Source of the DNA: Trichosphaerium sp. ATCC 40318
Taxonomy: Eukaryota; Protista; Tubulinea
Length of the DNA stretch: 64,000 nt
Assembly (NCBI GenBank): GCA_038496445.1
Contig: JALMLS010000271.1
Span: 124,001 to 188,000 of the forward strand
Direction: 5' to 3'
The notes beneath the pieces are model-generated. The model did no database searches. It had not been told where the DNA came from and worked only from the letters and a program-made list of their open reading frames with translations. Made by a program: the position numbers and the translations under genes. Each line of letters opens with the position of its first letter. Within the stretch, counting starts at the first letter, position 1. This document shows, in pieces, positions 1-64,000 of the stretch.

Positions 1-978
1 ATTAACCTATCCTCTTCTCCATTGTTTACTGTAATAGATCCCTTTTGAGGCCTTAAAGAGATACATTAGCAAAGGAGTAAACAACAAACAAATTTGCAGT
101 AAAGAAAGTTAAAAAAACTTAGCATAAATGTTGTACGTACACTGGAGGTATATTACCCATTAATTTATCATGACGGGATTCTGTTTCTGCAACTAACTTA
201 TCTCGTAAAGCTGTACAATCCTTTGGATTTCTAAATGACTAATGAGGCGTCGAGTTTCGACAAGAAGACGAAAATGGAAAAGAAAAAAAAAATGGAAAAA
301 AAAGAACAAAGCCAAAGCACAAAACAAAAGCAATGAAATTGATCTGTATCTATTGGAACCAATGCAAAGTATAGTATATAATGCTTTAAGCGTATAATTG
401 GAACAAAATAGCCGCAAGGAATGTCAAGACTTAAAAAAAACGTTTAACCTTACCTGACATTATTCAAAAAGTCTATCTCTTCTTCTGCTTCGCAGTCCCT
501 GAACTCCCAGTATAGCTTCGTTGGTACTAAACAGATTTAAAAACAAAAGTACAATAAAACGGTCCAAAGTTGTTTTAATGAGAAGTCGTTAATGTATTAA
601 AGCGTAGGAGATGTTTTATTGTTCGTTTAACGGACCTAGCCAAGGTAAAAAGCATTTAAATGAGTCTTCTATTTGTACTGTGCATGCCTGCATTATTTGT
701 TCATCGTCTAAGCCTAACGTGGTGAACGAATCGCTGAAAAACATGTTAGCCGCATTGAGTTCACAAAACGTTGCCAAGTACATAAATTACTAAACGTACT
801 AGCAATCTTGCTCCTCTAAAGCCATTCTCGCACATCTGTCCAGTTCAACCTGTGCTAGTCTTATATTACGTTACATTTGTGCGTATGGAAGGCGTAGATG
901 TGATAATTACCTTTCTGTTTGTTCAATATTTACAATCTTGTTAATTTCGCTGTCATAAAACGTAGCGTCATCTAGCAT
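1..978 (-). CDS. Multi-exon hypothetical protein, runs off the left edge of the window
   Basis: ATG at 978 (MLDDATFYDSEINKIVNIEQTER...) followed by several GT-AG-bounded open exons. One junction (about 450-240) cannot be phased. No recognisable domain. Confidence 0.45.
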
Positions 979-1790
979 GATAGTATACTACGTTAGTTGT
1001 TGACTAAAAGCTGCTTACGGCAAGTTGCGTTGAGTTAAGTCGCCAACAGCTTAGAAAGCTCGCGACCGTCATGTGATGTAATAGAACCAATGAAATACTT
1101 GTTTTTGCGACAGTGAAAGGGTTGAATTTAACGGCGATTGTTTTTTCCTTTGTCCTTCGCTTAGGAACAGAGTAGACTTTGTAGACGATGGGTAGCGCGC
1201 AAAAACTTCTCTAGACAAAGTTTGTATTACGTTGTTGCCAGGTTCAATGTGCTGGGTGTTCAAACGAGCATAGGAAAAAACGTGATGTGCCAATAATAGA
1301 CTAGCACTACAGTGCTGTACAATCACGTATAATGAAGTGTTCAGGCAGTTCTACTGGGAAATTAGTTGAACTCAGAGGCTGAGAAAAAATGATTCTACAG
1401 CAATACTCTGAGCAGATATTCATAAAATACACCTTTACTATGTGCTGCTACAAAAAGCTTGTGTAGCAAATCAGGAGGTACAAAACAAGTCGTTATGTCC
1501 ACACTTAAAACCGTTCACAATGGTATAGTAAACATTGGCTGGAGAGAGCAATAGAGAGTACGTCATAAATAAAACACAAACCATTCTTTGAAACAGTTGT
1601 CTTTTAAACCACAGCCACAACCAACGTAGATTTAAGTGCATTGCTGTTGGATGTGAGAAAAAAAATGGAAAAGTTTACCCAAGAGCTACAAGTACTACTA
1701 TTTTTCTCTTAATAATGTGTTAAGCGCTCTTGCAACACAAACAGAAAAACTATATCAATAACGAACAATAACCTATAAGAAACAATCGTT

Positions 1791-5225
<3,435 letters not shown>

Positions 5226-5928
5226 AACAAAAAATGTTATTAAATAAATAAAAGAAAAACAAATTACAATCCCTCGTTATCTTCTTTGAAAAAAATTATT
5301 AATTTCAAACATCGGTAAGAAATCATGTGGACTGTAATGTAGCGAGGGCAGTCTACGGCGGTTTTTTTTCTTTAAACTACAATGATAACGACTTAACCGT
5401 AGTGGGAACTCTCAAGAGTTTGTTTACAATTTAGTAGTTCGTACTGGTAAGGCAACACAAAATCTCCAGTGTACATAGACGTTCTGGTGTATACACAATA
5501 GCCTCTTTTAAATTAAACCAACATCCACTATAACGACAAAATAGTTAATAGTACGTACAAAGGGTGTTACTTTAATACAACAATATAATTTCGTTGCTTT
5601 TTCAATAAGTTTAATCCGTTGAGTTCGTATCATACAAAACGTTTAACTATTTTTTTGCGACAAGCTCGCACAATAGGCACACGTAAGTCACTTCACTTTG
5701 TGCAGTTCTATTCACTTAAATCCTACTTTTTTTGATTAGCCCACCAAAACCCATCTTGCGGTTTTATTATGCGTATAAAACTGTTGGTTTCAATGTGGGC
5801 AAAAACCACAGTGTCTCAAGAATTTGAGCGACTTGGAACTGGCTTTTTTTCTCTTTTTTTTTTCCAACGAATGTTTGATTGACTGTGACGCCTACCTTGT
5901 CACAAAAGGTGCCAGCTAAACTGAAATA

Positions 5929-6980
5929 GTGGCAAGTAATGATGGAGAAGATTTACAGCACTTGAATGAAAAGCAAGAACACACTGATTTGATCAAAATC
6001 ACTCAGAACTTAAATGTACATGCTGGTTTCATTTGTTCATTTTTTTTGAAGATTTTCTCACAATCGACGCACTTGTATTTGCTAATGCAGCATAGGAAAA
6101 AAGGTCAGAATCAAATTATTGTCATCTATTGAAGCTTCCAGTTGAGATAATGCTTGATATAGCTGATATAGATATGGAAGTGTACCTTAAAATGCCACTT
6201 TTATCAAAACAGATAGCATGTGCAACTAGGTTCAATAGTGATTTGCTGAAACAGGGTAAGTGGTTGCAAGTACTCATCTACAACTATTATTTAAGATATT
6301 GTATCATACACAAACAGTGTTACTATGTCAATGGTATTCTAGACAGAGAATACAAAGAGTGGTCTTATTTAGGAGACAAGCTGGTTAAGCATTGCTTTTA
6401 TACAAATGGTATACTAGATGGAGAGTACAAACAATGGTGGAGATACAGCCAATGGTACAGAGATGATATCTCACAATTGCATTGTTTCTATGTAAATGGT
6501 AAACTAGATGGAGAATACAAAACATGGTCTAACTACAACGGTGGTACATTGTGTTTGCATTGTTTCTATTCAAATGGAAAACTTGATGGAGAATACAAAG
6601 AATGGTTCAAGAATGGAGTATTGAAAATACATTGCTTCTATTCAAATGGTAAACTTGATGGAGAATACAAAAAGTGGTCTAAGAATGGTAAAACACTTTG
6701 TTACTATACAAATGGAAAATACAATGGAGAGTACAAAAAGTGGTATACTGGATGGGCTGACGATGTCTTGATTAGACAATATTTTTACATTAATGGTAGA
6801 TTAAATGGTGAGTTCAAGCAGTGGAGTAACACAGGTATGTTAGTGAAAAAATGTGGTTATGTGAGTGGCAAACGTGAAGGAGAGTACAAGGAGTTCTATG
6901 ATAGTGGTGAGGTAAAAAAGCAGTGTTACTATTCAAATGATAAACTAGATGGAGAGGTAAACATAGTAGGCAACCAGTAG
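5929..6980 (+). CDS. F-box-like plus MORN-variant repeat protein
   Basis: LKLPVEIMLDIA F-box-like start, then about 9 repeats of HCFYxNGKLDGEYKxW in one exon. Intron 6016-6095 (GTACAT...GCTAAT...CATAG) joins the 5929 ORF in frame. True start codon unresolved. Confidence 0.8.
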
Positions 6981-7154
6981 CATAAGAGTTCATGATTAGA
7001 TAATGCTAGCAAATGACTATCACAATAAATTAGATAGAAACACTGTAAAAATAAAACAAACAAAACACTTCATTCAAGTACAGTTTTTTTTTAGCTGGTG
7101 AGTCTCGCAATTTTTGTGTTTGGTCTGCATGCGACATACAGAAAACATACATTA

Positions 7155-9216
7155 TTATTGGCCTGCAGATGCTGTGGCTTTTGGTGCTTTACCAGCTACA
7201 TAACCACAAGGTAACCAATCCTTGAAAGGATAATCTAACAACATCAAAAAACTGAACATAAGAAAAAAAACAAGAAGCAGAAAAATTCTAATGTTGTAAT
7301 TCTTTTCTACGCTTCTATAATAGAAATTTGTTTACCTGGGTGTCTAGATGTCTCAGCCCATATACAGTGACGCCATCCAATATTAAGTCTATCGAAAACA
7401 GCAATATCTTGAGGTGTAAGAGTAAAGTCAAAAATAGATATATTCTCCTTAATTCTTCCAGCATTTGTGCTTTTAGGACATGCACAGCATCCTATTTAAA
7501 CAACTATTAATAATGTAGACTATTTAATATAATCACAAACCTCTTCTAGTATGCCATCTAAGAACTACTTGGGCAACTGACTTGTTATACTTCTTGGCAA
7601 TACTTTTTTTTTGAAAAAAGTTAATAAAAGATAAAAGTAGTTTCCTTCCCAACTCACTCACCTTACAAGAGCAGGATCTTTTAGTAATTCATGTCCTGAA
7701 ATAGGTAAGCCACTTGATAGACTACCTTCTTTTGCCCACGGTCTATCAAAAGAACCTAAAAAAATCGGTTAACAAAGTCAACATGAACTTCCATAAACAG
7801 TTTGGCATACCAAGTGGAGAATAAGCTTGAAACTGAATTCCAGCAGCTCTACAAAAATCCAACATATCCTTATTCTGCAAGTATGGATGTCCTTCGTTCT
7901 GTAGTATAGCTGGCTTGTGTTTTTTTGTAGCAGTGAGAATATCACGGATCTGAGCTTGATTGAAATTCGAAAGTCCAATACAACGGACTTTCCCTTCATC
8001 AACAAGAGTTTCCTTACCACCCTTATTAGTACAAATTCCTCTCAGTCAATTTATGCGTACCATTACTTCCCATGCTTCAAGGAATCCAGTCTCATTATCA
8101 GTAGCATATCTACCATCATCATCAAGAGGGAACATTGTGCCCTTTTGAAAAATGAGAAAAAAAAAGTAAGTTGCTTTTTATTGTTTTTGGTTACCTCAGC
8201 TTTTGGCGCTGGATAGTTTCCGTGTTTCAGTAGGGCTGCGGCTTTACCTAGAGAAAATATTAATCACGTGCTATATCAGAAAGAGCGAAAAATTGTGGAA
8301 GAACAAAAAAGGTTGAAATGTCCTTTTTTTTCCCTGCTTTCCTTACCTGTAGAAGGACAAGATTGTGGCCAATGGATGATGAATGAATCAACGTAATCTA
8401 TTTTTAAATCTTCCAAAGACGCTTCTAAGTCTTGTATAACATGTTCTTTCTTATGGTTACTATTCCACAACTTACACTGTATAAACAGCTCCTACAACAA
8501 AAAAAAGTAAGTAAGCGAATTCGTAAGCCCATGAATTCGGCATACAAAAAATTATCACGTGACGATAAACAATTTTCAAAAAATGACAAAGCAACAATAG
8601 GGAACTAAAAGTATGTATGGTTTAATATAGACATGGTACAGTAAAACCACATTGCAAACATTAAAAAATGTTTCAAAAAAAAAAAAGTCTTGTTGCATAT
8701 TTTCGTTTGTATGTAATTTTGCAATTCTAACTTAGCAGTTTCCCATACCACCTGCAATAGGGAATAAAAAATATTCATGTTTTCACCAAAAGTGTTTTGA
8801 AAGAGGCTGGTTTTTTCGAAGTGAAAAGTTTTTTTTTGAGTTGTACTTTTCTTGTTACGACTCCTTCGCTTATAAGTTGCTGAATAGCGTCTCCAACCTC
8901 TTTTTCGTTACCATAATCGTTAGCACCTGCGTATTAGCAGTATTAGAAGGGGTATTCATCAATATCATCCGTACAGTCAATGCCGCGGTAACCGCAGCGT
9001 ACAGCGTCTATAACAGCCTGTTTTACGGCGCCTTATGGTGTTATGAGCGAACGTTTAAGCGATTTTACTCAAAACGAACCTTTAGGCGACTTCCATGTAC
9101 CCAAACTGATATACTAGATGCGTTCGTGAGTATTAAACCGTTAATAAAATGATTTGTACAGGCATAAACACTCCAGGTGCATTTTTAAGCTCTACGCTGT
9201 TCTTTCCTTCTGCCAT
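7155..9216 (-). CDS. Aldo-keto reductase
   Basis: Spliced: LGTWKS, GYRGIDCANDYGNEKEVG, LFIQCKLWNSNH, DYVDSFIIHWP, IGLSNF, QNEGHPY, AYSPLGS, PKS. Catalytic D/Y/K/H tetrad present. Confidence 0.92.
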
Positions 9217-9414
9217 TGTACTTTCAAACTCTTTCAGTGTCAACAACGTCTTATACGACCTTAACCGGCTTGACTTTCGTTTACTTCGCCGCATATCGAG
9301 CTAACATCACAAATCCACTTGTTTGATCATCGATACGCTATCATTGTTTGTTCGAACCAGGTTTACAGCTTCTTTCCGTTTTTAAGCAAAATTTAAGGCA
9401 CGTGTTGTTCTGAA

Positions 9415-11274
9415 ATGTCAAAACGTGAAACGACGCCTCTCCTGCCAAAGGGGAGTAAAGACAATAACAGTGAAGACAAAGATGACGTGTGGTAAGTTCT
9501 TTTAAATAAATTTTTGTTTGCCAGTGATAAAACGAATTCGTAGGTACGCTAAGTGGGATGGTAAGCGATATAAAATACTTGGCATATGTTGCTTTGCATA
9601 CATGTTACTACCTTTATGTGAGTTCGCAAAATCTCTTCAAAACAGAGCCGTAAAGGACAAGAAATATCAATTCAAGCTTTTTTAACCTCAAATCACGTGA
9701 ACAATTTTTTTTTTCTTGTTGACTTTCGTTTAGCTGCTAATATGTTCTTCCCGCTACTACCTTTTGTAAGAGATGATCTAAACACTACTGACGGTCTTAT
9801 ATCACTAACAGTAGCTTTTGATACGCTTGGGATAGGGTTAATACCAGTACGTAGCAATTCAAAGCGTTTCTTTTGCTCCAAGTGAGGTCCTAGTTTTGAT
9901 AGATTTTCTTTAGATTGTTTTTGGCACTATAGCGGATAGATATGGTCGTAAGTTATCATTGATGATGTCCCTATCGATGGCGTTATTGCTATACTGTGCA
10001 TCAGCGTACATAGCAATTTGCCTTGCAGTTCTAATCGGCTTTTTTTTCAGGTTTTCCCACAATGTATGGATGCTTGTTGGCACTCGGTTTTTTGGTTTCG
10101 GCGGTATGTTCACCAAGTATTAGCTAAGCTAAATATTAAACAAGGCCTTGGAGTTGTGTTGACAGTACCTCCTTCTATCATTGGGGATGTATTCCCAGCG
10201 AAATCCAGAGCAAAGGCTCACGTAAAACTACAGCTATTAATACATTTTCAAACTTTTCACTTAGGGATGGTACTCAGCTGTTGGCGCTGCTGGTGGCGTA
10301 CTTGGACCAATTCTAGGAGGAAATATTGACGAGTGGCTTGGATGGAGAGCTGTTATTTTCGCACGTGAAGAGTGTGAAGTAGGCTTATAGTAATGTTTAG
10401 ATAACTTCAGGATGTATTTTACTTGTGCTCTTAACTATTGTTCTTTTTCTTGAAGAAACGAGACCTCCACAGCTCGTTTCAAAAAAATCATTCAACCCAT
10501 TTCACACGCTGGTATTATTCAAATATCCAGAGTTGACCGCTGCTTCAGTTTATTGGGGTATCATGGGTGCCTTGAGAAACTCAGTTCTTGCAACTTTGCC
10601 AGTAAGCCACCTTTATTTAAGTTCAGCTAACTTATTGGCTTACAGATCTTCTTGGCTGGCGATATCTATAACCTCTCTCCATCTCTTACAAGCTACAGTT
10701 TCTTAGCGTATAGATCTGGTTTTGTTGTTGGATCGATGATAAGCGGATATCTGGCCTCTTTAGGCCTGAAATGGTTTGGGAAAGCTGGACGTCTTTTTTT
10801 CCCAGTTCTATGTACTGTTATCATCTTTAATGCTACCACTCGCTGACACCTGTCTTCAAAGGTCTCACTTTTGTGTGTGGTGTAGGTTCAGCGTATGGCT
10901 TTGCCATAGAATACGGGAACTTGGCATTACTTTTATGTGTATCCTTCACGCTCTCAATGTTGATTTCTTCGAACAGATCTGGAGTGACTTATTTCGGAAT
11001 TGAGTTTAAGCCAGAATACTCTGGTGAGTTTTCTTCACTAGTATGGGTTGTATATGGCGTAGCTTGTGCTATTGTTGTATCTGTTATATTCCCTGTTATG
11101 GATCGTGTTGGTACAGGGATGTTTCATGTCTATTTATGTGCTGTTGTGTTTGTTTCTGGAATACCTCTCTTTGTTGTTGGTTTGAGGAGTTACTTCAAAC
11201 AGAAACATGAAGAGAGAATAATTAAGGATGTATTATTGATGGATACTATAAGTAATGGGAAAGATAAGAAATAA
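9415..11274 (+). CDS. Major facilitator superfamily transporter (DHA1-like)
   Basis: Spliced: GTIADRYGRK (MFS motif A), IIGDVFPAKSRAKA, LGPILGG...LGWRAVIF, LFLEETRP, with multiple hydrophobic segments. Confidence 0.9.
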
Positions 11275-11377
11275 AGATACAGTTGATATCAATTAAGGTT
11301 TCAAGAAGAAGAGCTTCGTTTTAACCCTAAACAAAATTACTCTAAGTTTTTACTAAGATATGTCGAGCAAACTGAGT

Positions 11378-11538
11378 CTTGCAAGGCAAATTGCTATTTA
11401 CGCTGATGCACAGCAATAATACCATTGAAAGAGACATAACTAGTGATAGCTTATGACTACATCTATACGCTAACACTAATTTAAAGGATCTACCAACCGG
11501 AACTCACCACAATCAAAAGACGAAGGAAAACAAGTACC
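11378..11538 (-). pseudogene. Inverted, decayed partial copy of the MFS gene (exon plus flanking intron, homologous to about 9847-10029)
   Basis: Reverse complement TAGCGTATAGATGTAGTCATAAGCTATCA...CTGTGCATCAGCGTAAATAGCAATTTGCCTTGCA aligns with TAGCGGATAGATATGGTCGTAAGTTATCA...CTGTGCATCAGCGTACATAGCAATTTGCCTTGCA at about 9930-10027. Confidence 0.75.
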
Positions 11539-11699
11539 ATTTTTTTTTTGTTTTGTAGTGTCGCTTTAACGCAGCAATTTTCCCGATTGGGGTCCTATCG
11601 GATCTCACAGATGTCAAAGTTTTTCAACATTAAATTCGTGGAAATTGGTCAAAAGATTTCTCGAAAAAATCATCCACGTGGCAAAGTACGCAGTGAGCC

Positions 11700-12784
11700 A
11701 TGGATCGAGCTGAAAAGAATAAAAAACAGCTTAAATTGGCGTCTAATACACCGAATAAAAGGTAAAAGCCGGCGTTTGAACTGTATTGCTCTAAAGTAAC
11801 AGTTGTAGTGCTCAAACAAAGTTATTGGACATGCCTATTGAGATTCTGGCGAAAATTTTAACTCATACAAACGATCGATTTGCGGCTTGTCAAACATGTC
11901 TTATACTTTCTTATGTTATTCACGATATTGTTGGGTACCATAGCATACGTATAACAACAGAAGAACAAGCAAAAGAAGTTGTAAAACACAAAGGAATCAT
12001 TAAACACACAAAAATCAACTTAGTATCAGATGAAAATGGGTTTCCTTCTGATAAGATTCTAGAAAAATTTGCTGGAGTTCATACTATTTATCTACAGTGT
12101 TCACGTGTTACAGATGAAGGAATAAAATCACTTGCTGGTGTTCATACTATTGATCTATTAGGAAACCGCACTGTTACAGATGAAGGCATAAAATCACTTG
12201 CTGGTGTTCATTCTATTGAGCTTTACAGTACTAATGTGACAGATGAAGGTGTCAAAGCACTCAAAGGTGTTCATAAAATTAGCCTTTCGACTGGAGTGAC
12301 AGATGAAGGATTAAAAGCTTTGGCAGGTGTTCACACCATTGTCTTATGGGGAACGCCTGATAACGTTACAGACAAAGGAATCAAGGCGCTCAAAGATGTC
12401 CATGAGATTAGACTTGCCTCTCCAAAAAAAGACTGGTTCAAACATCTTTGCAATATTCACTCTGTCGTTCTTGCTTATGTATCACATTTAACTGATGATG
12501 ATTTACAAGCATTGACCAATGTTAAATGCCTTGAGATTTATATTTGCCCTAACATAACTGACCTGGCTTTTGAGACATTGGTCAACCTTGAGCAACTCAA
12601 ACTGATTGGACTTGGCAATATTACCAATGGTTGTTTGAAATACTTAAAGTCTTTAAAACGTTTAATATCTATGGGGTATTCTGGTATTACAAAAGACGCT
12701 GTTGAGTCAATGGGTATCCAATATGTAAAGTTAAATAAGTACAAAATACCATATAGTGTATTTCAAGAAAGATTTAGCTCTTAA
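11700..12784 (+). CDS. F-box-like plus LRR protein ('VTDEGIKSLAGVHTIDL' repeats)
   Basis: LLDMPIEILAKIL F-box-like motif, then about 22-24 aa LRR units. ATG at 11700 plus a 41-nt intron (11762-11802) joins in frame to the 11825 ORF. Confidence 0.8.
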
Positions 12785-13320
12785 CATTACTTTTGTTGTA
12801 GTTTTTTCTTCTCTTAAATCTGTTTGAAATCTCCTGTGTTTGCCTTAATGAATGTATTTTTAGTTTCAGTCTACATTAGTTAGCTGTTGTACTTCCAACC
12901 AACAACCTTATGTAACAGTTGAGTTTCCAAAATCACAGGTTGGTGATAGAAGAATGTAAACTGATTTCCCTTTTTTTTTTTTTACTCCAACTCAAAATGT
13001 GTATGTTATGTGTTATGTAGTTGGTGGAGCACGTGAGTGTCTCCTCGAGTATAGGAGGTATGCATTCAGTTTCAAGGTGTTGCTAATTGAGTAGTTATAC
13101 CAAAAGGCTACTGGAATATAAGGCATCAACGTCAGCGATTTGATGACATCGTTTTCTTCCAACGAGCAATTTAACTCAACACATAAATGTGTCATCACTG
13201 TAATCTTTAGTAGTATACTCTTATTATTTATTAACCTTGTTTACAGCGAAATTGGCTCTATACATTTGTGAGCAGTATCACCATTTTGTAAAAAGGCAAA
13301 ATGATAGACAATTCTTTTGG

Positions 13321-16179
13321 TTAACTTGAGCAACGTTCACTTGATCCATTTATAGCCTTTAAAGCCTTCTCACGTGCTGTTGATTTATATTCATTTCTTA
13401 CTTGTATTATTTTTTGAATAGATGACCGAGGAGATGTTTTATGAAGGAAAGGATGCTACAAAAGAAAAAAATGGTTAAACAAGAAAAAAACAAGAAAAAA
13501 AACCAGTTGTGTTCATTCACTTAAGCTATTTTTTTCAAGTATTTCTGTCATCACATGTGATTAATTTCTTACCTTTAGTAAATCTCTTGCTGTTGTTCTT
13601 TTTTTTGGATCAGGTTGAACACATTCGCTATAAAACGATTTTAAGTTTGGTGACCATTTATTACTAGTCAAAGGAGGTAATCCTTGTGTCACTGTAATAT
13701 ACATTGCTCGTAATGGTAGCTCATCCAAATAAGGAGGGTTACCCTAAATATAAAAATAAGTAAAAACTTTTTCCTCTTAATGCCATCGACTCTGTTGGTT
13801 GTCTCAACACGTCAAAAGAAAAAAAAAGCACAATTATCTTTTCGTCATTTCCTAGTTTCAAGTGTATCACGTGCCTCAATCATTTCTCTCAGAGTTATTC
13901 CAAGACTATATACATCAATCTTAGTATCATAACTCATACCACGTATAAGCTAAAGACACGGAAGTAAGTAAGAAAGAACAATCCAAAAGAACAACTCTTT
14001 TGTTACTCTAAGTAACTAGCAAAAAAATACCTCTGGAGCCATCCAATATGTAGTACCAACAGTAGTCTGCCTTGCATCACGCTCTTGGCTTAGTTGTACA
14101 GAGAATCCAAAATCAGCTAGATAATACATGTACGTTAACAGAATGTCCCAAAAATGTTACTTTGGTTTTTTACCTATTTTAATATCTCCAGCGGCGTTTA
14201 TGAGTAAGTTATCAGATTTTATGTCCTTTGTGATTTTGTTAGCGATAGTATTTTAAATGCTAGTACCCTATGTATTCTGTGAAGAGAATGTAGATAACTC
14301 AATCCTTTTAGAGTCTAGATAGTGGATCAACAAAAAAATTGAATTTTTCTCTCCGTTTTTTGAAACAACTGAAAAGGTCACGTGGCTGTGACGTTCGTAC
14401 CTCTCCACATACAAACGCTATTTCATACTCGCTTAAACGTAAACCTGCATCAAAGAATTCTAGTATATCATAAAGAGACCCAGCTTGCATGAACTAGGAC
14501 GCAAAAGGTTAACACAAAGCGCAAGCTTAAAAAAGTGTGTTTTGTCTTCAAGAGTACCTCCATTGCTATCCAAAGCATACAATCTTCTGTAAATGCATCA
14601 TAAAATCTAACTACATTAGGGTGCTCTGACTCTTTCATCATAGCAACCTCAGCAGCCATTAACGAAGCTAAAAAAAAGATTAACAAAAAACATACTACTT
14701 TTCAAGCTAAAAATAACTTGCCATTATCTGCGTCAATTTTCATTTTTTTCAATGCTACCCAGTTACCTTCTGTATCAATTGCTTTAAATACGTCACCCAC
14801 ACCACTAACAAAAAAAAATCAATTATATACAGAGTCATGAACAATAGAACATGTCAAGACGAAGAAAAAAAAAGAAGTTTTTTGATTCAACAAATACTGC
14901 TCAACGCTGTACCCTGTTCCTATTTTTGTAAGTGACACATAGTTTGTCAACACATTATCACTCAGTAGAGACACTACGGACAAAAATGAGTTGTGTTATT
15001 TCGATGCTGAAGGAGGTTACCTAAAGTCGGAACATTTGCTTTTGAAGGCAAAGGAACTGGTTCGTATTTGCCTTCTTGAAGGCTTTGATAGAAACTACAT
15101 ACTTCCACAGCAGCTTCTTTCTCTTTTTCGTTCTATAAATATAAAGTTAAGCCTTCAGATCACGTGGACACGGTGTAACAAATAGTGAAAAACAACGTAC
15201 ACAAACCACAATACCCTGCTCAATAAGCCATTTTTCCCATGAAGGTGGAAGTCCAGTTAATCCTGTACGTGCATTCATATCAACATGTATATGATGTTGT
15301 ACATCAAACGGAGCTCCAACAATACTATAGTCAGCTCTAAAGTTGATTAGTTATCTAAAAATCTCAACTGAACGGAAATACATCAAAGAAAAAAATTTAC
15401 TGTTGGATTCAAAGAATGGGCTCGAGTAAGTTCCTTAAATAGGAAAGATACAAACTCACCCCAAGTCATGTCTATAATCAAAAATGACGCAAGACAATAT
15501 AAACAATACGCTCAATGAAGAAAGTTAAAGCAATTTAGCGCTAAGGTTCGGAAAATCGAAAAAAGTAATTTCTGGTCCGAATATAGCTGAGTACCCTTTG
15601 TTTAATGCGTCTATCCAGTCCTTGAGTAATATCGCGTTCATACAATCAATATAAAAGACCTTTTGGCTTGTCGTTGAAGTTATGCATAGAACGTGAGGTC
15701 TCTTTTGAGAACCAGTGTTAAACTTAGCAGAGGGCACCGCAGTAGCGTTTTCAAGCCGGATGACGCCTGTTAAGCGTTCTAAGCGCTAGTTTGGTTTAGT
15801 ATTGATTTTAATTGCCAGAAACGCTTTAAAATAACGTTTTAAGGCGTCAAGTACACTTTGGCGGTTGAGAACCAAAAGAAAACTGCAAGTGCCGTTTTTG
15901 TCTGTTTGAAATGGTACATGACTGGGTGACTACGTACATTTTCGCTTTTAAAGTATAATAAACGATTGTCTTTGAGTACAAACCAACGTTTCTTCCAATT
16001 TTTTCTCACATGGCCTTTGAAGACGTTAGAACGCGTCGGTACGACAGTGACAACCTCTTTTGGTCAAGTATCCTGTCTTATCTGGTGAAGCGCGTGATCC
16101 GGCTATAAACTAGATAGAATAAGGCCAAAAATCCTTTAAAAATACGTACAGCATCGTCTATAAGCTGTTGTGGTTCCAT
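13321..16179 (-). CDS. PAK: p21-activated kinase (STE20 family) with PH and CRIB domains (PakC/Cla4-type architecture)
   Basis: PH: [27 protein letters not shown]: [14 protein letters not shown]...GLPPSWE. Kinase: [33 protein letters not shown]. Confidence 0.93.
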
Positions 16180-17164
16180 TGAGAGTGAAATATAAATATG
16201 ACACGGAACTTAACCAAAAACTGCAATTCGCGGATATGATATCATTGGTAAGATTGTTGACGCTCTATTCAATAGTGTACGCATTGGAAAGCTTCGTTAA
16301 GTTAAAACAAAGTACAATAACGGTTTTTATCATTACTTCCGCTAGTTGCTATTGATACGCGCTACTGACGCTTGTTTGAATGCGTTCATTGTTATAAAAG
16401 CTTTCAAAACGTGTATTAACCTGCCATAGACCCAAACTCGAAGATATACAGCAGAACTAAGACAACAAGCTTGTTTAGTTGCGTCTGAAATACTTCTTAG
16501 TCCTATGAGTGTGTCATTGTGATGTAAACGTGATTTATTACTTCAGCTTCACATCTTGCATGAGTGTTGGTGAAGTAATCATTTGTAACCTCGACTCATG
16601 GGAAAAACAGTTTGTTGAACAAAAAATGCAAAAAAAACCAGAAAGAGAAAAGAAACTAATTCCTTCCATCTCTTTTTTTCCATGTTTGTTAACCGACTTC
16701 ACCTTTGTGTCTAAACCGTGTTACACCCCAAATTGTCGTTACCAGGCGAAACCGCTTCGTTAACATCTCTAGTCAGATCAGACATCTAAGAAGAACCCTC
16801 AGCCTTATATTGTGCTAGAGGACATTGTATTATTTCTCAAAGTTTTAATATTTTTTATTCATTGTTGATAAGCAACGGAAACATTTTCTTCTTTACAAAA
16901 CGGTGCAAGTATCCTGTTACAAGTTGTTTACATTAACAAGATGCAAGAACTTTTTCAAATTCTAAGCGTTGAGCTTCCCACCAGGAATAGTTCAGGTCTT
17001 GCAATCTCACTTTTTAACTGTAATCTACCAACCGTTTCAAACCCACGTGATTTAAATATTTTATATGACACCTAGCTGCGTTTAAAAAGCGTACAGCAAA
17101 CGCTGGTGGGGTTTTGGGAGGTTTTAACGTTAGTACACCTTCATTGATGTTTGGATGCTGCCAC

Positions 17165-17286
17165 AGCGCTTTGGTTAGCGTGGTTTAGGCGCTACCAAAG
17201 CGCTAGTAAGTTATATACACGTACGTTGATTTTTGAAGCAAAACATACAGCAAACAGTTTTCAATGCCTTCATACTGTTTGCTGTA
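17165..17286. other. Two adjacent strong stem-loops in intergenic DNA
   Basis: AGCGCTTTGGT/ACCAAAGCGCT (11 bp plus a further 4 bp, 17165-17204) and TACAGCAAACAGT/ACTGTTTGCTGTA (13 bp, 17246-17286). Confidence 0.6.
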
Positions 17287-17977
17287 ATGCGATAGCTTTG
17301 TAAGACATCACAACGTTTAATTCCCTTTTAGCTCATTTAAGACTCTTTGTTTTGATCGTACCGAGTACAATGTGCGTAGGTAAAATACTGTGATCATCTT
17401 CCATGGTCTATTAAAGCTGAGATTGAAATATTTTCAGACACTTGTAATTTGAATGATTTGTTTCAACATCTCAAGTGTTTTCAATTCGATGTCAAAGCTT
17501 GGCTATTTCTGTTTGTTTGGATATAAGTGGCCAGTGAAAATACGCTTCAACGCCCACGTGAGAGATATAGGTGAAGCTCCACTAGTTGGACCAGTAGATG
17601 TACATCAAATGAATGTTATGTTTTTTCTTAGTCTCACTCATACAACTGATTAAGGCAAAGCACATGTTGATTGCGCTAAATCCAAGCTCTGTATGCTATT
17701 CAGCAAGAGGGTGTGAAAGTGTTTTTTTTTTTTTCAGTCACGTGCGGTATTGTTTTCATTTATCTCCAGATGGTAAAACACCTTGTGCTTACGACTTTAT
17801 GTGAGCAAGAAAAGTCACTTGAGGAAACAAATACTGACCCATTCAACCCGACTAAATGTTCATTGTGGCTCAGGGTACTCAGCGTGCTCAAGGTGATTTT
17901 ACGTGAGTGGCGTCATTCTGTTTTCAGAGAAATCACAAATTCAACTGCAACCTTAGGCAATTTCAGAGAATTCGGAT

Positions 17978-17995
17978 ATTCATCGGACAAACTTT
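17978..17995 (+). promoter_or_regulatory. Conserved upstream motif ATTCAT(C/A)GGA(C/T)AAAC of the Cys-rich peptide family
   Basis: The motif recurs at 31738-31755 (+), 28930-28947 (-) and 19701-19718 (-). It lies 54-62 nt upstream of each ATG (55 nt for both 18051 and 31811). Confidence 0.55.
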
Positions 17996-18050
17996 AGTCT
18001 CTTCACGTCTGTGAACTTAAACCATACCAAAATAACCAAACAAAGACAAA

Positions 18051-18401
18051 ATGCAGCTCTTCTACATTACTATTGCTATTGTATTCCTATCACTATACGT
18101 ACAAACAACTGATGGTAAATGCGCTTTCAAATGGGCTTCTCGAACATTCAAACATGGAGGAAAAGGGTTCTGTGTCGAGAGATGGGGTTCTTGTCCTCTA
18201 CCAGGAGCTAATGGCAAATGGTATTCATCATACAACGAAATAGATGGAGGAAAGATTCAGTGTGCTGGTACTGGAGACTCAGGTAAATGCAGATGTAAGC
18301 GTTGTAAGAACAGAAACGTTGATGGAAAGAGCTGTAACAAAAGAATCACGTCTCAAAAAGTAACTGATTGTAATGGTCTCAGTACTTTCAAATGTGAATA
18401 A
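18051..18401 (+). CDS. Secreted cationic Cys-rich peptide (10 Cys), divergent member of the WGSCP family
   Basis: Hydrophobic signal peptide (about 22 aa). Motifs CxxKW, GGxx[FY]CxxxWGSCP and terminal [FY][KE]C are shared with 28470-28875 and 31811-32215. Intronless. Confidence 0.85.
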   Translation: MQLFYITIAIVFLSLYVQTTDGKCAFKWASRTFKHGGKGFCVERWGSCPLPGANGKWYSSYNEIDGGKIQCAGTGDSGKCRCKRCKNRNVDGKSCNKRITSQKVTDCNGLSTFKCE

Positions 18402-19238
18402 TTCTAAGCAAAGGCAATGATAACCTACCATACCCCTTAATTTTGGGTTTGTAGTAAAATAAAAAGAAACAATTTTATTATTATGTCAGTTTATTGACAC
18501 GACGGTACATTCCATATGCCTAGGCATGTAGCAAAGTAAACACCAACGATTGCGATCCCTTGTGACCACCATTAAACGATTGCAAGCTGTTGAACCACAC
18601 CCGCTGTGGGTACAATGGTTGTTTTTTAAAAAGGTTGATGGGTGTTGGGTGTTGGACTCCCGTCCTTTGGGTTTGATGGGTTTCCAGTACCTGTCTGGCT
18701 TGAAAGCGGCCTGAATAACATCTGCATGTGCTAAATGTACTTACCAATTGATGATAACGAATACTATCTATATTATTGCATTTGCTGAAAGTTAAAGTTC
18801 TAACACTCTCAGTTTGCTTTCTTCTATCAACTAACCAAGGAAAACTAACTATTAAATACAGACGATGTTGGGAGGAAGATAAAATGACTTATGGCAGTAC
18901 ACGTGTTTTACTCCGTTACAGACGTTTGGGTAAACTAAAAGTAAGATTACATAAAATAAGAAACTATTCCAGCATAATTTTCGGCATTGGTTAGAAGCCC
19001 ACCTGACGCCACTCTCTAAACTTGCTTGGTATGACAGCTAAAGTGTACACGTGTACGAACAGAATCAACATAAACACACAAATCCAATCATGACAATCTT
19101 CTTATATCGTTTGAATAAAGTGGTATTATTTTCGGCGAGGCTCAAAGTATTTTTGGAGGTGTGACTGACAAACGGACTTAACAAGTGGTCTCAGAAGAAA
19201 ACTTTGGTATGTGAGACATCTTTACTAATGTGTAGCGC

Positions 19239-19638
19239 TTATTTACATTCATAGCGGGTAACCTTAGGTCTACCTTCATAAAACATACTGCCATCATCAT
19301 GGTTACATCTTCCAGCGCTTGGTGTTCTCTGATTGCATCGTCTGCCACACTTTCTCTTGTTTGGAATTCGATAGAACTAAGTACAATGTAAGCAATGATA
19401 TCATAGCTTGTAAAAGTCCTGACCAGCACGTACATTACTATAATAGGTATCCGGACATGAACCCCATTTATCAGAACAATAAGTTCCACCGTTACCATCA
19501 GTCGGAGTAGAGTTTTGAGCACCATTTACCAACACATGATTCTTCTTCTTCGTTATTTCCTGCTACTGAGCATACAAACATCAATACAACGAAAATAGTG
19601 GTCAATGATAACATAGTCTTTGAAGAAAAGGTGTTCAT
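19239..19638 (-). pseudogene. WGSCP Cys-rich peptide copy 1, apparent 2-nt deletion near 19506
   Basis: Same signal peptide, intron and exon 2 (FYRIPNKRKCGRRCNQRTPSAGRCNHDDG...RYECK) as the paralogues. CTCTACTCCGACTGA here versus CTCTACGCTCGGACTGAT in copy 3 gives a premature TGA. Confidence 0.72.
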
Positions 19639-20077
19639 TTTGGGGTTAAATCCTTATTTTTATTTTTAGATGAGAGAAAACTCGTCAATTTTTGTTCACA
19701 TAGGTTTATCCGATGAATCCCCAATTTCACTTAACTTTCAAAAACATTATTGAGCTTTCAAAACACCATGGATGGTTGACAAAAACCCACAGATGTTAAT
19801 TCAAGAACGCTAAAAACGGTTCATTTAATAGGCGTTCAACCACGGTCAGTAGATGAACCAACAATGGTTCTAAGAAAGTAATATAAAATCTTCATTCATT
19901 ATCAAGCTAACATTGAAAGTGTGAAAATAAACTAAAACATCTGTTGACTCATGACTCAACTGTTGATGATTGTTTTGAACAATAAAAACTGTTCCTGTTT
20001 CATTTCAATGAATACTTAAGTTTATAAACCATCATCGCCAGATGCTTGAGTTGTCCACCCCCCACACCACTTTGTAT

Positions 20078-20704
20078 TTAAGGGACAGATTGTTTTAATA
20101 ACCGATGTACACCACAAGCTTCAAGGAACTTTCTAAAAATAGATATTCTACGAGGTAAACCAACATAAGAAAGAAAGTCTTTGTAAAACTCTTCTTTACC
20201 CTCCTCTGTCTTTTTTCCCTCTTTTTCAAATTCGAATGCCGCCATACTATATGAATGGTGGTATTTCAATGTGCTTCCATTCCATGTAATCGATATAATA
20301 AAATTTCTTCCTTTTTGTTCGCTGTAAACAACCTTTAGACATGAACCAGGTACAACAGCTTCCCATCCTTTGATTAAATGTTGCCTGTTGCTTCCTTGAT
20401 GATACCTATACACAAAACTCCAAGCAACAAGCTTAACAAGCCTTCCCATGCCTTCATTATTAGCCTTGACATACTCGTATGGCCAACCCTTATTTTTCCA
20501 GTTTGATTTGTGCCTGATTGTGTTTTTTTCGTTTCTGGGCTGTTTATACAATCTAATTTGCTTTCTATCCACAAATAAACTCTGTAAACTATCTATCTTT
20601 CCAATATCTAGCCAATTAGAGCATACTTTTAGAGAACAAGCATAAGAAGGCATGTCAAGGTATCCTATAATGTTGTAGAGTATTTCATTGGGTAGGTTCT
20701 CCAT
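20078..20704 (-). CDS. F-box domain protein, single exon
   Basis: N-terminal MENLPNEILYNIIGYLD...LKVCSNW matches the F-box pattern. C-terminal part not recognised. Confidence 0.75.
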   Translation of the reverse strand: MENLPNEILYNIIGYLDMPSYACSLKVCSNWLDIGKIDSLQSLFVDRKQIRLYKQPRNEKNTIRHKSNWKNKGWPYEYVKANNEGMGRLVKLVAWSFVYRYHQGSNRQHLIKGWEAVVPGSCLKVVYSEQKGRNFIISITWNGSTLKYHHSYSMAAFEFEKEGKKTEEGKEEFYKDFLSYVGLPRRISIFRKFLEACGVHRLLKQSVP

Positions 20705-21779
20705 TTTCAATAAGATAGTATTTTTGCTCACGTGAAAAAATGAATGTACTATGACATAGTCCACAGAAGTAAATCTAAGGCGACTTAAAGTTATTGTTTA
20801 ATTTTCTTAATTCCTTCTTGTAGAGCTGCTCCGCGAGAGCTAAAGCATCAGTCATGTCATTTATAATGCTGTGAATGGAGTACATCATGCGCTAATCCAG
20901 CTATTCTCAACGATTTGGTACCCAATTTGTTAACTTCTTTGTATTTGTTTCTAACGTATTGCAGCTCCGTGCAAAATGGGGCTTGCAAGGATACATCACT
21001 GCTGATAATGCTGTTCAGGTTGGTTATCATGTTATCTAAATGTAAGTATAACGTGGTTTTGTAGACGTACGCAACACACCAATACACAAACAACAGACAA
21101 ACATGCGAAATAGGATAGAAAATCACGGGAGTACAGAGATCCCAAGAAACCAGTTTTCGACTTTAAAGGTTAGTATAGTACTATGAGGCTTAGCATTCTT
21201 CATTTTTGCCAAGTTAAAAAGCCATAACTGAAATCCGCTCTAAAACTATTTTATTGCAGTATTCTCTTGTGAGGTAACAGGTTATACTCTTCTCTTAGGA
21301 GAGTGTTGTATATTTGTTTCACTACTCAAGCTGCTGGTACAGCTACTTCCCGCTTTTCTTTAATTGATTCAGCAACATTTTCTCTAATTTTGATTACCTC
21401 AATACACGTGCTTTCTCTTCATAGCTCTCGACTATCTTTAACACTTCTTTGGTGTTTGATTTTCTGTTAGGATAACTAAATTTTAACCATAATTCGGGCA
21501 TGTGACTGAACTAAAGTTGACTCACCACAGTGAACCTAACGCTGTACGAGTACAACCAGTGCACTGAGTCGCACTGGACACGAGTTTTAACCCCTGTAAT
21601 TTTTGGCATCGACTGACTAAGCAACTTGAAATGGTCTCAATTTCAGAAAAAACTAGGAAAAATAAATCGCCTAAGCATTCTATACCATTCACTCTATGTT
21701 GGTGCTGTGATGCTTGAAGCGTATTATCCAAAAAACTCATTTTGTATACAATTAGAATTTTCAAAGGCTCAAAGGAGTA

Positions 21780-22670
21780 CCCTTTGACGTTCAAGTCGGA
21801 AAGTCAGCTGTTTTTTTTCTCTTTTTCGGTGTAGTAACGTAACCTTTCTTTCAATGCTACTACTTCGCCCTGAAGTTTTTGCTTGCTGTTAAGTATCTGG
21901 CCAAGTTTCTCCTCTAACATGTCGTATCCTTTTGTGACGCCCTTGATAGTTTTTTCATGACCTTGCACGTAGCTTCTGTAGAACTTTATCAGTATTGTAG
22001 TGTGTTTAAAACGTGAACGTACTCTTCATACATTTGTTGCTTTACTTGTAGGTATTTAGAGTATTCACGTGTCATTCTGAACGCAAGTGCTGTAAAACAA
22101 CATTAATACATGAGAAAAGTTGAAGAAATCGTACAGTGCATAGAGAAGGTCTCGTATCTTTGCCCGCAAGCTTGCACGAACCTACCAAGTGAACAAGTAA
22201 CGTCATTAGCATCATCAATATCGTTGATATTGTTGTGGTAAAATGCATTGCGTTGATTTACCAAGTACTCAAATTCTTTGTAAGCGCATTCAGGATCGGG
22301 TAATATGGTTGCCACTTTGCTCCAATAGTCTGTTGGCATGCGCTTTATTCCACGCTCTTTTTTTCCCTGAATTTTTAAGCGCCATTTTGTCACGTCAAAG
22401 CGGATTGGGTCGCCTTTAGGGTCCATAAAACGGGCGTAAAAATCAGTTGATTTTAGTATGTCATTTTTCTTGGCGTGGCAGTATACTCTATACAACACTG
22501 AACTTGCAATCACGCAAGCAGCTCTCATCACACAAAAGAGTATGAAGAAGGGGTGTTTGTAACTTAGCGCTGTACTCTGATAGAACTGAAAAAGCTCTCC
22601 CCGGATTGCGTATTTGTATTATCGGGTATCTAAAACTTGTAAGAAAGTGAGGCGCATATTAAAAGTTCGT
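21780..22670 (-). pseudogene. 5'-truncated multi-exon hypothetical gene with an RxxxxH (HEPN-like) motif
   Basis: ORF 22103-22531 contains LVNQRNAFYHN, with further GT-AG exons down to about 21780. 21941-22670 is an inverted homologue of 27670-28375. Confidence 0.5.
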
Positions 22671-23039
22671 CCAGACGCCAATCCTTGTTGGCTTCAGTGT
22701 CTCATATAAGAGCTAATACTGAAATTACAGCTTGTCATAATCGCTTAACCCAACCTTGAACAAATAAAGAAAAAAACAAGAAAACTTGCGATGGTTAAAA
22801 GTGAGTACTCTGTTGACTACACTGTGCGGAGCGTCACTCTCATACCATTTGCTTTCATAAAGTTTACCATTCTATCTACTTCAGCGAGCGTATGTAACGA
22901 ACTCATCAATCTCAAACACATGTTTTGTACATTGGGTTCGCTCGTTAATATACCAATTTACTGCATTCTCTGTACGCCACAATTACAGTTATTTCCAAGA
23001 CATCTTTCATACTTTCTCGCATCATGATACTTTCTGTAA

Positions 23040-23110
23040 ATGAAAGGTCAATAGTATGAACACCAGCAAGGGCCCTTGATGCTTTCATTTGTTATTTCTG
23101 TATTTCCGGT
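23040..23110 (-). pseudogene. Isolated frameshifted LRR-repeat remnant
   Basis: Reverse strand reads TEITNESIK/(shift)LAGVHTIDLS, the same repeat as 11700-12784. Confidence 0.55.
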
Positions 23111-23181
23111 AAATATTATGAATCTACGGTCCTTTATGGAGATATTGGTTGACTTTTAAACTTCACCAACATAGAAAAGCA

Positions 23182-25328
23182 ATGCGTTGTGTTATTCTTC
23201 TTCTTGCTTTATTATCCATTGTGGCAGCTGAATCAATCGGTGGGCACGTTTTGGTACGGTTATTATTAATCATTTAAAACGACGTTTGACGGGCGTTAAA
23301 TTGCTTTTACAAGCAAACATAGTGTTTTGTACAGCTCTTAGTTATCTTTATTACGTTATTTATTACTATCGCTTATTACAGCCTGTAGGTCAATAAAGAC
23401 TACGGCGCTTACGTCTACTACAACGTACAACCAAGTCAAAACGATTTTAAGAAAGATCCAGTCGTTTTATGGCTTCAAGGAGGCCCTGGCTGTTCATCAC
23501 TGTTTGGTACGTCAAAAGAAAAAAAAGCAAGCACAAGAAATATCTTTTAACTTTTTTTTTTTTTAAAGGATCGTTTGTGGAGAATGGTCCACAGCTCATC
23601 TCAAAAAATGGATCTTTACATGATAACCCATGGTCATGGAATACAAATGCTACTGTTATCTACATAGATAGTCCAGTTGGTACAGGGTGAGACTGAGATA
23701 AAATTACAAAAAATCACGTGATTTTTTTTTCTGTTTCTGACTTTTTTTTCTAAAACTGAAGGTACTCCTACGTTGAGAATCCAATTGGTTATGTGACAAA
23801 TGAAAAAGTATTAGCAGAAGAGCTATATACTACATTATACGCTATATTATTCGACATTGTACCCGAACTTGGATCTTTACCGTTTTATGTTTTCGGCGAA
23901 AGTTATGGTACGTATTTTTTTGAATTTTTTCGGGTTTTTTTGGAATACCAGACAAGTAACTTTATTTTATCTCTTAGCTGGAAAATATGTACCTTGGATA
24001 GCGCACACAATACTTGAGAATAATCCTAAAGCTTCAAAAGAGATTCTACTCGAAGGTATTGGCATAGGCGACGGATGGGTTCAACCTTACTACCAAGGTA
24101 TGAAAAAATCGATTAAAACTCTTTTTTCCCGCGTGTATCACGTGTCTTGAAAGTAATTTTGTTTTTGCTTACACTCATCAACAGCTGGATCATATGCAAC
24201 GTTTTTATATTATCATAACTTGATAAACAAAGCTGAACTTGTACGTTGTTTTGGGAAACCCAAAAAAAAAAAAACTAAAAAAAACACATAAATAATGTTA
24301 ACTGTTTTATCTCCTTTAGGATGTTGCGAAAACTACCTTTGCACTTTATCAGGAACAAATTGATGCTGGGGATTATGTCCTAGCTGCTTTTACAGGCAAT
24401 ATAATGTAATAAGCAAGCGTGTTTGGACTTTGTTGTTAAAAAAAGTTGCTAGGTTGGGCGTTTTAGTTGAAGCTGCTGGTGGCGTTGATGTTTATGATAT
24501 TCGCGTCAAAGTTGATCCAACAGATGTCCTACAAGTTAGTCTAAAGCGTGATTAATCTAATATATTGATTATTGAACCTAGACCGCATTAACAAAGTATC
24601 TAAATGAACCAGCAACAAAGGCTAAGATGGGTGCAGGTAAGAGCCGATATAAGAGATAAGATATACTAAATCTCGTTTTTCTTTGTTTCAGGAAACGCTG
24701 AGTGGAGCGCTTGTGCAGTTGTTCCAAATTTATTCCTGTTGGATGATGAAACCAGGTCTTCTGAGATGCTATTCCCTGGAATTCTAGAGAAAATACCAGT
24801 TGCGTATCTGTTACACTCCTTTTGTCTGAAACCTGGTTTGAAACTTGGTTTTTTCTTCTCCTTGTGAATGCATCTCCTCGTTTAATGAATATCATAAACA
24901 GGATATTGCTAACTGGTTGTGATAGGTTCTATTGTACAATGGCGACTATGATTTGATTTGTAATATGTTTGGTACAACAGATTGGGCCTCAAGGATGCAA
25001 TGGCCATATAAACAGCAATTTGATGATGCCAGAAATACCACGTGGGTTGTAGATGGTTCAAAAGCAGGATACTACAAGGTAAGCGGTCAGAAGACTAATC
25101 ATGATAATAAATCACGTGGGTTTTTTTTGATTTTTGCTTTAACACGTGTTGTTTTAGGGCGCTGGAAAGCCTAAACTTACTCATTTGATTGTACATGATG
25201 CAGGTAAGACTTTGGCTTTGTTATAATTTTGTTGCTGACTGAGAACGTCCCTAGGACACATGGCTCCATTCAACCAACCAAAAAACACACATTCAATGCT
25301 GTACTCCTTTATCAAGGGCGACTTGTAA
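23182..25328 (+). CDS. Serine carboxypeptidase, peptidase family S10
   Basis: Signal peptide, WLQGGPGCSS, ENGP, IDSPVGTGYSY, GESYAGKYVP (catalytic Ser), YNGDYDLICN (Asp), DAGHMAP (His). Confidence 0.95.
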
Positions 25329-25659
25329 GATTGTAGCCTCCAGATCGTTGATAAAAAACTGTTTGATGAATATCACGGTTTTGTTTAAAACACATGTGTT
25401 TGCTTACATTAGCTGGTAGCTTGAGTAGTTACAACCGATTCGTAGGCTAGTAAAGAATCTTGAAATGAGACATCTTCATTCATAATTAAAGCGGTATGAT
25501 CATACTTGCTGATCCCTCATAGTACGCTTGTCTCCTATGCTTTCGTACTGTCACGTATAGCTTTTCTCCAAACAAACTTACTTTTTTGAATCATCAAAGT
25601 TGACATCTACTAAAAGTCAGCTACCGGTAAGGCAAAGTGTTTGTTGTGTTTCTACAAGC

Positions 25660-25757
25660 TCTTTTTGGTTGCCACTTTTACAGTTTAGTTACAGACTGTA
25701 ACTGCCAGTTCTTTTTGGTTGCCACTTTTACAGTTTAGTTAACAGACTGTAACTGCA
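25660..25757. repeat. Tandem duplication of a ~50-bp unit containing a palindrome
   Basis: TCTTTTTGGTTGCCACTTTTACAGTTTAGTT(A)ACAGACTGTAACTGC occurs twice. The unit contains AGTTACAG-A-CTGTAACT. Confidence 0.9.
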
Positions 25758-26962
25758 GAACTATGCAATGCAAAACTTGCATGGAGAGTTGGAAAGTAGT
25801 AACTATAGGTAGGCATGAGTTGCGAATTGCAAAAGGAACAAGAGACCCCAACATTAACAAAAATTGTAAAGATGATATATAAGCATTATGCTGGATTTTG
25901 TGCATCGTAAACCACAGGTTCAAACAAAAAAAAAGAGACTGTATACTGCGTTAGGGTGTTCAATTTTGTTTTGAAACATGCATACTAATTCGTCAAACAT
26001 CTCAAATTGCTGATCCCAAATACTTGGTCTAGAATGCCAGAATACTCATATACAATGTGTTGTTAAATGTTTTAGATTCGTTCATTTATAGTTCACTGTT
26101 GTTTGAAATTTCGAGAAGTACTACAAAGTGAGTGTTAAAATATGCGCTGGAACTATTTACCCGAGCCTTCTAGTGATATAAAGTATGTTTAACAACTACT
26201 AATAATGCCATTGAAGGGTATTGTAACATTCAAAGTGAACAACATACAAATGGGGATGAACAACAAATATTTTAACGAAAACAAAACTAAAAAAAAAAAG
26301 TATGTTTTGTTGTAATAGTTTCTTTTCAATGGTCACGTGTGATTATGAGGTTTGTGAGAGTTTCACCATACCCGATAATTCATAGAGTATGCAGTATATA
26401 TCTGAATTAGGTTATTCCGATAGTTTAAAGCTCCGGTATACCCGACTGAGTAAGAGTTGTTCTAGAAGTGTGTAGTATCGTATTTGTGAAACTTAAATCA
26501 CGTGAAACGCCTTCAGAGGTGTTTTCAGACAATACAAATCTCATGTTTTTAAAACAATTAGGTCCAGCACCTACCACGTGACAATACGATCACACAAAAA
26601 GTATGAAAAAGTCGTCAGAAAATTTCTCCTTGTCAAAACGTGATTGATTGACACATTTTTGGAATTCTTAAAACCACTTTAAAAACACCTCATATCATCA
26701 TGGTTCGTAACACTGTGCGCGAATTATCGATATTTATGTGTTTCGGAATGAAACTTTAGTTTTTAGTTAAATTTTTATAATTGAGCTTTAATTTATGCTT
26801 ATTTAGGGTCTCCGTGGCATTTCCAAGCGTCAAAGGCAAAATAAAAAATGTAGAACCAATTTGAACAAAAGTTTATTAACTTTATGTTTTCCTTTTCGGG
26901 TTTTGTGGTCTTTTCAAAAACATATTCAACCTCTGCCCACAAAGCAGGCAACACGTGATATA

Positions 26963-28375
26963 ATGTCTAACAGTCGTATTCCAAACCCGCAATCAAATCA
27001 TAGCAACACAGGTAGTACTACTTCGACAGGTAGTACTTTAGGTGGTGATTCAAATGGTATGTTATCTACAAGCGTTCACTTTCTTATCCCAGTAGCCCCT
27101 CAACAGTTACCACCAAGCTCCAGATACCTGGGAAATAACAATGGTCGTGAACAACACCGTCAATCTCTCAGTAAAGAGTATGCGACAGGTTAGAACAAAT
27201 AAAATGTTAACACAACTTTAGATCACAGGAGATGCTTTTAAAGAACTGGAAAGCAACAGTTGGAGGTATGTACTACGGAACATCCTTGTTTAATTCTTGC
27301 TCACTTACAAGCTAGAAAAGTTGAATAGAGGAAAAATTCAAACAAAAAAACCGAACCAGGCGAGATATGCTCCTTATCCTAAAGCTAGAAAAAAGAAGCG
27401 CACACCAAAGGAACAAGAAAGGTACTGTTCACCAAGAGTTTAATAGTTTGAAAATTTGCTTCAAGAGTCAGCACGTGATTTTTTCGAAGCAGTTCAAAGT
27501 TGTCACTTACCTTCCGTAGATTTGTTGTGGACAGTACTCGCATTCCTGCAGCTACTACACAACCAAAGCTGTACGAATCTAATTTTTTTCTCACCTGACA
27601 TCTTACGTAGTATTCAACAGCCAATCCCGAAGCCTTCGAAAAAAGCTGCGCCAACAATCACACCACATGCGTACTAACTTTTAATATGCGCGTCACTTTC
27701 TTACAAGTTTTAGATACCCGATATTACAATTACCCAATCCGGGAGAGCTTTTTCAGTTCTATCAGAGTACAGCGCTAAGTTACAAACACCCTTCTTCATA
27801 CTCTCTTGTGTGATGAGAGTTGCTATCATGATTGCAAGTTCAGTGTTGTATAGAGTATACTGCCACGCCAAGAAAAATGACATATTAAAATCAACAGATT
27901 TTAACACCTGCGTTTATGGACCCTAAAAGCGACCCAATCCGCTTTGACATGACAAAATGGCGCTTAAAAATTCAGGGGAAAAAAGAGCGTGGAATAAAGC
28001 GCATGCCAACAGACTATTGGAGCAAAGTGGCAACCATATTACCTGATCCTGAGAATTTGAGTACTTGGTAAATCAACGCAATGCACATTATCATAACAAT
28101 ATCAGCGATATTGATGATGCTAGTGACGTTACTTGTTCACTTGGTAGGTTCGTACACAGCTTGAGGGCAAAGATGCCCTCTCTATGCACTGTATGATTTC
28201 TTCAACTTTTCTCATGTATTAATGTTGTTTTACAGCGCTTGCGTTCAGAATGACACGTGAATACTCTAAATACACACAAGTAAAGCAACAAATGTAGAAA
28301 GATTACGTGCGCATTTTAAACACACTACAATACTGATAACAGAAGTAGGTGCAAGGTCTTGAAAAAAAATCAGGG
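26963..28375 (+). pseudogene. Multi-exon hypothetical gene, frameshifted and 3'-truncated paralogue of 21780-22670
   Basis: MSNSRIPNPQ... start with GT-AG exons and a basic ARYAPYPKARKKK segment. The 3' part matches 21941-22670 inverted, with several indels. NQRNAHYHN retained. Confidence 0.55.
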
Positions 28376-28381
28376 GAACTG

Positions 28382-29217
28382 ATAACATCAAAATTTATTG
28401 TAGTTTGTAACAAGTAGTCTCATAGCATAAATATCACGTGGACTGATCATCCATACCAATGTGTATTGCTTACAAGCATTCATAGCGGATAAGCGTAGGA
28501 ATTCCGCCAGCATACATTTTGCCATCATAATGGTTACATCTTCCAGCGCTTGGTGTTCTCTGACTACATTTTCTACCACACTTTTTCTTGGTTGGAATTC
28601 GTACGAACTAAGTACAATGTAAGCATATATATATCATAGCTTGTAAAAGGCAAGAATAGCATACGTACACCATCATAATTGGTGTATGGGCATGATCCCC
28701 ATACATCAGCACAATAAGTTCCGCCGCTACCACTAGTCCGAACGTAGAGTTTTGAGCACCATTTACCATAGCATGCTTCTTCCTCTTCGTCATTTCCTGC
28801 TACTGAGCATACAAACATCAATACAACGAAAATAGTGGTCAATGATAACATAGTCTTTGAAGAAAAGGTGTTCATTGTGTGGTTAAATCCTTATTTTTAG
28901 ATGAGAGAAAACTCGTCATTTTTTTTCACGAAGTTTATCCGATGAATCCCCGATTTCACTTAACTATGCCAACAACTTGAATGGAACCCGGTGTTTATGT
29001 TCCAAGAGATTGTGGTAATAATGAACGCCAGAACAAAGGTTTAAATTAATACTCCTAACACGACTACACGTGACTTCACGTAACACTGGAAATATTGTAT
29101 AGGCTCTAGGATAGAGCTTTATCCAATGCTTGTGGTGTCACGTAACTACACGATGTACACGAGAATACACGCACCATTTTTAAAACCATCTTTTTAAATA
29201 ATTACATATTCCATGCC
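28382..29217. repeat. Left arm of a ~0.84-kb inverted segmental duplication (partner 31451-32300)
   Basis: Highly similar reverse complement from ATAACATCAAAATTTATTG to ATATTCCATGCC. Covers the peptide gene, its 3' region and about 340 bp upstream. Confidence 0.92.
28470..28875 (-). CDS. Secreted Cys-rich peptide (8 mature Cys), WGSCP family copy 2
   Basis: Intron 28608-28668 (GTACGT...CTTAG). Spliced mature region ACYGKWCSKLYVRTSGSGGTYCADVWGSCPYTNYDGFVRIPTKKKCGRKCSQRTPSAGRCNHYDGKMYAGGIPTLIRYECL. Confidence 0.88.
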
Positions 29218-29788
29218 CTGTTTTCCAAAAGAAATAAATTGACTTGTTGCCCTTTGTTTCGTGTTGTATCAGGTATGGTATAAAAAGAATATTATCCGTA
29301 TTTGAACATTGACAATCTTTGTCAATGAAAGAGCTGACCTGGAGTGATAGTCCAGGTTTTTAGTTTGTCGTTACTCACAAATGTATGTACAAGAGATAAC
29401 CACTTGTGTTTTGTTAGAGACACCAAGATGTTGTCTCCTTCTCAACCAAAAAAAGGAGGAAGTATAAAGTATGATTTTGTCGTGGTGTTATAGTAGAAAG
29501 AGCAAGGTTTCATGAACACGCTTGACTGCAATTAACAAAAGTTTGTATTGTAAATAAAAGTTTCTGTAACAAAAAGTACTCTGTCACTGTTCAACTGAAT
29601 ACCACAATATTTTTTATAAACAGTACAATCACTAAAGTGATTATGATCCCAATTTTTTGTAAAAACTCCTTGGCTTTCCACAAGGAATACTGTCAACAGT
29701 TTTCAAGTCACTTAGCCAAATATATTAGTCGCATTCTCTGCTACCAATTTCATTGCTTTTTCGTTTCTCCACGCGGTGATCTTCAAAG

Positions 29789-30574
29789 ATGGCAAATATA
29801 CTCAATGGTCGTATTAATATAATAGATGAGCTTGTCACCAAACAAAAAGAACTTGATGCAAGAGAACAATCATTGGTTAAAAGAGAAAACGATATTAATC
29901 GCTTGAAAGAGGACCTAGTCAAAAGGGAGGCTAAATTAGACGCCAACAATGCTGAACTTGCAAAGAGGATTGACAAATTGAAAAAGCACGATGAAGAAGC
30001 TACAAAGGAGAGAAACGAGCTAGTAGAGAAAACAAAACAAGAAATAAAAGGACTTCACGAAGACTACGACAAAGAATTCAATGAGAAGAAAGAAGAAGGA
30101 GAAAAGAAGCTTGCTGAAATCCAACAGGAGGTAGAAAGGCTCGAAGCGGCTATGCAACAGTACAAAGACTGCGCAAGCAGCCGGATAACACTGAACGTTG
30201 GTGGCGTTAAGTACTATACGACTAAAACCACCTTGAAGGGCAAGTCACCTTTTTTCGACGCCTTGCTTAGCGATAGATGGAATCTACAAGAAACTCTTGG
30301 TGAGTCTGGTGAGATTTTTATCGACAGGAATGGTGATGCATTCTACGATATCCTAGAATTCTTTCGTACTGGTAAAGTGGTGTGTATGGAGAATAATAGG
30401 GAGAGGATCTTAGAAGAGTGCACTTTTTACCAAATACCTGCAATGGCAAACCTTCTACCGGAACCTAGTAAACCAGACCTTAAACTAGTGCCTAAACAAG
30501 AGCTGCAACGAAATATGAGAACAGCAGGAAAGGTATCACGAAGGGGCTTTAGAGGACGACACGCTTTTAATTAA
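29789..30574 (+). CDS. Coiled-coil plus KCTD-type BTB/POZ domain protein, single exon
   Basis: E/K-rich heptad N-terminal half. RITLNVGGVKYYTTKTTL...FIDRNGDAFYDILEFFRTG is the T1/KCTD BTB signature. Confidence 0.88.
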   Translation: MANILNGRINIIDELVTKQKELDAREQSLVKRENDINRLKEDLVKREAKLDANNAELAKRIDKLKKHDEEATKERNELVEKTKQEIKGLHEDYDKEFNEKKEEGEKKLAEIQQEVERLEAAMQQYKDCASSRITLNVGGVKYYTTKTTLKGKSPFFDALLSDRWNLQETLGESGEIFIDRNGDAFYDILEFFRTGKVVCMENNRERILEECTFYQIPAMANLLPEPSKPDLKLVPKQELQRNMRTAGKVSRRGFRGRHAFN

Positions 30575-31025
30575 TAAGAATACGAAACCTTGCTGTCTTG
30601 TAGTGAAAATGTGATTTTATAATAAACAGTGGTGGTAGTGTACAATTTACATGTGACAAAAAAGACTTATTTTAGAATGGTGAAGTTTCCAACACGACCA
30701 ACATTACTAAACAAAACTCATAAGTACCTTTTGTTAAAAAACCAAAACAAAAAAAAGGTTGAAAAAAAAGTCAGTCAGTCTGAGTGACTCGTACATATCG
30801 GGTGCCTTAAATGGTTGTGACTTGAAGAAGTGCTCTAAACAGAAGAAAAAGTTAGAGGCGAGGTCTATACTACAACAAGATAACAAGAAAAAAGGAATAA
30901 GTTCACTTCTCTTTAATAAAAGCACGTGATTTAGGATTAAATACTAGAAGTTCGGTTTCAAAAAAGTACTCGTGTAAAAGAGGTTAGATATAAGTTTGGA
31001 AAGTAAATTGAGTTCCAAAGTGACC

Positions 31026-31106
31026 GCACTAATGTAACTGATCAAGGTAAACATGCTTTTGGTGAAGCCTGCTTTAACCCGTTGCCTTATTTAGACCAAG
31101 CGTGTT
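31026..31106 (+). pseudogene. Inverted fragment of the 3' end of the LRR gene at 33029-34115
   Basis: GCACTAATGTAACTGATCAAGGTAAACATGCTTTTG...GTTGCCTTATTTAGAC matches the reverse complement of about 33022-33102. Confidence 0.75.
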
Positions 31107-31450
31107 CTTTAAGAATAAACAAATGTCTTAGTCCATTTTGAATACTTTGGTTTTACTTTTTGGTTACCTCAAAATGATTGCTAGTACTTCATGCGTGCAT
31201 AGATCTATTTGTAATTGTTGAGTTCTATGAATACTGTATGTGGTGATGGCAAGTACAACAAAGAACTTTTTTTTGGGAAAAATCACGTGCACGGAAAGAG
31301 AAATCAGTGTTGGTAATAAATATGAAATTGAAAGGAAATCAAGCTAAAACAAGTGTTATCAACATCAACGAAGAATTTGAACTACCCACTTCATCTAACA
31401 CGCAATCCGAGTGTTATTTTTCACTGTGTGAGTGTGACAATGATATGCCA

Positions 31451-32300
31451 GGCATGGAATATGTAATTACTTAAAAAGATGGTTTTTAAAATGGTGCGTG
31501 TATTCTCGTGTACATCGTGTAGTTACGTGACGGACCACTTTTTATCGCACATACTCAACGCATTAGATAAAGCTCTATCTAGAGCCTATACAATATTTCC
31601 AGTGTTACGTGTGTAACGTGTAGTCGTGTTAGGAGTATTAACTTAACCTTTGTTCTGGCGTTCATTATTACCACAATCACTTGGAACATAAACACAGGGT
31701 CCATTCAAGTTGTTGGCATAGTTAAGTGAAATCGGGGATTCATAGGATAAACTTTGTGAAAAAAAATTGACGAGTTTTCTCTCATCTAAAAATAAGGATT
31801 TAACCCCACAATGAACACCTTTTCTTCAAAGACTATGTTATCACTGACCACTATTTTCGTTGTATTGATGTTTGTATGCTCAGTAGCAGGAAATAACGAA
31901 GAGGAAGAAACATGCATTGGTAAATGGTGCTCAAAACTCTACGCTCGGACTGATGGTAGCGGTGGAACTTATTGTGCCGACTTATGGGGGTCATGCCCAG
32001 TAAGTAATTATGACGGTGTACGTATGCTATTCTGGAAGTTTACAAGCTATGATATATATTGCTTACATTGTACTTAGTTTGAACGAATTCCAAACAAGAG
32101 AAAGTGTGGTAGAAAATGTAATCAGAGAACACCAAGCGCTGGAAGATGTAACCATTATGTTGGCAGTATGTTTTATGATGGAAATGCTGAGCTTGCCCGC
32201 TATGAATGCAAATAAGCAATACACATTGGTATTGATCAGTCCACGTGATATTTATGCTATGAGACTACTTGTTACAAACTACAATAAATTTTGATGTTAT
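31451..32300. repeat. Right arm of the inverted segmental duplication (partner 28382-29217)
   Basis: Reverse-complement match to 28382-29217. Confidence 0.92.
31811..32215 (+). CDS. Secreted Cys-rich peptide (8 mature Cys), WGSCP family copy 3
   Basis: Intron 32018-32077 (60 nt, GTACGT...CTTAG). Mature region TCIGKWCSKLYARTDGSGGTYCADLWGSCPVSNYDGFERIPNKRKCGRKCNQRTPSAGRCNHYVGSMFYDGNAELARYECK. Confidence 0.88.
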
Positions 32301-32669
32301 TGTCCGTATCATTCAAGTTTACACAACTTTTTGCTGTTTGTGACTTTTGGTTTTTGTGTTTAGTCAGATCTGACAGATCAACTTCTGTTAGTTCTTACAA
32401 GATCTGTCAAAAACTACAAGATCTAACGGATCTTGTCAGTTCTGGAAAAACCATAATCCACGTCTACTCGATACATATTGCGACCACGTGTTTTTAACTA
32501 TTACATATTATTTGGTACAATAGCTTTTGCAGTTCTGTTAATGTCTCTAAGGTCCAGCAGCTGTCTCATATACTCTAGTATGTTAACATTTAAAAGCATT
32601 ACTAATTTGTACCTGTTTTAATAGCTCCTTGGGTGAGCAGTAATGAGCTCACCTAAGAAAATACTGCGA

Positions 32670-32980
32670 TCGAAACAGAAGGATATCACAAACAGGGATT
32701 TAATGGTTCTTAAGAATCATCTGTATCCAATAGAGGGACAGCTATTGAAACAAAAATGTGTTCCAATGATGGTACCCTGCATTTCGAGTACAGCACGGTG
32801 ACTGACGAGAGCGGAATTATTATTTCTGATTCAATCACGTGTTATAGAAATGGTCTTATTGATTGTACCATGGATGATTACAGTGTGATTACAGACAAGG
32901 ATGGACATATTATTCCTGATTCACGGATGTGTTATAATGGTGTTGTTGAGAACATCAACTATGACGAGAACGGATGTTAA
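32670..32980 (+). pseudogene. Remnant of a beta-hairpin (MORN-like) repeat gene
   Basis: Internal repeat YSTVTDESGIIISDSITCYRNG / YSVITDKDGHIIPDSRMCY-NG. The frame continues upstream through an in-frame TAA. Confidence 0.4.
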
Positions 32981-33028
32981 GAAAGAGGAAAAAAAAAGGT
33001 TTAATTTACTACCAATAAGGCAACATGC

Positions 33029-34115
33029 TCAGTCTAAATAAGGCAACTGGTTATTGTAGGCTCCAACAAAAGCATGTTTACCTCGATCAGTTACATTAGT
33101 GCCTGTAAGCCTAATTGTGTGAACGCCAATAAGTACTTAACTCCTTTATCACTTATATTTGTGAACCTAACATCAATTGTATGTACTCCAGCCAATGCCT
33201 TCATCCCTTCATCTGCAATGTAACAGTCGGATAAACAAATTGAATGAACACCAGCTAACGCCTTAATACCTTCATCTGAAACCTTTGTTTCACTCAGATC
33301 TATAGCATGTACACCTGCTAAAGCTTTGATCCCAACATTTGTAACCTTTGTTTGGCATAAGTTTATCGTATGAACTCCAGCTAGTGCCCGAATGCCATCA
33401 TCTGTGATACCTTTACATTTTCTTAAACTTATTGTATGAACTCCAGCTAATGCCTTAATGCCTTCATCTGTAATACCTTGACAGAAAGAGAGATTGATTT
33501 TATGAACACCAGCTAGCGCCTTGATGCTATCATCTTTCACTTGCTGACAATCGCCTAGATAAATTGTATGAACGCCTGCTAATGCCTCAACATTTGAAAT
33601 ATTTGTGTTGTGGGAAAGATCAATTGTATGAACAGATAATCGTAAAAAAGCCTTTAGACCTTCATCAGTAACATAATTGCGTGATAACCGTATTGTTTTT
33701 GCTCCAGCCAGATGTTTGAGATGATCATAAGTTACACATGGAGTGCTAAATCTCTGATGAAAGTCACGTTTAAAAGCTTTAAAATCAGATGGCAGCAGTG
33801 TTGATATGCCACATTCAAATCTGAGGCCATACGCTCTTTTGAGGTACTTTAAATGTTGACGTTTGATATAAAACTCAATGGATAGAGTGTTTGTTTTAAT
33901 GAGATGTGGCATTGTTTTGAATAGTTTTTTGAGCTTTTGTTTTGATTCAATGACAATCACTCTTCTGTTTTCATATCCCACGTGTTGTATTGCGATCATT
34001 TTTAATAATTTTGATGTACAGAATGCATAGATAGAGGTGAAACAAATTGTAAAATAATGACAGTAAGTTCAACAGGGATATCATCAAAGAATGCGCTCTT
34101 TGAGTTCATCGCCAT
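33029..34115 (-). pseudogene. F-box-like plus LRR ('ALAGVHTI') gene with two apparent frameshifts
   Basis: The F-box-like start MAMNSKSAFFDDIPVELTVIILQFV (ATG 34115) is out of frame with the 33999-33091 ORF. The last repeat, GVHTIRLTGTNVTDRG, is in another frame. Confidence 0.7.
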
Positions 34116-35790
34116 TTATTTTGGATAATAGAATGTGATGTTATGGGTAACGTATAAACCAGAGACGAGCACCAATGTGATATTAGCTGTGCTGTGACTT
34201 GATATTTTTTGTGGGTACCAAAACTACCTTTTATCTTGGATTGTATAAACAAGAGATGAGCACTAATGTGAAATCATTAAGATGTGTTGTGACTGTAGTT
34301 GACTTGAAGTTTTTCAAAAAGTCAAATATTACTCCACAACCACAGAAGCATACAATGAAATTAAAGGACATCTATTTCTTGTACTTAAAAAAACTACTAG
34401 AAAAACATGAGCGACTATTGAAGCAGTGTAGAATATGTTAGAAGTAACATTTTATTAAAAAAAAACAACGCAACTACCTTAATCATCAGTTGTAGAACCC
34501 GAAGATAGCAGTTGAGGGCCCTTAGGAAGCAAGCTCCTGGAGGCCAAGTCCAATGGCAGCCAAAGCTTGATCTTCTACATCAAAGCCTTGAGCCAATTTC
34601 GATGGCAGCCCACCTCAATGAGACGGATACTAGAATACACTGTGCACTAGACCTTGCTACCCAACTCTTACATCAAGTCACGATGTGTTGGAAGATAAAA
34701 TTGCCTTCTTGTGTGTACTCTATTATATCATACTCATTGTACAGCCGTTGTTTTTTTATGAAAGAAACCTCGATCTCTTTCACATTAATATGGAAATACA
34801 ACAATACTTTTATGCACAACATGTTATCCAAAAAATAAATTGTGGGATAGAGTTCACAGAAATATCCACTAATAATACTCAAATATGGATAATGCACACT
34901 TTGAAATGCTCACAAAGCCTTGTGAGACCTGTTTACACGTGTGAGAACCGTTGGCAATGTGTTGTTTCGCCAAACGTGCAACAAAACGATTTTCCCTTTT
35001 TTTATGCTCTAATGTGCACTAAAAGTTGATTGTAGTGTAGTACGGCTATTATGGTGTGAAATTTGCTCTTTTCAACACTTTTTCATGTTGTAGTGTAATA
35101 CTAGAAAAGAGAATCAAGAGATGTGGCGAGAATTTTGTGGGCAAAGCCTCAAGAGTACCTCAAATAATCGCCTTAAAACCACCTGTTTACCCAAAGTTGT
35201 TTATGTACTATGACTTGGTGGGTTTGGCCCTCAGAACTCCACGATTGGAGATAAATTTAAGGAAAGAACAGCGACAAAGCTCTTGCTCAATAGCTGGTTC
35301 ATTCTGACATTTTGTTTTCTACGTAGTGCTGAAAGGATTCTTTGCTAATAGTGAACGGCTGTGTGGTACCAACAGATATACAACTTCTTGGCTCTAAGTC
35401 GAATCGATAAAAGATAACAAATCTGGTGATTAGTTCGTCATAGTTCGTCATTAAGTTAAACGTTTCATAGATTGCATTACTGAAAACAGGTTTCTAATGT
35501 CAACACATCATGGATATCATGTCTATGTTGTACAAAAGAACGTTTCATTATTTTGATGTTCGGAGAAACTCTATTATAATCCATCCTTTTTGGGACGTAT
35601 CGCGACATCATCTAACCAAACTAAGAAATTATAATAAATTACTCCAAATCTTCTTCACAGGCCCTGATGTTGCCTCAACACTATTATGTTGTGCACACTT
35701 TTGGTGTTTTCGTTCTTTGATTTTGGCATTTTTGGAAATAGTTTGTGTAGCTACAGCAGAAGGAACTATTTGAAGACAGGGAAACCTGCA

Positions 35791-38700
35791 ATGAAGTTTT
35801 TATTATACAACTACGCCATAGCGACGTTTTTATTCTTTTTCGCATCAAATGTGTACGGTAAAGCTGTAACAACTTGCAGAGTTAACGTAGAAGACAACAT
35901 AGAAAAGGGTACGACACGATTAGAGCGTTTGGTTTGAAAATTTTAAAAAAAAAGTTTGAACAAAACTATGTCGTTCGCCACTGTTCCTTCTTTTTAACCG
36001 AATAAATCACCTGTGACGCTCATAAACCGCCTATTTGTAGTTTTTGAAGCTACAACACATACACCATGGCTATTAAATCAAACAAATGGAGATCTGCACA
36101 TACTATACGTGCGTAAGGACGACAATTACCGTGATGCTTGCTTCCATTTACGAAGATACCTTGGCGAATGCAATCTCGAAACAACACCAGCAGAAGTAGT
36201 ACAAATATGGTACGATACGTCGCCTACCAATCCCACATTCACCGCAAGCAGTGACAGTTTAAAAAAAAACATCCAAAAGAAGGAATGTGACGATGTTCAT
36301 AAAAACTCACTTGATGTTCTTTAGGTGCCCTGAGGATACAACTACCTGGGATAGTGAATTTTTTAGACCATATCACATACATTATGCTACTTTTATTGAT
36401 AATAATACAATACACGTGTTGTATGATACTGGAGAAGATAGCTTAGCTATTGCTGAACCCTACTTTACTTTTCGCTCTGGAACTCTTATTATTGGTGGTA
36501 ACTATACTGATGATGTTGAGATATTTAGATCACACAAAGTATGGTTGTACGTGAACAAAACGATTAACTTGAATTTGCATTACCAAGTGAAAACAGTAGT
36601 GCTTTCTTCTAGCCGGATTTTCTGTGCCTTTTTTTTTTTGACAAGTTCCTAATGTTAAGCGTATGACATATGAGCAATAATGCTTAAACCCGCTTGTAGG
36701 AATACTGTAAGCTCTTTTTTTAACATACATCAGTCATTTTAAAACATGTGATTTCTTAGTACTTGCTACCAATATCTCTTCTTTTTTTTTTCTGATTTGT
36801 TTCTTTTTTTAGTGATGCATTCGACTTTATAGAGCCCATCCCTTTTCAACAAAGAATGAGCATATCAACGACTAATATACCAAAAGAGTTTTATGTAGTA
36901 TACGCATACCCTAACACAACAAATCCCGATGACGTCAATTTCAAATTTGAAGATTTTAACACTATTTATGTTACAAAATACGTGAATGGCTCAAGGGTTG
37001 AAGAAGCACTTATAATAGATTCTGAAAATCTTGGAGTAGCGTCTACAGATATAGTTGTTTCTAATGATGTAGTTACAGTATTGTGGAAAACAAACAAGAG
37101 CGATGAATCAATATTCAAAATGAACCAATATGATAGCAATGATTTCACATTGTTTACTGAGAAACGTGATTTTCTAGACTTCCAACCTGCCTACCCAACT
37201 TTCCATTTTGAAGTTAAAATAACACACATGATATCTTTGAACAGCGACGCTGTTATTTTATGTACATTATCATTTAACATAGTTGAAAAAACTCACTTTT
37301 TTTATCTAGCTATTGCATCTTCAAACTACACTTTGTTTGGTGTTCTATTGGCACCTTTAACAAATATTGCTACTATCTTTCGCATCAACGTATCTAATAG
37401 CGTAGATTGGCAGATAATTGGAGACGAGCCAATCTTGGCAGAGCTATTTAACGGTATAACAGACGTTGTTGGGCTAGGCAAGTTGTTTTTGAAGAAATCT
37501 TCTTAAACACAGTTTTAATGGTCTTGTTTAGGCAACTCTATTCTGTTTCCATTACGCACTGCACTATGACTTTTATACACAGTTTGATCCTGCCACTCGT
37601 ATAGGCATACCTTTTTTGATAAATTTTAATGAGACAGCTGTTGTTGAGAGTATAGACGTTGCCCCTAATGATCTGTTTGGAGGTTCAAACCTTGAGCAAA
37701 GAGGAAGTGCGTTTCTAACTTGTTCCATCTTTTTTGACTTTAATCTCATCTTGTAGGTGGACTTTCTGGTATAGCAACAAGTGACGATGATCTAGTAGTG
37801 GTATTCACCTTTAAATTTCAAGCGACTGGAATAGCACAATTTCATTTTGATGTGTTCATGGAATTCTTTGATTGTGAGTACCCTCTTTTATGCACAAATA
37901 GAAAAAAAACCATACGTATTCTCTTTCTTTATTCTGTCATGGGTTTTTTACTTACTTGGCTTTCTAGTTAGAGAGGAAATATTACCAATTGCGGAAATAG
38001 AAAAACCTGCAGGTACCTGCCGTTGTTGTGGTTAATTTACTCTAACTTGCTTTTTATAGTGCAGTCATCAATCATCATTACTGTTGTAGTTGTGGTTGTA
38101 GTGCGTATTATAGTACTTGTCATATTGCTAGTTATCCTCTTTTGTAATTGCGCTGTTTCCAAGAATGGTATAAACTAAAGCGTTCAGCTGTTGCAAATTT
38201 CTAATACTTTTCATCTTTAGTCATAGTTCCAGACTATTATGGGTCAGCTCTTGGTGACACTGTTACCTTAGAAACAGTTTACGGTCCAAAAGTTAACAAA
38301 AAAAAGATAGGAATGACAGAAGAAACGCTAACTGAGCTATCTTTGCCTTTCTCTGAAGTTGTCTTGAAGGAAGAGCTCGGCTCTGGGAATTATGGGATTG
38401 TATACAAAGGGTACGCATCACCAGAACTTGATTTGGTCTTAACAACAAACACACAGAGAATGGAGAGCTACAGAAGTAGCAGTAAAGAGTGGTATATCAA
38501 TCGTAGATGATGCCCTTGATGAGTTCTTAACAGAAGCTTATCTCATGAGCAAAATGAAACATCATAGGCATGTCACACAAATGTACGGTATAGTACTTCA
38601 TGCCAGTATGACGGCCATAGTAATGGAGTACGCCTCATGATATATTTGACTTTAAAAAAAAAAACCTATATTAAGATAACAAACAAAAAGGTTCTTGGCT

Positions 38701-39490
38701 GGTGGATCGTTAGATACAAGGCTTTTTAATGATGAACTAGCTATGTCCCTAACAGGAAGAATCAAAATATTATCAGGGGTGTCAAGAGGTGTCTTACATA
38801 TTCACAAAGAGAGCATTGTTCATAGGTAAACATAACGACGTTCCAAAATGTGGATTTTTTGCTAACTTTTTTTTAGAGATCTTGCAGCACGTGCGTTGTT
38901 TTCTTCTTCCTATTGTTATATGGTATTGATTACGCTTAGGAAATATTCTTTTAAGCGCCTCAGGAGTACCAAAAGTGTCCGATTTTGGATACTCTAGGAA
39001 TATAAAGAAAGGGAAGCTGGGTCGTACAAAGGCAAAACAAGGTCCCATCAGGTTGCTTCAAATAAATTGCTGGACAAGTATCTTTGACTAATCGCCATCA
39101 CAAGGTGGATGGCGCCTGAAAGTATAGGAGAAAAACTATACTCTAACGCAACAGATGCCTGGATGTTTGGTTGCGTTATATACGAGTGTATGGTATGTCA
39201 AACTCACTATGTCTAGTTAGTGTTAATTGCTATCTAGGAAAGAGTCGAACCTCATGCTACAGGAGACATACTAGTAACAGCAGTTTCAATACGGGACAAG
39301 GTGAGTATTTAGTGGATATTTATGTGTTTGAGACTCAAATGTTGATTTGCAAAAGGGGTTACATCCAATACTCTCAGACGATACACCAGACTGGCTTATA
39401 GAATTGGCAAAGTCTTGTTGGAGCTTAGACTCCGAACAAAGACCTACATTTGAAGAAATAGCAGAAGTATTCTCCAATCAAGGCTACTGA
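35791..39490 (+). CDS. Receptor tyrosine kinase (signal peptide, unrecognised ectodomain, TM segment, TK domain)
   Basis: MKFLLYNYAIATFLFFFA signal, Val/Ile-rich TM at about 38070-38145, LGSGNYGIVYKG, VAVK, HRDLAARN, SDFG, GPIRWMAPE. Confidence 0.9.
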
Positions 39491-40363
39491 AATTAGACCA
39501 CAAACAAATCATTAATTTCAATTGTAAATATTCACTACCAACAAGCGTTTTTCTAATGCTTATAACTGCAATATAATGACTCTACAACATGTCTGTTGGA
39601 AACTCACTCTCTAGCAATTCAGTCTCATAAATGACATAAGAATGACGTGAAAGTTTCTGTTGTGTCATTTCTGCACTACTGCGTGTTATCTCCGAGAATC
39701 TAATGTGATTTTATACGCCCACTGGTAAATGACTACTTTGTAAGAGTTCCTAACTTTCATTGTATCAAAGCGCTGTCTGCTAGGAGGTTTTTGTTTTCGG
39801 GGCTTTTATTTGATCTCAGCCGTATCAATAGGTACAAGCGTCAAGTGGTATGAGGAGAAAGATACCAACACCAATACATGTAAGGTGCCTTTTTTTTACC
39901 CAAGCATGTTCCACAGCAAAAAATGAAAATTACTGCGTTGACGATTGACAAAAACACAAAAAATATTAAACCAACATAGAATTGTGTATTTTTGTGATTC
40001 ATTTGTTTGTTTGACCTAAGGAACGCAATTTAGTATAGCATGTATTTTACAATATTTTATGTCACACACGTGTTTTTCACTTTTTGAGGTTTTTTTTGTA
40101 GAAAATAGCCACAGTGAACATTTGCGAAATTTCGAAACTGTGTCTAGTATTTATAACAGAGGATATAACAAATGGTTGTGTATAGCTACATAAGGTTCGA
40201 TATCTCGGAGGCTCGCAAAGCCCGTTGAATCTGAAGATGTGAATGAGTCATAAACAAGACAAAACTGTGAGGTTACGAATAGGTAATGAACGTAAACTAT
40301 GTTAAGTACTAACTACATGATTAAGTCTATACATGTACAGAACATTCGAATCAAAAACACAAG

Positions 40364-42304
40364 ATGAACTACACAACTTTCATTATTGCGTTTCTGTCTT
40401 TATTTATCGCATATTCACTCTCACAAGATAGTAATGCGTTTATTACCACTATAGCACGTACTATTGGGTTCGAAATACGACGCATAGATGATCCAACGAA
40501 CGTTGTACAAAGTACTGTGTCTTCACAACAATAACTGTTCTAACGAATTTAGCATGTGACGGTCCTGATATTGGTGTACCAATTTCACTGTCTTATTTAC
40601 CGTCGACACATACAGTATTTGCAAAAGTCGATAGTAGACTATTACAAGTAGATCCACGCACGTGTGAAGTAAAGGTACAAACGAAACAATTCTGATTTAA
40701 GCGAGACATACCCGCCTTAATACCAAAAAGTTAATTATTTATGATAGCATTCCTGTTTTCTGAGCACTTCTTTTCGGGCCATTGCCATTGACAAGACTAC
40801 ACAAATATTATATGGGTATACAAGCAGTGGGTCTATTGTTCAGATAGATACGACAGATTGTTCAATTTGTCATTTTTGTGAAGTAGATGTTTTCCCTGGA
40901 TCAGGTGCTGGGAGTGCGTTGTGGAAAGAAGTGTATATTGTTGCTTCTAACTTGAGTATTTAGTTGAGATAGTTGGAGATAATTTATACGTTTCTGGCTC
41001 CCGAGACGGAACAATCGCTATAGTACCCTTAACAGGACCTTCATCTTGTGTGGTGTCTCAAAGAGTGAGCTTTCCACCAGGATCTATAGTCAGTGGAGGT
41101 ACTTGTCTTTTTTGTTTTCTAATGTTTTGAATACTCTTCAATGATTGATGGTACTCTAGAATTGACAGCAATCTCAGATAATGAAATCATTATCAGTACT
41201 TTTTTCAATTATTTTTCTCTGGACATTTCTTCATCTACGATTACTGCGATTACAACATCATTACCCCTATTTTTTGCCGGCTTTTCTTCTTTGGTTTTTG
41301 AAGGAACATTGCCTCCTCCAGATGACACAACAATGCCTCCTACAACAATCATACCAACACCTCCTCCAACAATAGCTCCTCAAGGTGGTGTGATTGACGT
41401 TCTAATCGCATCAAAGGGAGAAGGGGTAATAGGATTTGACTACAGACTACTGTCAAACACAGATGAAATTGTTGGGTGTACGACTAATGTTATACTTGCT
41501 AATCTTTGCTAATAGTCTATTTATAGCTTGTGATAATCCAGAACTGGGTAGCTACGCAATTGCTTTGGAGTATAGTGCTGTACTTGATAGAGTACTATAC
41601 ATTAACTTAAACAGAAGAATATTCTCAATCAATCCTTACACATGTCAGATTGTACGATAAAGACATGTTTAACATAAAACATCACATACTATTAGGATAA
41701 AACTTGTATTGTTACTGCTTTCTCTTTTGGATTGATGGTAGATAAAGAGACAGGAAAGATATACGGAGAGAGTACAGGACCACTGGTTTATGAAATAGAT
41801 TTAGAAAACTGTAAATTAACACCTCATTGTGGTGACCAAACAACATCAGCTGCATCAGGCATGTTAAATAACCATTGTGTCACGTGACTTACATAAAACA
41901 GGTGAAATAGTAGACGGTGTTCTTTACTCTGCTCAACGTACACTTACAGCTGCACCAAACTTTCGATCTGGATCATGTACGCCACAACAAACTATAACTG
42001 CTCTAGATGGATGTGACATTAGAGGTAAGCTTTTTTTTTGCAAAAGTGCTATTACCTAACCTGCTAATTACCTTGTTAATTAGGTTTAACGTCAATATCA
42101 ACAAGCACTTTGGTTGCTTCTTGTAGTGATAGAAGATATATTTCAATTGATATTGCAACTTTTGATGTTACAGTGTTGGCAACAAATTTACCTTTAAGCG
42201 AAGGTATATCTGCATTTAATTTCAACCCACCTCCTCCACCAGTAGTACCAGCATTTTTTGATAGAGAGCGTTGTTTCAGACGATTGTCAGAAGAAATAAT
42301 GTAA
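40364..42304 (+). CDS. Secreted protein with two homologous beta-rich (propeller-like) domains and Pro/Thr linkers
   Basis: Signal MNYTTFIIAFLSLFIAYSLS. Internal duplication (CDGPDIG...LLQVDPRTCEV / CDNPELG...IFSINPYTCQI; EIVGDNLYVS / EIVDGVLYSA). Linker PPPDDTTMPPTTIIPTPPPT. Confidence 0.7.
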
Positions 42305-42723
42305 ACACACGAGAGCTGTTAATAAAAGTTTAAACTTCTTAATGCTGACTTTTTGGTCAATCGTGTTTTCTACCATGTACATTTTCATTTAAAACTGGGA
42401 CATTTTTATTTGGGCTAAGAACTTTTGTATTGAATACCTTACACCATAACTACAAATGCTAGCTGAAAAGAAAAGTTTGGACAAGATCATAAAATTATGA
42501 GTTTTCTGGGACGATTTTGTCGGCAACGTCCCTGTAAAAACAGCCTATTACCATTTCTTAGTACAACAAAAGGGCTTAGGTGATTGTAGGTGCCTATAAA
42601 ACTCAAAATTTTATGCTTTAAATGAACCCGACATACAATGATTTATTTAACAAGTTTTGGGTGTCTTTACGTTGAAACAATTGTTCAAGTTTTTACAAAT
42701 GGGAAAGGAGAAGTTCAACTAAC

Positions 42724-43093
42724 TTATTTCCATGTTCGTGTGTATAAATGTGGATCGTGATACAAGACAACAGCTTGAGAGCTTAAAAAACTAGCCCAAA
42801 AACTAATAAGACACTGTTTTAACTTCGGGTGGATATAAATATATATCCATGTTGTAGATTTATCAAAGTGAGCTCCCTTGGAGCTTTCGTCAATTTTTGA
42901 AATTACTTCTTTGGAACTTCCTTCAATGAGCCCCAAACCGCCTTCATTAGTCTTACCATCCATTTTCCATCGTCTGATATTACGTACGCGATGGCGTAGA
43001 GCAATTTGGGCAATTCTTGATGTATTTCCTGTGTTAGCGACTCCTGTTAGTCGAAACACGTTGGTTATGATGGAGAAGTAACGTACGTAGCAT
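42724..43093 (-). CDS. Small hypothetical protein or gene remnant
   Basis: ATG CTA C|GTACGT...CTAACAG|GA forms a good intron, giving an Arg-rich N-terminus MLRVANTGNTSRIAQIALRHRVR. No domain recognised. Confidence 0.35.
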
Positions 43094-43348
43094 TTGTGTT
43101 ATATAAAGTTGTCTGAGTTTAATTGACTGAAAAAGACTGAGTTCAGCTTCAGTGAATGTACTACTACTAGTGTTCTATCTTTGTGCCAGTTGTATCTACA
43201 AAGACTAGTTACAAAACAAGTCCGTTATTAGGAAGACCTTAATACAAAGAACATTTAAAACCAGGTACATATTCGACATGGAACTGTAAGATGATGAACA
43301 ACTTTTTATTTTGACTTAAGTTGTTGGTTTTTTTTTTCTTGTTCACAT

Positions 43349-46300
43349 TTATATCTTGTCTTCTTTCACCTCATCATCGCTGCTATTATTATCATGTTTT
43401 ACTTTACTACGTTTACGAAAAGGAGATTTCTTTCCTTCGCTGGAAGCTTTTGGCTTCTTTTTCTTGCTTCGTTTTTGAGTTACAGGCGTTTTGTCAGAAC
43501 GTCCTTTTTTACTACTTGTACTGCTATTGCTTTTTTTAAGCTCTTCAATAGGAACATCATCATCACTGCTCTTATTCGTTTTATCCAATACAGTAACCTT
43601 GCATTCGTTGTATGTTACAGCATGGTTAAGCTTCTTTTGGACTTTAAACCAAGACTAACTCTGTAAGACAATAACAAAGGAAAAAAAATTTGAAAGGAAA
43701 AAAAATTAAAGTGAAGAACGTACCTCTCTTACAGTAAATGAATACTTGCCATACCAAGATTTTTCAAAGCTTATAGTAACAGATTCATCTTGTGATACAA
43801 ATCCCTCTATAAAGTAGATTTTGAGGATAGGAGATCGCTGTAATTCAGAGAAAAATAAGTGGTTTTTTATTGAAAATCGTGCCTTTATTAATGCTCGCAT
43901 AGGACACCCAACCGCTTATATTGAGGAAAGCAGTTAACTTAAATGTTGCAACATCGCCTGGATTAATAATTGTAGAAGGTGCTTCAGAGAGCCAGTTTCC
44001 TTGAAACAAACAAGTCAGCCTTTGAAGAAAAAAAATCAAACAATCTTCACTTTGTGTTATTTTACCTTTTTGAAGTTGCCAGTTGATACGCTTCAATACC
44101 TTTGTACTCTTATTCTCAATTTTGATCTCAATGTATCTACGGACACGTCTTATTTCTTTTGTTTCATCTAATTGTTCTTCTCGATCTATACACATGATGT
44201 TACGTCTCCAACAACCCAACAATTTCTTTATCCAAACTAAAAAATACGTACCAGTTTTGTATCGTCTAACTTCTGTGTGAATGGCATCTATTGCTCTTGA
44301 AACACCTTTTTGTTTGGCTATTTGAGTTGCTATCATTGTTAATTAGTTACACTTGGAGGACAGATTCCAAATAGCCAAAAATGAACTAAAACTGTTTTGG
44401 TTTTTTATGTACCAAACGATGCACATCTTGCAGCCATTTCCTTGTTGCCAACAAGCTTCATAATAGATTCTTTAAACCTCTTTGCATTCACACGTTTAAT
44501 AGGAAGTGGAGATATACCCAAGCCCATCTTATAGACCTAAAAACAGCTTTAAGATGCGAATCCATCAAAAAAAGTTTAATAATTCCGTACACGGCTTCCC
44601 CAAAACATTTGGTCTCCAAAGAAAGGAACAACCATTGTTGGTACACCAGCTCTGTTAAAAAATTAGTACAGGTGCTTTAAGTCAATTTATAAGGTGGGTA
44701 TATACCTAAGACCTGCTGCTACAGTACCAGCGCCGCCATGGTGAACAACACCGGCCATTTGAGGGAATAGCCAGTCATGAGGTACACGTTCAAGCAAGAA
44801 AACATTATCAGGTTTTTTAATACCTTCACCAATACCACCCCATCCTAAGAAGAGTTAGTTACTAAGAGGTAGCTGTTCAACATTGATTTGACAAACAAAA
44901 TTTCCGGAAACTTTTGAGAAAAAAAAAAGTAAACGTTTTTTGGGGTTTTTTTTTACCTTGTATCATAACAGCTCGTTGTCCACTTTCTTCCAAAGCAGTA
45001 TAAATAGCGTTGGTAAGTCCATCAGGATCACCTACTGTGATAGAACCGAATCCAATGTAAATAGGTTTTGGTTTTTTAGAAATAAACTCAACAAGCTTTG
45101 GATCAGGTTTCCATGTGCTGTAATATATTTAGTTGACTTTAAAGTACTGTTTTAACATACCTCGGACTATCCAAGAAAAAATAACCACAAACGTGAATAT
45201 GTGGACCCCAATCACTCGGTTTTGGAACTGTGTTAAAAAGTAAGAATAAAACAGGAATTGGGGGGTTTTCAAAGCCTGGGCGAAACGTACCTATAAGAGG
45301 ACTGAAGCAGTACACAAATGGTACTTTACGATCATGTGCAAGACTAGATCCACCGAATCTGATCTCAGGTAAATCAATTGCTTTACGGAATTTATTAATC
45401 TTAGTGCGAAGAGGCTAAAGAAAAAAACCAAAAAAGTCAGTATCTTGAAGCTCCTACGTTTTGTGTTTTTCAAGTTAGTACCTGCCACATCCCTTGTTCT
45501 TCAATGAGTAAATGAGAGGAATAATTGTAAGCTGGGTTATCAAGGTTTTCAACATACCCAAAGGCCTACAAAAGTAAAGTAAATCAAAAGCAATTTCGGA
45601 GGTTTTTTAAAGAGGTTATCAACACTTACATTAGGATATGCCCTAGTACGACTCCAAGGCATAGTAAAGGAGTTGATGATAGGTATCTAAACCAAAAATT
45701 AGAAATATTGCAGAGAACAACAGCAGGACGTCTGTGAAAAGACGAAAAAACCAGAAAAAACCTGAAACTGAATGAGGCTATAACACTTACCTGAAGGCGT
45801 TCTGCAATATGAACACCAGCGAATGCAGGTGGATTTTGTATGATTAAATCACAATCCTCTTTGCATGCATCCCAACAAGACATGCAGAGATCATAGATAA
45901 ACTGTAAATATCTAGGTAAATCCTTTTTCACAAAGTCTAGACTGATGACACTAGTATTCACCATAAAATCCATTAAATCTCTTGGATCACCTATAAAATA
46001 ATAAACCATAAGATGAGGGTTTACCAAACAAAGTTTCAAGAATATAGGGTGAAGATAGAAAAACATACCAGCTAAAAGTTCAAAATCGACTTTCCATTTT
46101 TTACAGAAATCTCTATGTGCTTCATGTGTCACAATAGTCACTTTATGACCTACGTAGAATACCTGTATTAGCAAGGAATACTATACGAAACTTTAAAAAG
46201 AGTATCAACACTTACCATGGTCAATCATCTGCAAGGCTAATGCGACATAAGGTTGAACATCGCCTCTACTTCCGACAAGAAGAATTTTCACCTTCATCGA

Positions 46301-48441
46301 TGGCATTGCGCTTAAAGCAGTTGTTGAAGTCACAACATCATCAATACCTCGCATAGAGTCCATTTCATCTCCTATAACATGATTAGCAAGGATATTCTGG
46401 AATATAACAAAGAGTAATTGAGGGAGCACTGTTTACCTTCTTTGAACTGACCAACACGTTCCTTAATTTTTTTATACGCAGAATCACGTGCTAAAAATCG
46501 ACCGAACTCAAACCTTGATTTATCTTCTAATGTAATATTTACCCCGAACACTTTACCCTTCTTAAGTGTTTTAACATCAGAATACTTGATTTCGACCTAC
46601 AACCATAGATTGTTAGCGCAAGTCAAAAAACAATTAAAAAAAAGTCAAGAACAAACCTTCTGTTCAGACCATCCAACAACAAGGATTTTGCTCGACTTAA
46701 ATAGGAGATAACGTTCTGTTATATACAAAGTTCCTGGTGTAGATTGGAAAATACCATTTGATAGGTTACAGACATATTCTAACAACAAAGAAGTATCAGT
46801 ATAGATCAAAACACGTTAGCGGGAAAAAAAAAAAAGTTTTGCATTTCTGCGTACTTCCAAGTACTCGTAGCTCGCTATCTGCTAGATGAGGAAACGCTTT
46901 TGTTAAAGCACGGAAGTTGTGTCCATTTCCAGACTTAACCTTGAGAATAGGAGCATCCTTTTGGAATGTTAAAAAACAGAAATTTCTTTTTTTCGTACCC
47001 CAGCTTTGCTAGTATCGTGATCATCTAATACTTGTTGTAGCTCTTTTAACGTTGCTGGAGCATCTTGAAACCCAGAATATGTCGTCTAAATACAATACAA
47101 TGAGTATTCTTGTAATAACATAAAAATCACGTGGGTACAGTTTCTTTATCATGAGATGTGACTAAAATGACATCTGCAAGTACACCACTATCAATACAAT
47201 GAACAGATTCGATTTTACTGAGTGTAGTATGAACCTAAGATGAAATGAGATGAAGACTGACATTATTTATAAACAAACTTCATTGTACGCACCCTAAATG
47301 AGTCGGCACTATTTGAGTTTGCTTTTTGTTGTAATACTTTATCTATTGCACTAATCCATTCTCCTGTAAGCTTATGTGAAGAAGTGCAAGCATAATTAGG
47401 ACCCCTTGAAGTTACAACTTGCAAAGAGTGATTATGCATTGTAAATTCCTTCTTTGCACGTGCAATAGAATGAACATCTGATAATGACATTGTTACCTTA
47501 GGTTTATGCAAAGACTTGGGGAGGTAAATAAGTACAAGTGTTGGAGGAAGCAATAAACAGAAAACAGTTTTTTTTCAGGTAATCGAAGTGTGAACTCTTT
47601 TTTTTTTTTTTTTTGTGTATCACAAAAATGGCATCACGCACTTTATTGTTTGCATAGCAACGGACAGCATCTTCTGTTAATACTGCATAATAGTTCTTCC
47701 ATGACCCCTTTTTTGTACCACCAATACATAACTCCATATATCCTTCCATTAAAACACCAAGCTTTAAAATTAAATAGGTAAGTAAGTCCAACATGGTTTG
47801 TCCGGAATGCGAGAAAAAATCAGACAAAAAAAAAACATGCGGAGAAATTTGGGTGTCTGTTTACCTTTAGATCCATGAAATCTGGTGTAACGAAGCATAA
47901 ACGATGGTTTGTTACTACTAAATACCTAAATGTACTGTCAGGGCAGGTCAGACGCAAAATAAATAAAAACTAGTTCCAAAGTGCGTTAAAAAGACTCTAC
48001 CCATTGTTTGATTGCGTATTGGACGTTAAACAGCAAGGATAGTCTAAAAAAATGACGTTAACGCAAATAATGGTAAAAAAGCCATGATGGTTGGCGTTAA
48101 GGTAAAACGAGTATTGGGGGCTGTATCATAAGGTCAGAAAGACGATTTAGAAACCTAAAAGTGAAATAGAATACAAATGGCTCGTTTCGGGTACAAGTTT
48201 GCCCCTGTATGCTGCAAGCCATATTACCGCGATTGGCGCACCTTTGATGAACGTTTCTGTTGTAGGCATACCAAATACTGCCCTTATTTGAGATTCACGC
48301 TCTGGGTTACCCGTAATAGTGGCGTCATCATTTATTATGCCAGAATCCTTTAAATCATGATAAATAAAACTGGCACGCTTTTGAAGGTTGCTCACTGCGC
48401 TGACAGTTAGGACGAAAACTATACGAGTACAACGTACACAT
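43349..48441 (-). CDS. ATG26: Sterol 3-beta-glucosyltransferase (GRAM/PH/GRAM + GT-B domain) with extra C-terminal aegerolysin-like domain and K/S-rich tail
   Basis: GSRGDVQPYVALA, QNPPAFAGVHIAE, PIYIGFGS, VPHDWLFP, HHGGAGT, VPFFGDQMFWG. N-terminal PH (EGYM...WKNYYAVL) and GRAM (GTLYITERYLLFKS). Confidence 0.9.
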
Positions 48442-48661
48442 TACAGCCAAGTGGAGCAATGTACAAAACTAAAATTTAAAAATTGAAATTCGTTGACTTT
48501 TTTTGTTTGGACTTCATTGACTTCAGAGCTTTAAAGATAGTCGCTCAACGCGGTTCTTGATACCACAGATATTGCCAGGCGTTAGTCGAGATTCATTCAA
48601 CAACTCGATATTGCTTGCGACGTGCGAGGCATTCAAATGCTTATTTTTCTTACTCTAACAG

Positions 48662-49877
<1,216 letters not shown>

Positions 49878-49978
49878 AAAAATAGATTCACTAGAATAAA
49901 AAAACATGTTGCCTACAATCCTTGTGTTTTGCCATCAAGACTTATGGAACAAAAAGATCTCAATTTTCGAGAATAATC

Positions 49979-50810
49979 TAACTACTATCTCTGACACGTG
50001 ATTTTAGTCCACACAATGATCGTGTTCCATGTAATGTTACACCTTTATCGTCAAGTGCACTTAGGGCTTCATCTGTGATGTTTCTGCGACCAGTCATAAC
50101 AACGTGTTTATACCAGAAAGAGGAACAACCCAATCATTCGTTGCTTTTGTAAACGATATATTGATAGTATGAGCGCTTTACAGGCTTTTCATACATGTCC
50201 CAGAGATACCTTTACAGTGTGAAAGATCAATTGAGTGTACACCAGCTAGTGCTATAACACCGATGCATGACTTAAATAAAAAGTATGTACACCTGCCAAT
50301 GCTGAAATTCCTTTGTCTGTCACTGATGTGTCACTTATATTAATGGTATGTACACCAGCTAATGCCGCTGTTTGTCCTGTATCAGTAATATTGATTTTGA
50401 GAACAGTGCTGACACATCCTTATCAGTGATGAACAGGCACAATCTTAATGAAATTGTATGAACTCCAGATAGTACATACAATTCATCATTGGTTATTTCG
50501 GTATTAAATGGTACCTACAACTAAGTGCACATAGACCAAGATAGATAGAATGACAAAAGTTGTCGTAATTTGTAACAAGGATGCAGGCCAGACAAATTAA
50601 TTGTGTTGCACTCACTTACCACCTTCTCTTTAGTGAGCCCGGTAATGTCAGTTGATGATACACACCGCTATGTTATTCATGTGATGATTGAATCCGTTGA
50701 CGCATGTCCTGTAATCCAGTGTACGCTGTCACTTTCTGTTGCCACCAGGCTAACATTGCTGTTTTCTTTAGTATAATATCCACCACTTCACAGGAATCAA
50801 CTTGTTTCAA
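49979..50810 (-). pseudogene. Heavily decayed F-box-like plus LRR ('ALAGVHTI') gene
   Basis: Reverse strand reads AALAGVHTINISDTSVTDKGISALAGVHT and ALAGVHSIDLSHCKGI...SL*SAHTINIS...NITDEALSAL, with an in-frame stop and multiple frameshifts. Confidence 0.75.
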
Positions 50811-51045
50811 GAAGTACGGTCGCTAGGACAATACAAGAAGTAACAGATTAATAAAGTGTTACCCCAAAAGTTGTTTTGCTTCTGTTTTCATAAAGAACAT
50901 GCCAAAACAAGCAACACTATTTTTTCTTTACAGGGTATTCCTGGGGTCAGCCAACAGAAATGGCAAGTTTTCTTTAACCATACTCAAATCACATGAAGCG
51001 CAGTTGTCAACAAATAAATTTGACATACACGTGTTGAATAAAAAT

Positions 51046-53285
51046 TTATTGTTTTGGTTTTTCTTCTTTTTTCTCTTCTTTTTTCCCTTCTCCTTCACCT
51101 TCACCTTCTTCTTTAGGCTTAGGTGCGTACTTTTCTAGTTCAACAGGCTCTCTTAGAAAGTCAGGTTTAGCAGTAAAGACATTGAAAGGTGCACAAAAAT
51201 CGAAACCAGGAGCTGGACCAGGTGTAGAGTAATTAGCAATTGAAAAAGCTTGATAGAAATCTCCCATTTCTGATTTTTTTATAAGCCTATCAATAGATGC
51301 TATAATTTTTCTCGCTTGTGTCTCGTTTTTACAAGTTGAGAATATCCTACTTAAACGAACATCTAATCCCATATTACGTAGGAAATCACCTTGTCCTATT
51401 GGACCATACATATTGACCTTGCTGAACGTCTTGTGTTTTCCTAGAAAAAATATTTTAAAAAAAAGAGGAAAAAAATGAGAAAAGTTTGGCTTGTACCTTT
51501 TGGATCTTGTACACCAAGTGAAGCTCTTTTCAATGCTGAAAAATCTACAGCAGCAGATATATCTACCTCTCCAGGCTCTGATAGGACATGAACAAATTTG
51601 TGTCCTTTGATTCCTTGTAAGGATTGAGACGATGGCTTATCAAATCCATAATCAACAATCAATGCAGCACCACCGCGTTCATTGATGCGTCCAGCCAAGT
51701 CCTGGACTGTTGCAAGACCTTCTACACATATTTCTATAGCATCCCCTCTTTAGGTTCTTTAATACCAGTGAGGTACAACAAAGAAGGTAAAGCAAACGCT
51801 TGACCTTCGTGCTAATAAAAATAAGTCAAAACGAACTAAGACTGATTTTTGTTTTTGGTTACCATAACAAATCTAAAATGAGGTCCATTCTCATCTGGAT
51901 CAACATCTACTAACGTTTCAAGCCATTTACCTCTCGAGAACTAGAAATTATTAAAAAAAAATATGACCAGTCACCAGTTAATTGACGTCGAACACAAACT
52001 TGTTTTCAACAAAAAAACAAAAAAAAAAAAAGTTCATCGCCGTACTTCATAGCGTCTAACTGGAATAGCATCAAAATACTCATGTGCAACACATAGTATT
52101 TGTTTATCCTTTGGTACAGTACCAAGCTCCCAATGCCATTCTATATTATATCCATCAGCAGACTTGGATTTATAGTTCTCTTTCATTGCTTCCTAAACAC
52201 TTTTTTTTAGAAAATCGCTTACTATTAAATACAGAAACTAGTACTTTTTCTTTTGGATCTGGGAATGGTGCACGAAGAGCATTAGCTTGTAAGCTTCTCA
52301 TAACAGGACTGACTTCAACCATATGGACTGTAATTGCGCCTTTCATCAACGGATTTAATTGAAAGCATGTCTTTAACATGCGCTCCATCAATGTTCCTTT
52401 ACCAGGCCCAAGTTCGACTAAATTCACTTGTGGTTGTCCTATATTCATTCCATATAAGCGATTGTTGAATATACAAATGATATTTCACCCAAGTCAAGCG
52501 AACAATGGACGTCAATGATGAAACGGTTTTTTTTTCGAAAAATTTTGAAAAAATGAAACAAATAATTGTACTGCTTACCCATCAGTTCCCATGACCTACA
52601 CACCCAAACAGCTAGTAGCTATAGTTTAGTTAGATATTATAAGGTATATTGAAGGCAATTTAGGTTTTTTGAGGCGAGTTAGGGGCCGTACTTCGTTGAA
52701 AACCTGAGAGATTTCAACCGATGTCACGAAATCTCCTTTACGTCCTAAAACATTGCTTTTCATATAATAACCGTATTTAGGCATAGTGAGGGCTTGTCTC
52801 CAGAAGGTAGCGATTGAAATTGGTCCGCGTAGCTGTTTTGATGAAACAATTAATTATAAAACACGCGAGACATGCCTTTGTACCTGTATAAGATCAATTA
52901 TAGCCTTTTCAAGAGGTCCTGCTGATTTTGCGATTTGTTCAATTTTTTTCGCGTGAGCTTCACTACAATTAGTGCTAAATACTGTATACTATGCGTACCT
53001 TCGTTTGGTTTATATAATTTGGTTGTATCTATTCTAATACCCTCTGGCTCTTTTCTGACATTGCTTTTATCGCAGTAAGCCTAATACATCATTATATAAG
53101 CACTATTAGTATCTTTAAAGAAAATGTGTCTAACCCTTCGGCATTGAAAGCGTTTTACTTTGCTTCTCGTTACTCTTCCAGGTCGCACAGATCTGTGCAG
53201 ACCCGGTGTCAGCAAGCGTGTGAACATTTAGCGTTAATGCCAAAAATGTTGTACTCAGCGGCAGTAAACGCGTGGTCAATATCAT
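51046..53285 (-). CDS. NDUFAF7: NDUFAF7/MidA arginine methyltransferase (complex I assembly)
   Basis: GYYMKSNVLGRKGDFVTSVEISQVF, LVELGPGKGTLM, AHEYFDAIPV, ALIVDYG, PGEVDISAAVDF, GPIGQGDFL. Start approximate. One apparent 1-nt indel at about 51745. Confidence 0.92.
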
Positions 53286-53394
53286 ATTTGTGACACTGCA
53301 AACACCACGTTTGGTATCATAAGCAAAAGGCACGATTTGCTGAGGAAAAGTCTGTGATTGTAAATAAAACTGCAATTCGCTTCAGCTTTGAGGT

Positions 53395-54714
53395 ATGGGT
53401 CACATTGATGGGTGGCAAGTGTTTGCAGATATACTAGGGTGGGGTTATTTCGCTTGTTGGTCAATTTCGTTTTATCCACAAGTATGGCAAATGTATCGCC
53501 GTAAAAGGTACGTTTCTAAGCGTTTTAACGCCTACAAATACATTTAGAAGGTTCGTAGACCTAACTTGTTTAAATTAGCGTCCAAGGCTTCAGTTTTGAT
53601 TATTTATCCTTTAACTTGCAAGGTAAAGTGACATTAACTACTTTATAGCCAATTTGCTTAAATTTTTGTATTTTTACGAAACAGAATTTTTTATCTAAAC
53701 TCAAATGTTTAGGCTACATTGCATACTCCATCTTCAATATTGTACTCTTTACAAGCACTTATTTTAGAAGTGAGTATTTAAGAATAAATCACACAGATCA
53801 TATACCTGTGCAGGCACGTGGACTTTGTTTTTCTTTGAAATTCAAAAAAAATTTTGAGTGGTTTTTTTTTTGACATGACGTTAGATTAATGATGTTGTCT
53901 TTGCTGTACATGGTGTAGTCCTCAATCTTGTTTACTTGGCTCAAGTTATATTTTATGAGAGAGGAAAACAGAAACTCTCTTTATCAATGTGGATCATCAG
54001 CGGACTTCTTTGGTTTGCTGTTCTAGTAGTGGGCACGTTTGCAAATAAATTTTTTTAGTAATTTAAAAAACAACATACTGACTGTACTTGTAGTTGTCAT
54101 TTGTGCTGGATGGGTACTGCCTTGGTTATGGGCAATACAAGCACTTGGATATGTAAAGATGGTGATAACAATTGTTAAATACGCACCACAGGTAAACATT
54201 TTTATATTTTCTTTTTGGTATCCAAATCAAACGTCACACAATCATTTTTTTACTCCACGTGACAATTTATTAATTCTTTTTCTAAATAGGCTTATTTGAA
54301 TTTTGTACGTAAATCAACAGTTGGATGGTCAATTACTGCTGTATTTCTTGACATATCAGGAGGAACACTATCATTCCTTCAAATGTTTGTTCTAGCTATT
54401 CACAAAAGTACTTAGACTCCTTTTTAAGTCGCTAAACTTTATTTATTAACCTCACACTTATTATAGACGACTGGAGCGCATTTGAAGGCGGTAATATAGG
54501 CAAGCTAGGGCTTGCACTTGTCAGTATCTTCTTCGATATCATCTTTTTTGTACAACACTATGTACTATTCAGACAACCACCAAAGGATATGGCGTTTGCG
54601 CCAATAGAAACTTCGGATGAGGAAGATAGGACAAATTACCCTCCAGATGATGACATGAAACGTATTGTCGCTGTTAATGGAGCATCAAGCCAAGGATCAA
54701 TAACCCCATACTGA
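53395..54714 (+). CDS. CTNS: Cystinosin/ERS1-like PQ-loop transporter without lumenal N-domain
   Basis: [64 protein letters not shown]...[13 protein letters not shown]. Confidence 0.93.
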
Positions 54715-55113
54715 CGTATGCCTCAACGCGTAAAATCGTATTTTTTGCGTAGTGTACGCAATCGTGTATTCATTAATTATAATGATGATAATATAAAAAC
54801 TACGGCAGTATACTGCCTCAGAGGGAGTTTATCGCTGTATTAGCGTTAAAAAAAACTGTCTTTTCGCTTTACACTATTATACTAGTAGCACAATAAGCGT
54901 GCAATACCGCGTGCTAAGGGTGAGTTATAGTTCAATGATCGTTAGCCAAAAACAAGCGAGTCAGAGCGATTCTCGTCGAAAAAAGGTTTTACTCGCGTAA
55001 AGCACACATTTTCACGTCCATTTTTGCACTGATCAATAACACAGCCAACTAAATAGTGCCACATCACATACAACACTTTATTTTTCTATCAAAAAAAAAG
55101 TACACCGCCCAAA

Positions 55114-56739
55114 ATGAACCCAATCACTTTATCATCGCCGAGACGTGATCAAAATAACACAGAAGAAAACAAAGCAGTCCTTACACCGGAAACGCTAAAA
55201 AACGAACTACATAGCCTTGAGATAGAAAGAGCAAGCGTAGCTAGACGCTTACAGGAGATTGATACAAAGATTGCGTCTTTAAAGGGCGAATTAAGTAGCA
55301 TGTCAACGTTACGAAGACGATTCTCGGCGTTTAGCATAGCAAACACGTACGCATTCTATTAATGAGATCCACAACTGCTTTTTTCGAACGACTGGATTAA
55401 CGCTTTCGTACTAGAGGCCTAGACGTTGATAAAATGCCTCCAGGGACTATCATTAAGGTACTAACGCTTATTAAATGGCCTCAGAATACGATTGAAGTTA
55501 AAAATGACATTTTCCATCTCCGTCATGTTTTCGCTGTTTTCTTATTACTAAAATCTCTTCTCCTATTTAGCAAACAACACAGATTGAAGCAGAATTCTAT
55601 AAAAACATACAAGATTTCTTACCAGCGGAGTTATTGTCCTACACAATAGCTTGTCATGGAACTATGTACAGACCCTTGAGAATTACCAAGAAATACGATA
55701 TTGCACTTGCAAATATCTCCCATGGTACGCCTAACTCCAAATTTGTTTTGTGAATTGTGCAATGAAATATTTTTGTCACATTTGATTCTTTTTTTTTCAG
55801 TGAATGGTGTCGCTATTGGTTGTTCCTTTATGTACTTATATATTACCTAGGTATGAAGCATCCATGTCTTTTGAAGCTTCGCATAGGTCAATCAAATCGT
55901 AGATCATCTATTAGCTTCTACAACAAATCAGTTGTCACAAAAGAAAAACTGGGATTTCGCATCATTGGTACTCTTCATACTACCTTCAATATTGGTTTTT
56001 TTAATTTTTGATAGCCGCTCAACATTGGAGAGAGGATGAGAAAGCCTATATCCAGCACGATGTTGACAAGATTCAGGTGTCAAAAGTGCATGGATGGCTT
56101 AAAGATTTTTTCAACAATGGAGATGGGATTCGACTCAATACAATTCGTGCCTTGTTACCACAGTTAAAAGATATATGTAGCAGTGTTTCTACGTTAAAAA
56201 AAGTACAATTAACAGAAACTGGAATACTTATTTTATACGACGCTGATAGTACAGGATCAGTAGCACGTACGAAAACATTGTTGTTTTGTTTTGTTTTTTT
56301 TTTTTTTGACTTGAGTCACTTGTTACTTCATTTCTAAATCATTTTTTGTTTGTAAACTACACCCTTTTCATTTATGAAATATCATCTATTCTCTAGAGAA
56401 CTTTTTAATTGACTATCCTTCATTTTGTTCAAATGAAGACGACTTGACTTTTTTTTTTTGACAATTCTATATTATTTTTGTAACTTTTTTCCCCGTTTAG
56501 ATGTTGTTATGCTTGATTTCGCTAAGGCTAGAAAAAGCACAGAAGTTGATATGAATTATATGTATGGTATTGAGATGATTATATACCATTTGGAAGAGAT
56601 CCTAGAGGAGGCTGAAGAGACTGATGGTGAAGTAGATTCTGAACTTTGCAACACATTTGAATCTGAAGCTTCTGTTGTTACAGTTACCGAAGATGACACA
56701 TTAGAGTTTACAGAATCAGGTTCAGAAATAACATTCTAA
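55114..56739 (+). CDS. Inositol polyphosphate kinase (IPK) fold protein with degenerate catalytic motif and N-terminal coiled coil
   Basis: LANISHGMKHPCLLKLRIG, LGFRII, TGILILYD and VVMLDFA...NYMYGI align with IPK motifs LENL..PCVLDLKMG, LGFRI, SSLLFVYD and MIDFA. Confidence 0.75.
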
Positions 56740-57449
56740 GCCTCAAACACACTAGTAAAAAAAAATACCGCTTTTGTAACACCATCATCAAATCCAACTC
56801 AGAAATTGAAGTTGAGCTCAATAAATAAAAACAGCCCACGTGAAAGTGATTGCATATTTTTCTTCATGTAGTAGCAATCTTCTCAGACTTTTACTCGAGA
56901 AGCTAACAGTCCTTGGTCAACAAGCATTACTCAATACTATGTTACGGATATAAGTTTTGCAATTAATTGGTTTGACATGTCAAACAATAAAAAATGGAGA
57001 AAGAAGACAATAAATATAGTTGATAATTTGAATTCAAAAAAAACTATCTCGCAATATTCCTTCAATGGCGCAATATCACGTACTGCGTACTTGGTTCTTA
57101 GAGCATATATGTTGCATGTAGCCCTTTTGTGAATAATGACGTTATCTATTACGTTATTAAGACCACGTTTTCTAGTCTCCTTTACTCCTTTACTATTACC
57201 GAATTTCGCATAAAATACAACGTCATGCAATTTCCGGCTCGAGTGCCGGGTCACGTATTTTTGGAGTTGACTGCCTTTTTCGCTTATGTTTATATTTATA
57301 TTGCGTCATTGCACATTTTTGGCTAGTAATAGGAATAAATCGTGACTGAACATGACTTTTTGCCCATAAGCTCCGTATTGGCTACCAAACAACAGTAAAG
57401 GCATTTAAACAGTTCTGGTTTTAGCCCAGAAAGGGCATAGTCAAGATAT

Positions 57450-60066
57450 ATGGCATTAGATAATCAAATTAACGATCCTAAAGTTTTGGAGTTATATTAC
57501 CCAAAGCAAGAGATTGGTAGAGGTGTACGTGGTTATAAACCAATATGAAGCTATTATCCCGTACCATAAGAACACCGCCAGTTAACGCGGAAACGTAGGC
57601 ATACGGGAGCGTATGGGAATGTACAGACAATGAAAGCGGTGCCGTTATTGCCATAAAAAAGATAATAGATGCATTTCAGAACGCTCTAGATGCACAGCGA
57701 ACCTTTAGGTATACACATATGCTTACTTAGAGGCTGTCTTTCTCTAACCTGTTTTTTCTTTTAGGGAAATTGTCCTATTACGCGCTTGCGCGCACCACGA
57801 GAACGTGGTATCCCTACTGGACGTTATACCAGCGAATAACTCGCGAGACATGTACTTAGTTTGCGAGTATCTACGTGCGTAGACAAAAACGACTAAATTA
57901 CCCTAAAAACCGTGGCACAGTAACACGTTTTACTTTGTTTTGTCGGCTACTAGAGTAAAAGCCCTTCTTGCCCCGAAAATTGCTCATTTATAATCAAAAC
58001 ATTGTACTTATGCTGTTTTTATAGCGACTGACTTGCATACGGTTATTCGTGCGAATATGTTAGAGGATATTCATCAACGTTATATTATTTATCAGCTACT
58101 CAAAGTCCTCATGTATATACATTCTTGTGATATCCTTCACAGAGATATAAAGGTAAGCGACGAGTAGACAACTTCGACTTTTACACAACCAAAAGCGTAG
58201 TTTTACGTAAAACCCAAAAATATGCTAAAAAACCATTTCAATGACATTTTTGGTTGCCATTGGAGTAATTCAAAGACAACGAAAAAAAAAACCCAAAAAA
58301 AAAGAATACCAAACCGGGAACAGTACTACGCGTTTTTTCGAACAAAATGCGCTGTATGGGCTACTGTACACATTTTGCGTACCAAAGGTGTTGCCGCATA
58401 CGAAAATACGTCAAAAACGATTTTTTTGCGTAAATTTGAACCTTATTTTCCGCGTAATGAAGCGCTTGTCTACTTGTATTTTTTGCATACGTTTTTTTCT
58501 GCAATTGTTTTTTTTTTACCAATTGGGGCCTTATTCTTCAAAATGTTATTTTTCATGTTGCTTATTATGTTGTTGAATAGCCAAGCAATATTTTAATGGA
58601 TTCTGCTTGTAAAATTAAACTATGCGACTTTGGGTTAGCAAGGAAGCTTGGTGCTATGGCTGAGCCAACAGAAAAACAAAATAAACAAGGAAAAGTACGT
58701 CAACAATAACATTAAGACAACAATGAACTTCTATTTGAAAGACTATGCGAAATTCAGCTTGGACACATTTTTTTTTCGAATTTTTGGAGGTTTTGTTTTA
58801 ACCTGTATGCGTAGATAATGACTGATTATGTTGCTACTCGATGGTACAGAGCACCAGAGGTGCTTGTTGGATCATCTCATTACACTATGGGTTCGTTCTC
58901 TTCTCGAAATTTAAATTGATGTCTTTTACAACTATAAAAACGCGGGGTAGTATTTTTTTTACTGTCAACTCGTTCACAAACTATGAGAGCTTACTTGACG
59001 AGTTGTTAAAACACTAACATAATTTTTTTAGCTGTGGATATGTGGTCTGTTGGTTGTATTCTTGGCGAATTATTGAATAGTAAGCCCATGTTCCGAGGCA
59101 ACTCTACAGGCGATCAATTGGATAAGATTTTACAGTGGAATGGTATACCATCAGAAGATGATATTGCAACATTACATTCAGAGTATGCAATGCGAATGAT
59201 CAAGTACGGTTTTTTTGTCTTTTTAATTTTTTTGATTCTGACGTTGTTCCCAAAAAAAATAGGTCACGAAAGAAGCCTGTACGTAAATACGCAGAGCAAG
59301 TATTCCCTGGATCACCTCCTGACGCAGTGGACATTTTAAAAAAATTATTGGCGTTCAACTCTGAGAAGAGGCTAGCAGCTGGGGTATGTACATTTTTTGT
59401 TTGTTTTTCTTCTCAAACATGAACTAGGATGCCCTACAACATGGCTATATTAGTGAGTTTCTCAATACAGAACCACAGCCGGTATGTGAACAAGAGATAA
59501 CCATGGCTCTTCCTGAAGACAAGCGTTGCACGTGCGTTTATATTTATAAATGTTAAGTGATGCTTATTTGGTTTTTTTGACTAGGCCTGATAAATACAGA
59601 GAGGTGCTTGCGTCCATGTATGAAAAAAAGAGAAGGAAACGACATAGCTCGTCTAGACACAGCAAAGATCTTCTAAAAACAACAGCACAGAGTTCAGACG
59701 ATGATAGTCTGTCACCTGTGCATTCACCTACGACGCTAGATGCACAAAAACGAGAGAAAAGAAAGAGCAGACGAAGTAAGTTCCATCTCTTTTTTTGGAC
59801 AAATTTATGAGCTTTTTTCAAAACTACGTAGCTTACACGTTTGTAAAGAAAAGAGGCACAAGTCATCTAAGTCTGGGAGCAAAGATAAAGGTAGTAGTAA
59901 GTCTGTACGACAAGAACGGCGAAAATCATCGTCCTCGTATGGTAAATCCGGCTTGAAAAAAACTCAGTCTGATGAGCTCAAGAAAAAGACTATACACCGA
60001 GGAGAGGACGATGATCAAGATGTTTCCGAAGGACAGTCTCTAGACCAAGGGACTGAAGAGGAGTAA
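57450..60066 (+). CDS. MAPK15: Atypical MAP kinase ERK7/8 (MAPK15/erkB-type) with basic Ser-rich tail
   Basis: [56 protein letters not shown] (TDY loop). Confidence 0.9.
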
Positions 60067-60430
60067 ACGCAAAATAAGGAGTTTTGGGTGAAGGAGTCAT
60101 CAACATGAGAATTTTTTAAGAAAAATTACTTCCTCTTGCTGATGACCTTCCTCATGACTCTCTTTTCGTTTGTATGCCTTCACCTATTTTTAAAGTATTT
60201 ATTTTACTTTGAAATTGGGGTATTAGGGTATATACGATGAAATTGCGTTAGTATAGCGTTCAAAAAAAAAACAAAGAAAACTAAACATTTTTTTGATGAA
60301 AAAAAAATTAACGACTTTTTTTGTTTCACTCAAAATAGTCGTCATTTTTTACCGCTGTGGCTATAGTAGTTGGTCAACTACGACCACAAATTGTACCATA
60401 AATAAACACTAATTTATTCACGGATACAAG

Positions 60431-60639
60431 TTGTCATGAGCGAGTTTACCAATCACTTTGTGGAAAAATGGAAAATCTAGTGGAAAAACGGAAATGTTTT
60501 TTCACCCTCAACATGACAAATTACGGCTTCAGCCACCAGACATGGCGCCATGGCACTCCGGCTCTCAACAAAGAGAAGGTTATGTCGTATACCCCTTGTG
60601 TGAGTGTATGTACTGGGCCTGCAACTCCGTTTTACATTT
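60431..60639 (+). ncRNA. Candidate box H/ACA RNA (~205 nt)
   Basis: Hairpin 1 closed by GTCATG/CATGAC, H box AAATTA (60518-60523), hairpin 2 closed by CGG/CCG with internal GACATGGC/GTTATGTC and CGTATAC/GTGTATG stems, then ACA (60634-60636) and TTT. Confidence 0.5.
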
Positions 60640-60988
60640 TTCCACAGTTTTGTGACAATTAGGCGTATTACCCGCACAAGGTATCATAGCGTTGCTACGC
60701 AAACAAAGTGTCTCAGTCGTGACTAGCCAAGTGCAACTGCGCAAGTGATTTCTTAGTTTAGCGCAAGTGATGTACAGTAATCACAGCTACAATCTTGAGA
60801 CTTATTTTGAGGTACTAGCTATGCTTAACCTTTTTCCAGTGGCGGAGAATGCATAGTGGGTTGTAGTAAAGGCTGGTAAGCATCGATAAGTATAGAAAAA
60901 ATGTGAGCAAATAAGGGTTGATATCTCTTAATTTGGAAAAACAAGGGCTTGCTTAGCCTTAAAACCAAAATATTTTGTCACCAACAAC

Positions 60989-61186
60989 ATGATATCACGA
61001 TACATTCTGTTACTTTTAGTCTTGACCCTTGCAGTCGTTACTGTAGTTGAGGCTAGTAGTCGTCGTCAACATAACTGTTGTACTAAAGTAGCGGCTTCTA
61101 AATGTTATTTCTACACAGATACATACTGGACCTGTCGCAGCTTACAATATAACCGTTGCCGTCGTACTTGGTGGCAATGTATGTAG
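60989..61186 (+). CDS. Small secreted 6-Cys peptide
   Basis: Signal MISRYILLLLVLTLAVVTVVEA, dibasic RR, then QHNCCTKVAASKCYFYTDTYWTCRSLQYNRCRRTWWQCM. AATAAA about 50 nt downstream. Confidence 0.8.
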   Translation: MISRYILLLLVLTLAVVTVVEASSRRQHNCCTKVAASKCYFYTDTYWTCRSLQYNRCRRTWWQCM

Positions 61187-61587
61187 GGAGGTATTATTTA
61201 GACGAATTATGATAAAAAGGGACCCTATGTAAGATAATAAAAGCTTATTCTCGTAGTACTCCTTTGGTTTTTTTGCATTTACAAATGTTTCGTAGTATCA
61301 TTTTTGGAGCGTTTTACCCTTTTGATGCAGCTTATCTATCTTTGTTGTGATGAGTAAGATACATTGTATTAGTTGCCTGACTCTCATGGATCCAAGGCAG
61401 CTGTGGCGATAATTTGAAACCCAATTCAAGTGCGGGATCCACACTTCCTTGGTTTGAAGACGCTGCAGCGTACATAAACCCGATGAAGCCCTTGGAAACA
61501 ATGATAGATTCGTCAGTATTTCAAAACGCATCAGAATTATTCTAGGATAGCAAATGTCAAGTTATTGATTTTTAAACAAGTATGTCT

Positions 61588-61952
61588 TAACGCCCTTCCG
61601 TTATGAATACAAGCAATATTCATATTCATTGTCCCGTAAGCCATATTCATTAATATTCATTCATGAATATTCATGGGCGTTTGGTGAGTCAGGATGTTGA
61701 GGAGCTTTGGTTTGTAGCACCTAGCAATGTTCCTAATGGATAGATTCAACAAGTTGCATTTGAAAACCGAATCGGAATAGTCAACAGAACACCAAAACCC
61801 ACAAATCCAGTCAAAATCAGCCATCAAATTGCACAATTTTCTGCCGTTTACTGTGTGCATGAATAATGAATGAATTTTTTTAGTCGTGAATATTTGTGAA
61901 TGTAGGCTGTATTTGAATATTCAAATTATTCATTCATAACGCAAGGGCGCTA
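61588..61952. mobile_element. Non-autonomous hAT-type MITE (365 bp)
   Basis: TIRs TAACGCCCTTCCGTTATGAAT / ATTCATAACGCAAGGGCGCTA (19/21 match). Exact 8-bp TSD GTATGTCT at 61580-61587 and 61953-61960. Subterminal TATTCAT/TGAATA repeats. Confidence 0.9.
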
Positions 61953-61997
61953 GTATGTCTAATAACCCTTTTTTTTTTATTTATTTGTAATCAAGCC

Positions 61998-64000
61998 TCA
62001 AAATGGGTTACTGCTATTAAATGCACCAGAGGCAGGAAGCGATAGCGCTGACTTCTTCTTACTAGGCGTTTTGTTCTTGTCGAATACACCTCTACCAAAG
62101 TATCGTGCAACCACTGAGAACCCATCCACTGCACCTTCCAACTAGACGTATAGGTTAGCTGGGCAACGACAAACGATCCAAGTGTGCCAATTCGTACCTG
62201 TCTAAAAAATGCATTGTTCTGCTGTGAACCCTCCAAGTACGCGTTCTCCATGTTTAATAAGTTGCCCAACTCCTTGTTGCACTTTGGGCACTCCTCGCCC
62301 TCTCCAAGGCATCGTTGACAGTATGAGTTGCCACAAGCACAATGAAGCGCAGGTAGATCAAGTACGAGTCCACAATTAGTGCAATTTCTGCTTTGGAAAA
62401 CTACAACACTAAAAAAAAACGATCGTTTAACAAACACTTCCTTCTAATAATGTTGACGCACCCTGTTGTCAGTTTCTTGACAGCTGCTCTGTTCTTCTCT
62501 GTTTCTTCCTTGGTTCTGATAATATTCCTGCAAGAGGGAGGCGGGGTTAGTCGCATTTGATCCAAAATCCTGAAAAGACAAAAGTATGTCTGTGTCTATT
62601 GTTACTCACCTCCTGTTTTCTTCAATCTTTCGTTGCTCACGTTGAAGGTTTCTTACAAGGTATTCTTTAATCAATCCCAGTGTTGCTGCTTCTGTTTTTG
62701 ATAGCATCTGAATGACACGAAGAGGAGGTAGAATGTTATCATGCTCAATATCTAACATAGAACAATTCAGCAAAAAAAAAAAAGAGAATTCAATAAATTG
62801 ATTGCAAAAAGACGGAGATTGTTGGTTTATACATACGTGTCAACACCTCGTGTATGTGTCCAGCAACTGCAGATCTCGTCGACTCATCACCTGTATAACG
62901 GGATGCAAAGTAATGTAATGCTCTAACCCAAAGGGATGGATCCTTGTCGCTACTCAATGGTCAAACAAACAAGGAGAAGCCGAAAATCGAATCCAATTCT
63001 TTTTTTTCTTCAAAAAAAAAAGCAAAACGTACCCGTTCTTCTTACAAGCCAACAATACGCGCGGCAAGTCGCTTTTGTCCATGTAATAATGCAATACCTC
63101 ACTATACATCTCCATGGCTTCATATAAGTACAATACACCTTCTTCGTACTCGGCTGCTTTGCATAGAATCAACGCTTGTCCTTTTGTGTACTCGCCGCTG
63201 CTGTCACTAGTCGAAACTGGTTAGTGATTTCAAATACCAGAGGGACGTGTATATCGCACGTCATGATGGCTATCGCCTTTTCTTGGAGCTTTGCACGTTC
63301 TTCTTCAAGCGCTCTATCTCCTGTGTCTGTTAAGCGTTGTCCACCAAGTGAGAGTGGTGCGTCTTGCTCTAGAGGCTTCAAGTAGAGCTGTAGCAATGTG
63401 TCATTGATCGTCTTTGTCTTTTTGTTGCTCTGTCTCATAAACTCCAAAAACTCGCGGAGGTACATTGGGTGGTTAACATAGATCGGTATTAACTTTTCAG
63501 GAAGTGTCTATTGCGCGCAAGTAGCGGATTAGTGTTTACACATTCGAAGAGGAAAAAAAACACAAAAACAGGTTGGTGTGGGCGTTTACCTCCTTGTCGA
63601 CTCCTTCGGCCTTTCCTCGTCTAGCAAATGGACCTTGGTTCTCTTCTTGCTTTTTCTGCTCTATTGTCTTTTCAGCTGGTACGTAGTTGGTACAGAGATC
63701 CTTTAGAAGCTGTGTAGTCTCATCCGGTAAGTGTGTCACCAATGTCTTTCCGTATTTCAGCATACTCTCTGCTGTCTCTGCAAAAGGGAGCGTGCGTAGG
63801 TATTCTAGCGCTTCAGATGCTTTATTCAAATCCTACATGTTCTCATTAATCAAAACAACACAGAAACTGAAAAAAAAAAAAAAGTTGTAATTGCGAATAG
63901 AGCTGTGTACCTCAAGCAGAATCTTCAAGTACCAGTAGTTCTCGTTGTAACGACGAGCCAGATCAAGGGCGTGGTCATAGTAGCTGGCCTGTCTACATAC
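61998..64000 (-). CDS. VPS11: VPS11 (HOPS/CORVET subunit), 3' part only
   Basis: LKYGKTLV...PDETTQLL, LPPLRVIQMLSK...TLGLIKEYL, C-terminal RING, and FFRQLEGAVDGFSVVARYFGRGVF (VPS11_C-like). Confidence 0.9.

Follow-up and report, generated by a model that had tools for sequence, protein, structure and literature searches.

Four short genes in a 64,000-nucleotide stretch of Trichosphaerium DNA (hereafter referred to as the window) raise the question of whether this protist possesses a secreted, disulfide-rich peptide system of its own, and whether selection diversifies its variable parts. Both had been proposed in a first-pass annotation of the window, and all four gene starts that it gave (18051+, 19638-, 28875- and 31811+) were found where it had placed them. 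Our verdict is that these genes belong to a new, expressed family of putatively secreted Cys-rich proteins. The coordinates of its features within the window are given in Table 1.

Table 1. Features of the Cys-rich gene family within the window
Feature	Positions	Strand	Description
Upstream element of 18051+	17968..17993	+	2 mismatches to consensus, 57 nt before ATG
10-Cys gene (18051+)	18051..18401	+	Intronless intact ORF, 116 aa including signal peptide
Broken 8-Cys copy (19638-)	19239..19638	-	Exon 1 19434-19638, intron 19377-19433 (57 nt), exon 2 19239-19376
Upstream element of broken 19638-	19703..19728	-	2 mismatches
Left arm of inverted duplication	28382..29217	-	Holds 28875-, its promoter and 3' flank; repeat search, segment-wise divergence
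AATAAA 3' of 28875-	28394..28399	-	Sequence motif
28875- exon 2	28470..28607	-	Basic half, Cys5-8; 45 codons plus stop
28875- intron	28608..28668	-	Phase-0, 61 nt, GTACGT..TTAG
28875- exon 1	28669..28875	-	Signal peptide, acidic stretch, Cys1-4; 69 codons
Upstream element of 28875-	28932..28957	-	0 mismatches
Right arm of inverted duplication	31451..32300	+	Holds 31811+; repeat search, segment-wise divergence
Upstream element of 31811+	31728..31753	+	1 mismatch, 57 nt before ATG
31811+ exon 1	31811..32017	+	69 codons
31811+ intron	32018..32077	+	Phase-0, 60 nt
31811+ exon 2	32078..32215	+	45 codons plus stop
AATAAA 3' of 31811+	32283..32288	+	Sequence motif

The 28875- and 31811+ genes are both intact two-exon genes (69 + 45 codons), with an AATAAA motif 60-80 nt past the stop codon. 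Three of the four genes had been thought to be hidden from open reading frame searches by an intron of 60-61 nt; introns are indeed present, of 61 nt in 28875- and 60 nt in 31811+, but that of 19638- measures 57 nt, and this copy is also broken. Compared with the other two 8-Cys copies, 19638- is missing 2 nt between 19507 and 19506, and because of this deletion it runs into a premature TGA at 19500-19498, after codon 46. The family search matched it in two frames, and it may represent either a pseudogene or an assembly error. Two sequencing runs, neither recorded as RNA, each contained a small share of this DNA; for 28875-, the contigs assembled from a run matched parts of the exons without mismatch and did not bridge the intron, a result consistent with spliced and unspliced copies alike. 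The description of 18051+ as an intronless 10-Cys outlier was borne out, and this gene showed homology to the 8-Cys type in both halves (hhalign, 96% and 81% against the 8-Cys exon-1 and exon-2 profiles, respectively). A genome search detected three further loci of this 10-Cys subtype, two of them with identical sequence; its members are intronless and carry an insert of ~25 residues relative to the 8-Cys type.

The predicted signal peptide consists of a short polar start and ~18 hydrophobic residues, followed by VAG/N or VSG/N (slash, predicted cleavage). As had been reported, residues 1-28 are identical in all three 8-Cys copies of the window and are directly followed by NNEEEE or NDEEEE. 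We do not retain the reading of this stretch as an acidic propiece: it is only 5-6 residues long, directly precedes the first Cys and is not followed by a basic cleavage site, and is therefore probably the N-terminus of the mature protein. The mature part comprises ~87 aa. Both intact copies contain the eight Cys ascribed to them. Downstream of the acidic stretch they have 81 residues, 21 of which differ between them, as previously counted; with that stretch included, 22/87 differ. The mature domain had further been called cationic, which holds weakly, as its net charge is only +1 to +6; the exon-1 half is acidic (median -4) and the exon-2 half basic (median +7). Such a weakly positive charge is unlike that of classic cationic antimicrobial peptides and counts against the arsenal function considered below. 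The term hypervariable suits the inter-Cys loops, which evolve fast and include the long C7-C8 loop, but not the blocks KWCS.LY and C.D.WG.CP or the C5-C7 motif, which are nearly invariant in 26 paralogues. Fixation of the Cys residues extends well beyond the window, with 8/8 Cys columns invariant in the 26 aligned 8-Cys paralogues together with Trp and Gly columns, whereas the 10-Cys subtype and the one homologue from a TARA ocean metagenome (see below) both have a changed Cys framework. An origin of the two halves by internal duplication was rejected (hhalign probability 0.3%). At the sequence level, the data support a disulfide-rich family of secreted type whose leader is conserved.

Across the 70-Mb genome, about 45 family loci were counted along with decayed relics, spread over more than 25 contigs; such a census had been proposed in the first-pass annotation. 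Paralogue matches reach E values of 1e-20 to 1e-44, far beyond chance, and the loci hold ~30 distinct sequences. The family undergoes birth-and-death turnover with pseudogenes. All 27 modelled 8-Cys genes have a phase-0 intron at the same codon (GT..AG, 48-61 nt). An MMETSP transcript product (P0001) equals, residue for residue, the spliced product of exon 1 and exon 2 of one paralogue (L022), which establishes splicing and expression for the family; this transcript evidence concerns L022 and not the window's own copies. We also identified a family-specific 26-nt element, with two ATCGG half-sites spaced 11 nt from each other, ~57 nt 5' of the ATG, for which a genome-wide pattern search returned 47 matches, compared with 0 for the reversed control. 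In 41 of these 47 cases the element precedes a family exon-1 match, among them those of the 10-Cys genes at 18051 and on C29; of the remaining six, the four inspected were all located at decayed family relics. Since the element is shared at a fixed distance from the ATG, it implies that the family is commonly regulated, and its occurrence at 41 gene starts offers a way to search for the regulator and for the condition that induces these genes.

The suggestion that the family is possibly undescribed withstood our searches, with no match in Pfam, PDB (by sequence) or ESM Atlas. Besides the organism's own transcript, a profile search of 1.84 billion proteins recovered just one ORF, from a TARA ocean metagenome, which is the sole distant homologue found. 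A word-based protein search (queries: the 18051 protein, exon 1 of 31811+ and P0001) yielded nothing besides P0001 itself, and an exon-1 profile revealed no relative in metagenome and viral contigs. The family thus appears to be lineage-restricted, with hardly any matches outside this marine protist. A 1602-aa bacterial protein with Ig-like repeats (P0002) was dismissed as spurious, as the profile matched it only via a repeated GTY.VEVYGSC motif. Pfam hints to ApeC, Myticin and Conotoxin were likewise rejected, being sub-threshold and inconsistent between members. ApeC (PF24148) reached at best 16.7 bits (cut-off 27) in 2/26 members, over model positions 14-52 of 182, and full-length P0001 did not match it. 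Myticin (PF10690) was hit by 5/26 members (best E = 0.0093; sole recorded bit score 13.2, cut-off 28.5), and the single alignment inspected covered the leader and the region of the first Cys. Conotoxin (PF02950) was hit by 1/26 members (E = 0.069), and there is no basic site between the acidic residues and Cys1. The PDB sequence search gave no match to a defensin, knottin or CS-alpha-beta protein.

Structure prediction with AF2 gave a pLDDT of 73 for the 10-Cys protein in only 1/5 models, and fold searches with this weak model returned no Foldseek hit at E <= 0.001, a best Z of 3.0 in VIA and a TM of at most 0.43 in the Atlas. Its alignment to the leech carboxypeptidase inhibitor 1dtv_A (Z 3.0, rmsd 3.4, 59 residues) compares with a background Z of 7-8 for this tool. 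The AF2 model of the 8-Cys protein P0001 (pLDDT 46) was unusable, so that the fold searches were confined to the 10-Cys model; the Atlas's own model of P0001 has a pLDDT of 0.36, which renders its structural matches meaningless. MAFFT alignments with exon-2 pieces as separate rows were misaligned and were left out of folding.

Substitution rates were estimated from Nei-Gojobori counts, uncorrected for recombination, over independent pairs (11 independent; 6 recent). Among the 11 independent pairs, C5..C7 had a dN/dS of 0.10, C3..C4 one of 0.38 and the signal one of 0.51, and that of the loops was 1.1-1.4 (not significant). Overall, signal values ranged from 0.46 to 0.51 and those of scaffold blocks from 0.1 to 0.6. 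The Cys scaffold and the basic C5-C7 motif are strongly constrained, and the loops evolve at or above the neutral rate. In the six recent pairs, the nonsynonymous rate of the mature part was 4.2 times that of the signal (P = 3e-8) at equal synonymous rates (P = 0.45). The family follows the pattern of a conserved leader and a fast mature part, the signal being more conserved at replacement and not at silent sites. Diversifying selection had been predicted to raise dN/dS above 1 in the mature region. The inter-Cys loops of the six recent pairs agree with this prediction (1.84, P = 0.014), a nominal result from one region test, partly chosen after the alignment was seen, but the whole mature part does not: it gave 0.68 over the 11 independent pairs, below 1 (P = 0.0016), and 0.84 in the twin genes 28875- and 31811+. 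Its value in the six recent pairs was 1.32 (P = 0.13). Because in eight further paralogue pairs the divergence of the mature part kept pace with, or lagged behind, that of the noncoding flanks (mature/flank ratio 0.3-1.2), much of the loop change could be neutral drift, and the rates are only suggestive of diversifying selection.

The twins 28875- and 31811+ lie in inverted arms of 850 nt, about 2.2 kb apart. Their leader, promoter and 3' flank, already described as nearly identical, differ at 1/81 nt (signal), 15/338 (upstream) and 0/88 (3' flank), compared with 40/261 in the mature coding part. The noncoding arms as a whole differ at 19/486, or about 4% versus 15% (P = 1e-7), and none of the eight other pairs combines conserved flanks with a divergent mature part as this inverted pair does. 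Divergence at the synonymous sites of the twins' mature part is likewise 3-5 times that of the flanks (P = 0.03 to 0.0007), so selection on amino acids alone is an insufficient explanation. Most likely, gene conversion between the inverted arms would have acted together with selection maintaining the difference between the mature parts. We give a little less than an even chance to the alternative that, in this pair, conversion between the arms or a locally raised mutation rate produced the pattern and diversifying selection did not. This alternative is consistent with the confinement of the pattern to the inverted pair, with the raised divergence of synonymous sites and with the length and spacing of the arms, which make a good substrate for conversion. 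However, the tracts would have to skip both mature-coding patches and yet homogenise both flanks (5' and 3') as well as the signal and part of the intron, which suggests selection against homogenised mature parts; moreover, neither the 27 modelled paralogues nor the broken copy of the window supplied a closer outside donor for these parts.

For free-living amoebae, killing and digesting bacteria is a way of life; to our knowledge, the effectors that they secrete are poorly known beyond saposin-like pore formers. We infer, with slightly better than even confidence, that this lineage-restricted family of secreted miniproteins acts as a defensin- or toxin-like arsenal. After signal cleavage, each protein would fold into a disulfide-locked miniprotein, whose invariant basic core may bind a constant, probably anionic, feature of the target while the fast-changing loops would tune specificity; the proteins would act on other organisms (bacterial prey, competitors or pathogens), either extracellularly or inside the food vacuole. 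In a fuller version, which we regard as rather doubtful, an unfamiliar disulfide-rich fold would serve a deep-branching marine amoeba as a diversifying arsenal that is switched on as a set via the 26-nt element, with conversion keeping leaders and flanks uniform and selection keeping the target-contacting loops apart.

Other functions are conceivable for proteins of this design. A rigid scaffold with one hypervariable loop is the classic pattern of inhibitor families, and the rigid conserved scaffold and long hypervariable C7-C8 loop found here would suit small disulfide-rich protease inhibitors, with that loop as the reactive site against proteases of prey, pathogens or the amoeba itself. The best, although very weak, neighbour of the 10-Cys model is in fact an inhibitor (1dtv), but its Z of 3.0 is far under the stated noise of the tool (typical best Z 7-8), only one of the five AF2 models is confident and no inhibitor family was matched by sequence, and we therefore consider this function improbable. 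The same holds for a structural or adhesive role in the cyst wall, cell coat or extracellular matrix, in which the loops would be unconstrained and their variability neutral. Loop dN/dS of about 1.1-1.4 without significance in the 11 independent pairs and a mature divergence close to the noncoding rate in most pairs are consistent with such a role, and many copies under a common promoter would suit bulk stage-specific production; the loop value of 1.84 in recent pairs, the presence of ~30 distinct sequences instead of amplified identical copies, and the absence of repeats, low-complexity stretches and lectin or chitin-binding signatures argue against it. Self-recognition or mating signals like the pheromones of Euplotes, whose diversity would discriminate kin or mating types, share the conserved leader and the variable, Cys-framed secreted part. 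Pheromone diversity usually takes the form of an allelic series at one or few loci, whereas about 45 paralogues with pseudogene turnover coexist in this one genome and no receptor candidate is linked to the genes, which makes a signalling role very unlikely.

The arsenal reading therefore stays our preferred one for a family that is large, expressed, equipped with a shared upstream element and without known relatives, and that combines a rigid scaffold with loops free to vary. If bioactive, its members would provide a new antimicrobial, toxin or inhibitor scaffold and a tractable case of a protist diversifying its extracellular arsenal. Should the fuller version hold, the family would parallel, in a protist, the conotoxin and defensin systems and would add a new scaffold to those of bioactive miniproteins; should the loops drift neutrally, it would be an ordinary lineage-specific orphan expansion.

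Among known systems, the ApeC domain (apextrin C-terminal, PF24148) is also Cys-rich and extracellular, and residues 29-67 of one copy resemble its first 40 model positions below threshold; only 39 of the 182 model positions are covered, however, and the family protein is half the length of the domain. Myticin- and macin-type antimicrobial peptides of invertebrates similarly combine a signal peptide with an 8-Cys mature peptide, and 5/26 exon-1 pieces weakly match the Pfam Myticin-prepro model, far below threshold, but the two groups differ in the spacing of their Cys and in their conserved motifs. Defensin-like families (plant DEFL, NCR and SCR; animal defensins and big defensins) resemble the present one in their small secreted Cys-rich products, in forming large families, clustered or dispersed, with birth-and-death turnover, and in their variable loops, and big defensins also have two lobes with an intron between them. 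Unlike defensins, the family is only weakly cationic overall, carries a separate set of four Cys in an acidic N-terminal half, and shows no defensin, knottin or CS-alpha-beta signature by sequence or by fold search on the weak 10-Cys model. The conotoxin superfamilies of cone snails have no sequence relation to this family, whose host is a protist, whose mature protein is much longer (~87 aa) and split into two halves by the intron, and which has no long propeptide with a basic cleavage site. Nevertheless, like the genes described here, conotoxins form multigene families whose signal is conserved to a far greater degree than the mature part, with a fixed Cys framework and fast loops; silent change in the mature part is raised as well, as in our twin pair.

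The Cys-rich genes of the window belong to a real, expressed, database-orphan family of two-lobed 8-Cys miniproteins with predicted secretion. We read both strands and aligned the three 8-Cys copies, and found that the two-exon structure proposed in the first-pass annotation holds for 28875- and 31811+ (31811+ intron: GTACGT..TTAG, phase 0; Table), whereas 19638- is broken. In this copy, 2 nt are missing between 19507 and 19506 relative to both others and a TGA at 19500-19498 follows codon 46, with an otherwise identical layout; it is probably a pseudogene, an assembly indel being less likely because the deletion site is not a homopolymer. Residues 1-28 do not differ among the three copies, confirming the invariant leader, and 21 of the 81 residues past the acidic stretch differ between 28875- and 31811+, exactly as counted earlier.

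A six-frame search of the window's own assembly (70.3 Mb, 642 contigs) yielded 56 exon-1 and 58 exon-2 matches; besides fragments, these represent about 45 two-exon loci spread over more than 25 contigs. A two-exon model could be built at 27 loci, with a GT..AG intron of 48-61 nt at a constant codon boundary and an exon 2 that is open for 41-45 codons and encodes four Cys in all 27. At most matches in the genome-wide exon-2 search the open frame equals the exon length (41-45 codons), and an in-frame stop therefore directly precedes the exon; in the three window copies it is the TAG of the intron acceptor. We then searched 1.84 billion representative proteins with a profile of the exon-1 mature part and obtained three matches. 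P0001 (112 aa), an ORF found in an MMETSP transcript assembly, is identical at every residue of both exons to the spliced product of one paralogue (L022), which provides independent RNA-level evidence that this member is transcribed and spliced as modelled and bears out the intron model at the family level. P0003, the sole non-self homologue, is an intronless 112-aa ORF carried by a TARA Oceans metagenome scaffold of 2.9 kb (TARA_SAMEA6026529, L057 477-815). The family profile aligns with the N-terminal half of this protein (hhalign 97%, E 3e-11); Lys takes the place of the WGSCP Cys4, the C-terminal Cys pattern is unlike that of the family, and the 180 nt read upstream showed no family 26-nt element. 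P0002, a bacterial Ig-repeat protein, was rejected as a spurious motif match. The only public data for the window's own copies, contigs of a small sequencing run of unknown type, matched parts of 28875- exon 1 and of exon 2 with the 3' UTR without error; they covered neither intron nor spacer and did not bridge the exon junction. One family gene recurs in near-identical form on five small contigs, and identical pairs are likewise shared among C17, C68, C565 and C466; either segments were amplified very recently, or some contigs of the assembly are redundant or represent haplotypes.

Alignment of the 160 nt upstream of 25 paralogues revealed a single conserved block, GAAATCGGGNNTNCATCGGAYAAACT, a putative dedicated promoter element with two ATCGG half-sites spaced 11 nt apart, ending 56-57 nt before the ATG (measured in three window genes). 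Allowing up to 2 mismatches, it matched the genome 47 times (0 for the reversed control), and 41 of these matches lay upstream of family exon-1 matches. Four of the other six were inspected and lay at decayed family relics, with truncated leader-like ORFs downstream on C143 (L058) and C152 (L062) and only very short ORFs on C115 (L059) and C235 (L061); no ATG is near the C211 element, and another one, at C235:61904 (L063), stands before a family copy with a frameshift. Elements lacking an intact gene look like relics of dead members, and the family shows birth-and-death turnover. AATAAA occurs 60-80 nt past the stop in most members. The 26-nt element also precedes 18051+ and a 10-Cys gene on C29, so the 10-Cys "outlier" has the family promoter element. 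This type (four loci in the assembly including 18051+, two of them sequence-identical) lacks the intron and Cys2 and has gained three Cys and an insert of about 25 residues; both halves of the 18051+ protein are homologous to their 8-Cys counterparts (hhalign 96% and 81%).

The genes 28875- and 31811+ are carried on the arms of an inverted duplication, which we examined by repeat search and segment-wise divergence. Noncoding parts differ at 19/486 sites (3.9%), the signal at 1.2% and the 88-nt 3' flank at none, whereas the mature coding part differs at 40/261 (15.3%, P = 1e-7), with silent sites there also raised relative to the flanks (P = 0.03 to 0.0007). The earlier observation of conserved leader and flanks beside a diverged mature region is thus borne out here; in eight other paralogue pairs, however, mature divergence was no faster than that of flanks (ratio 0.3-1.2), and the pattern is therefore a trait of the inverted duplicate, not of the family. 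We read it as inter-arm gene conversion that would homogenise leader and flanks while mature divergence is retained, possibly by selection. The alternative is a recent duplication after which the mature part would have changed very rapidly. No closer relative of either mature part was found among the other modelled paralogues; in exon 2 alone, the broken 19638- lies a little closer to 31811+.

By Nei-Gojobori counts, made exon by exon, the signal of this pair has no nonsynonymous differences, and dN/dS in the mature part is 0.84 (exon 1, 0.40; exon 2, 1.96, the latter as a point estimate). Across 11 phylogenetically independent pairs picked on an ML tree, dN/dS was 0.51 in the signal, 0.38 in the Cys3..Cys4 block, 0.10 in the Cys5..Cys7 block (P(<1) = 1e-8), 0.68 in the whole mature part, and 1.39 and 1.12 in the Cys2-Cys3 and Cys7-Cys8 loops (neither significant). 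In the six most recent independent pairs, with loops defined by the Cys framework, it reached 1.84 in inter-Cys loops (P = 0.014), compared with 1.32 in the whole mature part (P = 0.13), 0.64 in the scaffold and 0.46 in the signal. Replacement change was 4.2 times higher in mature than in signal regions (P = 3e-8) with equal silent change, and the leader-versus-mature contrast is therefore real. Of the tested values above 1, only that for the loops of the recent pairs is nominally significant, and values well below 1, named beforehand as contrary evidence, were not the outcome. The counts hint at positive selection on the loops without establishing it, and the family combines fast loops with a rigid scaffold.

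Among 26 aligned paralogues, invariant columns comprise Cys1, W-C-S, L-Y, T, Cys3, D, W-G, Cys4-P and Y in exon 1, and Cys5, Cys6, R, Cys7-N and Cys8 in exon 2, with Cys5-Cys7 nearly fixed (consensus CGKRCNQRTPSAGRCN). Variable sites cluster in two loops, Cys2-Cys3 and Cys7-Cys8, and near the exon junction. Charge is split between the halves, acidic in exon 1 (median -4) and basic in exon 2 (median +7), for a net charge of +1 to +6; comparison of the halves ruled out internal repeats. The proposed acidic propiece consists of 5-6 residues directly against Cys1 with no basic cleavage site between, and is better read as the mature N-terminus.

Several other features lie nearby. A second inverted duplication (arms 93-97% identical) contains an R-x4-H (NQRNAFYH) ORF with no Pfam match, whose right copy is probably broken because it is split into two ORFs. 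Between the twin genes lies a BTB_2 (KCTD-type) ORF (Pfam E 4e-16) with a coiled-coil-like N-terminal half; a contig of sequencing run X1 that matches just past the stop of this ORF (30574) carries 139 unrelated letters before 30602, which could reflect a splice junction or a 3' exon. An F-box ORF (Pfam E 4e-6) adjoins 19638-. Four 60-nt units share 62-85% identity with the reference copy, with a spacing of 126 nt between the first two and of 66 nt in the last three; they may be minus-strand coding repeats of leucine-rich-repeat-like type. Pieces of ORF with motifs resembling those of serine carboxypeptidases (WNTNATVIYIDSPVGTG; GESY) apparently form a multi-exon gene.

Table. Positions of the features discussed (C, contigs of the window's own assembly, G000)
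Feature	Position	Strand	Detail
Gene 18051+	18051-18401	+	116-codon ORF without interruption, 10 Cys
Gene 19638-		-	exon 1 205 nt, broken; intron 57 nt; exon 2 intact, 45 codons
Gene 28875-	exon 1 28875-28669; intron 28668-28608; exon 2 28607-28470	-	intron 61 nt
Gene 31811+	exon 1 31811-32017; intron 32018-32077; exon 2 32078-32215	+	69 codons; intron 60 nt; 45 codons plus TAA
26-nt element	17968-17993		18051+; pattern search
26-nt element	19703-19728		19638-; pattern search
26-nt element	28932-28957		28875-; pattern search
26-nt element	31728-31753		31811+; pattern search
Arms, twin genes	28382-29217 and 31451-32300	inverted	
Arms, second duplication	21986-22670 and 27673-28339	- and +	
R-x4-H ORF, left copy	22103-22531		142 aa
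R-x4-H ORF, right copy	27916-28071 and 28065-28196		two ORFs
BTB_2 ORF	29789-30574	+	261 aa
X1 contig match	30602-30653		
F-box ORF	20078-20764	-	228 aa
60-nt units	33232-33549		
Carboxypeptidase-like pieces	23469-25174	+	
Elements without intact family gene downstream	C143:11881, C115:21988, C211:29151, C235:64186, C152:73483, C282:2750		
Near-identical gene copies	C187:30490-30866, C281:44916-45292, C319:21327-21703, C375:26590-26966, C378:4214-4590		

With exon-wise sequences and P0001 as queries, Pfam returned sub-threshold, inconsistent hits (ApeC_platyh 2/26, Myticin-prepro 5/26 and Conotoxin 1/26 members) and nothing for full-length P0001 and P0003; neither profiles nor single sequences matched any PDB sequence. 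The ESM Atlas entry for P0001 has a low-quality model and lacks feature neighbours, and AF2 of the P0001 mature part was unusable (pLDDT 46). For the mature 18051 protein, one of five AF2 models was confident and beta-rich (pLDDT 73, pTM 0.66; the other four poor); it had no Foldseek match at E<=0.001, a best VIA Z of 3.0 (leech carboxypeptidase inhibitor) and an Atlas TM of at most 0.43. No known family is assignable from these searches, which does not in itself amount to a new fold. Our best guess, held tentatively, is that the family acts as extracellular effectors against other organisms; protease inhibitors are an unlikely reading, structural secreted proteins a slightly less likely one and pheromone-like signals quite improbable. 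Sequence searches, and a fold search on a weak model, placed the family in none of the conotoxin, defensin-like or NCR/SCR families, and it is in evolutionary mode that it resembles conotoxins, defensin-like peptides and the NCR/SCR families.
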